A DNA stretch of 64,000 nucleotides from a virus. This document shows, piece by piece, positions 1 through 64,000 of the stretch. The stretch's first letter is position 1; each line of letters opens with the position of its first letter. The notes below the pieces were generated by a model. That model was not told where the DNA came from. It did no database searches and worked only from the letters and a program-made list of their open reading frames with translations. The stretch spans positions 1 through 64,000 of IMG/VR virus record IMGVR_UViG_3300024262_000020; one strand, given 5' to 3'. Both the position numbers and the translations under genes were made by a program.

Positions 1-227
1 TGTTTAAAGAATATTTAGATCCAAGAACGGTATTATCTGATAATATTAGTGGTTTTAAAACTTTTATAAATCGTAAAGAAATTAAGATAACAAATGATAA
101 TGTAGAAGATGTGACTACCGTTGAATATCGTTTATATAAGGATTCTAAGTTTTTCGGTAGATTGAGAGATGTGATAGGTGATTATGAATCGAAGGAACTT
201 ATAAATCGTTGGTTAGAACTTCTATAA
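1..227 (+). CDS. 3' end of a hypothetical protein (partial)
   Basis: Open frame from the window edge (FKEYLDPRTV...INRWLELL) ending TAA at 225-227. Confidence 0.6.
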   Translation, partial: FKEYLDPRTVLSDNISGFKTFINRKEIKITNDNVEDVTTVEYRLYKDSKFFGRLRDVIGDYESKELINRWLELL

Positions 228-294
228 AATAAAACAACATTTCATAAACATTTTTACTTATTTAGAATAAAACTAAATAAATTAATGTGTATGA

Positions 295-1101
295 ATGAAC
301 ATAATAATATTTAGTAAAGATAGAGCAAATCAGTTAGAATTATTTCTTAGATCCCTAAAGAAACATTTTAAAGAATTTAATGATTTAAATTTTAACATTT
401 TATATACATATTCAAATGATAAATTTAAACAAGGATATGATAAATTGTGTGCAATTCACAATGATCCAAATCTAATTTATATTAAGGAAACGAAGAGATT
501 TAAAGAGCATGTTTTAGAATTGTTAGATGAAGAAGAATTACATACTGTGTTTTTTGTTGATGATATGATATTTAAAAATGATTTTACATTAAAATCTAAA
601 CAATATCAACTTTTTACACTTAATAATGATATTTTGACATTATCGTTAAGATTACACAAAAATTTATCATATTGTTATCCTGCACGGATACATATGAAAC
701 CTCCCATTTTTGATTCAAATATGACTTTTCGTTGGAGAGGTCAATCAGGTGATTATGGATATCCAATGTCTCTTGATGGTCATTTTTTCCGTACTAAAGA
801 TATTTTACCCTTTTTTAAAGGATTACAATATAATAATCCTAATAGTTTAGAAAGTGTTATAGCCGCATATCCATTGAATCGTCCTCAAATGATTTGTTTT
901 GAAGAGTCTGTAGTATTGACAATTCCCGTTAACAAAGTTCAAAATTTTAATCAAAATGTACATGGTAACATATCTGCGGAATTTCTAAATGATAAATTCC
1001 TAAACAACTATATTATCGACTTAGAACCATATGAAGGTTTTAAAAATATTTCTTGTCACCAAGAAATGGAAATGAATTATATTAAATATGAGAAAGATTA
1101 A
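295..1101 (+). CDS. Glycosyltransferase-like protein (GT-A type)
   Basis: N-terminal IIFSKDR, FFVDD (DxD-like) motif; first gene of glycan cluster. Confidence 0.6.
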   Translation: MNIIIFSKDRANQLELFLRSLKKHFKEFNDLNFNILYTYSNDKFKQGYDKLCAIHNDPNLIYIKETKRFKEHVLELLDEEELHTVFFVDDMIFKNDFTLKSKQYQLFTLNNDILTLSLRLHKNLSYCYPARIHMKPPIFDSNMTFRWRGQSGDYGYPMSLDGHFFRTKDILPFFKGLQYNNPNSLESVIAAYPLNRPQMICFEESVVLTIPVNKVQNFNQNVHGNISAEFLNDKFLNNYIIDLEPYEGFKNISCHQEMEMNYIKYEKD

Positions 1102-1891
1102 AATAGTAGATAACATGTTTTCACATGCAAAGTATAGTACTGATTATCAGGAATCTAAAAATATTATTTGGGATAGAGGTGTGGTATCATCAAAAAGTGA
1201 GTTGGTGTTTTATACGGATTTTTCTTTACAAAATGTTACACCAAGAATAAAGACAAAGGTTGCTTGGCTATTAGAATCTCCAGATATTACACCACAAGCG
1301 TATAATTGGATATCTGATAATAATAAGCAATTTGACTATGTGTTAACTCATCAAAAAGATTTATTAGATAGAGGTGAAAATTTTGTTTTTTCACCAACAG
1401 GTGGATGTTGGATAAAGCCAGAAGATCAAAAAGTATATAAAAAAAGTAAATTAATTTCTATAATTGCATCAGCTAAACAAATGACTCACGGTCAAAGATT
1501 GAGACATTTAATTGTTGGAAAATATAGAAATAAGATGGATGTGTATGGTAGGGGTTATAGTCCAGTAGATTATAAATTAGATGCCTTAAAAGATTATATG
1601 TTCTCTGTAACTATTGAAAATACAAATAAGGATTATTATTTTAGTGAAAAATTGATTGATTGTTTTATGACAGGAACTGTTCCAATATATTTTGGTCCAC
1701 CATCAATTGGTAAATTTTTTAATGAGAAAGGTATGATATTATTTGAAGATGATTTTGATATAAGTAGTATTACAAAAGATATATATAATGAAAAATTGTC
1801 TTACATTAACGAGAATTTTGAGAAAGCAAAAGATTATATAATTGCTGAGGATTTTATTTATAAAAATTTAATAGAAAAGTATAGATTATGA
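1088..1891 (+). CDS. GT10-like alpha-1,3-fucosyltransferase family glycosyltransferase
   Basis: YMFSVTIENTNKDYYFSEKLIDCFMTGTVPIYFG matches the GT10 motif. Confidence 0.8.
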   Translation: MRKIKIVDNMFSHAKYSTDYQESKNIIWDRGVVSSKSELVFYTDFSLQNVTPRIKTKVAWLLESPDITPQAYNWISDNNKQFDYVLTHQKDLLDRGENFVFSPTGGCWIKPEDQKVYKKSKLISIIASAKQMTHGQRLRHLIVGKYRNKMDVYGRGYSPVDYKLDALKDYMFSVTIENTNKDYYFSEKLIDCFMTGTVPIYFGPPSIGKFFNEKGMILFEDDFDISSITKDIYNEKLSYINENFEKAKDYIIAEDFIYKNLIEKYRL

Positions 1892-2658
1892 GTGAATTTA
1901 AGAAATTAATGGTAAATGATATTAATAATGATGTTGAATGGAAAAATGCGGAAATAAATTTCAATAATCATTATTTAAAATCTAATAGAGAAGGAAATAA
2001 TATTCCTAAGATAATTCATCAAATTTGGTTGGGTGGTAAATTTCCTGATAAATATCAGGAGTTAACAAACACTTGGTTACAAAAAAATCCTGATTGGACA
2101 TGGCGATTGTGGACAGATGATGATGTTGAAAATTTTGGAATTAAAAACGTTAAACAATTTAATGATGCACCAAATTTAGGTATGAAATCTGATATTTTTA
2201 GATATGAGATATTATATAAATATGGTGGTTTATATATTGATACAGATTTTGAATGTATAAAATCATTTGATGATTTAACATATTTGGATTTTTTTACTGG
2301 TACTGGTCATTTAGGTGAACCTGAAATGTTTAATGGATTGATTGGTTGTCGACCAGAGCATAATATAATGAAGGCTCTAATAGATGGTATTTCAAAAATT
2401 GATACAAATATTAAAGATTTTAATAAAATTATGTATGCTACAGGACCTAAATATCTTTCAAAGATATTTTTTGATTATATTCAAAAAAATAAAGATGAAA
2501 AAATCGTACTATTTCCAACAAAATTTTTCTATTCTTTACCTGCTGTGATGAGATTTGCTGTTAGAAATGATATTAATGTAAGAAAAGATTTGGTTAATAA
2601 ACATTTAACACAAGAATCATATTGTGTGCATTTGTGGTACACAAGTTGGCAAAAATAA
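1888..2658 (+). CDS. GT32/OCH1-like glycosyltransferase
   Basis: IPKIIHQIW, SDIFRYEILYKYGGLYIDTD. Confidence 0.85.
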   Translation: MSEFKKLMVNDINNDVEWKNAEINFNNHYLKSNREGNNIPKIIHQIWLGGKFPDKYQELTNTWLQKNPDWTWRLWTDDDVENFGIKNVKQFNDAPNLGMKSDIFRYEILYKYGGLYIDTDFECIKSFDDLTYLDFFTGTGHLGEPEMFNGLIGCRPEHNIMKALIDGISKIDTNIKDFNKIMYATGPKYLSKIFFDYIQKNKDEKIVLFPTKFFYSLPAVMRFAVRNDINVRKDLVNKHLTQESYCVHLWYTSWQK

Positions 2659-2667
2659 ACTAGAACA

Positions 2668-3504
2668 ATGATAGATTTTATTACAGGAGAAAGGTTTTAT
2701 GATGTGGCAGATTTTATATATTCATCTAATAATATAGAGCATGGTCACGAAGATTATAATAAATTAAAAAATACATTTGATGTTGATAAGTTGCAAGATG
2801 TAAATATTGTTTATTTACACACAATGTATAAAGATCAGTTTTTTAGAAAAATAAGTAAACTAGATAACAAGTTTATTATTATAACACATAATAGTGATTT
2901 AAATATTGATGACATTAGTAATCTTCCTAAAAATGTTATAAGATGGTATGCTCAAAACGTAAATATAGTTGATGATAGAATTGAATCAATTCCTATAGGT
3001 TTAGAAAATGAGAAGTGGTTTAGCTATCTTAAAAAGAAACAAAATATTGAATTAAAACTTAAAGAAGAAAAGAATTTTAAAAATTTATTATATATCAACC
3101 ATAATATTAATACCAATAAAGAAGAACGAACCTTACCTTATAAATTATTATCAGGTAAACCATGGACAACTGCACAAATGGGTGTTAATGGTCAGCAATT
3201 TTTTATGTATCTTGATAACATATATAATCACAAATTTGTGATTTCACCAAGAGGAAACGGTATCGATACACATCGAAAATGGGAGGCACTTTATTTAAAT
3301 ACAATACCAATAGAAAAACGAAGTATTAATAATTCATTCTATAAAGATTTACCTATCTGTTTTGTTAATAATTGGAGTGATATTACAGAACAATTTTTAA
3401 ATATTGAGTATGAACGAATAACTAATACTGAATGGAATTTAGATAAATTAAAAATGAGTTATTGGAAAGAAAAAATATTAAATTTTAAAGATGAAAATAA
3501 ATAA
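2668..3504 (+). CDS. Exostosin (GT47)-like glycosyltransferase
   Basis: FVISPRGNGIDTHRKWEALYLNTIPI. Confidence 0.7.
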   Translation: MIDFITGERFYDVADFIYSSNNIEHGHEDYNKLKNTFDVDKLQDVNIVYLHTMYKDQFFRKISKLDNKFIIITHNSDLNIDDISNLPKNVIRWYAQNVNIVDDRIESIPIGLENEKWFSYLKKKQNIELKLKEEKNFKNLLYINHNINTNKEERTLPYKLLSGKPWTTAQMGVNGQQFFMYLDNIYNHKFVISPRGNGIDTHRKWEALYLNTIPIEKRSINNSFYKDLPICFVNNWSDITEQFLNIEYERITNTEWNLDKLKMSYWKEKILNFKDENK

Positions 3505-4183
3505 TGTAGATAAAATATTTGTTATCCATCATAAACCTTTGGTCGATAGAAAATTAAGATTGCAATATATTTTCGATCAATTAGATTTAGATGTCGAATG
3601 GGTTGAGAAATATTTACCTGAAGATATTAATTATGAAGAAGAAGTAGGTAATCCAATTATTGAAAAGGGACCTGAATTTGCCATACAACAGAATAAATAT
3701 GTTTATTATGAAAATGTTGGTAAAAAGATTACGATGTCTGAATTGTCACTTTATTTGAAGCATAAAGAGTGTTTATTAGAACAAATAAAACATAATTATG
3801 AGAATATTATTGTTTTTGAAGATGATGTTAATTTGGATTTAAATCTTGTTAATTATCTTAATAATAATATGGATGAGTTTCACAAAAATGTTGAGAATAA
3901 TGATGCAAATTTTCTTATGTTAGGTACTGCATTTGGATTTAGACCAGTTAGTTATAATGGAAAATTCATACATTATAATGAAAATCAACTTACAAGGTGT
4001 GCTCACGCATATGTTGTAAATATTAATTGTGCTCATAAAATAGTGGATAGATTATATCCAATCAATTTACCTTGGGATTTTAAATTAAATGAAATAATGA
4101 TTTTGGATAAATTGAATGTATATTGGTCTGAACCAGGATTAACTCAATTTTCATTAACTCAAGGTACTACTGTTAAAAAATAA
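3491..4183 (+). CDS. GT25 family glycosyltransferase
   Basis: KIFVIH..DRK, ELSLYLKH, IIVFEDD, CAHAYVV. Confidence 0.8.
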   Translation: MKINNVDKIFVIHHKPLVDRKLRLQYIFDQLDLDVEWVEKYLPEDINYEEEVGNPIIEKGPEFAIQQNKYVYYENVGKKITMSELSLYLKHKECLLEQIKHNYENIIVFEDDVNLDLNLVNYLNNNMDEFHKNVENNDANFLMLGTAFGFRPVSYNGKFIHYNENQLTRCAHAYVVNINCAHKIVDRLYPINLPWDFKLNEIMILDKLNVYWSEPGLTQFSLTQGTTVKK

Positions 4184-4192
4184 TTTTTAGAT

Positions 4193-4516
4193 ATGAATTT
4201 AAAAAACAAATGCTTAGAATATTTTAATTTGTTTTCTGATAAAGACTTAAATGCTATTGTTGGTATGTTTGATACCAAAATATCATTAATAGATTGGAAT
4301 GTTAAAGTAGAAGGACTGAAAAATGTTGAAAGTGCAATTGATGATATTTTCAATAGTGTTGAGGGTATAACTATTGTGCCTAAATCCTTTTATCAAGAAG
4401 GTGATACTGTTTGTTGTCAGATAGATATTTTTGTTGATGGTGATGTCATTGACGTTATTGATATTATAACATTTAATGATGGTAAAATTCAAAATATAAA
4501 AGCATATAAATGTTAG
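4193..4516 (+). CDS. SnoaL/NTF2-like protein
   Basis: 107 aa, YFNLFSDKDL...VIDIITFNDGKIQNIKAY pattern. Confidence 0.7.
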   Translation: MNLKNKCLEYFNLFSDKDLNAIVGMFDTKISLIDWNVKVEGLKNVESAIDDIFNSVEGITIVPKSFYQEGDTVCCQIDIFVDGDVIDVIDIITFNDGKIQNIKAYKC

Positions 4517-5196
4517 ATAAAAAAATTGCATTATGTCTGAAGGGTGTTCATTATATACCTAATAGAATAGATTTTAAAAATTCAAATATTAAGGATACTA
4601 TAATTTATGGTAATAATGTTGATGTGTTTATTTATAGTTATGATACTGATAGACGTGAGGAACTTATAAGTTTTTATAATCCAAAAGAATATCACTTTGT
4701 TGATAATACTCCGATTTTCAAAGAGTTTGTTGACACTAAGAATAATAGACAGGTTGGAAATTTAAAAACTACTAATGGTGTGTTAAAGATGATAGATCCA
4801 GATAAGTATGATTTTGTTGTTTTGACGAGATTTGACATAATATTTAAAAAACGTATATTTGATTTTAATGTTGATTTAGACAAAATAAACATTTGTTTCA
4901 AAGATATAAAAACTGAATGGGATAGTTTTATGAAGGTTGGTGATAATCTATTTATAATACCAACAAAAATGTTAAATTTCTTCATACAAAGTATTGATGA
5001 ATTGATTGTAGGATCTCAAAATTTAAATGAAAAAATATGGGGCAAATCTGTTTTACATTGTATTTTAATGAAATTAACAAATTATATAACCATTGATGAT
5101 ATCAATTTTATGGTTGATGGGTATTTTTCTTCAAATACTCGGCATTTTGAAAATCCGATATTCACATTAACTGGTGATAGAATATTAGAAAAATAA
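4510..5196 (+). CDS. Hypothetical glycan-cluster protein (putative glycosyltransferase-like)
   Basis: KIALCLKG, YDFVVLTRFD motifs; context. Confidence 0.45.
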   Translation: MLDKKIALCLKGVHYIPNRIDFKNSNIKDTIIYGNNVDVFIYSYDTDRREELISFYNPKEYHFVDNTPIFKEFVDTKNNRQVGNLKTTNGVLKMIDPDKYDFVVLTRFDIIFKKRIFDFNVDLDKINICFKDIKTEWDSFMKVGDNLFIIPTKMLNFFIQSIDELIVGSQNLNEKIWGKSVLHCILMKLTNYITIDDINFMVDGYFSSNTRHFENPIFTLTGDRILEK

Positions 5197-5204
5197 AAAT
5201 TATT

Positions 5205-6077
5205 ATGAAGTTTAAAGTTGTTAGTAATTATAATTCAGATATAAACATGTTCAAAATTACTAAGGATATTTGGTATGATTTTTCTGATGTTGAACTTACA
5301 TATGTAAATGATTATGATGTGTTGATAATATTTAATAAATATAATTCAACATTAATAAAACCTAATACAAAGGTTTTTGGATTTATACAGGAACCATCTT
5401 GGTCAGGGTTTTATGATAAAAATCTACCTAAATATTGTGATTATGTTTTTTATCATAAACCTGAAAATTTTCAAGAAAAAAATGTTATTTTTTCTCCTTC
5501 TGTTATGTTGCATCATTTATGGGATAAACCTCAAAAAGGTGAAATACAATGGAAAGAAAATAATACACAAAATATAATCAATTCTAATTTTGAAAAAACA
5601 AGAAAATTATCTATCATAATATCAAATAGAGAGGGTGAAGAACAATATATTCCTAGACAGAATTTGGTTAAAAGAATGCTCAATAGTGATATTGATTTTG
5701 ATATGTATGGATTGGGATGGAATACAAGAGGTTGGGATTTAAAAGATCCTAGGTACAAAGGTTATTTATCAAATAAATTAGATGGGTTATCTAAGTATGA
5801 GTATTCAATTTGTATGGAAAATACAAGAGAGAATGGTTATATAACTGAAAAATTTAATGATGCTATATTAAGTGGAACTATACCATTATATTATGGTGCA
5901 CCAGATGTAGATAAACATTATCCAAACAGTTCAGAATTTTTGGATATTAATAGTGAGAATGTTATACAAGTTTTGAAAGATATATTAAATAGTGATAAAA
6001 AATATGATATTCGAAGTTCAAAGGAAAAATATCTAATTGATTATAATCCTTTTAATATAATTAAAAAATATGTATGA
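5205..6077 (+). CDS. GT10-like fucosyltransferase family glycosyltransferase
   Basis: YEYSICMENTRENGYITEKFNDAILSGTIPLYYGAP. Confidence 0.8.
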   Translation: MKFKVVSNYNSDINMFKITKDIWYDFSDVELTYVNDYDVLIIFNKYNSTLIKPNTKVFGFIQEPSWSGFYDKNLPKYCDYVFYHKPENFQEKNVIFSPSVMLHHLWDKPQKGEIQWKENNTQNIINSNFEKTRKLSIIISNREGEEQYIPRQNLVKRMLNSDIDFDMYGLGWNTRGWDLKDPRYKGYLSNKLDGLSKYEYSICMENTRENGYITEKFNDAILSGTIPLYYGAPDVDKHYPNSSEFLDINSENVIQVLKDILNSDKKYDIRSSKEKYLIDYNPFNIIKKYV

Positions 6078-6988
6078 TAGATAAAATAGGAAATAGTTAC
6101 ATTTTTTATAATAAGAATCATGATATAAGTATTAGAGAATATTACTTATATAATGTGAATTTGATTAAGAACGTATTAAAAGAATTAGATTGCTCAATTA
6201 ATATTGTATTAGGTGGTTATCATACAAATTTTAATAACAATAATAAAACATACCGAATTGATATACAATTTGAACATACTCTTGTTAAAGAGGGTGGTAG
6301 AAGTGTTACAGACATTATTCGTGGTGATATTTTTGTACCTAATTCTGATGATAAATATTTAATAAGAATTGATAAATATGATTATTATAGATCATTAGAT
6401 TTGGTGATAGAATATAGCGAACCAAATATTAAAAATATAAGTACATCACCACAATTTGAACAATACATTGAGAACGTTATTTATATTGCACCTTTCATAT
6501 ATAAGCCTGAATTTCCTGAAAATAGACAAAATGATAGTATAACATTAATCGGTGATATAAATCAAGAACGAAGAAAGATGTTTCTTAATAATATTAAGAA
6601 TACTGATTTGAATTTCAAAAATATACGAGACGTTTTTGATAAAACCGAATTACAAAAAATCTATCAGAATACTAAAGTTCTAATAAATATTCATCAAACT
6701 GATCATCATCACACCTTTGAGGAATTGAGAGTTTTACCTGCTTTACTTTGTGGAACGATTATACTAAGTGAAGATGTACCATTGAAAGAACATATTCCAT
6801 ATTCCGAATTTATTGTGTGGTCAGACTATAGTGGTATAATATATAATTTAAGAAAAATTATCAATAATTATGATGAGTATTTTAATGTGTTTAAAAAGAG
6901 TGAAACTTTTGATAAATTTTTAAAGATAGAGCAAGATAATTACGATAATATGAAAAAAGCAATTACTAAATTATGGAAAAAACATTAA
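6074..6988 (+). CDS. Putative glycosyltransferase (GT-B, CgeB-like C-terminus)
   Basis: KVLINIHQ...FEELRVLPALLCGTIILSE. Confidence 0.55.
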   Translation: MIDKIGNSYIFYNKNHDISIREYYLYNVNLIKNVLKELDCSINIVLGGYHTNFNNNNKTYRIDIQFEHTLVKEGGRSVTDIIRGDIFVPNSDDKYLIRIDKYDYYRSLDLVIEYSEPNIKNISTSPQFEQYIENVIYIAPFIYKPEFPENRQNDSITLIGDINQERRKMFLNNIKNTDLNFKNIRDVFDKTELQKIYQNTKVLINIHQTDHHHTFEELRVLPALLCGTIILSEDVPLKEHIPYSEFIVWSDYSGIIYNLRKIINNYDEYFNVFKKSETFDKFLKIEQDNYDNMKKAITKLWKKH

Positions 6989-7584
6989 CAGAAATATTTA
7001 ATGAAGAAGGTGGAGACAAAGGGAATTATTTTTGTCACGTTGGAACAGATGTCAATATTTCTCACAATTATACAGCAGTTTATGAGAAATATTTTGAGCC
7101 TTATAGAAAAGAAGAATTAAATTTTTTAGAAATAGGTATTTGGTGTGAATATTTTCCTGGCGCATCTATACGAGCATGGAATAGATATTTTGAAAATTGT
7201 AATTATTTTGGAATTGATATTGTAGATTGTACAAATCAAAATACAGATAAAATAACCAATTTCGTTGTTGACCAGAAGAATGAACAACAATTACAAGAAT
7301 TAATAACAAAAATACCTAAATTAAAATTTATTATTGATGATGGTTGCCATCAAGAAGATGCAATAATAAAATCCCTTGGAAATTTATTTCCACATTTAGA
7401 AAGTGGTGGGATTTATTTCATTGAAGATTTACATGTTGTAAATAAAACTGATTTATATAAATTAGTTAATAAGAGATTTGAGAGTAGATATTTGAGTCAA
7501 GATAAAATAGATTATATAAATAATAATATAGATGTGTGTGTTTTTGAAAGTAATGATAAAATGTGCATTATAAAAAAGAAGTAA
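6973..7584 (+). CDS. SAM-dependent (sugar O-)methyltransferase
   Basis: FLEIG, GIDI, FIIDDGCH, GGIYFIED motifs. Confidence 0.8.
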   Translation: MEKTLTEIFNEEGGDKGNYFCHVGTDVNISHNYTAVYEKYFEPYRKEELNFLEIGIWCEYFPGASIRAWNRYFENCNYFGIDIVDCTNQNTDKITNFVVDQKNEQQLQELITKIPKLKFIIDDGCHQEDAIIKSLGNLFPHLESGGIYFIEDLHVVNKTDLYKLVNKRFESRYLSQDKIDYINNNIDVCVFESNDKMCIIKKK

Positions 7585-7588
7585 AATT

Positions 7589-8332
7589 ATGAAAATAGCA
7601 TTTGTGATCACAAATAAATATTTCAGAGGAAAACCAAATACAATAACATATTATGTGAGTAATATAAGAAAATTGTATGGTGATGATGCGACTATCATAA
7701 TTGTGGATAATAATTCAACATATTTGTCTGATATTGACGAGGAATTAAAGAAACATGGTTCTATCATTATAACTAATGATATTGAATCAAAATTTGAATT
7801 AGGTGGTTATCAAGTTGGTTGTAGATATCTGATTGAAAATAATCTGGTAGATAAACACGATTATTATGTGTTCACACAAGATACTATGGTAATTAAGAAT
7901 AAATATGATTTTGATGAGTTGAAGAAAAAGAATGTTAAGGCTTGTACTATTTTTACTTATAGACAAGATATTACTGAATGGAAAGTTCATTTAAGAATAT
8001 TTAATCAAGTTTTGGATAATTTGGAGTTAAATAATAGAATCAATGAAACAACTTTTTGTTGGGCAAATAGTTTTATTGTTGGATCAGAAAAGATTGGACA
8101 ATTATATGGGTATCTTCAGAAAATAGTTATGAGAACCAAGGATGATAGTCAAACAGCCGAAAGATTTTTAGCAAGAATCCTTTTTGAATTGAATGAACAT
8201 AAAAATTATGATATTGATGGTGATATAAGACAACAGAAATATGATTGTCATTCTGTAAACATTTATGATGATTGTGAACATTATTTTGTGAAAAGAATAA
8301 GAAATACGAATGAGCAAACCAGAGATAAATAA
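7589..8332 (+). CDS. GT2-like glycosyltransferase
   Basis: IIIVDNNS, YVFTQD. Confidence 0.6.
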   Translation: MKIAFVITNKYFRGKPNTITYYVSNIRKLYGDDATIIIVDNNSTYLSDIDEELKKHGSIIITNDIESKFELGGYQVGCRYLIENNLVDKHDYYVFTQDTMVIKNKYDFDELKKKNVKACTIFTYRQDITEWKVHLRIFNQVLDNLELNNRINETTFCWANSFIVGSEKIGQLYGYLQKIVMRTKDDSQTAERFLARILFELNEHKNYDIDGDIRQQKYDCHSVNIYDDCEHYFVKRIRNTNEQTRDK

Positions 8333-9056
8333 ATATAATATTGGAATAACTACATATAGTTTTAGGTTTGATAAATTTTTGGTGCCTTTGATAAAAAGTA
8401 TTAAAGAATTTAAACCTGACTCAAATATTATTTTGGCTATAAACGGTAACTATAATGTAGATTTTGATGAAAATTATAGAAGTAGAATTTTGGAATTTAT
8501 ATCTAAGTATTCAAATATTTATCCTATTATGTTTATGGAATTTCGTTCTTTATCAAAATTGTGGAACTCAATTTTAGTCAATTCTGACACTAATCTAAAT
8601 CTTATTTTAAATGATGATATTACATTAACTTCCGATTTTTGGAAATTTATTGATAAAAATACTAATATTGGTTCATTTAAAATGAATTCTTGGAGTGCAG
8701 TATTTTTAGATAGAAACGAAGTTGAAACTGTTGGATGGTTTGATGAAAGATTTTTGGGTATTGGTGAAGAAGATGGTGATTTTGAGTTTAGATATATGAA
8801 ACATTACAAACGTAAATTTGAAAATATTTACGCACCTGGTTTTGAAAATCATATAGATCCTGAAAATATCTTAATTGGTTCTAAAAAAGTTAATTCAAAA
8901 TACAGCAGATTTAATTATGAGTTCTGTTGTAAGAAATATGATATTCCTATTGGTGAAGATGGTGGACCAACATATAGAAAGTTGGACACTAAATTACCAT
9001 TAGAAAAATTATATCCAGTTGAAAGATTCTACTGGGAAAATAAAAATAATTTGTAA
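8310..9056 (+). CDS. GT2 family glycosyltransferase
   Basis: LILNDD, VGWFDERFLGIGEEDGDF. Confidence 0.75.
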   Translation: MSKPEINKYNIGITTYSFRFDKFLVPLIKSIKEFKPDSNIILAINGNYNVDFDENYRSRILEFISKYSNIYPIMFMEFRSLSKLWNSILVNSDTNLNLILNDDITLTSDFWKFIDKNTNIGSFKMNSWSAVFLDRNEVETVGWFDERFLGIGEEDGDFEFRYMKHYKRKFENIYAPGFENHIDPENILIGSKKVNSKYSRFNYEFCCKKYDIPIGEDGGPTYRKLDTKLPLEKLYPVERFYWENKNNL

Positions 9057-10961
9057 ATGAAAGTTGTATATAAACCTTGGGGAAAAGAAGAATGGTTAGA
9101 ATTAAATGATAGATATTGTTATAAAAGAATTTATATAAATTCATCACACAGAACAAGTTATCAATATCATGAACATAAATTAGAGACAAATTACATTGTT
9201 TCTGGAACCGCAGAAATTTGGTTAGAAAATGATGAAGGTGTGATTGATAAAACTATAATGAAGGCTGGTGATTTTTTTACGGTTAAACCACCAAGAAAAC
9301 ATAGAGTTATAGCAATAACAGATATTGTATTACAAGAAGTTTCAACACCTGAAGTAGATGATGTTATTAGAATATCTGATGATGCCAATAGAAAAGATGG
9401 TAAATTAGAACGAGAGCATAAGATACCAGCATTATGTATAGTGGCGGCAGGCTTAGGTACAAGAATGGGTAATTATTCAAAGATTATAAATAAAGGATTA
9501 CTACCAATTAATAATGAAGCTGTTATATCAAATATTATAAATAAAACACCAAAAGAATATGATATAGTTGTTGCGGTAGGTTATAAATCTGAACTTATAA
9601 AAGAGTATTGTTCAGCAGCGCATTCAGATAGAAATATTACTTTTGTTGATGTTCAGGATTATGATGGTGAATTTAGTGGACCAGGAACAAGCTTGTTAGC
9701 TTGTAAAGAACATTTACAACGACCTTTCTATTTTATCACATCAGATTGTTATATAAATGGTGAATTGCCTGAATTGGATAATAATTGGTTAGGTGTATAT
9801 CAAACAAGTTTACCAGAAAAATATTCAACAGTTGATGTTGATAGAAATCATAATATTATAAATTTTAAAAATAAATCTATTGATGGGTATGGGTTAGCAT
9901 TTGTTGGATTATGTTCAATATTAGAGTATGATATTTTTTGGAAAGAACTACAAAAAAATATAGGTAATAGTGGTGAGATGGTGTCGGCATTTTATGATAT
10001 TAAGGAATATAATAATTTCACAATTAAAGAATTAGATTGGTATGATATTGGAACTATTGATAATTATCTAAAAGCTAAGAAAATTTTCGATAAAGAAATT
10101 TATGGTATACCGAAAGTTAACGGTCAATTTGTATATAGAATCAATGGTAAATTTATTAAACTATTTAGTCAAGAGACAGTTGAAAAGAAGATTTATCGAA
10201 CAACTATTATATCTGAATTAATACCAAAAATTATATTTTCTGGTGAACATACATTTTCATATGAATGGTTTGATGGTAAACCATTATATAATACTGGAAT
10301 TGATATATGGAAGAAATTTTTAGAATGGTCAAAAGAAAATTTATGGTTAGTAGAACAATATAATTTGCGTGATGATTGTATTAAATTTTATAAGGATAAA
10401 ACAATTAAGAGATATGAAAGTTTTAAAAATAATAAAACAGATGATTATTTTCATAGTCAGTATATTATTAATAATGTAGTGTGTGAAAATTTGATAGACT
10501 CGTTAGAATATGATGATATCTTTGATGGATTTCCAACAAAATTATATCATGGGGATTTGCAGTTTGATAATGTTTTATATAATGAATATTATGATAATTT
10601 TTGTTTGATTGATTGGAGAGAAAGTTTTGGAGATTCTAATGATTATGGTGATGTTTATTATGATTTGGCAAAAATGTATGGTGGTATTATTATGTCGTAC
10701 AGTTTAATGAAAGATCAGAATAATTATACTTTTAGTAAAGAAGGAAATTATATCACATACGCATATAAGGTTGATAGTAAATTAGAAGAATTTAAAAAAT
10801 ATTATGAAAAATGGATTATAACTAATGGATATGATTTAGTTAAAATTAAAAAAATAACAGCCATAATCTATATGAATATGGCTCCATTACATAGTGATAA
10901 TTTTGATGATTTACTATATTTTCATTCTTTAAAGATGTTAAATGAAATAAAAATAAAATAA
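9057..10961 (+). CDS. Cupin + sugar-phosphate nucleotidyltransferase + APH/choline-kinase-like fusion
   Basis: KPWGKE...H..K.ET cupin; AAGLGTRM..NKGLLP NTP transferase; HGDLQFDN..IDWR..D.YYDLAK kinase. Confidence 0.8.
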   Translation: MKVVYKPWGKEEWLELNDRYCYKRIYINSSHRTSYQYHEHKLETNYIVSGTAEIWLENDEGVIDKTIMKAGDFFTVKPPRKHRVIAITDIVLQEVSTPEVDDVIRISDDANRKDGKLEREHKIPALCIVAAGLGTRMGNYSKIINKGLLPINNEAVISNIINKTPKEYDIVVAVGYKSELIKEYCSAAHSDRNITFVDVQDYDGEFSGPGTSLLACKEHLQRPFYFITSDCYINGELPELDNNWLGVYQTSLPEKYSTVDVDRNHNIINFKNKSIDGYGLAFVGLCSILEYDIFWKELQKNIGNSGEMVSAFYDIKEYNNFTIKELDWYDIGTIDNYLKAKKIFDKEIYGIPKVNGQFVYRINGKFIKLFSQETVEKKIYRTTIISELIPKIIFSGEHTFSYEWFDGKPLYNTGIDIWKKFLEWSKENLWLVEQYNLRDDCIKFYKDKTIKRYESFKNNKTDDYFHSQYIINNVVCENLIDSLEYDDIFDGFPTKLYHGDLQFDNVLYNEYYDNFCLIDWRESFGDSNDYGDVYYDLAKMYGGIIMSYSLMKDQNNYTFSKEGNYITYAYKVDSKLEEFKKYYEKWIITNGYDLVKIKKITAIIYMNMAPLHSDNFDDLLYFHSLKMLNEIKIK

Positions 10962-10999
10962 AAATATGTTAAGAAAAATAAAAAATGTAAAAATACATC

Positions 11000-11647
11000 A
11001 TGGTGAGTTTTTATCGTCAATTTGGTTCGTATAAAACTATAGTTGAAATAGGTGTGCAATTTGGTGAGACGACTGCGTTTTTGTGTGATGCTGCAAGAAT
11101 GACTGGTGGAAAAGTTTTTGGGTATGATTATTTTGAACCTATTGGTGTATATACAACACTTAATGCGCCACCAATGGATGTTGCGGAAAAAACAATTTTA
11201 AATTCTGGTGCAAAAAGAGATACTTTTAAATTAACAAAAGTAGATACAACTTCAGATGACTTTAATAAGATTTTACTACAAGATACCAATGGTGTAATAG
11301 ATTTCGCTTTTATTGATGGTGATCATTCGTATAATGGTGTTAAAAATGATTTTCTAAAAGTATATCCATATTTGATAGAGGATGGTATTATCGCATTTCA
11401 TGATACATATACTCACGCAGGTTGTAGAAAATTTGTTTTGGAATTATATAATGAACTTAATGATGGCACTTTTGATATTATAAATTTACCTTTTTCAGAA
11501 GGTGGACATGGATTGACAATTTTATCTAAAAGAAGTTATCAGAAATATCAAGTTGGTATTTTAACAGCACATGAAAAAGATATTTCTTATGATGAGATAT
11601 ACCGAAAAGAGAAAGAATGGTATTTAAAACAAACGAATAAATTATGA
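11000..11647 (+). CDS. Class I SAM methyltransferase (Methyltransf_24-like); 5' end possibly frameshifted
   Basis: VEIGVQFG, FAFIDGDHSY, GIIAFHD. Confidence 0.8.
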   Translation: MVSFYRQFGSYKTIVEIGVQFGETTAFLCDAARMTGGKVFGYDYFEPIGVYTTLNAPPMDVAEKTILNSGAKRDTFKLTKVDTTSDDFNKILLQDTNGVIDFAFIDGDHSYNGVKNDFLKVYPYLIEDGIIAFHDTYTHAGCRKFVLELYNELNDGTFDIINLPFSEGGHGLTILSKRSYQKYQVGILTAHEKDISYDEIYRKEKEWYLKQTNKL

Positions 11648-12609
11648 TGAGTAGATTTTATATCGGTCCGATGAGTAAAAATATTGTAGATTCAATAATA
11701 AATTTTTGTGAACTAGAAAAATATAATATTGGACTCATAGCATCAAGACGACAAATAGATTATGATAGTGGATATGTAAATAATTGGAATACATCATCTT
11801 TCTATAATTATGTTAAAGGTAAAACAAATAAAGTATTAGTTTGTCGGGATCACGGTGGTATTGGTCAAGGTGAATTTTATGATAACGGTTCAATATCATT
11901 CTATAATGATGTGAATTTAGATATTGTTCATGTAGATCCGTGGAAAAGATATCCTGAGGTAGATGATGCGATAAATGAGACTGTTGAAAGTATTAAATTT
12001 ATTCATCATATAAATAACAACTGTAAATTTGAGGTTGGTACTGAGGAATCGATACAATATTATTCTGCTGAAACTTTAGATTATTTTCTTAAAAGATTAC
12101 AAGATATGCTGGGTGACATATATAATAATGTTGTTTATGGTGTAATTCAATCTGGAACAAAGTTAATTGGTAGAGAAAATCATGGTATTTTTAATGAAGA
12201 AAGATGTAAACAAATGGTAAATGTTTGCCACACAAATGGTCTGTTAAGTAAAGAGCATAATGGTGATTATTTGACAAATCAAGAAATTAGAAAAAGATTT
12301 GATTTAGGTTTAGATTCAATAAACATTGCACCTGAATATGGTGTTTTTGAAACTCAGGTTATATTAGATAATTTGAGTGTGTATGATAAGCAAGAACTAT
12401 ATAATATATGTTTTAAATCTGAAAAGTGGGTTAAATGGTTTCCTACAGATTTTATACCTGAAGATAATAAAGAATTATTAGTAGAGGTTTGTGGACATTA
12501 TTTATTTGATAATGAGGATTTTAAAAAAATAAAATATAAAATTGTCGATATAGATAATAAGATTCAAGTTAAGTTATATGAGAAATTAAAAAATCTGAGA
12601 GAGATATGA
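11644..12609 (+). CDS. GatZ/KbaZ-like tagatose-phosphate aldolase/epimerase family protein
   Basis: IASRRQID..GYV, RDHGG, HVDPW, EVGTEE, KEHNGDY. Confidence 0.65.
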   Translation: MMSRFYIGPMSKNIVDSIINFCELEKYNIGLIASRRQIDYDSGYVNNWNTSSFYNYVKGKTNKVLVCRDHGGIGQGEFYDNGSISFYNDVNLDIVHVDPWKRYPEVDDAINETVESIKFIHHINNNCKFEVGTEESIQYYSAETLDYFLKRLQDMLGDIYNNVVYGVIQSGTKLIGRENHGIFNEERCKQMVNVCHTNGLLSKEHNGDYLTNQEIRKRFDLGLDSINIAPEYGVFETQVILDNLSVYDKQELYNICFKSEKWVKWFPTDFIPEDNKELLVEVCGHYLFDNEDFKKIKYKIVDIDNKIQVKLYEKLKNLREI

Positions 12610-13250
12610 TAAATAAAGATACGATGATTTTTGGGTCTTTTGCTGAAAATGCTGGTAATAACGGATGTGTGTTATTTAATTCACTTTTTGCTAAGTATAA
12701 TATTGATGCAATATATAAATCTTTTTCTGTATCAAACATTGAATATGCTGTAAGCGCTGCTAGAACTTTGAATTTTAAAGGATTTGCAATAACGATGCCA
12801 TTTAAAAAAGATGTTTTAAAATATGTTGATGAGATAAGTGAAGAAGTTCTTGAAATCGGTTCAGCCAATACTATATTGAATTATGATGGAAAACTTAAGG
12901 CTTATAATACAGATTATTTAGCCGCAAAAGCAGTTCTTGAAGTTGTTAAAGGTTTTTATACTAAAGATAGTATGTTTATTTTAGGTGAAGGCGGATATTC
13001 ATTGGCAGTTCAATATTCAGCAAAAAAATTAGGTATTGATTTTTCTATAATAAATAGAAAAAATTGGGAAAGTATAAAAGAAATAAAAGATTCCATTATT
13101 TTTAATTGTACACCAGTTACGAATATTTTGGTTGATAAATCTAATAAATTTATTGATTGTATCGTAGATACTGAAACAGGAAAAATGTTATCTAAAATTC
13201 AAGCATCGTATCAATTTGAATTATATACAGGAATAAAAATAAACAAATAA
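12606..13250 (+). CDS. aroE: Shikimate dehydrogenase-like protein
   Basis: GFAITMPFK, IGSANTI, AYNTDY, NCTP. Confidence 0.75.
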   Translation: MINKDTMIFGSFAENAGNNGCVLFNSLFAKYNIDAIYKSFSVSNIEYAVSAARTLNFKGFAITMPFKKDVLKYVDEISEEVLEIGSANTILNYDGKLKAYNTDYLAAKAVLEVVKGFYTKDSMFILGEGGYSLAVQYSAKKLGIDFSIINRKNWESIKEIKDSIIFNCTPVTNILVDKSNKFIDCIVDTETGKMLSKIQASYQFELYTGIKINK

Positions 13251-13251
13251 T

Positions 13252-13611
13252 ATGGAAATGAAAAAGACGATATTTCTTGATATTGATGGATGTCTAATAG
13301 AACACAAAGGAAACCTATCAACTCAAATATTATCTAAACCAACACTTTTACCAGGAACAATAGAAAAATTAAATGAGTGGGAAGCCGCAGGGCACAGAAT
13401 AATATTGACAACTGGTAGAAAGGAATCTATGAGAAAATTTACAGAACAACAATTATTAGAACTTGGAATATTTTATGACCAATTAGTTATGGGTTTGAAT
13501 AGAGGTGAACGAATAGTAATCAATGATGGTAAACCTGTTGGCGATATGGTAACCGCATCGGCAATTCAGATCAAACGTAATGAGGGAATCAAAAATATAA
13601 TATTAAAATAA
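13252..13611 (+). CDS. HAD-family phosphatase (capsule-type)
   Basis: IFLDIDG, IILTTGR, IVIND. Confidence 0.8.
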   Translation: MEMKKTIFLDIDGCLIEHKGNLSTQILSKPTLLPGTIEKLNEWEAAGHRIILTTGRKESMRKFTEQQLLELGIFYDQLVMGLNRGERIVINDGKPVGDMVTASAIQIKRNEGIKNIILK

Positions 13612-14612
13612 TGAGAGTCATATTTCAAACAAATCAACTAAGTGAACTCGGTACTGAAGTGGCATTATATGACTATGCCCATTATAATGAAGAATTTTTA
13701 GGTAACGAATCTTATATTTTAACAAAAGTTAAACATCATTTTCCACATAATGAGAAGATAATTAATAAGTTCAAAGATAGATTTAATTCTAGGGTATTTT
13801 TTTATGAAAATTGGAAACATGCAGAAGAAATTATAAAAGATTGTAATATAGATGTTTTATATACAATAAAGGCTGGTGTGAAAGATCAAGTTCTTTCTAA
13901 AAATGTTAAGACTTGTGTTCACGCAGTTTTTCAAATGTTTGAGCCTCACGGTGATGTTTATGCTTATGTTTCTAAATGGTTATCCAATAAGATGACAGGT
14001 GGTGAATATCCGTATGTTCCACATATGATAAATTTGCCTGATGTTAAAGGAGATATGAGAGAACAATTAAATATTCCTAAGGATGCCATAGTTTTTGGTA
14101 GATATGGTAATATTAATTCATTTAATTTACCATTTACTGTAAATGCTGTAAATAGGATAGTTGATGAAAGAGATGATATGTATTTTGTGTTTGTTAATAC
14201 TAGACAGAAATCACCCGAATGCGGGGTTGGTTTGAAGTCACATAAACAAATAATTCTTTTACCTGCAATAACAGATTTAAATGAAAAAGTTAAATATATT
14301 AATACTTGTGACGCATTATTACATGCTCGTTTAAATGGTGAAAGTTTTGGTATAACTATTGGGGAATTTTCAATAAAGAATAAACCTGTTTTAACTTGGA
14401 GTGGAAATAATGCACAAAAATATTATCGTCATAAGCATGACTATGCTCATTTACAAATATTAGGGGATAAAGGTATTGTATATAATGATGATAATGTGTA
14501 TGAAATTATTAATAAATTTAAACCAGATTCTACCAAAAATTGGGATGCATATTCTGAGTCATATTCACCATTGGTAGTAATGGAAAAATTTAATAATGTT
14601 TTTCTAAAATGA
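13611..14612 (+). CDS. GT-B (GT4-like) glycosyltransferase
   Basis: GTEVALYDYA, DALLHARLNGESFGITIGE. Confidence 0.75.
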   Translation: MRVIFQTNQLSELGTEVALYDYAHYNEEFLGNESYILTKVKHHFPHNEKIINKFKDRFNSRVFFYENWKHAEEIIKDCNIDVLYTIKAGVKDQVLSKNVKTCVHAVFQMFEPHGDVYAYVSKWLSNKMTGGEYPYVPHMINLPDVKGDMREQLNIPKDAIVFGRYGNINSFNLPFTVNAVNRIVDERDDMYFVFVNTRQKSPECGVGLKSHKQIILLPAITDLNEKVKYINTCDALLHARLNGESFGITIGEFSIKNKPVLTWSGNNAQKYYRHKHDYAHLQILGDKGIVYNDDNVYEIINKFKPDSTKNWDAYSESYSPLVVMEKFNNVFLK

Positions 14613-15454
14613 TAAAAGGACACTCAGGATTCTCAGTATTATTTGAAAATGATATTGTTATAAAAAAATCTAATTCAATTGATAATAATCAAAGATTGAG
14701 AAATCAAAAGGAAAAACAAGAGAATTTTCCAATCATTTATGATAATGTTGAAATTCCTGAAATTTTTGAAGATGGTTTTGATGAAAAAGGATTATATTAT
14801 TTTAAAATGAAATATTATAATAAACATAATTTTGTAAATCTTTTTGAAATCTCAAATAAGTATGATTTAAAGTATTTCACCGAAATAATAATAAATTTCA
14901 TCACCAAAAATATTAAATCTTCAAAAATTCAATTATTAGATAATGAATTAATATTGAAGAAATTTGCCGATATTAAAACTAAAATATCTAAAAATACTAT
15001 TTGTAAAAGAAATAATTATGTGATAAATGATTCATTGGTGATAAAATGTGTTCAAAACATAAAAGAAATACCATATGGTGTAAATCATGGCGATTTGACA
15101 TTATCTAATGTTTTATTTGATGTTTATAATAAGAAGATAATTTTGATAGATTTTCTTGATTCTTTTATTGAAACCCCATATAATGATATTATTAAAATGA
15201 AGCAAGATTCTGAAATTAAATGGAGCCTTAATCTTATAAATTTCGAATATGATTTCGTTAAAATAAATATAGTATTAGATCATATAGATGAAATTATTAA
15301 TAAAGAATTGAATATAGATAATGATATTTATCTATTATTTCAATATATTAACTTACTGAGAGTTATGCAATATGTTAATGATGATAAAATATTTAATTTT
15401 TTAAAAAAAAATATAGATAGGTATGAAAAACTTATTAATTCCAGTTGCGGGTAA
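14609..15454 (+). CDS. APH-like sugar kinase (capsule biosynthesis type)
   Basis: GHSG N-terminus, HGDLTLSN, LIDFLD. Confidence 0.75.
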   Translation: MIKGHSGFSVLFENDIVIKKSNSIDNNQRLRNQKEKQENFPIIYDNVEIPEIFEDGFDEKGLYYFKMKYYNKHNFVNLFEISNKYDLKYFTEIIINFITKNIKSSKIQLLDNELILKKFADIKTKISKNTICKRNNYVINDSLVIKCVQNIKEIPYGVNHGDLTLSNVLFDVYNKKIILIDFLDSFIETPYNDIIKMKQDSEIKWSLNLINFEYDFVKINIVLDHIDEIINKELNIDNDIYLLFQYINLLRVMQYVNDDKIFNFLKKNIDRYEKLINSSCG

Positions 15455-16475
15455 ATCTGAAAGATTTCCTGGTATGAGAAAGAAATGGATGTTGACACAT
15501 CCAAATGGTAATTCTATGTTGTTAGAATCGGTGAAAGGGTTAAATTTAGAATTTTTTGATAACATCTATATATCAGTTTTAAGAGAAGATTATGAACAGT
15601 ATAATGTCGATGAATTAATATTTAAAGAATTTCGAAAAATTGATGTTAATAAAGATAAAATACATATTTATATTTTGGAAGAGCCCACTAAAAGTCAACC
15701 AGAGACAATTTATAAGACTATTGTGGATAATAATGTTGAAGGATTTATTTTGATAAAAGATTCTGATAATTATTTTGAATTACCAAAAATAGAAGAAGGT
15801 AACACAATATCTATTTATGATTTAAATTTAATTGATAGTGTAAATCCAAGAAATAAAGGTTATGTTACTGTTGATAATGATGGATTTGTGAATAGTATTG
15901 TGGAGAAAAAAGTTGTTGGTTCGCTGTTTTCTTGTGGTGGATATATGTTCAAAGATGTTGAAATATTCAAAAAATATTATAATAAGGTTAATAAATATGA
16001 TAATATTTATTTATCTCATATTTATCAATCTATGATATTAGATGATATACCTGTGAAGGTGTTATTAGCAGACAATTATATTGATTGGGGGACTTTAACC
16101 GAATGGGATAATTATAAGTCTGAATATAAGACATTGTTTATGGATTTGGACGGTGTTATTGTTGAAAATTCGGCAGAATATTTTGAACCATATTGGGGTG
16201 AAACTGATGCGTTAAAAGAAAATTTAAAATATTTAAATTCATTATATGATGAAGGTAAAACCCAAATTATTATTACTACATCAAGGACTGAAGAATATAA
16301 AGAAAAAACATTAAAACAATTACAAAAAATTGGATTAAAATATCATAAGATTATATTTGGGCTTTTACATGCTAAAAGAATTGTGGTGAATGATTACAGT
16401 GCTACAAATAAATATAAGACTTGTGACGCTATAAACATTAAAAGAAACTCTGATGAGTTAAAAAATATGTTATAA
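15423..16475 (+). CDS. Nucleotidyltransferase + HAD phosphatase fusion
   Basis: IPVAGKSERF...KWML, DWGT, then LFMDLDG HAD motif. Confidence 0.75.
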   Translation: MKNLLIPVAGKSERFPGMRKKWMLTHPNGNSMLLESVKGLNLEFFDNIYISVLREDYEQYNVDELIFKEFRKIDVNKDKIHIYILEEPTKSQPETIYKTIVDNNVEGFILIKDSDNYFELPKIEEGNTISIYDLNLIDSVNPRNKGYVTVDNDGFVNSIVEKKVVGSLFSCGGYMFKDVEIFKKYYNKVNKYDNIYLSHIYQSMILDDIPVKVLLADNYIDWGTLTEWDNYKSEYKTLFMDLDGVIVENSAEYFEPYWGETDALKENLKYLNSLYDEGKTQIIITTSRTEEYKEKTLKQLQKIGLKYHKIIFGLLHAKRIVVNDYSATNKYKTCDAINIKRNSDELKNML

Positions 16476-16478
16476 AAT

Positions 16479-17333
16479 ATGAAATATACATTTGCACCAA
16501 TGATAAGTATGGATAATTGTGAAACTGATTATCTAACTAAAATTTTAAACAAGTTAGAAGATGTTTCTGATGATTATCATTTTATTGTTGCAAGGACTAA
16601 TAATCCACAAGAAATTGAGCAATTTAGAGGTACAATTAGAGACGGAAAAAAGAATGTTATGTTGATGTTGTCTGATGAGGCGGGTATAATTCCACCATTT
16701 TTAGATAAATTACATAAGGTTTTTAGAACATATAATCACAAACGATTATATGATGAAAAGAAAATATTTCCAATTCCTTGTGGTTATTGCGCACAACTTG
16801 GTATGAAATCTTTACCAAAACCAGAAAGTAAATATATTTATGCAGAGCAAGAACATAAACCTATTGAAGAAAGAAAATATGAATTATTTTTTTCTGGTCA
16901 ATTAGGACCAAATAGAAGTCAGATGGCTCAACAATTAATGATGATAAAAGATAATTTTAAATCATACGTACAAATAACTGGAGGGTTTGGTCAGGGTTTT
17001 TGTACTGAAGAGTATTTTAAGGTTTTAAATGAAACCAAAATAGCAATTGTTCCTAATGGTGCTGTTGTTCCTGAATCATTTAGATATTTTGAATCTTTTG
17101 AATCAGGTTGTATAGTTATAAGTTCATATCCTTTTGAGAATCCAAATTTTAATCATTGGTATTATCAAAATTCACCTGCGATAAAAATTAAGAATTGGGG
17201 TGATTTAACAATTGAGTTTATTAATACTTTGTTAGAAAAGGAGGACGAATTACACAAAAAGAGTAAAGAATATTATAACAACTACTTATCATCCGAATCT
17301 GTATCTAATTACATAAAAAATAATTTAGAGTAA
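16479..17333 (+). CDS. Exostosin-like glycosyltransferase
   Basis: FFSGQ, KIAIVPNG...ESFRYFESFESGCI. Confidence 0.6.
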   Translation: MKYTFAPMISMDNCETDYLTKILNKLEDVSDDYHFIVARTNNPQEIEQFRGTIRDGKKNVMLMLSDEAGIIPPFLDKLHKVFRTYNHKRLYDEKKIFPIPCGYCAQLGMKSLPKPESKYIYAEQEHKPIEERKYELFFSGQLGPNRSQMAQQLMMIKDNFKSYVQITGGFGQGFCTEEYFKVLNETKIAIVPNGAVVPESFRYFESFESGCIVISSYPFENPNFNHWYYQNSPAIKIKNWGDLTIEFINTLLEKEDELHKKSKEYYNNYLSSESVSNYIKNNLE

Positions 17334-17989
17334 TGAATTATATGTTATCTTTTCCAAGGAGCGCAAGTTCCTTTATTAGATATTGTGTTGAAAAAATAAC
17401 AAATAAAAAAACATTAGATTGTGGTGGACGTCATTATAGAGTGTATGGTAATTATGCAAATGGTGAACCTATTTTGAGAAAGGAACATTTTTTAAAAAGA
17501 GTTAACCTACCTGATGTTAGTGGTGTGATTTTAATTCTAAGGAATTATAAAGATGTATTTATTTCACATAATCTTAGAGATGTTCCATTATCAAATGTTG
17601 ACTTTATATATTCCCATTTAAATAAATCTGAGAAACACTATTTTAAAGAATATTATGGATTAATTAATTTCTATGAAACTTATAGAGGTAAAAAAATGTT
17701 ATTATACTATGAGGATGTTATTAAAAACCCTTATGAAACAATAAGAAATGTTCTAGATTTTCTTTTACCTGAAAATGATTATGATTTTGATGAGGAAACA
17801 ATATTACAATTTGAAAAAAGTTCCAAAAAGAATTATATGAGTTATGCGGGTTCAAAAAGTAGTGAAAAGAAAAAATTGCATACAATATTGACAGATGAAC
17901 AAAATTATGAATTTGATGAATTATTTAAAAGATATAATCAATATTTGTACGATAAGTATTTGATAAGATATTTATATAAAAATAAATAA
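17333..17989 (+). CDS. Sulfotransferase-like protein
   Basis: SFPRSASSFIR PAPS-binding loop, ILRNYKDVFIS, LYYED. Confidence 0.7.
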   Translation: MNYMLSFPRSASSFIRYCVEKITNKKTLDCGGRHYRVYGNYANGEPILRKEHFLKRVNLPDVSGVILILRNYKDVFISHNLRDVPLSNVDFIYSHLNKSEKHYFKEYYGLINFYETYRGKKMLLYYEDVIKNPYETIRNVLDFLLPENDYDFDEETILQFEKSSKKNYMSYAGSKSSEKKKLHTILTDEQNYEFDELFKRYNQYLYDKYLIRYLYKNK

Positions 17990-17994
17990 AATGA

Positions 17995-18999
17995 ATGAAG
18001 AAAGCATTACTTACAGGAGTTACGGGTCAAGATGGAAGTTATTTAGCAGAACTACTACTTGAAAAAGGATATAAAGTTTATGGAATTGTTAGACGTTCAA
18101 GTTCAATAAATACTAAAAGGATTGATCATATTTATGATAATCCCAATTTCAAATTATATTATGGTGATATGACAGACAGTTTATCAATTGATAATATAAT
18201 ACAAAAAGTTTTACCAGATGAAGTTTATAGTTTAGCCGCACAATCTCACGTTGCAGTTAGTTTTGAATTGCCTGAATATACAGGACAAGTTGATGCTATT
18301 GGAGTATTAAAATTGTTAGAAGCATGTAGAAAACATTGCCCAGATGCTAAAATTTATCAAGCATCAACCTCAGAGTTGTATGGTAAAGTTCAAGAGTCCC
18401 CTCAAACTGAAAAAACTGCGTTCCACCCGAGAAGTCCTTATGGTGTAGCAAAATTGTATTCTTTTTGGATTTGTAAGAATTATAGAGAAGCGTATGGTAT
18501 GTTCATTTCAAATGGTATTTTATTTAATCATGAGAGTGAACGTAGAGGTGAAACATTTGTGACAAGAAAAATCACAATTGGGTTGTCAAATTGGGTGAAA
18601 GGTGGTCCACCTATTGAATTAGGAAATTTGGAATCAAGAAGAGATTGGGGATATGCTCCTGATTATGTAGAAGGTATGTATAGAATATTGCAACATGACA
18701 CCCCTGATGATTTTGTTTTGGCGACAAATGAGACGCATACAATTAGAGAATTTGTTGAAGAGTGTTGCAAATATATGGATGTTGAACCTGAATGGCAAGG
18801 TGAAGGTGTTGATGAGATTTTGTTTGATAAAAAAACAGATAGAACGATGGTTAAAATTAATCATAGATATTTAAGACCTTCTGAAGTTGAATTATTGTTA
18901 GGTGATCCAACAAAGGCTAAAGATGTGTTGGGCTGGGAACCTACTGTTAAATTTAAGGAATTGGTTAAAATTATGATGAAAAATGATTTAAAAGTATGA
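17995..18999 (+). CDS. gmd: GDP-mannose 4,6-dehydratase
   Basis: [48 protein letters not shown]. Confidence 0.97.
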
Positions 19000-19754
19000 G
19001 AAAGATAAAAATGCATAATTTATATCATTTAGGTGATAATATTTATAGCTTAATTTTCATTAATAATATTATTGAAAATAATGATATTAATATTGAATAT
19101 TCTTGTAGACCTAATTATTTGAAAGAATTGGAATACCATAATTATAAAGATATTAAATTGTTTGGTATTCAACAATTAACAGATAGTGTTGATACGTGGA
19201 TACAAGCAAATAATGTTTGGGTGGAGTATTATTTGAAACAAAAAGATAAGGGAGAATATTATTATTATGATGAGTTTTATTTACATTTTTATAATGATTT
19301 AGCAAAACGAAACAATTTGAAACACACATTCAGTAATATAGAAGATACTTTTTATTATCATCCAGATTTAGAAGAACGTAGATATGATGATTATGACTTT
19401 TTTATAATAAATTCGCACGGTGGTTCTGGTCAATTTTCTTATATTCCAAATGATTTTGTTGTGTTAGCTAATAAGCTTAGAGATGTTGGTTATAGTGTAA
19501 TAACAACAGAGAAAATAAAAGGTGTTGATTCAACAATAGAAAAGGGTATGACATTAAAAGATATTGGAAATTTATCAATAGGTTGTAAAAATATTATTGC
19601 TGTTCATACTGCACCAATAGTGACAGCATTAAATAAAATATCATTCAATAGTGTTGATAATTGGATATTGCTGAATGATAAAAATATATCTTATAAAATG
19701 GTGAATATGAAAGTTTATGATGATGTAAAAAAAATAGAGATAGATGGATTTTAA
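18996..19754 (+). CDS. Hypothetical protein (possible GT9-like glycosyltransferase)
   Basis: HLGD N-terminal motif, IAVHTAP; context. Confidence 0.4.
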
Positions 19755-20382
19755 AGATTTATATGAAATAAATAGTGATGGTGTTATATATCAAAAAGAT
19801 ATAAAGAAATTACAAACATATGATATTGGTTATATTGAAGAAAGATATGATAAATATGGTATTTACAACGATGAAATGTCATTTCTACGAGTTGGATTTA
19901 TGTATGGTGTTATAAAAGATAAGATTGATAAGATATTGGATGTCGGTTATGGTAATGGCTCTTTTCTGAAAGTTTGTAATTTGTCAATAGATAATTGTTA
20001 TGGAAATGATGTTTCAGGATATCCTTTACCTAAAAACATAAAATTTGTTGAAAATATATTAGAAGATGAATATGATGTTATATCATTTTTTGATGTTCTT
20101 GAACATTTTGAAGATATCGAATTTGTGAAAGATTTGAAAACAAAATATGTATATTTGAGTGTACCTTGGTGTCATTTCTTTTCAGAAGAATGGTTTATGG
20201 GTTGGAAACATAGAAGATTTGATGAACATTTATGGCATTTTAATCCAGTTAATTTGGATAATTTTATGAATAGAATGGGGTATGAGTTAGTGTCAACACA
20301 TTCTAATATAGAGGATAGTCTTAGAAAACCTGAATTTGATTATGAAAATATACTAAGTTGTATTTATAAAAAAATAGAATAA
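19744..20382 (+). CDS. Class I SAM methyltransferase
   Basis: ILDVGYGNG, FFDVLEH, EHLWHF. Confidence 0.8.
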   Translation: MDFKDLYEINSDGVIYQKDIKKLQTYDIGYIEERYDKYGIYNDEMSFLRVGFMYGVIKDKIDKILDVGYGNGSFLKVCNLSIDNCYGNDVSGYPLPKNIKFVENILEDEYDVISFFDVLEHFEDIEFVKDLKTKYVYLSVPWCHFFSEEWFMGWKHRRFDEHLWHFNPVNLDNFMNRMGYELVSTHSNIEDSLRKPEFDYENILSCIYKKIE

Positions 20383-20383
20383 T

Positions 20384-21040
20384 ATGAATTATTTACTTTC
20401 ATATCCACGAACAGGTAACTCATTTGTAAGATATGCTATTGAGTTTGTTTCAAAAAAACCAACATATGATTATGGAAAGAATATTAATGACCAGTATGAT
20501 ACAGACATACGATATAATTTATCAACTAATTCAGGTTCATTTATTATTAGGAAAGAGCATTTCGTTGTGGATATACCAGATAAACCAGAAAAGATCATCC
20601 TCTTGGTGAGAGATTTTAAAGATGTTTTTATTAGTCATAATTTTAGATATGAAAAATTTGATAATGATAAAATATTAGAAAATTTTAAAGTTTCTATTGA
20701 TAGTTTTTGGAAAGATTATTATGAATTATTATATTTTTATGATATTTTCCCTGATGATAAATTATTAGTTTATTATGATGATATTTTTGAAACAGAAAAA
20801 TCCTTAATTGAAATCTTTAAATTTTTAGATATAACTGATTATAATGAATTTGTTGATAATTTTGAATATCATAAAGAATACTTTTTTGAGAAATATAAGG
20901 AAAAAGAAGGTAGCAAATCTGAAGGATTTTCCAATTTGTGTAATATTTTCACAAGTTCACAAGTGTCGTATATGAATGATTATTTTAGACGAGGAAATAT
21001 TCAACTTTTTGATAAATATTTAAAAAGATTTACATTGTAA
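20384..21040 (+). CDS. Sulfotransferase-like protein (paralogue of 17333..17989)
   Basis: SYPRTGNSFVR, LVRDFKDVFIS. Confidence 0.7.
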   Translation: MNYLLSYPRTGNSFVRYAIEFVSKKPTYDYGKNINDQYDTDIRYNLSTNSGSFIIRKEHFVVDIPDKPEKIILLVRDFKDVFISHNFRYEKFDNDKILENFKVSIDSFWKDYYELLYFYDIFPDDKLLVYYDDIFETEKSLIEIFKFLDITDYNEFVDNFEYHKEYFFEKYKEKEGSKSEGFSNLCNIFTSSQVSYMNDYFRRGNIQLFDKYLKRFTL

Positions 21041-21129
21041 GAGGTTTTAATGATGTCTATGTGGTTTATTGATGTCTGCCTACAATAATATATAAAAGCG
21101 TAACACAACTCACCTATATCAACCCTAGG

Positions 21130-21369
21130 TTAGTTTTTGCGTGTACGTTCTTCCTTATTTATTATACCGATATCATATTTGTACCAGGCTCTTTCGTGTA
21201 AATAATATAGTACCATTTTTATAATGATTTCAACTGCACCAGCACCTAAACTTAGTTCGAGATTTCCAGTAAAAGCTAAAACAATAAGTATGGTTGCTAT
21301 TGTCGCTATTATTCTCCAAGTAATAGTTTTTAATACATGTCTTTTATGTCTTATTTTGATTTGGCTCAT
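21130..21369 (-). CDS. DUF2061-like small membrane protein
   Basis: RHVLKTITWRIIAT...KMVLYYLHERAW; family commonly found next to cysC; start taken at MSQ. Confidence 0.75.
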   Translation of the reverse strand: MSQIKIRHKRHVLKTITWRIIATIATILIVLAFTGNLELSLGAGAVEIIIKMVLYYLHERAWYKYDIGIINKEERTRKN

Positions 21370-21407
21370 AATGATGATATATATAACATAAAAAGAGTTC
21401 ATATAAA

Positions 21408-21920
21408 ATGGGGAAAGTTTTATGGTTTACAGGTTTATCTGGTTCAGGAAAGTCAACATTAGCAGAAAATTTTAAAGAATATTTAGATTATAGTAATATG
21501 AGATCTATTATTTTAGATGGTGATATTATTCGTAAAGGTTTATGTGGGGATTTGGGATTTTCAAAAGAAGATAGAACAGAAAATATTCGAAGAATTGCTG
21601 AAGTAGCAAAAATATTAAGTAGTACTGATGACAATTATATTGTCATGGTGGCATTTATATCACCATATATTGAAGATAGAAATAATGCAAGAAAAATTAT
21701 TGGTGATAATTTCTTTGAAATATATGTTAGTGCATCATTACAAGTTTGTGAAGAACGGGATGTGAAAGGATTATATAAAAAAGCAAGAAGTGGTGAAATT
21801 TTAAATTTTACTGGTGTGAGTGATCCTTATGAAGTTCCTGAAAATCCTGAAATGATCATTGATACAGGTGTGATAACTATTGATGATTGTGTGAAGTTAA
21901 TTTCTAAAAGAATATTTTAA
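21408..21920 (+). CDS. cysC: Adenylyl-sulfate kinase
   Basis: WFTGLSGSGKST, LDGD..R, ENIRR, RDVKGLY, FTGVSDPYE. Confidence 0.95.
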   Translation: MGKVLWFTGLSGSGKSTLAENFKEYLDYSNMRSIILDGDIIRKGLCGDLGFSKEDRTENIRRIAEVAKILSSTDDNYIVMVAFISPYIEDRNNARKIIGDNFFEIYVSASLQVCEERDVKGLYKKARSGEILNFTGVSDPYEVPENPEMIIDTGVITIDDCVKLISKRIF

Positions 21921-22750
21921 TTTTCTTCTTCTAATTTTACTTTTTTATTTCTTTTATATCGTTTCTTTTTATCTGGCACAACTTTAGTATTTAAATCTGC
22001 ACCTGATTCAATTCTTCTTTCTCTTTCTTGTCTATTAAGCTCTTTTCTAATTTCCTTACTAACATCTTTCTTAGTTTCATTTACAAAAAAATTCATAAAC
22101 GACTCCATATGTCTGAATTTATAACCTAATCCTGTTCTTTTATACGCTGTTGTAATATCTTGTTTTGCTACTGGTTCAGGTTCTTCCCCATTTGTGCCAT
22201 AACCTACTTTTTTTATTTTAGGATATTCTAATGGTTTCTCTTTTACTGTTGGATCGAAATCAGGTGAATTAACTTTATCTATTCGTTGTTGTAAAATTCC
22301 AATTAACATATCAATTGTACCTAAATCACGTTCTTTTACAACTTCATACGGAAATTTTAACATATTTTTATCATCTTTGTAATGTTTTTCAATTTTTTCC
22401 TGATATTCTTTTCTTGTGTAAAGAATTTGAAATAAATCATCTAAAATTTCAGTATCTGTTTCTGAATTAATAGTGTTAAATAATTGAGCCATATCTATTT
22501 CACCATCATTAGAATTATATTCTAATAATGAAAAGTCTTGAAATTTGTTAATTCGCATTTCTACTTTTTGTGGTAAATTTTCATGTGTAGTTTCAGCGAA
22601 ATCTTTAACTGAATTAGGTTTCATTTGTTTAGCCATTTTTTTAATTTTATCTACTAAAGATTTATCCATATCTTTTGTTTTTAGTTCACCTTTTTGATAA
22701 GCGTGAACCATTCCCATAAGTCTCTGTTGTGATTTTGATGTGCTTGGCAT
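21917..22750 (-). CDS. DUF3008-like phage protein
   Basis: N-terminal MPSTSKSQQRLMGMVHAYQKGE...VKDFAET.H.NLP. Confidence 0.6.
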   Translation of the reverse strand: MPSTSKSQQRLMGMVHAYQKGELKTKDMDKSLVDKIKKMAKQMKPNSVKDFAETTHENLPQKVEMRINKFQDFSLLEYNSNDGEIDMAQLFNTINSETDTEILDDLFQILYTRKEYQEKIEKHYKDDKNMLKFPYEVVKERDLGTIDMLIGILQQRIDKVNSPDFDPTVKEKPLEYPKIKKVGYGTNGEEPEPVAKQDITTAYKRTGLGYKFRHMESFMNFFVNETKKDVSKEIRKELNRQERERRIESGADLNTKVVPDKKKRYKRNKKVKLEEEN

Positions 22751-22752
22751 TT

Positions 22753-23166
22753 TTATATGTTATATTTTTTTCCTGTTTTTCTAACTTGGTTATTATATTT
22801 AGATTCTTCTGATGGTTCATAAGAAAATTCCCAATCTTCACCTTCTTCATCATTACCTTTTATTTTTACTGAAACTTCTTCATCAATAATGTCATTCTCT
22901 AATAAAAATTCAAATATTTTTTGTAAAGAACTTTCAAAATCATCTATTATTATATCACATAAATCATCTTGAGTCATATATTCATCATCAAAACAACTTT
23001 GACCAATTTCTTCTATTATATCATCATTAATATCAAATCGTTCATCTAATAATCCATCCTTAATCGCATCTTGAATATAGAACCAAGTTGTTGGTGAATT
23101 TTCTCCATAATATAGAAGTATTGTTCCTTCTTCATCAGTATAACCTTCAAAAGTTTTAAATCTCAT
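22753..23166 (-). CDS. Acidic hypothetical protein with KTFE N-tag and KYNI C-tag
   Basis: ORF track; tags shared with other ORFs. Confidence 0.6.
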   Translation of the reverse strand: MRFKTFEGYTDEEGTILLYYGENSPTTWFYIQDAIKDGLLDERFDINDDIIEEIGQSCFDDEYMTQDDLCDIIIDDFESSLQKIFEFLLENDIIDEEVSVKIKGNDEEGEDWEFSYEPSEESKYNNQVRKTGKKYNI

Positions 23167-23172
23167 TTTTCT

Positions 23173-23544
23173 TTATTTATTTTTCATTACTTGTTTTAAC
23201 TTATTAAGTCCATAGAAATAATCTATAATTCTACATTTTAATACTCCCATTGTTGTTTGATTAAAAGGTGTTGTTTGATGTGATCTTTTTAACATTGCAG
23301 TTAAATAAATGATTTGTCCTCTTTTAACTTCACCAACAGATATAGCGGTATCAACCGTTATATTTTCTTCAATTTTATTTATAACACTCTCATCTTTAAT
23401 TATATCTATAATAGCTTCAATTTCAACAGGACCTTTAATAGGAATAAATTCTCCATCTTCTGTTTCTTCTAATGCTAAAATACCATCAGCAAGAGGTTTC
23501 AATTCGTCTTTTTTCTCAAAAGTATTAAATTTTTGTATTTTCAT
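23173..23544 (-). CDS. Hypothetical protein (KFNTFE N-tag)
   Basis: ORF track, tightly packed operon. Confidence 0.55.
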   Translation of the reverse strand: MKIQKFNTFEKKDELKPLADGILALEETEDGEFIPIKGPVEIEAIIDIIKDESVINKIEENITVDTAISVGEVKRGQIIYLTAMLKRSHQTTPFNQTTMGVLKCRIIDYFYGLNKLKQVMKNK

Positions 23545-23967
23545 TTATATGTTATATTTTCTTAATTCTTTATTTATTGGTTTGTATTCGTCAATAATTA
23601 CTTCTATTACTTCATCTTCATAGCCTTTAAATCCAGGATTTTCATTCGGACTCATATTATCTATTGGGAAATTTTCAATCCATAATCCACCCTCACCAGA
23701 AAACCAAACAGTATATCTATCCGAATTATCAATTAATATTGATGCATAAGGACCTTGATACATATCAAACCCTTTAATATCGATAATCTCAAATGGTATT
23801 TCTTCATCTTTAAGTGAATTTTGAATAAGTGTTAATCTTTTTTCCATATCTTTTATCCAATTTGATTCTTCACTATCATCATCAGGATTATCTTTAACAT
23901 ATTCCCAATCTACATCTCTTGACCATTCGCCAGTTTCAAATAATTTATATGTTTTTAAAAATTTCAA
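23545..23967 (-). CDS. Acidic hypothetical protein with KLFE N-tag and KYNI C-tag
   Basis: ORF track; shared tags. Confidence 0.6.
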   Translation of the reverse strand: MKFLKTYKLFETGEWSRDVDWEYVKDNPDDDSEESNWIKDMEKRLTLIQNSLKDEEIPFEIIDIKGFDMYQGPYASILIDNSDRYTVWFSGEGGLWIENFPIDNMSPNENPGFKGYEDEVIEVIIDEYKPINKELRKYNI

Positions 23968-24446
23968 TTTATTTTATAACTTTTTTCAATATAATTTTGA
24001 TATTTCATTTTCATTTTATCTATCAATTTATCATCAGTAAAATTAGGATTATCGAGATTATATACTATGTCATCATTTATTTTTATTCTAATATTATTTT
24101 CATTTTTATTATCATGAACAGATAATTTGCCTTCAATAATATCAAAATTAGATAACTCAATTGTTATCTTAGTCTTATATATTAAATTATAATTTTTAAA
24201 ATCTCTTTTATTATAGTAACCTTCAAGTTTTTTGACCCTTAAATTCTTTGGTCTGTTGCGTTGTTTGTATATTATGAATGAGAATTCGTTAATTATTTTA
24301 TTTGTGAACTCTTGAACATCATTTTCAATATTATTTTCAATTTCTAACTTCATATTTTCATTTAAGTTTTTATGTATATTTCTATTTTTACTCAGTTTCT
24401 CGTTATCAATATCTTCATTTACAAATAAATTAAATTTTATCAACAT
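23964..24446 (-). CDS. Hypothetical protein (FNLFVNE N-tag)
   Basis: ORF track. Confidence 0.55.
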   Translation of the reverse strand: MLIKFNLFVNEDIDNEKLSKNRNIHKNLNENMKLEIENNIENDVQEFTNKIINEFSFIIYKQRNRPKNLRVKKLEGYYNKRDFKNYNLIYKTKITIELSNFDIIEGKLSVHDNKNENNIRIKINDDIVYNLDNPNFTDDKLIDKMKMKYQNYIEKSYKIN

Positions 24447-24522
24447 TTAAGAGAATTCTTTTTCCTATATATTTAATTTCAGATTTAAAATTAAATATAT
24501 AGAATAAATATAAAAGATCTGA

Positions 24523-27500
24523 ATGACCAATATTATTCGAATAAGAGACTTAACACAAGAAACCTCGTTAGATGGAAATTTATTACTTCCAGTAGATAAA
24601 TCAACATATAGTGTAAATGCAAAACATATTAAATTATCCGATCTTGCATCGTATATACAAATATTAAATATAGAACTTTCTTTAAGTGGATTAACTGATG
24701 TAACATTTTATAATTTACAAGATGGTGATTATTTGATGTATAGCGGTTCTACTGGATTTTGGGTAAATGTATCTGGCGTTACAGATGGAACCTCAGGAAC
24801 AGATGGAGCCGATGGTACATCAGGTAGTTCAGGAACTGATGGTGCTTCAGGTACAGATGGAACATCAGGTAGTTCAGGTAGTTCAGGAACTGATGGTGCT
24901 TCAGGTAGTGGTACGGATGGAACATCAGGTAGTTCAGGTAGTTCAGGAACTGATGGTGCTTCAGGTAGTGGTACGGATGGAACATCAGGTAGTTCAGGTA
25001 GTTCAGGAACAGATGGCGCAGATGGTTCAGGGACAGACGGAACCTCAGGAAGTTCAGGAAGTTCAGGAACCGATGGTACATCAGGAACTTCAGGTGTTGA
25101 TGGTGGTGGTGGTTCAGGTACAGACGGAACATCAGGAAGTTCAGGAACTGATGGAACATCAGGAAGTTCAGGTACAGATGGAACCTCAGGTACAAGTGGC
25201 TCAGGTACAGATGGAACCTCAGGTAGTTCAGGAACTGATGGAACAAGTGGAAGTTCAGGAACTGATGGAACATCAGGAAGTTCAGGAACCTCAGGAACAG
25301 ATGGTCAGTCAGATAGATATGCTACAACATCAGTAACATCATTTACAATTCCTACATCACATCCAACAACGATAGAATTGACTGGTGGTACAGGATTATC
25401 CTGGACAGTAGGTCAAGAAGCTATAATAGCATATGATATTAATAATTATTTTAATGCGACAGTATCTATATATGATTCAATTTCAGGTGGTTTTGTTTTT
25501 CAATCAAGTAGTAATGTTGGAACAGGAACATATGCAAGTTGGGATATTAATTTAGGTGGTGCACCAGGAGTGTCAGGAAGTTCAGGAACAGATGGAACCT
25601 CAGGTAGTTCAGGAACAGATGGAACCTCAGGTACAAGTGGATCAGGAACAGATGGAACTTCAGGAAGTTCAGGAACTGATGGTACAGATGGAACCTCAGG
25701 TACAGATGGTACAGATGGAACCTCAGGTAGTTCAGGTACAGATGGAACATCAGGTAGTTCAGGTAGTTCAGGCACAGACGGAACCTCAGGTAGTTCAGGC
25801 ACAGATGGAACAAGTGGAAGTTCAGGTAGTTCAGGCACAGACGGAACCTCAGGTACAGATGGAACAGATGGCACTTCAGGTAGTTCAGGCACAGATGGAA
25901 CCTCAGGTACAGATGGAACATCAGGTAGTTCAGGTAGTTCAGGTACATCAGGTACAGATGGAACAAGTGGTAGTTCAGGAATTGCATCAGCGGTAGGTTC
26001 TAATTATTGGATTCAATATTATGATGATTCACAACCAAATAATCAAGGATCAACAGATAAGTTAAATTGGAACAAATCATCTTTTATATTAGAAGTTAGT
26101 GGCGAAACCAAAATAACAAGTTTAGCTTCAGATGTGAATAGATACGTATTTTCTGATACTGATGGTTTATTATACACAGGTAATACTATTGATAATGTGC
26201 CTAATTTCTATTGTAATACCTGGCAAGAAGTTAAAGATGCAGTTACTGAAATAAATGCTCAATATCCAGGTGGTAATATTTTCTTATCTGGTGATTGGTA
26301 TATGACTGAAGATGTAACTTGGGATTTAACAAATATTTCGTTTTATGGTTTTGGTGCGGTTTGGAGATGCACCAATTTAGTTCATAATGATAATGATCCA
26401 GTTGTGGCTAAAAAAGTAACTGTAACTGCTGGAAATCCAACATTTTATAATATTGCATTTGGTGGTAGTGGTTTAGGTAATATAACTGAAAATTTTGCAA
26501 TTTATAATTCAAGACATATATTTACCTTTACTGATGGTAATCATGATATTGTATTTGATAAATGTAATTTTTCTGATATTGTAGGTGGTATCGGAACTAA
26601 TTCTGTTATTGAAGTGGTTGGTATTGATGCGTTTGATTCTGTAAATATGACATTTAATAATTGTATTGTTTCATCACATAATATAACATCACCAACACCA
26701 ACAATGTTCACATATACTGGATTTACAATCAATGTTACGGGTACTCAATCTGGATATTTTAAATGTAGTGTTTATCAGCAGAAAAGAACAGGAATAAAAA
26801 ATGATATTAATAAAACATCATTAGCATATCATATCACTAGTACAACACCTGCTAACACTAGATTTACATCTGATTCTACAGCGTGGTTGTCTTATATTGA
26901 CTCGACATCCACAACAGATAATATTATAACATTAACAAATAGTGCAACAACTATTGCAAATGATGATTTAATTATATTTAGTGATATAAGTGATTATGGT
27001 AATATTAAATCTATTAAATATCAATATATTTCAGGTGGAACAGGTTCATCACAATATGTTCCTACTTATGGTGAATGGGTATCAATTGCTAATTTTAATA
27101 CTACAGCAGGTTCGGGTACTATAACCACAACTTCTGATTATACTGATGTTATAAACCCAGGTATGGCAATAAGATTATCAGGTATAACCAGTACTTCAGG
27201 TGATACATACGTTTATGCCGTTGTTACAGCTATTAATGGTACAACGATAACCGCCTCAGGACCAGCATTAAATGATAAGGGTACATTAGTGAGTGTTGAA
27301 TATTCAACAAATCCTGGAATGATTCATGTTGAGGCATTTACAATTCCTGGAAATTATGCTGATTCTAATGATACAATATTATTGGAATCTGATTTATTGA
27401 TGAAAGGTGGATATAATTGGAGAAATATTAAATCTTCGTTAGTTCGTACAGATGCTATACATATATCAGATGATACTGGTATTGCATCCACTCAACCAAC

Positions 27501-27717
27501 TATTACACCAACAATTGAAGGTTCTGACGTTTTATCATTGTACTTAACTGGTAGTACGTCAATAGTCAACTCGATTAATAATGTAAATTCTTCCAATTAT
27601 AAAATAGAGTTAAATCAAAATATAGACATAAAGGTTAATGTTGCAACTGGTGGCGCACCAAATAATAATGCTGCGGATTTAACAATTTATTTAACATTTG
27701 TGAAGGAGGGTAAATAA
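24523..27717 (+). CDS. Tail fibre/virion fibre-like protein with G-x-x (GTDGTSGSS) repeats
   Basis: N-terminal IRIRDL, LSGLTDV..LQDGDYLMY motif, collagen-like Gly triplets, probable beta-helix segment. Confidence 0.7.
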   Translation: MTNIIRIRDLTQETSLDGNLLLPVDKSTYSVNAKHIKLSDLASYIQILNIELSLSGLTDVTFYNLQDGDYLMYSGSTGFWVNVSGVTDGTSGTDGADGTSGSSGTDGASGTDGTSGSSGSSGTDGASGSGTDGTSGSSGSSGTDGASGSGTDGTSGSSGSSGTDGADGSGTDGTSGSSGSSGTDGTSGTSGVDGGGGSGTDGTSGSSGTDGTSGSSGTDGTSGTSGSGTDGTSGSSGTDGTSGSSGTDGTSGSSGTSGTDGQSDRYATTSVTSFTIPTSHPTTIELTGGTGLSWTVGQEAIIAYDINNYFNATVSIYDSISGGFVFQSSSNVGTGTYASWDINLGGAPGVSGSSGTDGTSGSSGTDGTSGTSGSGTDGTSGSSGTDGTDGTSGTDGTDGTSGSSGTDGTSGSSGSSGTDGTSGSSGTDGTSGSSGSSGTDGTSGTDGTDGTSGSSGTDGTSGTDGTSGSSGSSGTSGTDGTSGSSGIASAVGSNYWIQYYDDSQPNNQGSTDKLNWNKSSFILEVSGETKITSLASDVNRYVFSDTDGLLYTGNTIDNVPNFYCNTWQEVKDAVTEINAQYPGGNIFLSGDWYMTEDVTWDLTNISFYGFGAVWRCTNLVHNDNDPVVAKKVTVTAGNPTFYNIAFGGSGLGNITENFAIYNSRHIFTFTDGNHDIVFDKCNFSDIVGGIGTNSVIEVVGIDAFDSVNMTFNNCIVSSHNITSPTPTMFTYTGFTINVTGTQSGYFKCSVYQQKRTGIKNDINKTSLAYHITSTTPANTRFTSDSTAWLSYIDSTSTTDNIITLTNSATTIANDDLIIFSDISDYGNIKSIKYQYISGGTGSSQYVPTYGEWVSIANFNTTAGSGTITTTSDYTDVINPGMAIRLSGITSTSGDTYVYAVVTAINGTTITASGPALNDKGTLVSVEYSTNPGMIHVEAFTIPGNYADSNDTILLESDLLMKGGYNWRNIKSSLVRTDAIHISDDTGIASTQPTITPTIEGSDVLSLYLTGSTSIVNSINNVNSSNYKIELNQNIDIKVNVATGGAPNNNAADLTIYLTFVKEGK
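24775..25305 (+). repeat. Coding 9-bp-unit tandem repeats (GTD/GTS/GSS), block 1
   Basis: Repeated acagatggaacatcaggtagttcagg. Confidence 0.9.
25567..25980 (+). repeat. Coding 9-bp-unit tandem repeats (GTD/GTS/GSS), block 2
   Basis: Repeated acagatggaacctcaggtagttcagg. Confidence 0.9.
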
Positions 27718-28505
27718 TGATACATAGAAAGAATTCACCATATGGTAATGATAGCCATACAATAATGTATTTTAATGGAAATGAAACTATGATAGGTGAC
27801 CCATTTGGTTTGGGTGGTGGTACATTTGGAGAGTCATCATATTTAAATCAAGATATACATTCTACTGCTGTTGCACAATCAACATCACAAAGTAGATTTG
27901 GCTCAAAAAGTTATTTGTGGGGCACATCAACCAGTTCTGGTATAGGACTTAGTGCGAGAACAGATTCACAATATAATTTTAGAGAATTGGATTATTCTAT
28001 TGATTTTTGGGTTTATTTTAATAGTGGTACGACTGGATATTTTGATTTTTTAGGAATTGTGGATAGATCAGATACTACTAAATATTTAGTTATTCAAGCA
28101 TACCCAAGTGGTATTGGCACCTGTTATTGGTATTTGAGAATTCAAAATGGTACTGGCGTTCAGATAGTAGATTTTTCTAGACAAAGTAATGACTTTAATT
28201 TCCATACTTGGTATCATATTTGTATATCTCGAAAAAGTACACCAAGTGGGGAATCATATTCAATATATGCGGCTAATCCATCAGTATCACATATTTCACA
28301 TTGGTTAACAGGTGCTACTAATTCATTTTTATTTGATTTTAATTGGACCAATCCTACTCTTTTTGTTGGTACAAATCTTGGTGGAGGACCAACAACAAAT
28401 CTATATGTAGATTCTTTTAGAATATCGAGAGGTAATGCTAGAATGTTTGCTACAACTACTATTGGAATAAAACCGACTTATTCCATACCAAATAGAGATT
28501 ATTAA
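27717..28505 (+). CDS. LamG/concanavalin-like virion protein
   Basis: SRFGSKS, DYSIDFWVY, TWYHICISR, YVDSFRISRG.AR. Confidence 0.75.
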   Translation: MIHRKNSPYGNDSHTIMYFNGNETMIGDPFGLGGGTFGESSYLNQDIHSTAVAQSTSQSRFGSKSYLWGTSTSSGIGLSARTDSQYNFRELDYSIDFWVYFNSGTTGYFDFLGIVDRSDTTKYLVIQAYPSGIGTCYWYLRIQNGTGVQIVDFSRQSNDFNFHTWYHICISRKSTPSGESYSIYAANPSVSHISHWLTGATNSFLFDFNWTNPTLFVGTNLGGGPTTNLYVDSFRISRGNARMFATTTIGIKPTYSIPNRDY

Positions 28506-28559
28506 TTTTCAACTAAACCTTATTTTCAATATATATAACTTAAAAATAACTTAATTTAT

Positions 28560-29180
28560 ATGTTGAAAGTTACTGTCATTATGGCATCATTTTTAGGTGA
28601 ATATCCAGGTGCCGCAAAAAATAGAGATAAAAAATTTATACGAGCTGTAAAATCGTTCAAAAATCAGACATACGAGAATAAAGAACTTATAATTGTTTCG
28701 GATGGTTGTGAAAAAACTACACAATTGTTTAATGAGCATTTTATTGATGATGAAAATATTAGTTTGATTCAATTACCAAAGCAAATATTATATTCTGGTG
28801 AAATGAGAAATGCAGCTTTAAGAGAAGCGACAGGAGATATAATTACATACCTTGATTCTGATGATGTTATTGGAAAGACTCATATTGAAACAATTATAAA
28901 TCAATTTGATACGGAAAAATACGATTGGGTTTTTTATAATGATTATCTTGTAACTTCACCTGATTTTAAGAAATTGCACACTAGAGTAGTTGAAACGAGG
29001 TTTGGTTCAATTGGAACTAGTGCTGTGACACATAAAAATAATAAAGATTTGTTATGGTCGTCAGGTTATGGTCATGATTGGATTTTTGTTATGACATTAG
29101 CAGGAATGGGATTAAGATTCACTAAACTTGCACAAACCCCACAGTATTTAGTGTGTCATTATGCTGGAGGAGATTTTTAA
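28560..29180 (+). CDS. GT2 family glycosyltransferase
   Basis: VTVIM, ELIIVSDG, RNAAL..ATGDIITYLDSDD. Confidence 0.85.
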   Translation: MLKVTVIMASFLGEYPGAAKNRDKKFIRAVKSFKNQTYENKELIIVSDGCEKTTQLFNEHFIDDENISLIQLPKQILYSGEMRNAALREATGDIITYLDSDDVIGKTHIETIINQFDTEKYDWVFYNDYLVTSPDFKKLHTRVVETRFGSIGTSAVTHKNNKDLLWSSGYGHDWIFVMTLAGMGLRFTKLAQTPQYLVCHYAGGDF

Positions 29181-29195
29181 AAATAATTTATTTCT

Positions 29196-30059
29196 ATGAA
29201 GATTGTTGAGAGTCCAAGAGATGGACTACAAGGTATTAAAATATTCATACCTACTGAAAAAAAGATAGAATATTTAAATTTATTATTGGATGTTGGTTTT
29301 GATACATTAGATTTTGGATCTTTTGTTTCTCCTAAATCTATTCCCCAAATGAGAGATACTGCTGAAGTTGTTGATAAATTAGATTTATCAAAAACAAATA
29401 CTAAATTATTATCAATAGTTGCAAATGCTAGAGGTGCTGAAGATGCTTCAAAATTTGAACAAATAAAATATTTAGGTTTTCCTTTTTCGATATCAAATAC
29501 TTTTTTAGAACGAAATATTAATTCAAATATTTCTAAATCATATGATACTGCTTTGAAAATTCTAAATATTGCTGAAAAAAATAATAAAGAGGTTGTTATT
29601 TATTTTTCAATGGGGTTTGGAAATCCGTATGGTGATTATTGGGATATTAATTTTATAGATAAGTATATTGAATTATTTAAGTATGAAGGTATTAAAATTG
29701 TAGCACTATCTGATACTATTGGTATATCAACACCACAACAAATATTTGATGTATTTAATCATGTTATACCCAAATATAATGATGTTGAGTTTGGTTTTCA
29801 TTTACATACAAGAAAGGGTGAAGAATATTATAGATTAAATACTGCATATTATGCTGGTTGTAGAAGGTTTGATACGGTGATTGGTGGATTGGGTGGTTGC
29901 CCTGCCGCACTTTCAGATGGGCAAACAATTTCAAATTTACAAACAAAAACTTTTGTGGATTTTTGTAATAAAGAGAATATAGAATTAGATATTGATTTAT
30001 CTAAATTGGATATAGCAAGGAACTATATGAAAAAAGAATTAAAAATTAATGACATATAA
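29196..30059 (+). CDS. Hydroxymethylglutaryl-CoA lyase family (DRE-TIM)
   Basis: ESPRDGLQG, GSFVSPKSIPQMRD, LSDTIG, HLH, GGLGGCP. Confidence 0.85.
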   Translation: MKIVESPRDGLQGIKIFIPTEKKIEYLNLLLDVGFDTLDFGSFVSPKSIPQMRDTAEVVDKLDLSKTNTKLLSIVANARGAEDASKFEQIKYLGFPFSISNTFLERNINSNISKSYDTALKILNIAEKNNKEVVIYFSMGFGNPYGDYWDINFIDKYIELFKYEGIKIVALSDTIGISTPQQIFDVFNHVIPKYNDVEFGFHLHTRKGEEYYRLNTAYYAGCRRFDTVIGGLGGCPAALSDGQTISNLQTKTFVDFCNKENIELDIDLSKLDIARNYMKKELKINDI

Positions 30060-30402
30060 TGAAGATGAACACATTGATTATATAATAGATAGGTTTGATT
30101 TTGAAAGAGTTAAGAAGTTTATGGAAATTGACAATTGGAAATGGGGTAATAATATACCTACATTGACTGAACTAAAGAGTACTGCATTAGATTTGTTAAT
30201 GAGTATAAAAGATGGTGAATACGGTGATTGTTCATCAACAGGTGGATTAGCCGCCACAAATTGTGGTGATTTTTTAAGACTTGATTTTTCAATAGAGGAT
30301 ATGGACTCTATTTATTTAAACTTAACTGATAATTATATGCGAGATAAGAAACGTAAAGAAAGAAAAGATAAATTAGAAGTGATTGATGAAATATCTACCT
30401 AA
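30049..30402 (+). CDS. Hypothetical protein (paralogue of 53029..53529), RKxKL C-tail
   Basis: IIDRFDFERV...NWKW...PT..ELK...SSTGG shared with the 53029 ORF. Confidence 0.6.
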   Translation: MTYNEDEHIDYIIDRFDFERVKKFMEIDNWKWGNNIPTLTELKSTALDLLMSIKDGEYGDCSSTGGLAATNCGDFLRLDFSIEDMDSIYLNLTDNYMRDKKRKERKDKLEVIDEIST

Positions 30403-30748
30403 GAAAAAGAGTGATGTACAACTTAATGGTATAATTAAGTTTGATGGATCATCTTGGAAAAAACTAGGTATTACTGAAGTACAAAGAGAATTTGATGATA
30501 GATTAGATGATATTAGAAAAAAATATGATGAACTTCAGGAAGAGTTTTATTGGAATAAATTAGTATATGAAAGTGAAATTAGATTTGAGCCAATTATTGG
30601 ACAGATATATCATTTATATGAAAAAGATGATAATAGATTTTTGTCTCTAATTGCACCTAATGAGTGGCATATGCCTTATATTGGATCATTTAAGTTAAAA
30701 TATAATAGGAAATGGGAAAGAATACAATTAAATTTTATGAAGAATTAA
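30383..30748 (+). CDS. DUF2452-like protein
   Basis: FEPIIGQIYHLY...FLSLIAPNEW. Confidence 0.65.
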   Translation: MMKYLPKKKSDVQLNGIIKFDGSSWKKLGITEVQREFDDRLDDIRKKYDELQEEFYWNKLVYESEIRFEPIIGQIYHLYEKDDNRFLSLIAPNEWHMPYIGSFKLKYNRKWERIQLNFMKN

Positions 30749-30939
30749 AGACCGAAAATCTTCAAAATTTATTAAAAGGGTTAGAAACGGCACATTATAA
30801 TACTGATTATATAATAAGTGAAGTTGAAAAAAATGGTGGTATCGTTTCTTCATTTGAGAAGAAAATTATTGATTATCAGATAGATATATCATTGATAAGA
30901 ATGGAACTAAATAGAAGATTATGGAAAGAATCGACATAA
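30712..30939 (+). CDS. Hypothetical protein
   Basis: ORF track, overlapping operon. Confidence 0.45.
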   Translation: MGKNTIKFYEELKTENLQNLLKGLETAHYNTDYIISEVEKNGGIVSSFEKKIIDYQIDISLIRMELNRRLWKEST

Positions 30940-31424
30940 ATAAGAATTATAATTCATATGAATTATCGAAGATAAAGCATACTAATAGGAATGAGATTGG
31001 TGACTTACCTATACATGAAGTAAGAGTAATTAAGTATGTTGTGTTGCTTTCATATTATCCATTCAATGAACAAAAATGGAAAATATTTAAATCATTAAGT
31101 AAAAATCAAAAAATGGGTATGTTAAATAGACATGTGCTTAGTGTTGCTCGCCAATTAGGTGTTTCTGATATTTTACTCAAAAAGGCAAAAGAAATAACTA
31201 AAGATTTAGCATCATCAACAAAAAGAGCAAAAAGAACAACCATTGGAAATATTCTCAAACCAAATTTTTATAAAGAACAGGAAGAAAGATATAGGAGAAA
31301 ATTAGAAGAATATTATACATTAATTCTTGATATTATAATGGAAGAAACAAGTAAAAGAATGAATGTTAAATATTTAAGAAAAAAGAAATTAGATGAAATA
31401 ATCCAATCAGGTACACAAGAATAA
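30921..31424 (+). CDS. Hypothetical protein, RKxKL C-tail
   Basis: ORF track. Confidence 0.5.
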   Translation: MERIDINKNYNSYELSKIKHTNRNEIGDLPIHEVRVIKYVVLLSYYPFNEQKWKIFKSLSKNQKMGMLNRHVLSVARQLGVSDILLKKAKEITKDLASSTKRAKRTTIGNILKPNFYKEQEERYRRKLEEYYTLILDIIMEETSKRMNVKYLRKKKLDEIIQSGTQE

Positions 31425-31553
31425 TGCCTTGGTTGAGGTTAGTGGTAACATTTTTAGTATCACATTAAACTGCTAAAAATCACTCGGATGCGTTGAACTG
31501 CTGTATCAGGTTAAACTACACTAAGATAGGGGGGTTGGTTACCCAGTTACCAT
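31425..31553 (+). ncRNA. Putative structured ncRNA (unclassified; weak 6S-like resemblance)
   Basis: GC-enriched intergenic with TGGTAAC/GTTACCA and ATTTTTAG/CTAAAAAT stems, followed by a terminator. Confidence 0.35.
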
Positions 31554-31587
31554 AAAAAGAGAGGTTAAGTGATGCCTCTCTTTTTTT
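31554..31587 (+). terminator. Intrinsic terminator
   Basis: AAAAAGAGAGG-loop-CCTCTCTTTTTTT. Confidence 0.8.
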
Positions 31588-31603
31588 GTTTTAATATTTA
31601 TTT

Positions 31604-34324
31604 GTGAATGGTAATTTTTTATATATAATAAAAAATAGTCAGAAAGATAATATGGGAACACCACTTTATAAACAAATGAAAACTAGGGGAACATCGTTCT
31701 ATGCTTTTCCCTCAGCCGCACACGATTTAAATTTAGCAAATTATAGTGATGATTATAGTATCAATTTCACAAAATTTGCATTATTAAATATACCTCAACA
31801 AACATCAAGGACAACACCTAGAGATAAAACTAGTAAATTAGATTTATTGCCTAAAAATAATACAGGAACGGCACCATTTTACACAACAGATCCGAACCAA
31901 AGTTTACCTACTGATTTTTCTGACCAATTGATTGAATCGTTGCGAAATTATGTTGCTAACTATGATACTACATTACATGAAAGTAGAATAAATGGTAATA
32001 CTGATTTTTATAATATTGGTGAGAGATTTACACCAACTGAAAATATATTTTGGAAATGGTGTAGAAAAATGAATATAATTGATTTTGAGCCAGGTGTCCA
32101 TAAGGTTGATTGGGATAAAAATTTATCAGATTTTGAGAATACAAATGCAAGTGCAACAAATGTTAATTTCTTTAGAAAGTATTTATGGAAAGAACGTGAA
32201 GTTATTAATTATTCAATAACTTCTATATTAGAAGATAGTGTATATACATATGGTGGAAATAATACACCTAAAATAACTATCACCGATAAAGGTAAATTTA
32301 AAATAGGAGATTTAATTCAATTGTCAGGTACAGGTATTCTTGCAATATCATCAACATTATCAACTGGTGTGACATATGTGGTCGGACAAGTTCAAATTAC
32401 AGGTTCAAGTACATTTATATGGTTAGATTATAATTTTCAAGGTGAAGGTGGAAGTGGTACTGTTACAAATTCTTCTATTTATTTAGATTATGATAGATTG
32501 GTACAATATGTTGGTGAGATAAATCAAGTTTCAAATATACAAACTGCATCACGAACAGGACAAGAGATAACTGCTTATATACCACATCATGTGGGTGCTA
32601 CACCTACGGTATTATTTGGTACTAGAGCAACAACAAATTATTATCCTAATCTTGAAATGCCATTACTTTCTGATGAGATACAAGATGAGATTATAGGTGC
32701 TGAGAGTTTAAATTCTCCAATAAGAACAAACCCAGCAAATTATCCAGGTTCATACTTCGGTCAATTTGACACAAATGACCAAACATATCTTTGTGAAGAT
32801 GGTGATAAGTTAAGATTTCAGGGTGATTATTACGGTGTGCTTCTAACTAATAATGTTGGTACTAATTCAGATGATTATTTTGAAAATTTAGAAGATTTTA
32901 ATTCAAATAATATAGATGGTGCTTATATGGATTTCAATAGAGATCATTACTATAAAATGCAAATTCCAGGATTAGAAGTTAATAATTTTGACGAATTTAA
33001 TTCAATTTCAATTGAAGAACAACCTCCATCAGATTTTTATTTTAATGCCGTTCTTTGGTATTATGAATTAATTGAAGAAGATAATGATGGTAACACTTAC
33101 TCATATGTAAATCTTTATGGTATTGAATTTTTAAATAACCCTGAAAATGATGATGATTCGATTAATAATTTGATTACACCTTATCAGAAATTAGTTACTA
33201 ACGGTAGTCAAGATGGATTATCATATATGTTTAATTTAAATGTACATTACAATATTGATAATGATGTTTTACCATTAACATATGACCCATCAACGATCTA
33301 TAATATGTTTGGATTTGATTTATATAATGAGATGATGAAGAAATATTATAGAGTTAATGAAAATTTTATTAATATTATTCAAGAGTTTGTTAGAATAAAC
33401 ATGGATTTACAAAATATGAAAAGTCTTATTTATTCTCAATCTAATATGGACGAATTGAAGTCTAAAATGAATAATATGGAAGATTTGTTAGCATTATATA
33501 AAACAAATCAATTTATAGATTCTGATACAGCTAAAATTTCAGTTGATAATGCAGGAACTTATCCAAGATTAAAATTTAATGTTGTGGGTGTTGAGTATGA
33601 TGAGATTCAAACAGTTTTAGTTTCAGATGCTTACAATTACAATTTTTCAAATACTGGTGCATCATATAGTGTACCGATGTCATTTACTAATAAGATGTTG
33701 TTAACAATTCTTAATGATAACATATCTACGGATTCAGGTAATGTCTCAATTGTATTAGATAGGGATTTGAGATTTAAACAAAAAATAGATATTGTAGTGA
33801 AACCCAGATTTGCACAATATTATCAACGATTATATTTAAATATGAATTTTAATTATAATAATGCTATAACAGAAACAAATATATTTAATGTTGATTTACC
33901 AATTGATGTTATATCATATAATGTAGCAGATCCTACTGGATCAACATTTACAAATAGTTATTACACAAATGAAAATGTATATACTAACACTACAGACATT
34001 GTAACAGGAGCAACTTGGTGTGAAACAGGGTTTACTAATGTTGTTATAACTGAAGATTTATTTTTAAGTGGTGATACTGTATATGTTCAAAATTTATATT
34101 TAAGTGATGTTGCTGGGGCTATTGGTGATTATAGTGGAGCATATTCAATTTTAGATAAAACTGGTATAGATCTAACAATAGATTTACAGGCTTATGGATA
34201 TAGATTGGTTGGTCAACCAATTGTTAGTTATTATAAAGGAATTCTAATATCTATATTAAGGGTTGATGAATCAGATTCATCATCATTTGATGATAGATAT
34301 GAGATAACATATAAAATAATTTAA
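31604..34324 (+). CDS. Large virion structural protein (likely baseplate/tail-associated); start probably at MGTPLYK (31652)
   Basis: 906 aa, T/N/G-rich, upstream of baseplate wedge gene. Confidence 0.55.
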   Translation: MNGNFLYIIKNSQKDNMGTPLYKQMKTRGTSFYAFPSAAHDLNLANYSDDYSINFTKFALLNIPQQTSRTTPRDKTSKLDLLPKNNTGTAPFYTTDPNQSLPTDFSDQLIESLRNYVANYDTTLHESRINGNTDFYNIGERFTPTENIFWKWCRKMNIIDFEPGVHKVDWDKNLSDFENTNASATNVNFFRKYLWKEREVINYSITSILEDSVYTYGGNNTPKITITDKGKFKIGDLIQLSGTGILAISSTLSTGVTYVVGQVQITGSSTFIWLDYNFQGEGGSGTVTNSSIYLDYDRLVQYVGEINQVSNIQTASRTGQEITAYIPHHVGATPTVLFGTRATTNYYPNLEMPLLSDEIQDEIIGAESLNSPIRTNPANYPGSYFGQFDTNDQTYLCEDGDKLRFQGDYYGVLLTNNVGTNSDDYFENLEDFNSNNIDGAYMDFNRDHYYKMQIPGLEVNNFDEFNSISIEEQPPSDFYFNAVLWYYELIEEDNDGNTYSYVNLYGIEFLNNPENDDDSINNLITPYQKLVTNGSQDGLSYMFNLNVHYNIDNDVLPLTYDPSTIYNMFGFDLYNEMMKKYYRVNENFINIIQEFVRINMDLQNMKSLIYSQSNMDELKSKMNNMEDLLALYKTNQFIDSDTAKISVDNAGTYPRLKFNVVGVEYDEIQTVLVSDAYNYNFSNTGASYSVPMSFTNKMLLTILNDNISTDSGNVSIVLDRDLRFKQKIDIVVKPRFAQYYQRLYLNMNFNYNNAITETNIFNVDLPIDVISYNVADPTGSTFTNSYYTNENVYTNTTDIVTGATWCETGFTNVVITEDLFLSGDTVYVQNLYLSDVAGAIGDYSGAYSILDKTGIDLTIDLQAYGYRLVGQPIVSYYKGILISILRVDESDSSSFDDRYEITYKII

Positions 34325-34326
34325 TT

Positions 34327-34980
34327 ATGGAAATAATAATTTCAGATTTAGTAAATGCAATAAATAATAGTTTTGATTCAACAAAAGTGATGTCTGTTGA
34401 TTCAGTTTATGAAAAAATAGACAATTCAAATGAATTAAAATTAATTATATTTATGAATGGTGTGTTGTATAATGATATTAATATAATTTATACCAAATTA
34501 ATTTTTATAGTAGATGGTAGTAAATATAAATTAACAAAAAACTATTTTACATATTTATATGATATTAATTGTGAATATGTTAGAATTGATTTTGAAGATT
34601 TGGAAGATTTTAAGACTAAAATAAAAGATATTTTCAAAAAGAATAAATTTGGTGATGATATAAAGGTTCTTTCTAAATTCATTAAATCCCCTGCGGTTTT
34701 AGTAAATGAATGGTTGAATGAAAATGATGTGACTGATATATCTGTGACAGGGTTTAAATATGAACCAAAAATTAAAATAATGCCTTGTAAATCTTTATTT
34801 TTTAGTTTTGGTATTAATTTGAGTAGTGATCAGTCAATTGAACTTGAAATTTCCAGAGAAAAACAGGATTTTTACATATTTAAATTTAAAATATTGGACA
34901 ATTACGTTACGGTGGAACAGGAAAATTTGAATAATCTAGTAAGAGTTATAGGTGAAACGTTAAAAAATAAGATTAAGTAA
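34327..34980 (+). CDS. Hypothetical protein in structural operon
   Basis: ORF track. Confidence 0.55.
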   Translation: MEIIISDLVNAINNSFDSTKVMSVDSVYEKIDNSNELKLIIFMNGVLYNDINIIYTKLIFIVDGSKYKLTKNYFTYLYDINCEYVRIDFEDLEDFKTKIKDIFKKNKFGDDIKVLSKFIKSPAVLVNEWLNENDVTDISVTGFKYEPKIKIMPCKSLFFSFGINLSSDQSIELEISREKQDFYIFKFKILDNYVTVEQENLNNLVRVIGETLKNKIK

Positions 34981-37055
34981 TGGCTGATAGAAAAAGAACA
35001 GAGAAAATTTTTGAATATGTTGAATTAAATTTTAACAATTTAAGTCGTCAGGTTAATAATTGGTTATCATCTACTTATAATAAATCAGGTATATTATTTA
35101 ATTCTGCATCACCTTATGGTCAACTTTTAACCCAAATGAAAGAATTTTTCAGATTGAATATTCTTTATAATAAAAATATTATAAGACAATTTGACATAGA
35201 ACAGTCAAAGACTAAACGTATGATATTAAATATGGCTAGAATATCGGGTCATAATCCTTCAAGAGCAATATCAGCAAAAGGTTCTCTTAAGTTCAAATTG
35301 AAACAAGGAATAAATATACAACAAAAAATTCAAGGTAGTGCTGTTATTATATATAATGATACTACATTAAAGAATAAAACTAATACATTGTTTTATACGC
35401 TTAAGGTTGGATCTGATCGAAATATTTATCCATTATCTCCAGGTTGTCAATTTTTCATTAATATAGTTCAAGGCAAATATGAAACACAACCATATACAGG
35501 AACAGGAGAAAAAAATCAATCGATAGCGGTTATTGTTGATAATAATCAAACGATAGATAATTTTGATTATCAGGTGTTTGTCGATGGTGTCAATATGTCA
35601 ATTAGAGATCATTTATATGATATGTTAGAGGATGAAAATGCTTGTTTTACCCGCACTGGATTTGATGGTGGATTAGATGTTTATTTTGGTAATGGTGTCA
35701 ATGGTATGATTCCACCGTTAGGTTCAGTTATTGAAATTAAATATTTATTAACTGATGGTATTGCTGGTAATATTCCAAACCCAAAAGTAAATGATTTTGA
35801 GTTTGTTGGTGATATGTATGATTCAGAAGGAAATATTTTAACCGCACAACAATTGTTTGATATTTTTGTTGAAAATGATATTACATTTGCATCTGATGGT
35901 GAAAGTTTAGAATATACAAAGAGTGTAATTCCTTATGTATCAAGAAATTTTGTATTGGCAACACCACAACAATTTATTTATCATCTGAAAAAATTAAATT
36001 TCTTTTCAAAGGTAAATGCTTTTAATACATTAGATATGGTAGAAATCGATATTGATGCTGATGGTGATTTAGATCAAGTTAACATTAATGAAATGTATTT
36101 ATTTTTAATACCAAGAATAACTAATTATTTTGTTGGTGATGTCAATTATTTTAATGTACCTTTTGATGCATTTTATTTGGATAATTATGAAAAAAATAGA
36201 GTAATAGAATATTTAAAGAAACAAGGCACAATTAGTATAACTGCTAAAATATCAATTTTAGATCCTTTAATTAGAATGTATGTTGCTAATGTGTATGTTA
36301 GACGATTTGATGATGAGCCAGAAGAAAATATTAGAGATCAGATAATCGATTATTTATCTAATTATTTTGCAGAAAATGATAGATATGACAGAATTGTTAA
36401 AGCTGATATTATAAGGGGATTGAAAGGTATTGATGGTATTGATTCTGTTAATATTGAATTTATAAGTAAAGCTAATGAAGATTATCATAGAGATGGTGCA
36501 ATATTAAAGTCACAAAGAAGAGGTGTAATTGAAACTACTTATGCGACTAATACTAAAAGTGTTAAAGTTGAGTCAAGTAAAATTGCAAGGGGTACAGTTT
36601 CGATGAATTCTCCACAAAAAACAGATACATCATTTAAAATTCGTGATGATAAATATAAAACTACAAAATTTGATAATAGACTTAGTTCAAGTGATAGTGA
36701 TATTTCTTCACTAGGACCTACAACTTTAGTTGATTATAAACAAACAAATTATAATGAAAATGAATTTTTAGGTATAGATCCTGTTTTGGGTGATATTATT
36801 ATAAATAAACAAACTGATAGAAGAAAAAGTCAACTTGCAATACTTAGAGGTGGTTGGGCTGATAGAAATGGTATTTATTATTATGAAGATCCTAGGGTTT
36901 CTGATGGGTTTAGTACTGTAAATATTATTTTTAAAGATAATGAGCCAGAGGTTACTAAAAGGACACAGATAAGTAATGAAACATCGACACAATCTAAATC
37001 AAATATTTCATCAACAACAGTTTCTGTGAGAGCAAAAAATACTAATGCTAGTTAA
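34980..37055 (+). CDS. Baseplate wedge subunit (T4 gp6-like)
   Basis: ELNFNNL, ARISGHNPSRA.SA, VYFGNGVNGMIPP.GS.IEIKYL.TDG..GN. Confidence 0.8.
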   Translation: MADRKRTEKIFEYVELNFNNLSRQVNNWLSSTYNKSGILFNSASPYGQLLTQMKEFFRLNILYNKNIIRQFDIEQSKTKRMILNMARISGHNPSRAISAKGSLKFKLKQGINIQQKIQGSAVIIYNDTTLKNKTNTLFYTLKVGSDRNIYPLSPGCQFFINIVQGKYETQPYTGTGEKNQSIAVIVDNNQTIDNFDYQVFVDGVNMSIRDHLYDMLEDENACFTRTGFDGGLDVYFGNGVNGMIPPLGSVIEIKYLLTDGIAGNIPNPKVNDFEFVGDMYDSEGNILTAQQLFDIFVENDITFASDGESLEYTKSVIPYVSRNFVLATPQQFIYHLKKLNFFSKVNAFNTLDMVEIDIDADGDLDQVNINEMYLFLIPRITNYFVGDVNYFNVPFDAFYLDNYEKNRVIEYLKKQGTISITAKISILDPLIRMYVANVYVRRFDDEPEENIRDQIIDYLSNYFAENDRYDRIVKADIIRGLKGIDGIDSVNIEFISKANEDYHRDGAILKSQRRGVIETTYATNTKSVKVESSKIARGTVSMNSPQKTDTSFKIRDDKYKTTKFDNRLSSSDSDISSLGPTTLVDYKQTNYNENEFLGIDPVLGDIIINKQTDRRKSQLAILRGGWADRNGIYYYEDPRVSDGFSTVNIIFKDNEPEVTKRTQISNETSTQSKSNISSTTVSVRAKNTNAS

Positions 37056-37339
37056 AGACTAAAATCTATAAATAATTGTTCTTTATCTTTTATTACAAAG
37101 TTATGAATATAAAATGCTAATTTTTTATAGTTCTTATATTCATAGATGTTATTTATTTTATATCTGCTTAAGAATTTTTCATCAATAGACATTTTGTAAT
37201 TATCATTCTTATCAAACCAGTAAATCATGTTAAATAATTCATCCTTTACTTTTAATGATAAGTCAATAGCAATACCATTATCTACTTTTCCAATGTAATT
37301 TACTACTGATATAAAGTTATCTAAATCTTGTTCTTCCAT
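37052..37339 (-). CDS. Hypothetical protein
   Basis: ORF track. Confidence 0.5.
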   Translation of the reverse strand: MEEQDLDNFISVVNYIGKVDNGIAIDLSLKVKDELFNMIYWFDKNDNYKMSIDEKFLSRYKINNIYEYKNYKKLAFYIHNFVIKDKEQLFIDFSL

Positions 37340-37383
37340 AGGGAAAGAGTTTTTTTAATATATATTATAAAAATAAGGTTTCT

Positions 37384-37752
37384 ATGGCATTAAATGATGT
37401 GAAGGATTTAGTCATCAGGTATGATGGACATCCAAGATATGTAGTCAATAAAATTGTTGAAGATGATGAAGTTGAAGTTATTGTTCAAAAATTAGAAATG
37501 ATTTTATTTACTAGTGAGAATGATGTCATAGGAGATGACGTTGGTATTGGTTTAGAATATTATTTGTGGCAAACCAGAGTTTCAGTTGTAACTATTGATT
37601 CGAAGATAAGAACACAAATATCAAAATATATTCCAGAATTAGATCAATTAGGATATTCATTATCGATAGATATTTTTGAGGGTACATATAGAGATATAAT
37701 GTATTTAAATTTTATTATTAGAGGATATAATATCGACTTTATTTTTGAATAA
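37384..37752 (+). CDS. gp25-like baseplate/sheath initiator
   Basis: LEMILFT...G.GLEYYLW...I..QI..YIPE; size and context. Confidence 0.65.
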   Translation: MALNDVKDLVIRYDGHPRYVVNKIVEDDEVEVIVQKLEMILFTSENDVIGDDVGIGLEYYLWQTRVSVVTIDSKIRTQISKYIPELDQLGYSLSIDIFEGTYRDIMYLNFIIRGYNIDFIFE

Positions 37753-37764
37753 ATAAGAAATTTT

Positions 37765-39885
37765 ATGGAAAGACTTGAAGAATTTATATTAACAAGTGAA
37801 ATAGTTAAGGATATTGAATATAGGGAGAATTTAGGTAAATTATTAAAGAGATATGAAAAACTTTGGTTTTCAAATCTTAAAGGAATTAAAAAAGCTGGAT
37901 TGACTTTTGCCTTTACTGATGATGAATTTGAAGAATATATTAAATGTAAACTGTCAGTTCATTACTTTGCCGAAAAATATTGTAAGATTAAACTTGAAGA
38001 TGGTACTATTGGACATATGACATTACGAGATTACCAAAGAAAGATAATTGATTTATATACAAAGAATAGATATTCAATTTTGATGGCTTCTAGACAGACA
38101 GGTAAAACTGTTTCAGCAGCAATCGTCATATTACATTTTGTGTTATTTAATGACGATAAAGGTGCTATGATTGTTGCAAATAAAGGTAACACAGTAAAAG
38201 AAATTGTAAGAAAAATAAAAGATATTTATAGATTATTACCATTTTTCCTTAAAAAAGGTGTAGTAAATTGGAATGAAAAATCAATCGCTTTTGAAAATAA
38301 TTCAAGAATCCAATCTGAAAATAGAACAAAAGAACCTGCTATTGGTTTTACTATTGATATGTTATATCTTGATGAGTTCGCCCATATTCCAGACAATTAT
38401 GTGAGAGACTATTATGGGGCAATTGTACCTGTTGTTTCTGCGATATCAAATTCAAAAATCATAATAACATCAACCCCTAACGGATATAATTTATTTCATG
38501 ATTTATTAGTGGGTGCTGAAAAGGAGATTGATGATCCTTTGAAAAACCCATATACTGCTATGCGTGTATATTGGCATCAGGTTGATGGTAGACAAGATAC
38601 TCAGATACAAATTATGGCGAATAAACTTAAAAAATATAATTTTAGTAAATCTGGGGTATTAAGAGAATTAAGAGAACAAGGTTTAGGTTTTTATAAGAAA
38701 AAGAAAGGTGACGATATTATTGATTGTGTAAAATATGACCCTGATGACAAAGTGACATATATCGGAGAAATACGAAAAATGAGAGTGTCAGGTATACCAT
38801 TACCTGAAATTGCAATAATAACAAATTGGCAAGAAGAAGAAACAAAACTTATCGGTGGTGAAGAAAAATTTAAACAAGAATATGATCTTCATTTTATTAC
38901 TGGTGATAAATTACTATTTGATAGAATAACTATGGACTCTATTAAGAAGAAAGTCATACCTTTTTATTATACTCCAATACCTCATTTTGATAAAAAATTA
39001 ATTATTCCTTATGAATCATTAAAATGGGTTTCAAATAAACCAGAATTGTTTGATTTACAAAGAGTTAAAGATTATTATATAATGGCGGCTGTTGACTTAG
39101 CAGAAGGTTTAGCACAGGATTATACTGTGTTGAATATTTTCAGATTATTGATGAAATCTAAAGAAGAGATAAAAAGAGATAGTGAGATGTTTGAAAATAT
39201 TTATGATTTATTTAAACTTGAACAAATAGGTATGTATAGAAATAACATATACTCTATTAAAGAGGTTGCTCATATTTTTTATTTACTTGGATTCGAGTTT
39301 TTTGATCCTGAAAGGTTTAAATCTGTATTAGAATATAATACTTATGGTGGTGAATTTTTATCACATTTACCAAATGTGTTTGAAGGTAATAACGAGTTTT
39401 TTAATGCAGTATTTTTAAGATATAAACATAGAAAAGAAGATAAGATGTCTAAAATAGGTATAAAACTTAGTCGTGATAAACATCTAATAGTTGATAAGGA
39501 TTTTCAACAAGCGGTAAAAAAGAGAAAAATGGTAATACATAATGATATAAATATCACAGAAATATCAACATTTAGTAAACAAGTTACACCTGGTGGTAAT
39601 GTTACATATAAAGCCGAAACTGGTAATGATGATTGTGTTATGACAAATGTTTTACTTTCGACAGTTTATGATAATCCAGGATTTAAAAATCTTGTTGATA
39701 TGTATATATCTAGTGAATTGGATGGTGATGTTTTGCAATTTGTTGAGAAATTTGCAGAAGAAACGTCAGGTTCTGCACTTACAGGAAATTTTTCAGCAAT
39801 GAGACAAAAGGTGTATGGTAATAGTCCAAAAAATATATCACCATTTGTGAATAATGTTCCTATTAGAAGAAATCCTTTTGGTTAA
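37765..39885 (+). CDS. terL: Terminase large subunit (T4 gp17-like)
   Basis: LRDYQ, ASRQTGKT Walker A, YLDEFAH Walker B, ITSTPNG, VDLAEG..QDY, NDDCVM nuclease. Confidence 0.95.
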   Translation: MERLEEFILTSEIVKDIEYRENLGKLLKRYEKLWFSNLKGIKKAGLTFAFTDDEFEEYIKCKLSVHYFAEKYCKIKLEDGTIGHMTLRDYQRKIIDLYTKNRYSILMASRQTGKTVSAAIVILHFVLFNDDKGAMIVANKGNTVKEIVRKIKDIYRLLPFFLKKGVVNWNEKSIAFENNSRIQSENRTKEPAIGFTIDMLYLDEFAHIPDNYVRDYYGAIVPVVSAISNSKIIITSTPNGYNLFHDLLVGAEKEIDDPLKNPYTAMRVYWHQVDGRQDTQIQIMANKLKKYNFSKSGVLRELREQGLGFYKKKKGDDIIDCVKYDPDDKVTYIGEIRKMRVSGIPLPEIAIITNWQEEETKLIGGEEKFKQEYDLHFITGDKLLFDRITMDSIKKKVIPFYYTPIPHFDKKLIIPYESLKWVSNKPELFDLQRVKDYYIMAAVDLAEGLAQDYTVLNIFRLLMKSKEEIKRDSEMFENIYDLFKLEQIGMYRNNIYSIKEVAHIFYLLGFEFFDPERFKSVLEYNTYGGEFLSHLPNVFEGNNEFFNAVFLRYKHRKEDKMSKIGIKLSRDKHLIVDKDFQQAVKKRKMVIHNDINITEISTFSKQVTPGGNVTYKAETGNDDCVMTNVLLSTVYDNPGFKNLVDMYISSELDGDVLQFVEKFAEETSGSALTGNFSAMRQKVYGNSPKNISPFVNNVPIRRNPFG

Positions 39886-39948
39886 AAACTTACATTATTT
39901 TAAAACTAATTGTATTCAGTATGATATAAAATAAAAACAATTTACTGA

Positions 39949-40725
39949 ATGGCAAAAACTCAAGCAGTTAATCATTTGTTTTCTATGACAAATGAACAAT
40001 TAAAAAACTTCCTAGATAAAATAAAAGACTTGGTTAGTATTTCTGATGAAGTTTTATTAAAAGTTGATAACCACAATATATTAATGTATTCCTTAGTTGG
40101 TGAGAAGAAAAATGTAAACGCATTTAAATCCTTTATCGTAAAAACTGAAGATTTATTCACTTTTAAAGAAGAGTTGGTGAAACAAATGAAATATATCATA
40201 CCGAATGGTAAAAAATTTGATTCTAATATCAGAAATTTTCTCGATTATAATGAAATACTCAATTGTACTTTTTATATGAATGATGAGGAATATGCTGATA
40301 ATCTACTGATTAAAAATAAATTCTTACGACTAAATCAGATAGGTGGAGATCCAAGAGGTGCAACATTAGATATTGATATTGAACAAGTTAAAGACGCAAT
40401 TGATAAAGATAAATCTGATTTTAAATTTTCTTTACCAAAAGATGTTTTTGAAAAAATTAAAAAAATGTCAAAAATTGAATTGGAGAATGATATTTTATAT
40501 CTTAATATTAAAGATCATATCTTAACTATTGCGGAAAACGCTTGGGAATTAACTGTGTGTGATACTGATCAAAAAGATTTGTCAATTACATTTCCTAAAA
40601 AATATTTTAATTCATTACAAATCCCTAATGGTACAACTGAGGTTGAAGTTTTTGTATTTGATTCATTCTTATTAGTGGATAATGAGAATACAAGCCTTCT
40701 TGTGGCGTTGGAATTATCAATTTAA
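39949..40725 (+). CDS. Probable DNA sliding clamp (gp45/PCNA-like)
   Basis: 258 aa two-domain alpha/beta pattern; no strong motif. Confidence 0.45.
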   Translation: MAKTQAVNHLFSMTNEQLKNFLDKIKDLVSISDEVLLKVDNHNILMYSLVGEKKNVNAFKSFIVKTEDLFTFKEELVKQMKYIIPNGKKFDSNIRNFLDYNEILNCTFYMNDEEYADNLLIKNKFLRLNQIGGDPRGATLDIDIEQVKDAIDKDKSDFKFSLPKDVFEKIKKMSKIELENDILYLNIKDHILTIAENAWELTVCDTDQKDLSITFPKKYFNSLQIPNGTTEVEVFVFDSFLLVDNENTSLLVALELSI

Positions 40726-40728
40726 ATG

Positions 40729-40800
40729 TGACGAGTACGGGATTCGAACCCGTATCTTCGGTTTTAGAGACCGACATTCTGACCATTGAACTAACAAGCC
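40729..40800 (-). tRNA. tRNA-Sup(CUA), amber suppressor, Trp-like body, two acceptor-stem mismatches
   Basis: GGCTTGT-TAGTTCAATGGTCAGAAT-G-TCGGT CTCTAAA ACCGA-AGAT-ACGGG TTCGAAT CCCGT-ACTCGTC-A. Confidence 0.8.
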
Positions 40801-40803
40801 ATT

Positions 40804-40827
40804 AGTCCTGTTTTAACAGGACTTTTC
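40804..40827 (+). terminator. Hairpin terminator for plus-strand transcription
   Basis: AGTCCTG-TTTTAA-CAGGACT-TTT. Confidence 0.55.
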
Positions 40828-41175
40828 TAATTCCTTTAATTTTGCTAATCGTGAAGCATCAACTACGATAACTTCATCAGTTTCTTTAATATATTTCAAT
40901 CGATAAATCCACTCACCTGGTTTGGTTTTTAAAATTGTATATTTTTCCATTTCTAAAATTTGGTCATAACCAACTTTAACCCCATCATATTCAGATTTAT
41001 TTTCCGAATATTTGTTGATAACCGTTAGATAGTTTCCTATCAAATGACCTTCTTCAGGTAGAAGTGTTTTTAATGTGTGTGATTTTGCATTTTCTAAATC
41101 TTTACTTAAAGACCAGAATGTATCACATTTAAAATATACTTTATTATCTTTTAATACTTTACAAACTATGTCCAT
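40813..41175 (-). CDS. Hypothetical protein, RxxKL C-tail
   Basis: ORF track; preceded by TATATTTG promoter. Confidence 0.55.
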   Translation of the reverse strand: MDIVCKVLKDNKVYFKCDTFWSLSKDLENAKSHTLKTLLPEEGHLIGNYLTVINKYSENKSEYDGVKVGYDQILEMEKYTILKTKPGEWIYRLKYIKETDEVIVVDASRLAKLKELEKSC

Positions 41176-41198
41176 ATTTTCAGTTTTTATTTATGTTG

Positions 41199-41206
41199 CA
41201 AATATA
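41199..41206 (-). promoter_or_regulatory. Bacteroidota-type -7 promoter element (TAnnTTTG)
   Basis: TATATTTG; same motif at 45839, 46688, 52153, 53740 and 56278 upstream of minus-strand genes. Confidence 0.65.
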
Positions 41207-41329
41207 CAATAATTTTTTAAAATAAAAAGGGTGTGATAGAAATTTTTCAATTAATTGAGATTAACCTTTGCAACGAGGTATTTCTATCTGATACTTTATA
41301 GTATTATCTCATAAACATTTTACACCCTT

Positions 41330-41380
41330 TTATAGTGTCCAGAGACTATAAACACTATTTATAGTCTCTGGACACTATAA
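41330..41380. repeat. Perfect 23-bp inverted repeat with 5-nt loop
   Basis: TTATAGTGTCCAGAGACTATAAA-CACTA-TTTATAGTCTCTGGACACTATAA. Confidence 0.95.
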
Positions 41381-41383
41381 CTA

Positions 41384-41845
41384 TTAAAAAGTGAAAAGTT
41401 CTTGTCTTTTCTGTCTTTCTTTGTAGTAATCACCTTTTTCAGTTTTATATTCCAAAAGTGCGTTTTCTGCTTCATCACGAAGTTTTAACCATTCTTTTCT
41501 TTTCTTTTGAATTTCTTCTTCTTTCAAAGATTTTCTGATTTGAACTTTTTCAATTGGTTCAAAAGTTTTATATAAAAGGTGTAAAAGTGAATTGACATTT
41601 CTTAATGTCATTTTCTTATTGACACCATTTAAATATTTATTAACTTTCTTTAATTGATTTTTTGAAAGATTGTGAGTTGAAATTGGCATATTTTTATATA
41701 TGTTGATATCACCAACAATTCTATAATCCATTATTCTCACCCAAGTTTCAATTTTTTCAAGTGTTTTGTTAATTTTTGCTTTTAATTCTGTTTCTGTATA
41801 TACATATACATTTTCTGTGTTTTCTGTTCTTTCTAAAGTTTTCAT
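41384..41845 (-). CDS. Hypothetical basic protein
   Basis: ORF track; AAGGAG SD upstream. Confidence 0.6.
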   Translation of the reverse strand: MKTLERTENTENVYVYTETELKAKINKTLEKIETWVRIMDYRIVGDINIYKNMPISTHNLSKNQLKKVNKYLNGVNKKMTLRNVNSLLHLLYKTFEPIEKVQIRKSLKEEEIQKKRKEWLKLRDEAENALLEYKTEKGDYYKERQKRQELFTF

Positions 41846-41863
41846 GTTTTTTCTCCTTATTTT

Positions 41864-42130
41864 TTAAATGTTTTTTATTAAATCTAATTTTTCTTTTCTT
41901 AATTTTCTGACAACATCTTCTACTGGTATTGATGCGTAATATTGATCAGAGTCACCACATCGATTATATGAGTAATATCTTAAATCAAATTCATCACCAT
42001 CAAAGTCAACATCAGGATAATATCCACTTAGATCATCTCCGTATTTGTCACCATTTGTCATTTCTGCTAAGAAATCGATGAACCATTCATCTTCATTATC
42101 TACCCATTCATTCATTTTATCTACTAACAT
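41864..42130 (-). CDS. Hypothetical acidic protein, RKEKL C-tail
   Basis: ORF track. Confidence 0.55.
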   Translation of the reverse strand: MLVDKMNEWVDNEDEWFIDFLAEMTNGDKYGDDLSGYYPDVDFDGDEFDLRYYSYNRCGDSDQYYASIPVEDVVRKLRKEKLDLIKNI

Positions 42131-42186
42131 AATTTTTAATTTTTTTGTTTTATTTAAATAATTTTAATTCTCTGGCTAGATAATTT

Positions 42187-50171: not shown

Positions 50172-50255
50172 TCCGCCTGGGAGGATTCGAACCCCCGTTG
50201 TTGTTTCCAACCCTGATTAAAAGTCAGGAGCATAAGCCAACTCTGCCACAGACGG
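50172..50255 (-). tRNA. tRNA-Lys(UUU) with long variable arm
   Basis: CCTGA CTTTTAA TCAGG; variable arm GTTG GAAA CAAC. Confidence 0.85.
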
Positions 50256-50318
50256 ATATTGGTAGATTTGCATTTTCTTCCGAAGAATGTGGGAATGATA
50301 CTACCATAAAACCACAAG

Positions 50319-50393
50319 TGCGCCTGGTAGGATTCGAACCTACAACCCACAGGGTAAAAACCTGTTGCTCTGCGCTTTTGGAGCTACAGACGC
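50319..50393 (-). tRNA. tRNA-Lys(UUU), atypical loop UUUUUAC
   Basis: ACAGG TTTTTAC CCTGT; D-loop lacks GG. Confidence 0.8.
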
Positions 50394-50408
50394 TTGTTAT
50401 TCAATTTG

Positions 50409-50490
50409 TGCGCCCAGTAGGAATCGAACCTACGTTGATGTTTCCATCCCTGATTAAGAGTCAGGAGCATAGCCGCTCTGCCACGGACGC
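50409..50490 (-). tRNA. tRNA-Lys(CUU) with long variable arm
   Basis: CCTGA CTCTTAA TCAGG; variable arm GATG GAAA CATC. Confidence 0.85.
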
Positions 50491-50566
50491 ATATTGTTAG
50501 ACACAGGTACTCCCGAACAGGGGAATTGATTTTTATAGCCACTTCGGGACGACTAACAATTTTTTG

Positions 50567-50638
50567 GGTGTAACCTCGGTATTGATCCGAGTTCTCTAGA
50601 TTCACAGTCTAGCACATCACCTTAATGCTTGAAACACC
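50567..50638 (-). tRNA. tRNA-His(GUG), G-1, atypical T-loop
   Basis: CTAGA CTGTGAA TCTAG; C73. Confidence 0.8.
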
Positions 50639-50672
50639 ATATGAATTCGCAATTCGTGAATTGCGAATTATG

Positions 50673-50759
50673 CACACCCGTAGGGATTCGAACCCTCACC
50701 TATATTGCTACTCAAAAGAACGGGGTTGGAGCCCGCAGGTCACGCCAATGAGCGGATGT
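50673..50759 (-). tRNA. Atypical tRNA-Trp(CCA) with long variable region
   Basis: ACATCCG/CGGGTGT acceptor, GCGGG CTCCAAC CCCGT, G73. Confidence 0.65.
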
Positions 50760-50763
50760 ATTT

Positions 50764-50839
50764 TGGTGGAGAACTCAGGTTACGCTCCTGATCCTCTGGT
50801 TTTTCAGACCAGTGCTTCTACTAAGTTAGCTTCTTCTCC
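50764..50839 (-). tRNA. tRNA-Phe(GAA), atypical T-loop AGCGTAA
   Basis: CTGGT CTGAAAA ACCAG; encoded CCA. Confidence 0.8.
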
Positions 50840-50840
50840 A

Positions 50841-51491
50841 TTATTTTATTTTTCTACCTTTTATCCAACCTGATGATAGATATTTTTCTAAATCTTCTTT
50901 TCTAATTTTAATACTTTTGTCTTTATTCATAACCCAACAAGTTCCAAATTGTGAATTTTTCTCTCCTTTTTGTTTAATTGAATTTTTCTCTCCTATTTTT
51001 CTTTTTGTTTCTTCAGAATGTTTTTTATCATTCCAATTATAAAAATATAATTTTTCCCTTACACCATCATCATATTGTTTCAATAATGCAATTTTTATAC
51101 TATTACATTTCTTTTTATACCATTCTTTGTCATTTTCTTTAAGCCATTTTTGTTTTTCATTTGATTTATCTGCATTTTTTCTTTGTTCTTCTGATGAAAA
51201 TCCACCAAATCCCCCCGTTCTTAAATTCATACAATTTTTATCTGATATTACATTTTCGTTTACAAATTCTTTTTCTTTTTCTAATAATGCATCTCTATCG
51301 TCAAAGAATTCTATTATTTCTATTTTAAAATTTTCTTCACCATATTTATTTATACTTCTTCTTAAATATTTTCCTGAGCCTAAATAACCATCTTTTAAGT
51401 TTTTTGTACTATGTACTCCATAATAATATTTATTATTTATCAAATTTGTCGTCTTATAGAAAAAATGATATTTTTTTGATTTTTTTGTCAT
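50841..51491 (-). CDS. GIY-YIG homing endonuclease (Seg-like, NUMOD3)
   Basis: FFYKTTNLINNKYYYGVH...YLGSG...KYG.ENF; KHSEETKRKIG. Confidence 0.9.
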   Translation of the reverse strand: MTKKSKKYHFFYKTTNLINNKYYYGVHSTKNLKDGYLGSGKYLRRSINKYGEENFKIEIIEFFDDRDALLEKEKEFVNENVISDKNCMNLRTGGFGGFSSEEQRKNADKSNEKQKWLKENDKEWYKKKCNSIKIALLKQYDDGVREKLYFYNWNDKKHSEETKRKIGEKNSIKQKGEKNSQFGTCWVMNKDKSIKIRKEDLEKYLSSGWIKGRKIK

Positions 51492-51541
51492 TTTTAATCT
51501 TTTTTATTTGTATATATTAAATAAAAAAGATTAAAAATGAC
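51487..51541. repeat. Perfect 23-bp inverted repeat covering the GIY-YIG start codon, TATATA motif in loop
   Basis: GTCATTTTTAATCTTTTTTATTT-GTATATATT-AAATAAAAAAGATTAAAAATGAC. Confidence 0.9.
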
Positions 51542-51545
51542 CCGT

Positions 51546-51633
51546 GGTGTTAGACGGGACTCGAACCCGCAAGGAATTTTACTTCACCAGAGTCACAATC
51601 TGGACCGTTAGCCTATTACGGAACTACTAACAC
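51546..51633 (-). tRNA. Atypical tRNA-His(GUG) with long variable arm
   Basis: CCAGA TTGTGAC TCTGG; GTGTTAG/CTAACAC acceptor; C73. Confidence 0.75.
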
Positions 51634-51635
51634 AG

Positions 51636-51723
51636 CGGAAAGTGGAGGACTCGATCCCCACCCGATTTAACGAGACCTTGTTTTCAAGACAAGTCGCACC
51701 TCCATGGCACTGCTTCACTTTCC
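51636..51723 (-). tRNA. tRNA-Ser(UGA), atypical D-arm and T-loop
   Basis: CTTGT CTTGAAA ACAAG; G73; long variable arm. Confidence 0.8.
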
Positions 51724-51763
51724 AATTATTTCAAGATGTCAAAGAACAAAAGTTCACTAAAGT

Positions 51764-51795
51764 AAAAAAACCTGAACTTTTAAGTTCAGGTTTTT
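51764..51795 (-). terminator. Attenuator terminator upstream of the tRNA array
   Basis: CCTGAACT-TAAA-AGTTCAGG-TTTTTTT. Confidence 0.85.
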
Positions 51796-51819
51796 CCTTT
51801 TATCTTATATGAAAAATTT

Positions 51820-51918
51820 TTATTTCATATGATTTGAATAAGGCATAATAAACCTGAACTTGGTTTTGTGTGAACTAAACCAGAACGAAAATTTACTATG
51901 TTTACTTATTGCCATCAT
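51820..51918 (-). CDS. Leader peptide of the tRNA array (MMAISKHSKFSFWFSSHKTKFRFIMPYSNHMK)
   Basis: AGGAG SD upstream; 14-codon S/K/H/F/W-only run; contains AAGTTCAGGTTT complementary to the terminator 5' arm. Confidence 0.85.
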   Translation of the reverse strand: MMAISKHSKFSFWFSSHKTKFRFIMPYSNHMK

Positions 51919-51979
51919 TTTAGATTTCTCCTATTTTTTTGTTTATATATTTTAATTTTAAAGTCTCTTTTTTCTATTT

Positions 51980-52123
51980 TTACAATTCTCTTACTTCTTC
52001 AATTGTTTCTTCGATTTCTGTTATTTCATAACCTCTTTCTTCTTCCCAGTTTAAAAAGTTGTAATAATTACCTGTATGGTCTAAATAATCCAACAATTCG
52101 TTTAACAATTCTTCTCTATCCAT
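51980..52123 (-). CDS. Small acidic protein (47 aa)
   Basis: MDREELLNELLDYLDHTGNYYNFLNWEEERG...; TATATTTG promoter at 52153-52160. Confidence 0.55.
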   Translation of the reverse strand: MDREELLNELLDYLDHTGNYYNFLNWEEERGYEITEIEETIEEVREL

Positions 52124-52195
52124 TTTTATTAATTTATTTTTTAATTAGACTGCAAATATACGACTATTTATGATAAAAAAAAGTTTTTGTTTAAT

Positions 52196-52687
52196 TTATT
52201 TGAAAATTTTATACATTTTATTTTCAAATCCTATTGTTGCGTTGTATAATTCTTTGTTATTCATATAATCATTTTCATCATATCTACCAATAATTTCTAT
52301 TGATGAACCTTTACCTGCGTTTGGACCGTCACAAAATAGTAGAAATTCATATCCCATATATTCAAATTTCCAAATTTTATAAAAAAATTCACCTCTGAAA
52401 GTGCCATTTTGTTGTCCAAATTGTTTTTTTGCTTTATTATAATCAATTCCGTGTATAACATGATTATATTCCATTTGATCTTGGAATTGTTTTTTTGTTC
52501 TTGGTCGTCTTTGTGCATATTTAGAATTCCATACAATATTCCAAATATTCATAGTGTTAATATTTTCCACGTTAATTTTACCAGGTATATGTGTGAGAAC
52601 ACCATCACCATCTGCTCCACCTTCAGTTGTGGTTTTATTTATTAAATTCTTTCCAATTTGTTTAATGTGATCTCTAAATGATTTCAT
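52196..52687 (-). CDS. Hypothetical protein (MKSFRDHI N-tag)
   Basis: ORF track. Confidence 0.55.
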   Translation of the reverse strand: MKSFRDHIKQIGKNLINKTTTEGGADGDGVLTHIPGKINVENINTMNIWNIVWNSKYAQRRPRTKKQFQDQMEYNHVIHGIDYNKAKKQFGQQNGTFRGEFFYKIWKFEYMGYEFLLFCDGPNAGKGSSIEIIGRYDENDYMNNKELYNATIGFENKMYKIFK

Positions 52688-52688
52688 A

Positions 52689-53012
52689 TTATTCTTTAAT
52701 TTTAAAATTAAATGTTGTGTAGTTAGAATCTTTTGGTGTTGATATTACTTCATATCCATTATATTCAGCGGCTTTCAAAAATTTTATAATAAATTCTTGT
52801 TTTAGTTGTTCGTTTGGTAATGTAAATGGTGGTGACAATTTGCCTGGTTTTAAACCATAACTATTTATTAATTTAAAAGCCTTTTCAATAACTCCATCGT
52901 ATTCTTCGGGAGTATATTTTCTTTCCCAACCTCTTAACATATTGACTAACTTTATAAAGTTATAAGAATTTTTAATAAAATTTTCATTGAACATTTTCCA
53001 GTTGTGTAACAT
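52689..53012 (-). CDS. Hypothetical protein (WKMFNE N-tag)
   Basis: ORF track. Confidence 0.5.
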   Translation of the reverse strand: MLHNWKMFNENFIKNSYNFIKLVNMLRGWERKYTPEEYDGVIEKAFKLINSYGLKPGKLSPPFTLPNEQLKQEFIIKFLKAAEYNGYEVISTPKDSNYTTFNFKIKE

Positions 53013-53028
53013 AATTATTATTTTTATT

Positions 53029-53529
53029 TTATATATTATTAATTGTTTCTAATTTCTTTTTTCTTATTAATTTAATATTTGTTTCTTCAGTGATTTTTTC
53101 ACCATTTTGTTTTTTAAATTCTACCTTAATTTTATAAGGTTTATTATTTATTAGAAATAATGACACATAGAATCCACCTGTGGAACTTGTGGAAGGATTA
53201 TATGTGAAAGTGGATTTTTCACATATACCACCTATTAAACTAAGTACACAAGATTTTAAATTTTTGATAGTTGGTGTTGTTTTTCTATCTTGCCAAGTCC
53301 AATTAACTGATTTCATATGATTCTCAACTGTTTCAAAATCAAATCTTTCTATAATATCCTCAAGTAAATCCCTTATATTGACTTTATCTATAAGTTTCCA
53401 ATATTCTATTTCATATAATGGTTCTAAATATGTTTCCCAGTAATTGTGCCAATTTTCATTTCTATCTTTATCAGTATATTTTTCTTGATAATCTTTAAAA
53501 GAAATTACATTTTTATCGTCAATTTTCAT
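53029..53529 (-). CDS. Hypothetical protein (paralogue of 30049..30402), RKKKL C-tail
   Basis: IIERFDFETV..HM...NWTW...SSTGG. Confidence 0.6.
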   Translation of the reverse strand: MKIDDKNVISFKDYQEKYTDKDRNENWHNYWETYLEPLYEIEYWKLIDKVNIRDLLEDIIERFDFETVENHMKSVNWTWQDRKTTPTIKNLKSCVLSLIGGICEKSTFTYNPSTSSTGGFYVSLFLINNKPYKIKVEFKKQNGEKITEETNIKLIRKKKLETINNI

Positions 53530-53531
53530 TT

Positions 53532-53735
53532 TTAATTTATTAATAGTTCATTTGAGATTACCCACCCACAATCGTCAACTAAGGTTGTGTCATATATTAT
53601 ACTGTAATCTTTATCAAGAGTTTCGATTGAATAATTTTTTCTTAATTTCTTAATGAAATTACATTCTTTTTTGGTATTTATACCGAACATGAGTTGTGCT
53701 ATTTGCCAATCTTTTATTTCTTCATTAATTTCCAT
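53532..53735 (-). CDS. Hypothetical protein
   Basis: ORF track; TAATTTTG promoter immediately upstream. Confidence 0.45.
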   Translation of the reverse strand: MEINEEIKDWQIAQLMFGINTKKECNFIKKLRKNYSIETLDKDYSIIYDTTLVDDCGWVISNELLIN

Positions 53736-53761
53736 AATGCAAAATTATGAAAAATATTTAA

Positions 53762-53964
53762 TAAAAAAAATGGTTCCTAACCAGGTATTATTTCAACATA
53801 GTCGGTACCCTACTACGAGAAACAATACCTATTAGGATCACTTGACATGATTCGGAATCAAACGGAAAGACTGGCAACTCTGTACCTCACCGATAGTTAA
53901 GTGTACGTTGACACATCATTTTCGGTTTCTTATTGATTCACTTTCCAGTTATCACCTTATACCA
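53762..53964 (-). ncRNA. Putative structured ncRNA ending in a hairpin and U-tract
   Basis: GC-enriched, GGAAAG/CTTTCC, GAATCA/TGATTC, TCCTAA..GGTATT/AATACC..TTAGGA stems. Confidence 0.4.
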
Positions 53965-54037
53965 TTAATATATATTAATGCATGTAAGTCTTAAAAGTTT
54001 GCTAAATATTTTAATATATATGTAAAAGTAATTTATA

Positions 54038-54916
54038 GTGATGAAAATTATAAGAGAATTTAAAGATTTTGGTAGAAAAATATATGAAACTAATGAAGAA
54101 TGTCCTTTTCTTTTTACAGAATCGTCAACTGATGAAGATTTCCATCAAGCAATATTAGATGTTGGTTATAATTGGTGGCAAGGTAGTGATGTAAAATCAT
54201 ATAGTGAAATGGTTTATAAAATGGAGAAAGAATTTGGATATAAATTTGCGTTATTGATATTGTTAGGTAAATATAATCAACAGGTTGGTAATGGTGGACA
54301 TATTCAATATTTTGATAATGGTTATGCATCTGCGGGTAGTAGTGGATATGGTGGTAATCATAAAGATATTGAATTACATGAACAAATGATTGAATGGTTT
54401 AAGAAAGCAGGATTAGATGAAACTGAATTAGGTAAAAATATATTTGTTGTTATGGAGGATTCTGGTGATGTATTTGGACATTTAAGTGAGGGTGATGAAA
54501 GATGTGATGAATGTAATGGAGATGGTGAAGTTGAAGAAGATTGTTATGAATGTGATCGTGGTGTGATTATGGATAGTTGTGGTAATTGTAGTGGTGAAGG
54601 TGAATATGAAGGTGATGATGGTGAAATTGAAGATTGTCCTGAATGTAATGGTGAAGGTGAAATAGAACAAGATTGTCCTGAATGTGGTGGAGATGGTACT
54701 GTTTATAATTCTTGTGAAGAATGTGATGGTAGTGGTTATATAAATCCAGCAGATAGTTATTCAGGTGAGTTAGATAGATTAGATAGTAAATATTATAAGA
54801 TTGATGGTTGGGAAGATCATTTAAATAAGTTTGCAAAGGATATCATTATTGAAAAATATCCTGAAGAATGGGAAAAATTTAAAATAAGAAGAAGTGCAAA
54901 TAAATATAATTTATGA
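54038..54916 (+). CDS. DMP19/DUF4375-like protein with inserted DnaJ-type CxxCxGxG zinc finger; KYNL C-tag
   Basis: YNQQVGNGGHIQYFDN; repeated CxECxGxG. Confidence 0.65.
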   Translation: MMKIIREFKDFGRKIYETNEECPFLFTESSTDEDFHQAILDVGYNWWQGSDVKSYSEMVYKMEKEFGYKFALLILLGKYNQQVGNGGHIQYFDNGYASAGSSGYGGNHKDIELHEQMIEWFKKAGLDETELGKNIFVVMEDSGDVFGHLSEGDERCDECNGDGEVEEDCYECDRGVIMDSCGNCSGEGEYEGDDGEIEDCPECNGEGEIEQDCPECGGDGTVYNSCEECDGSGYINPADSYSGELDRLDSKYYKIDGWEDHLNKFAKDIIIEKYPEEWEKFKIRRSANKYNL

Positions 54917-55281
54917 AATATTTAAAATTATTTGAAGATAAAAAATATAGTAAAAATCTATATTATGAGAGTGAATTAGATTCCATATTAAAGGATGACT
55001 GGAAAGAATTGTCAATAACAAGGGACACTATAAATTTTGAAGTTGGTGAAGGTTATGATAAAGGATACAAGTATTCTGTATTTTTTGAAGGTCAATGTTC
55101 TGATAATGATATATTTTTGGAAGAAACTGCAATTCCTAAATTTATCAAAAAATTCAAAGAGGAATTCCAGAAAAATCCAGAAAAATATTCTCATAATTTT
55201 AAAGTTGGTAGATTTAAACGTGATCCTAAATTTATGGGGGATTTATCTCATTTTAGAGAAACTGAAAAATACAATTTATAA
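54913..55281 (+). CDS. Hypothetical protein, KLFE N-tag and KYNL C-tag
   Basis: ORF track. Confidence 0.6.
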   Translation: MKYLKLFEDKKYSKNLYYESELDSILKDDWKELSITRDTINFEVGEGYDKGYKYSVFFEGQCSDNDIFLEETAIPKFIKKFKEEFQKNPEKYSHNFKVGRFKRDPKFMGDLSHFRETEKYNL

Positions 55282-56009
55282 TGGCTGAAAATAAACAAAA
55301 ATTACCCATAATAAAAAATAGAGAACAATTAAAGATGGTTATTGATGGCTTGAGTGATCAAGGTTTTGGATATTATGTTGGTGATTGGAAAGCACATGAA
55401 TATAAGGTGTCTAACTTAATTAATAAAAATAATACTCTTGGTATAGAAGAAGATAAATTTAAATCTAAGTTGAATGAATTGGTTTCTAATATGACAGATT
55501 ATGATGAAATTGATAAAACTATTAAGAATTTTTTCCAAAAATTTAAGCCAGATGATAAAATAAAAGAATTAATAAATCATTATTATTTAAAACCAGATGC
55601 ATCATGTAGAAAACCTTCATCATCACCAAGTAAAAAGGAAATTATAGATTGGGTTAAATTTAAAAGAAAGTATAATATAAAAGGTGAGCCTGATTTTGAT
55701 TGGTCTGCGGATGTGTATAATTTGGATAAGAATTTTGTTAAAGTAAATGATTATGATTCTAATTTTGATTTTGAAAAATTGTATAGATTATTATACAATG
55801 AAGAACCTAATGATTTTTCGTTGAAAAATCTTGGAGATTGGCAAGATTTGGGAAAAATCGAAATAAAGGTTTTTCAAAATGGAACAATCAATATTAAAGG
55901 TGATATTGATAAATTAAAATCTTATCTTTATAAGGAGATAAGAAATTTTGATTGTATTGTTTATTATAATAAGAAAAAGGAGATTAGAGAAAGACGAGAA
56001 AGAGATTAA
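55281..56009 (+). CDS. Hypothetical protein (possible DUF4942-like)
   Basis: IKVFQNGTINIK motif near the C-terminus. Confidence 0.45.
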   Translation: MAENKQKLPIIKNREQLKMVIDGLSDQGFGYYVGDWKAHEYKVSNLINKNNTLGIEEDKFKSKLNELVSNMTDYDEIDKTIKNFFQKFKPDDKIKELINHYYLKPDASCRKPSSSPSKKEIIDWVKFKRKYNIKGEPDFDWSADVYNLDKNFVKVNDYDSNFDFEKLYRLLYNEEPNDFSLKNLGDWQDLGKIEIKVFQNGTINIKGDIDKLKSYLYKEIRNFDCIVYYNKKKEIRERRERD

Positions 56010-56248
56010 AGGTTATATTTCTTTGATTCATACTCTAAATCAGTAATAAAATATTTAGAATCAAATGGCATTAAGTTATTACTTTCGGTTAGTATGATGT
56101 AACAAAGTCCAGATAACATTTCATCAGTTTCAAATTCTGAAAAAACTTCATATTTTTTACCTTTGATAATACCATGTTTCACAGAACTTTTACTTCTGCG
56201 TTCAACGATAGTTTCAATTGCCCATACATATTTTATATCTTTTTTCAT
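56006..56248 (-). CDS. Hypothetical protein, KYNL C-tag
   Basis: ORF track; TATATTTG promoter at 56278. Confidence 0.55.
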   Translation of the reverse strand: MKKDIKYVWAIETIVERRSKSSVKHGIIKGKKYEVFSEFETDEMLSGLCYIILTESNNLMPFDSKYFITDLEYESKKYNL

Positions 56249-56347
56249 CTTTTTTTAGATATTTTTGATCCAATATGCAAATATACGTTTTTTTGATTAT
56301 AAAAAAAAATATATAGAATATATATTAAAAAAAATTAAAATCTAGAT

Positions 56348-57772
56348 ATGAAAAAATTACAAAAATTTGAAGATTTCAAACTTAATGAAAATGTCTTCCA
56401 AGATATATGGAGAAAGACTGTGGAACTATATCAAAAGAAATTTAAAAACGGTGCTTGGTGGCGTTTATTGAAGTTTTTAATTCAAAAAAATGAATTACCA
56501 AAAGGTGTAGAAGTACATTTTGCTAATGGTATGAGCAATGAAGGTAAATTGAATGAAGAACTTGTTGAATTAACACATGTTGATCAAAATATTTCAAATG
56601 AAGATTCTGATGAGATTCGTGAAGCTGTTATTGATGCCTATAATTATAGAATAAGTCAAAATGATCATTCAGCTATCTTTCTTTGGGGAGCACCAGGTAT
56701 TGGTAAAACAGAGATTGTAATTGATACTGCTAAAGAATTGGGTCTTGATATTATTGTTTTTCACTTATCTCAGATTGAACCTACTGAATTTAGAGGCGTT
56801 CCAAAAATTGAAAACTTAGATAAAGAAGCCACACCAGGCGACACAAGTGGTGAAAGAACTGTAAATAAATTACCTGTTATTTTCCCTACTGATAATGGAG
56901 CAAATGGTAAAGGTGGTATTTTCTTTTTAGATGAGTTAAATAGAGCACCTAAAATGGTATTGTCTGCGGCACTTCCTTTATGTCTTGATGGTAAAATTGG
57001 TGATTATGCATTACCAAGTAAATGGATTATAATTGCTGCTGGTAATAGAAAAGAAGATATTGGTTTTGATGCTGTTGAAATTGAACCAGCATTAGCCAAC
57101 AGATTCCAACATATTAATTTTGTACCAACAGTTAAACGTTGGACAGAGTGGGCAGTATCTAAGAAATTTGTTGACCCTGACTTAATTGGATTCTTAAACT
57201 TCTACAAAGATTATTTCCATAGATTAGAATCTGATGATGGTTCATCAGCTTGGGCATCACCAAGAGCGTGGACTAAGGCATCACAATTTATTTATAGTTT
57301 AAATAAAGAATTTAAAGTTGATGAAAAAAAGAAAAGAAAAGTATATACTAGATTTGTAGGTACACAAGCCGCTGTCGCATTTATGGATTATCTTAAGTTG
57401 AAAGAGAAATTTAATGAAAGAGATGTTAAAGATGTATATGAAAAGGGTGTAAAAGCAAAACATCCACCAAAGAATTTAAATGAAGGTAGAGCCGCTATGT
57501 ATTCTATTGCTTTTTATAAGAAAGGCGAAAGATTAAAACCAGAAGAATTAAAGAATATTATAGCTTACGCATTAAGTCTTCCAAATTTTGAAACTAAAAC
57601 ATCATTACTTTCTTTTGTTAAATTAGCACATACCAATAAAGGTGTGACTTATTTGAAAGAAGAAGAACCTTACAAAACAATATGGTGGGAAGGTGTTAAA
57701 AAATGGTTTGAAGAAGTAAAAAGTTTAGGTAAAGAAGATGAATATAAAGATGGTATACCTGATAATATGTAA
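56348..57772 (+). CDS. MoxR-like AAA+ ATPase
   Basis: WGAPGIGKT, FLDELNRA, AAGNR, PALANRF, SPRAW. Confidence 0.9.
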   Translation: MKKLQKFEDFKLNENVFQDIWRKTVELYQKKFKNGAWWRLLKFLIQKNELPKGVEVHFANGMSNEGKLNEELVELTHVDQNISNEDSDEIREAVIDAYNYRISQNDHSAIFLWGAPGIGKTEIVIDTAKELGLDIIVFHLSQIEPTEFRGVPKIENLDKEATPGDTSGERTVNKLPVIFPTDNGANGKGGIFFLDELNRAPKMVLSAALPLCLDGKIGDYALPSKWIIIAAGNRKEDIGFDAVEIEPALANRFQHINFVPTVKRWTEWAVSKKFVDPDLIGFLNFYKDYFHRLESDDGSSAWASPRAWTKASQFIYSLNKEFKVDEKKKRKVYTRFVGTQAAVAFMDYLKLKEKFNERDVKDVYEKGVKAKHPPKNLNEGRAAMYSIAFYKKGERLKPEELKNIIAYALSLPNFETKTSLLSFVKLAHTNKGVTYLKEEEPYKTIWWEGVKKWFEEVKSLGKEDEYKDGIPDNM

Positions 57773-57786
57773 AAAATAATATACTT

Positions 57787-64000: not shown

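What the first reader, a model, noticed from the sequence alone, without database searches (positions are those of the whole stretch)
51764..51934. Leader-peptide attenuator that reads the same five amino acids as the phage tRNA array it controls
Seen: directly upstream of the 14-tRNA array (4 Ser, 4 Lys, 2 His, 2 Phe, 2 Trp, nothing else) is an SD-preceded 32-codon ORF, MMAI-SKHSKFSFWFSSHK-TKFRFIMPYSNHMK. Codons 5-18 (AGT AAA CAT AGT AAA TTT TCG TTC TGG TTT AGT TCA CAC AAA) encode only S/K/H/F/W, all five are present, and every codon can be read by an anticodon in the array. Codons 20-23 (AAGTTCAGGTTT, 51850-51861) are the exact 12-nt complement of the 5' arm of an intrinsic terminator (AAACCTGAACTT...AGTTCAGG-U7, 51764-51795) lying between the leader and the first tRNA. 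Known: trp/his-type attenuators have this logic, and host defences (PrrC, RloC, PARIS AriB, VapC-type toxins) destroy tRNAs that phage tRNAs can replace. Inference: ribosome stalling in the sensor run frees the antiterminator, so the phage transcribes replacement tRNAs only when the host's cognate tRNAs are cleaved or uncharged. I know of no described attenuator controlling a phage tRNA operon.
Basis: partly seen in the sequence, partly recalled or inferred. Interest (0 to 1): 0.96.

Follow-up and report, generated by a model that had tools for sequence, protein, structure and literature searches.

The report
Codon-matched attenuator gating phage tRNA array
A tiny test gene written almost entirely in serine, lysine, histidine, phenylalanine and tryptophan codons, joined to a switchable transcription stop, sits in front of a phage's block of tRNA genes for exactly those five amino acids, so the phage probably makes these tRNAs only when ribosomes read those codons slowly; I found no published account of this trp-operon-style control for tRNA genes.

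Summary
The 32-codon ORF (51918-51820, minus strand) holds the longest Ser/Lys/His/Phe/Trp run in all six frames of the 87.6-kb contig. It lies directly upstream of 14 tRNA genes of only those five isotypes.

The RNA folds as a classical four-segment attenuator. The sensor codons pair with segment 2. Segment 2 can instead pair with the terminator's 5' arm.

Fifteen further units in related uncultured phages keep the ORF, its composition and the terminator. The antiterminator helix is kept through compensatory changes: 6 of 7 pairs, 0 of 500 shuffles as good.

In larger relatives, other tRNA arrays carry unrelated leaders spelled in their own isotypes (Ala/Val/Arg/Gly/Thr/Pro; Asp/Gln/Cys/Leu/Ile/Glu/Asn). 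An SKHFW array that gained tRNA-Ile has three Ile codons in its sensor run.

Translation, termination and read-through are inferred, because no RNA data exist. The link to host tRNA nucleases is untested.

Other agents of this scan reported the same device on at least eight other genomes. Six full-text literature searches found no published description. The mechanism is classical; the target (tRNA genes, sorted by isotype, in phages) is new.

The parts
51943..51980 (-). Conserved promoter-like box (AAAATAGAAAAA ... ATATATAA) just 5' of the leader
   Evidence: The same box precedes the leaders in L025, L047, L074, L061, L137, L094, L140, L162, L163, L164, L165 and L166. The strict pattern occurs once in the window, against 0.02 expected. 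Contig depth doubles over it in the source metagenome, so it is a repeated motif there. A promoter role is inferred.
51928..51932 (-). AGGAG, 9 nt upstream of the ATG
   Evidence: Read directly from the sequence. It is not conserved in relatives, which have TAGAAATC before the ATG.
51820..51918 (-). Leader ORF, 32 codons plus TAA
   Evidence: An ORF of 24-36 codons is kept in all 21 units examined.
51865..51906 (-). Sensor run, codons 5-18, only Ser/Lys/His/Phe/Trp
   Evidence: Longest such run in six frames of the contig; simulated maxima were 7-11.
51877..51900 (-). Segment 1: sensor codons 7-14, which pair with segment 2
   Evidence: Minimum-energy fold: a 12-bp helix 51900-51889 with 51855-51844, plus inner pairs 51883-51877 with 51866-51859. 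The whole leader has z = -4.97 against shuffles.
51844..51866 (-). Segment 2: antiterminator strand (core 51861-51850, codons 20-23)
   Evidence: 12 of 12 complementary to 51793-51782. Duplex -15.3 kcal/mol against -7.6 +/- 2.1 for shuffled ORFs. The same relative position pairs in all 13 homologues tested.
51807..51830 (-). Hairpin that holds the leader's stop codon (TAA 51822-51820)
   Evidence: 8-bp helix 51830-51823 with 51814-51807. A hairpin over or beside the stop codon recurs in most relatives, each with a different sequence.
51782..51797 (-). Segment 3: terminator 5' arm, shared with the antiterminator
51764..51779 (-). Segment 4: terminator 3' arm and U7 tract
   Evidence: On alignment A1 the terminator and the inner 1:2 helix together are 92% paired, with 7 pairs changed on both sides and 0 of 500 shuffles as good.
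51732..51747 (-). Conserved box GTTCTTTGACATCTTG between terminator and first tRNA (function unknown)
   Evidence: It recurs after the terminators of L047, L094, L129, L137, L140, L163 and L166, and once inside an array. Contig depth doubles over it.
48645..51723 (-). Regulated unit: 14 tRNA genes (Ser x4, Lys x4, His x2, Phe x2, Trp x2), interrupted by a GIY-YIG (50841-51491) and an HNH (48961-49725) endonuclease gene

Best explanation
This is a ribosome-mediated (leader-peptide) transcription attenuator that gates a phage tRNA operon. Transcription starts just upstream of, or reads into, a 32-codon leader.

The RNA has four segments:
- Segment 1 is the sensor codons, 51900-51877.
- Segment 2 is 51866-51844.
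- Segment 3 is the terminator's 5' arm, 51797-51782.
- Segment 4 is the 3' arm plus U7, 51779-51764.

Slow decoding: if Ser, Lys, His, Phe or Trp codons are decoded slowly, the ribosome stalls on segment 1. Slow decoding could follow from too little charged cognate tRNA, whatever the cause. Segment 2 is then free and pairs with segment 3. The terminator cannot form, and RNA polymerase runs on into the 14 tRNA genes for those same five amino acids.

Fast decoding, or no translation: if decoding is fast, the ribosome runs over segment 2 to the stop codon. If no ribosome loads, segments 1 and 2 pair. In both cases segments 3 and 4 form the terminator and transcription ends at 51764.

Feedback: because the products are the tRNAs that the leader tests, the circuit is a negative-feedback loop. 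It supplies these tRNAs on demand.

What is shown: the ORF, its composition, the three alternative helices, their conservation and covariation, and the match between leader and array across unrelated arrays.

What is inferred: translation of the leader, termination at the U-tract, stalling-dependent read-through and the promoter.
For: 1. Composition. The 14-codon run is the longest in six frames of the contig and exceeds all 60 simulations. 14 of 18 sensor codons match the array, P = 2.6e-6.
2. Architecture. The minimum-energy fold gives a 1:2 helix over the sensor codons, a hairpin at the stop codon and the terminator, z = -4.97. With the 3' arm withheld, a 12-bp 2:3 helix forms (-21.4 kcal/mol including the enclosed hairpin, against -17.0 for the terminator).
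3. Conservation. Covariance model R1 recovers 16 units (the window plus 15). These include tandem pairs in L071 and L140, and all sit directly upstream of Lys/Phe/Trp/Ser/His arrays.
4. Position of the duplex. In each of 13 units the best duplex between the ORF and the terminator's 5' arm falls right after the sensor run (it starts at codons 18-24). The fraction of shuffled ORFs that do as well is at most 0.05 in every unit.
5. Covariation of the antiterminator on the model-fitted alignment A2:
   - 94.5% of cells are paired, against 79.5 +/- 1.9 in shuffles.
   - 6 of 7 pairs change on both sides.
   - Covariation score is 0.432 against 0.170, with 0 of 500 shuffles as high.
   - Sliding the partner by one column drops pairing to 69% or 51%, with 0 or 1 double changes.
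   - Helix sequences differ between lineages, for example AAGTTCAGG (window), GAGTTTGGA (L025), GGTTCGGA (L061) and GACTTAGA (L054). Each is matched by its own terminator arm.
6. Leader-array covariation:
   - L163: the array's main isotypes are Pro/Val/Ala/Thr/Gly/Arg; 21 of 26 sensor codons match the full array set, which also holds Leu and Ile.
   - L166: array Ala/Val/Arg/Gly/Thr/Pro; 18 of 26 match.
   - L164: array Asp/Lys/Gln/Cys/Leu/Ile/Glu/Asn/Met; 22 of 26 match.
   - Against arrays of a different isotype class the same leaders score 1-10.
   - L054 has an SKHFW array plus tRNA-Ile(GAT), and its sensor run holds three ATT codons.
   - A second leader in L165, rich in Lys and Ser, stands in front of a Lys, Lys, Ser, Ser, Ser sub-array.
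7. The peptide downstream of the sensor run is not conserved. It follows the sequence of segment 2 (KFRF, EFGT, QGSE, GLRI in different lineages). The constraint there is therefore on RNA, not on protein.
Against: There is no expression evidence. No RNA run holds this DNA, so translation, 3' ends at 51764 and read-through have not been seen.

In the window the stop codon lies 27 nt past segment 2. A ribosome waiting at the stop would not itself cover segment 2, so termination then depends on timing or on 1:2 re-pairing behind the ribosome.

Stalls at the last sensor codons (about codons 16-18) would mask segment 2 instead of freeing it.

A conserved box between the terminator and the first tRNA (51747-51732) could be a second promoter, which would bypass the attenuator.

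On the plain MAFFT alignment the antiterminator signal is weaker: 83.5% paired, 3 of 500 shuffles as good. The strong figures come from an alignment fitted to the model.

The homologous SKHFW units are related by descent, so they are not independent samples. The independent support comes from the three unrelated leader classes.

The first two tRNAs behind the attenuator are atypical.
Confidence: 0.8

Rival explanations
1. Same device, narrower trigger. The attenuator is an alarm for host tRNA-targeting defences. It opens only when anticodon nucleases such as PrrC, RloC or PARIS AriB destroy the host's Ser, Lys, His, Phe or Trp tRNAs, and the array supplies nuclease-resistant replacements.
For: The device senses decoding speed of those codons, so nuclease attack would trip it (an inference). 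Several array tRNAs have odd bodies: long variable regions on Lys, His and Trp tRNAs. That could reflect evasion. Lys tRNA is a known nuclease target (my own knowledge of PrrC and PARIS).
Against: Larger relatives put nearly all isotypes under such leaders, including Ala/Val/Gly/Thr/Pro/Arg and Asp/Gln/Cys/Leu/Ile/Glu/Asn sets. No known nuclease spectrum explains that; general supply control does. No defence or anti-defence gene was tied to the locus here. No nuclease with a Ser/Lys/His/Phe/Trp spectrum is known to me.
Confidence: 0.15
2. The ORF encodes a functional micropeptide, and the hairpin is an ordinary terminator or insulator. The match to the tRNA isotypes is incidental.
For: The N-terminal half of the peptide is fairly conserved among the SKHFW units (a ...KHSKSFKFW... 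core).
Against: Residue order in the run varies while its composition is kept (window, L094, L054). The C-terminal half follows the RNA helix and not a peptide pattern. Unrelated leaders in front of other arrays match those arrays instead. The segment inside the ORF co-varies with the terminator.
Confidence: 0.03
3. A translation-independent RNA switch that binds tRNAs directly, like a T-box. Codon-like triplets in the leader would pair with anticodons of uncharged tRNAs and stabilise the antiterminator.
For: T-box leaders also couple tRNA status to a terminator/antiterminator choice (my own knowledge).
Against: No T-box or other Rfam family reached E <= 1 apart from a sub-threshold terminator-like match to Thr_leader (25.2 bits against a gathering score of 55). 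An ATG, an open frame and a stop codon are conserved in all 21 units. Fourteen consecutive in-frame sensor codons of five isotypes fit a ribosome, not a single specifier loop.
Confidence: 0.03
4. Chance: a spurious small ORF beside the terminator of the upstream operon.
For: AT-rich DNA gives many Lys, Phe and Ser codons. Small ORFs are everywhere.
Against: The run is the genome-wide maximum and lies beyond all simulations. The unit is conserved and co-varies in 15 further units.
Confidence: 0.01

Closest known systems
Multivalent leader-peptide attenuators of enterobacterial amino-acid operons (ilvGMEDA leader: Ile/Leu/Val; thr leader: Thr/Ile; also trpL, hisL, pheL, leuL)
   Same: A short translated leader enriched in regulatory codons of several amino acids. 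The same 1:2, 2:3 and 3:4 alternative helices, an intrinsic terminator with a U-tract, and stalling that favours the antiterminator (textbook knowledge; the architecture here comes).
   Different: The regulated genes are tRNA genes, not biosynthetic enzymes, so the output feeds straight back on the signal. Five isotypes are mixed in one run instead of tandem repeats of one or two codons. The element is phage-borne and comes as a set of parallel units, one per isotype-sorted array. There is no sequence or Rfam similarity: Thr_leader scores 25.2 bits against 55 needed.
pheST (pheM leader) attenuator of E. coli phenylalanyl-tRNA synthetase
   Same: A leader-peptide attenuator that controls a component of the translation apparatus in response to the supply of charged tRNA (my own knowledge).
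   Different: It senses one amino acid and controls a synthetase, not tRNA genes. It is cellular, not viral.
T-box riboswitches
   Same: tRNA status decides between terminator and antiterminator upstream of translation-related genes.
   Different: T-boxes bind uncharged tRNA directly and need no translation. Here a conserved ORF is the sensor, and no T-box match was found.
Inducible long tRNA array (trn operon) of Anabaena sp. PCC 7120
   Same: An accessory tRNA array that is silent by default and switched on when translation is impaired (PMC8421152; PMC10272220).
   Different: Control there is by a ribbon-helix-helix protein repressor, TrcR, acting at the promoter. The paper does not contain the terms 'leader peptide' or 'attenuat'.
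Phage T4 tRNA gene cluster with segB
   Same: A phage tRNA cluster interrupted by a GIY-YIG homing endonuclease. The 216-aa ORF at 50841-51491 matches segB-type genes of T4-like phages at the DNA level.
   Different: No leader-peptide attenuator is described for the T4 cluster (my own knowledge; none found).

Membership tests
Ribosome-mediated (leader-peptide) transcription attenuator | Short ORF with a start codon in the 5' leader of the regulated genes | tested here: met
   32-codon ORF at 51918-51820, 96 nt upstream of the first tRNA. An ORF is kept in all 21 units examined.
Ribosome-mediated (leader-peptide) transcription attenuator | Enrichment of codons for the amino acid(s) to which the regulated genes relate | tested here: met
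   14 of 18 sensor codons, P = 2.6e-6. The own-array against foreign-array matrix is strongly diagonal.
Ribosome-mediated (leader-peptide) transcription attenuator | Intrinsic terminator between the leader ORF and the regulated genes | tested here: met
   15-bp stem plus U7, -17 kcal/mol. Present in every homologue.
Ribosome-mediated (leader-peptide) transcription attenuator | Antiterminator helix mutually exclusive with the terminator, supported by covariation | tested here: met
   12-bp 2:3 helix. 6 of 7 pairs have compensatory changes, and 0 of 500 shuffles do as well. The signal is weaker on the unfitted alignment.
Ribosome-mediated (leader-peptide) transcription attenuator | Anti-antiterminator (1:2) helix that overlaps the regulatory codons, so that a stalled ribosome frees segment 2 | tested here: met
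   51900-51889 pairs with 51855-51844. The homologous Phe-Trp codons pair with the ACCAAGG segment in relatives.
Ribosome-mediated (leader-peptide) transcription attenuator | Leader is translated; read-through rises when cognate charged tRNA is scarce | not testable with these tools
   No RNA run holds the DNA. This needs Ribo-seq, Term-seq or reporter assays.
Rfam leader families (Thr_leader, Trp_leader, His_leader, and others) | Score at or above the family's gathering threshold | tested here: not met
   The only match is Thr_leader at 25.2 bits against 55 needed, E = 0.51, and it covers the terminator only.
T-box riboswitch | Match to the T-box covariance model (specifier loop plus T-box antiterminator bulge) | tested here: not met
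   No T-box match at E <= 1 in 38000-56000.

The most novel reading that the evidence does not exclude
A clade of large uncultured phages sorts its tRNA genes into isotype-specific operons. It puts each operon behind its own codon-matched leader-peptide attenuator. This would give a set of parallel, self-correcting feedback loops that top up exactly those tRNAs whose codons are being read slowly. The window holds the Ser/Lys/His/Phe/Trp module of that system. Attenuation of tRNA genes by a leader that tests their own products has not been described in print.
Probability: 0.75. Interest if true: 0.9.

Novelty: new variant of a known kind. Interest (0 to 1): 0.85.

Why it matters
Phage tRNA genes are usually discussed as a fixed supplement, either for codon-usage matching or for replacing degraded or cleaved host tRNAs. 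How their expression is controlled is almost unstudied.

A leader peptide that tests the decoding of the very codons its operon's tRNAs read would make tRNA supply demand-driven and self-limiting. That extends the trp/his/ilv paradigm to a new class of target genes and to viruses. It would also explain why these phages sort tRNA genes into fixed isotype sets.

The idea can be tested directly with reporter fusions. It gives a sequence signature (leader composition equals array isotypes) for finding such units in metagenomes. It also offers compact, programmable sensors of the availability of individual tRNAs for synthetic biology.

Tried and rejected
- The phage GenBank collection (blastn, distant mode) gave only homing-endonuclease and tRNA fragments, with no homologous locus.
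- The search for related loci with the upstream 163-aa protein found nothing.
- The exact terminator sequence found nothing in viral contigs.
- The DUF7487 neighbour found 14 loci, none syntenic and none with arrays.
- TerL relatives and a leader pattern scan (about 20 of 95 hits were true) were the routes that worked.
- Sigma-70 promoter scan: 38 sites against 32 expected, so uninformative.
- A loose search for the promoter-like box in the contig was too noisy to call a promoter class.
- Sequencing runs: no RNA holder is listed. Laying DNA contigs of four runs showed a diverged relative with changes in segment 2 and indels in the terminator, but the variant could not be reconstructed from the tables, so it is not used as evidence.
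- MAFFT alignment A1 misaligns segment 2 of the window, of L054 and of the L025 group, so the antiterminator counts on it are weak. I replaced it with the model-fitted alignment A2, which leans towards the structure.
- L167 (mixed arrays of the 345-kb relative): a quick look found no convincing leader.
I dropped that step, so no P value is given for that leader.
- First script run: timed out and was repeated in a faster form.

Full report
**Setting.** The window is the first 64 kb of an 87,615-bp virus contig of 27% G+C. It carries a large terminase at 37765-39885, tail and baseplate genes, and densely packed ORFs. The finding lies on the minus strand, between a block of small ORFs and a tRNA array.

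**The observation.**
AGGAG lies 9 nt before the ATG.
- Codons 5-18 encode only Ser, Lys, His, Phe and Trp. This 14-codon run is the longest of its kind in all six frames of the contig; the next is 9. Sixty Markov simulations of the contig gave maxima of 7-11.
- The array needs care. Default ARAGORN reports 9 of its genes. Rfam at the E-value threshold and relaxed ARAGORN agree on 14 tRNA-like genes between 51723 and 48645: four Ser, four Lys, two His, two Phe and two Trp.
- Two endonuclease genes interrupt the array: a GIY-YIG (SegB-like) gene and an HNH gene.
- One His-like gene has a poor acceptor stem, and several tRNAs have long variable regions.
- The terminator (51797-51764, 15 bp plus U7, -17 kcal/mol) and the 12-nt copy of its 3' arm inside the ORF (51861-51850) are exact.

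**Architecture.**
- The minimum-energy fold of the leader has z = -4.97 against dinucleotide shuffles.
- It pairs sensor codons 7-10 (51900-51889) with 51855-51844, and 51883-51877 with 51866-51859. It places the stop codon in an 8-bp hairpin (51830-51807) and forms the terminator.
- If the terminator's 3' arm is withheld, 51861-51850 pairs with 51793-51782 around the stop hairpin (-21.4 kcal/mol).
- This is the classical 1:2, 2:3, 3:4 design. A ribosome held on segment 1 frees segment 2 for the antiterminator. A ribosome that runs through, or no ribosome at all, allows the terminator.

**Relatives.**
- Nothing close exists in GenBank phages. Terminase relatives in IMG/VR (53-92% identity) carry arrays of the same five isotypes.
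- Scanning their six frames for runs of the five residues found a leader ORF directly upstream of each array.
- A DNA pattern taken from the leaders found more. Covariance model R1 then recovered 16 units in all, including two tandem pairs in L071 and L140.
- Every unit has an ATG, 24-35 codons, a sensor run of the five residues, a hairpin at or beside the stop codon in most, and a terminator with a U-tract.

**Covariation of the switch.**
- In 13 of 13 units the strongest duplex between the ORF and the terminator's 5' arm lies right after the sensor run. The fraction of shuffled ORFs that do as well is at most 0.05 in each.
- The helix sequence differs between lineages: AAGTTCAGG here, GAGTTTGGA in L025, GGTTCGGA in L061 and GACTTAGA in L054. 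Each is matched by its own terminator arm.
- Some of the co-varying positions lie in the terminator loop. They therefore pair only in the antiterminator.
- On the model-fitted alignment, 94.5% of cells pair, 6 of 7 pairs change on both sides and no shuffle of 500 does as well. Sliding the partner by one column removes the signal.
- On the raw MAFFT alignment the antiterminator signal is weak because of misalignment. The terminator plus inner 1:2 helix are strongly supported there.
- The peptide encoded by segment 2 changes with the helix. The constraint there is on RNA.

**Covariation of leader and array.**
- Three larger relatives (155-345 kb, rated 22-48% complete, so these are very large phages) keep their tRNAs in several arrays sorted by isotype.
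- The arrays examined upstream, except the mixed arrays of L167, have their own leader, terminator and in-ORF copy of the terminator arm. These leaders are unrelated in sequence, but each is spelled in its own array's amino acids:
  - L163 (array mainly Pro/Val/Ala/Thr/Gly/Arg, plus Leu and Ile): 21 of 26.
  - L166 (Ala/Val/Arg/Gly/Thr/Pro): 18 of 26.
  - L164 (Asp/Lys/Gln/Cys/Leu/Ile/Glu/Asn/Met): 22 of 26.
  - L165 (His/Trp/Phe/Lys/Ser): 13 of 18.
- Against arrays of a different isotype class the same leaders score 1-10. Binomial P is 1e-3 to 3e-6 for each.
- Within the SKHFW family, the one array that also holds tRNA-Ile(GAT), in L054, has three ATT codons in its sensor run.
- In L165 a second leader, rich in Lys and Ser, precedes a Lys-Lys-Ser-Ser-Ser sub-array.

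**Interpretation.**
- The element is a leader-peptide attenuator in every structural respect that can be tested in silico. It is placed to control transcription of the tRNAs that its own codons require. Control is therefore demand-driven and self-limiting.
- I put 0.8 on this mechanism.
- The physiological trigger is open. It could be loss of host tRNAs during a long infection, a mismatch of codon usage, amino-acid limitation or nuclease attack.
- Relatives control nearly all isotypes this way, so general supply control fits better than a response to one anticodon nuclease.
- Why Ser, Lys, His, Phe and Trp form a fixed set remains unexplained.

**Weak points.**
- There are no RNA data.
- In the window the stop codon lies 27 nt beyond segment 2. 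Termination during smooth translation therefore depends on timing or on 1:2 re-pairing.
- A conserved box between the terminator and the first tRNA (51747-51732) might be a promoter that bypasses the switch. It recurs in many relatives.
- The SKHFW units share descent, so they are not independent samples.

**Novelty.**
- Six full-text searches found no account of leader-peptide attenuation of tRNA genes, in phages or in cells.
- The nearest published case is the stress-induced tRNA array of Anabaena, which is controlled by the protein repressor TrcR.
- Other agents of this scan have reported the same device on at least eight other genomes. This report is a further, independent confirmation on new DNA.
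- It adds three observations: tandem units, the Ile case and a leader in front of a sub-array.
- The mechanism is a known kind. Its target and its modular, isotype-sorted deployment are new.

Noticed in passing
window 50408-50490, 50171-50255, 51546-51629, 50672-50759: Lys(CTT), Lys(TTT), His and Trp tRNAs of 83-88 nt have class-II-like D arms or long variable regions. They sit beside normal-length (72-77 nt) copies of the same isotypes. The same pairing of long and normal versions recurs in relatives. Purpose unknown.
   Followed up: partly
window 51732-51747 (-); also L047, L094 (twice), L129, L137, L140, L163, L166, and inside the L164 array: A conserved box, GTTCTTTGA(C/A)AT.TTG, lies immediately after the attenuator terminators and once after a tRNA. 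Contig depth doubles over it in the source metagenome. It could be a promoter, a processing site or a protein-binding site.
   Followed up: partly
L071 3500-3179 (-) and L140 8904-9217 (+): Two complete leader-plus-terminator units stand in tandem in front of one array. This may be double gating.
   Followed up: partly
L165 3209-3347 (+): A second, shorter leader rich in Lys and Ser, with a terminator, lies inside the His/Trp/Phe/Lys/Ser array of the 345-kb relative. It sits just before the Lys, Lys, Ser, Ser, Ser genes.
   Followed up: partly
window 50841-51491 (-) and 48961-49725 (-): GIY-YIG (SegB-like, with a NUMOD3 motif) and HNH homing-endonuclease genes lie inside the tRNA array, as segB does in phage T4. 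They would be co-transcribed after read-through.
   Followed up: partly
window 40728-40800 (-); L017, L019, L020, L026, L028, L029, L031, L051, L052, L168: A tRNA with anticodon CUA (amber suppressor type) is conserved a few kb downstream of the terminase gene in relatives. It is often duplicated.
   Followed up: no
L015-L066 (terminase matches): Many terminase relatives match only from residue 115 onward. In some loci (L023, L026, L031) the match spans about 1 kb more DNA than the gene needs. This suggests a split gene or an inserted element such as an intron, intein or endonuclease.
   Followed up: no
window 52153-52160 (-); L054, L129, L094 upstream regions: TAnnTTTG motifs of the Bacteroidota -7 promoter type lie upstream of the 47-aa ORF that precedes the leader, and upstream of leaders in some relatives. 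Relatives lack a Shine-Dalgarno sequence before the leader ATG. Both point to a Bacteroidota-like host.
   Followed up: no
window 44469-44510 (-): A box similar to the leader's promoter-like element (TAGAAAA ... ATATATAA, then GAAATCATG) precedes the peptidyl-tRNA-hydrolase-like gene that other first-stage notes flagged.
   Followed up: no
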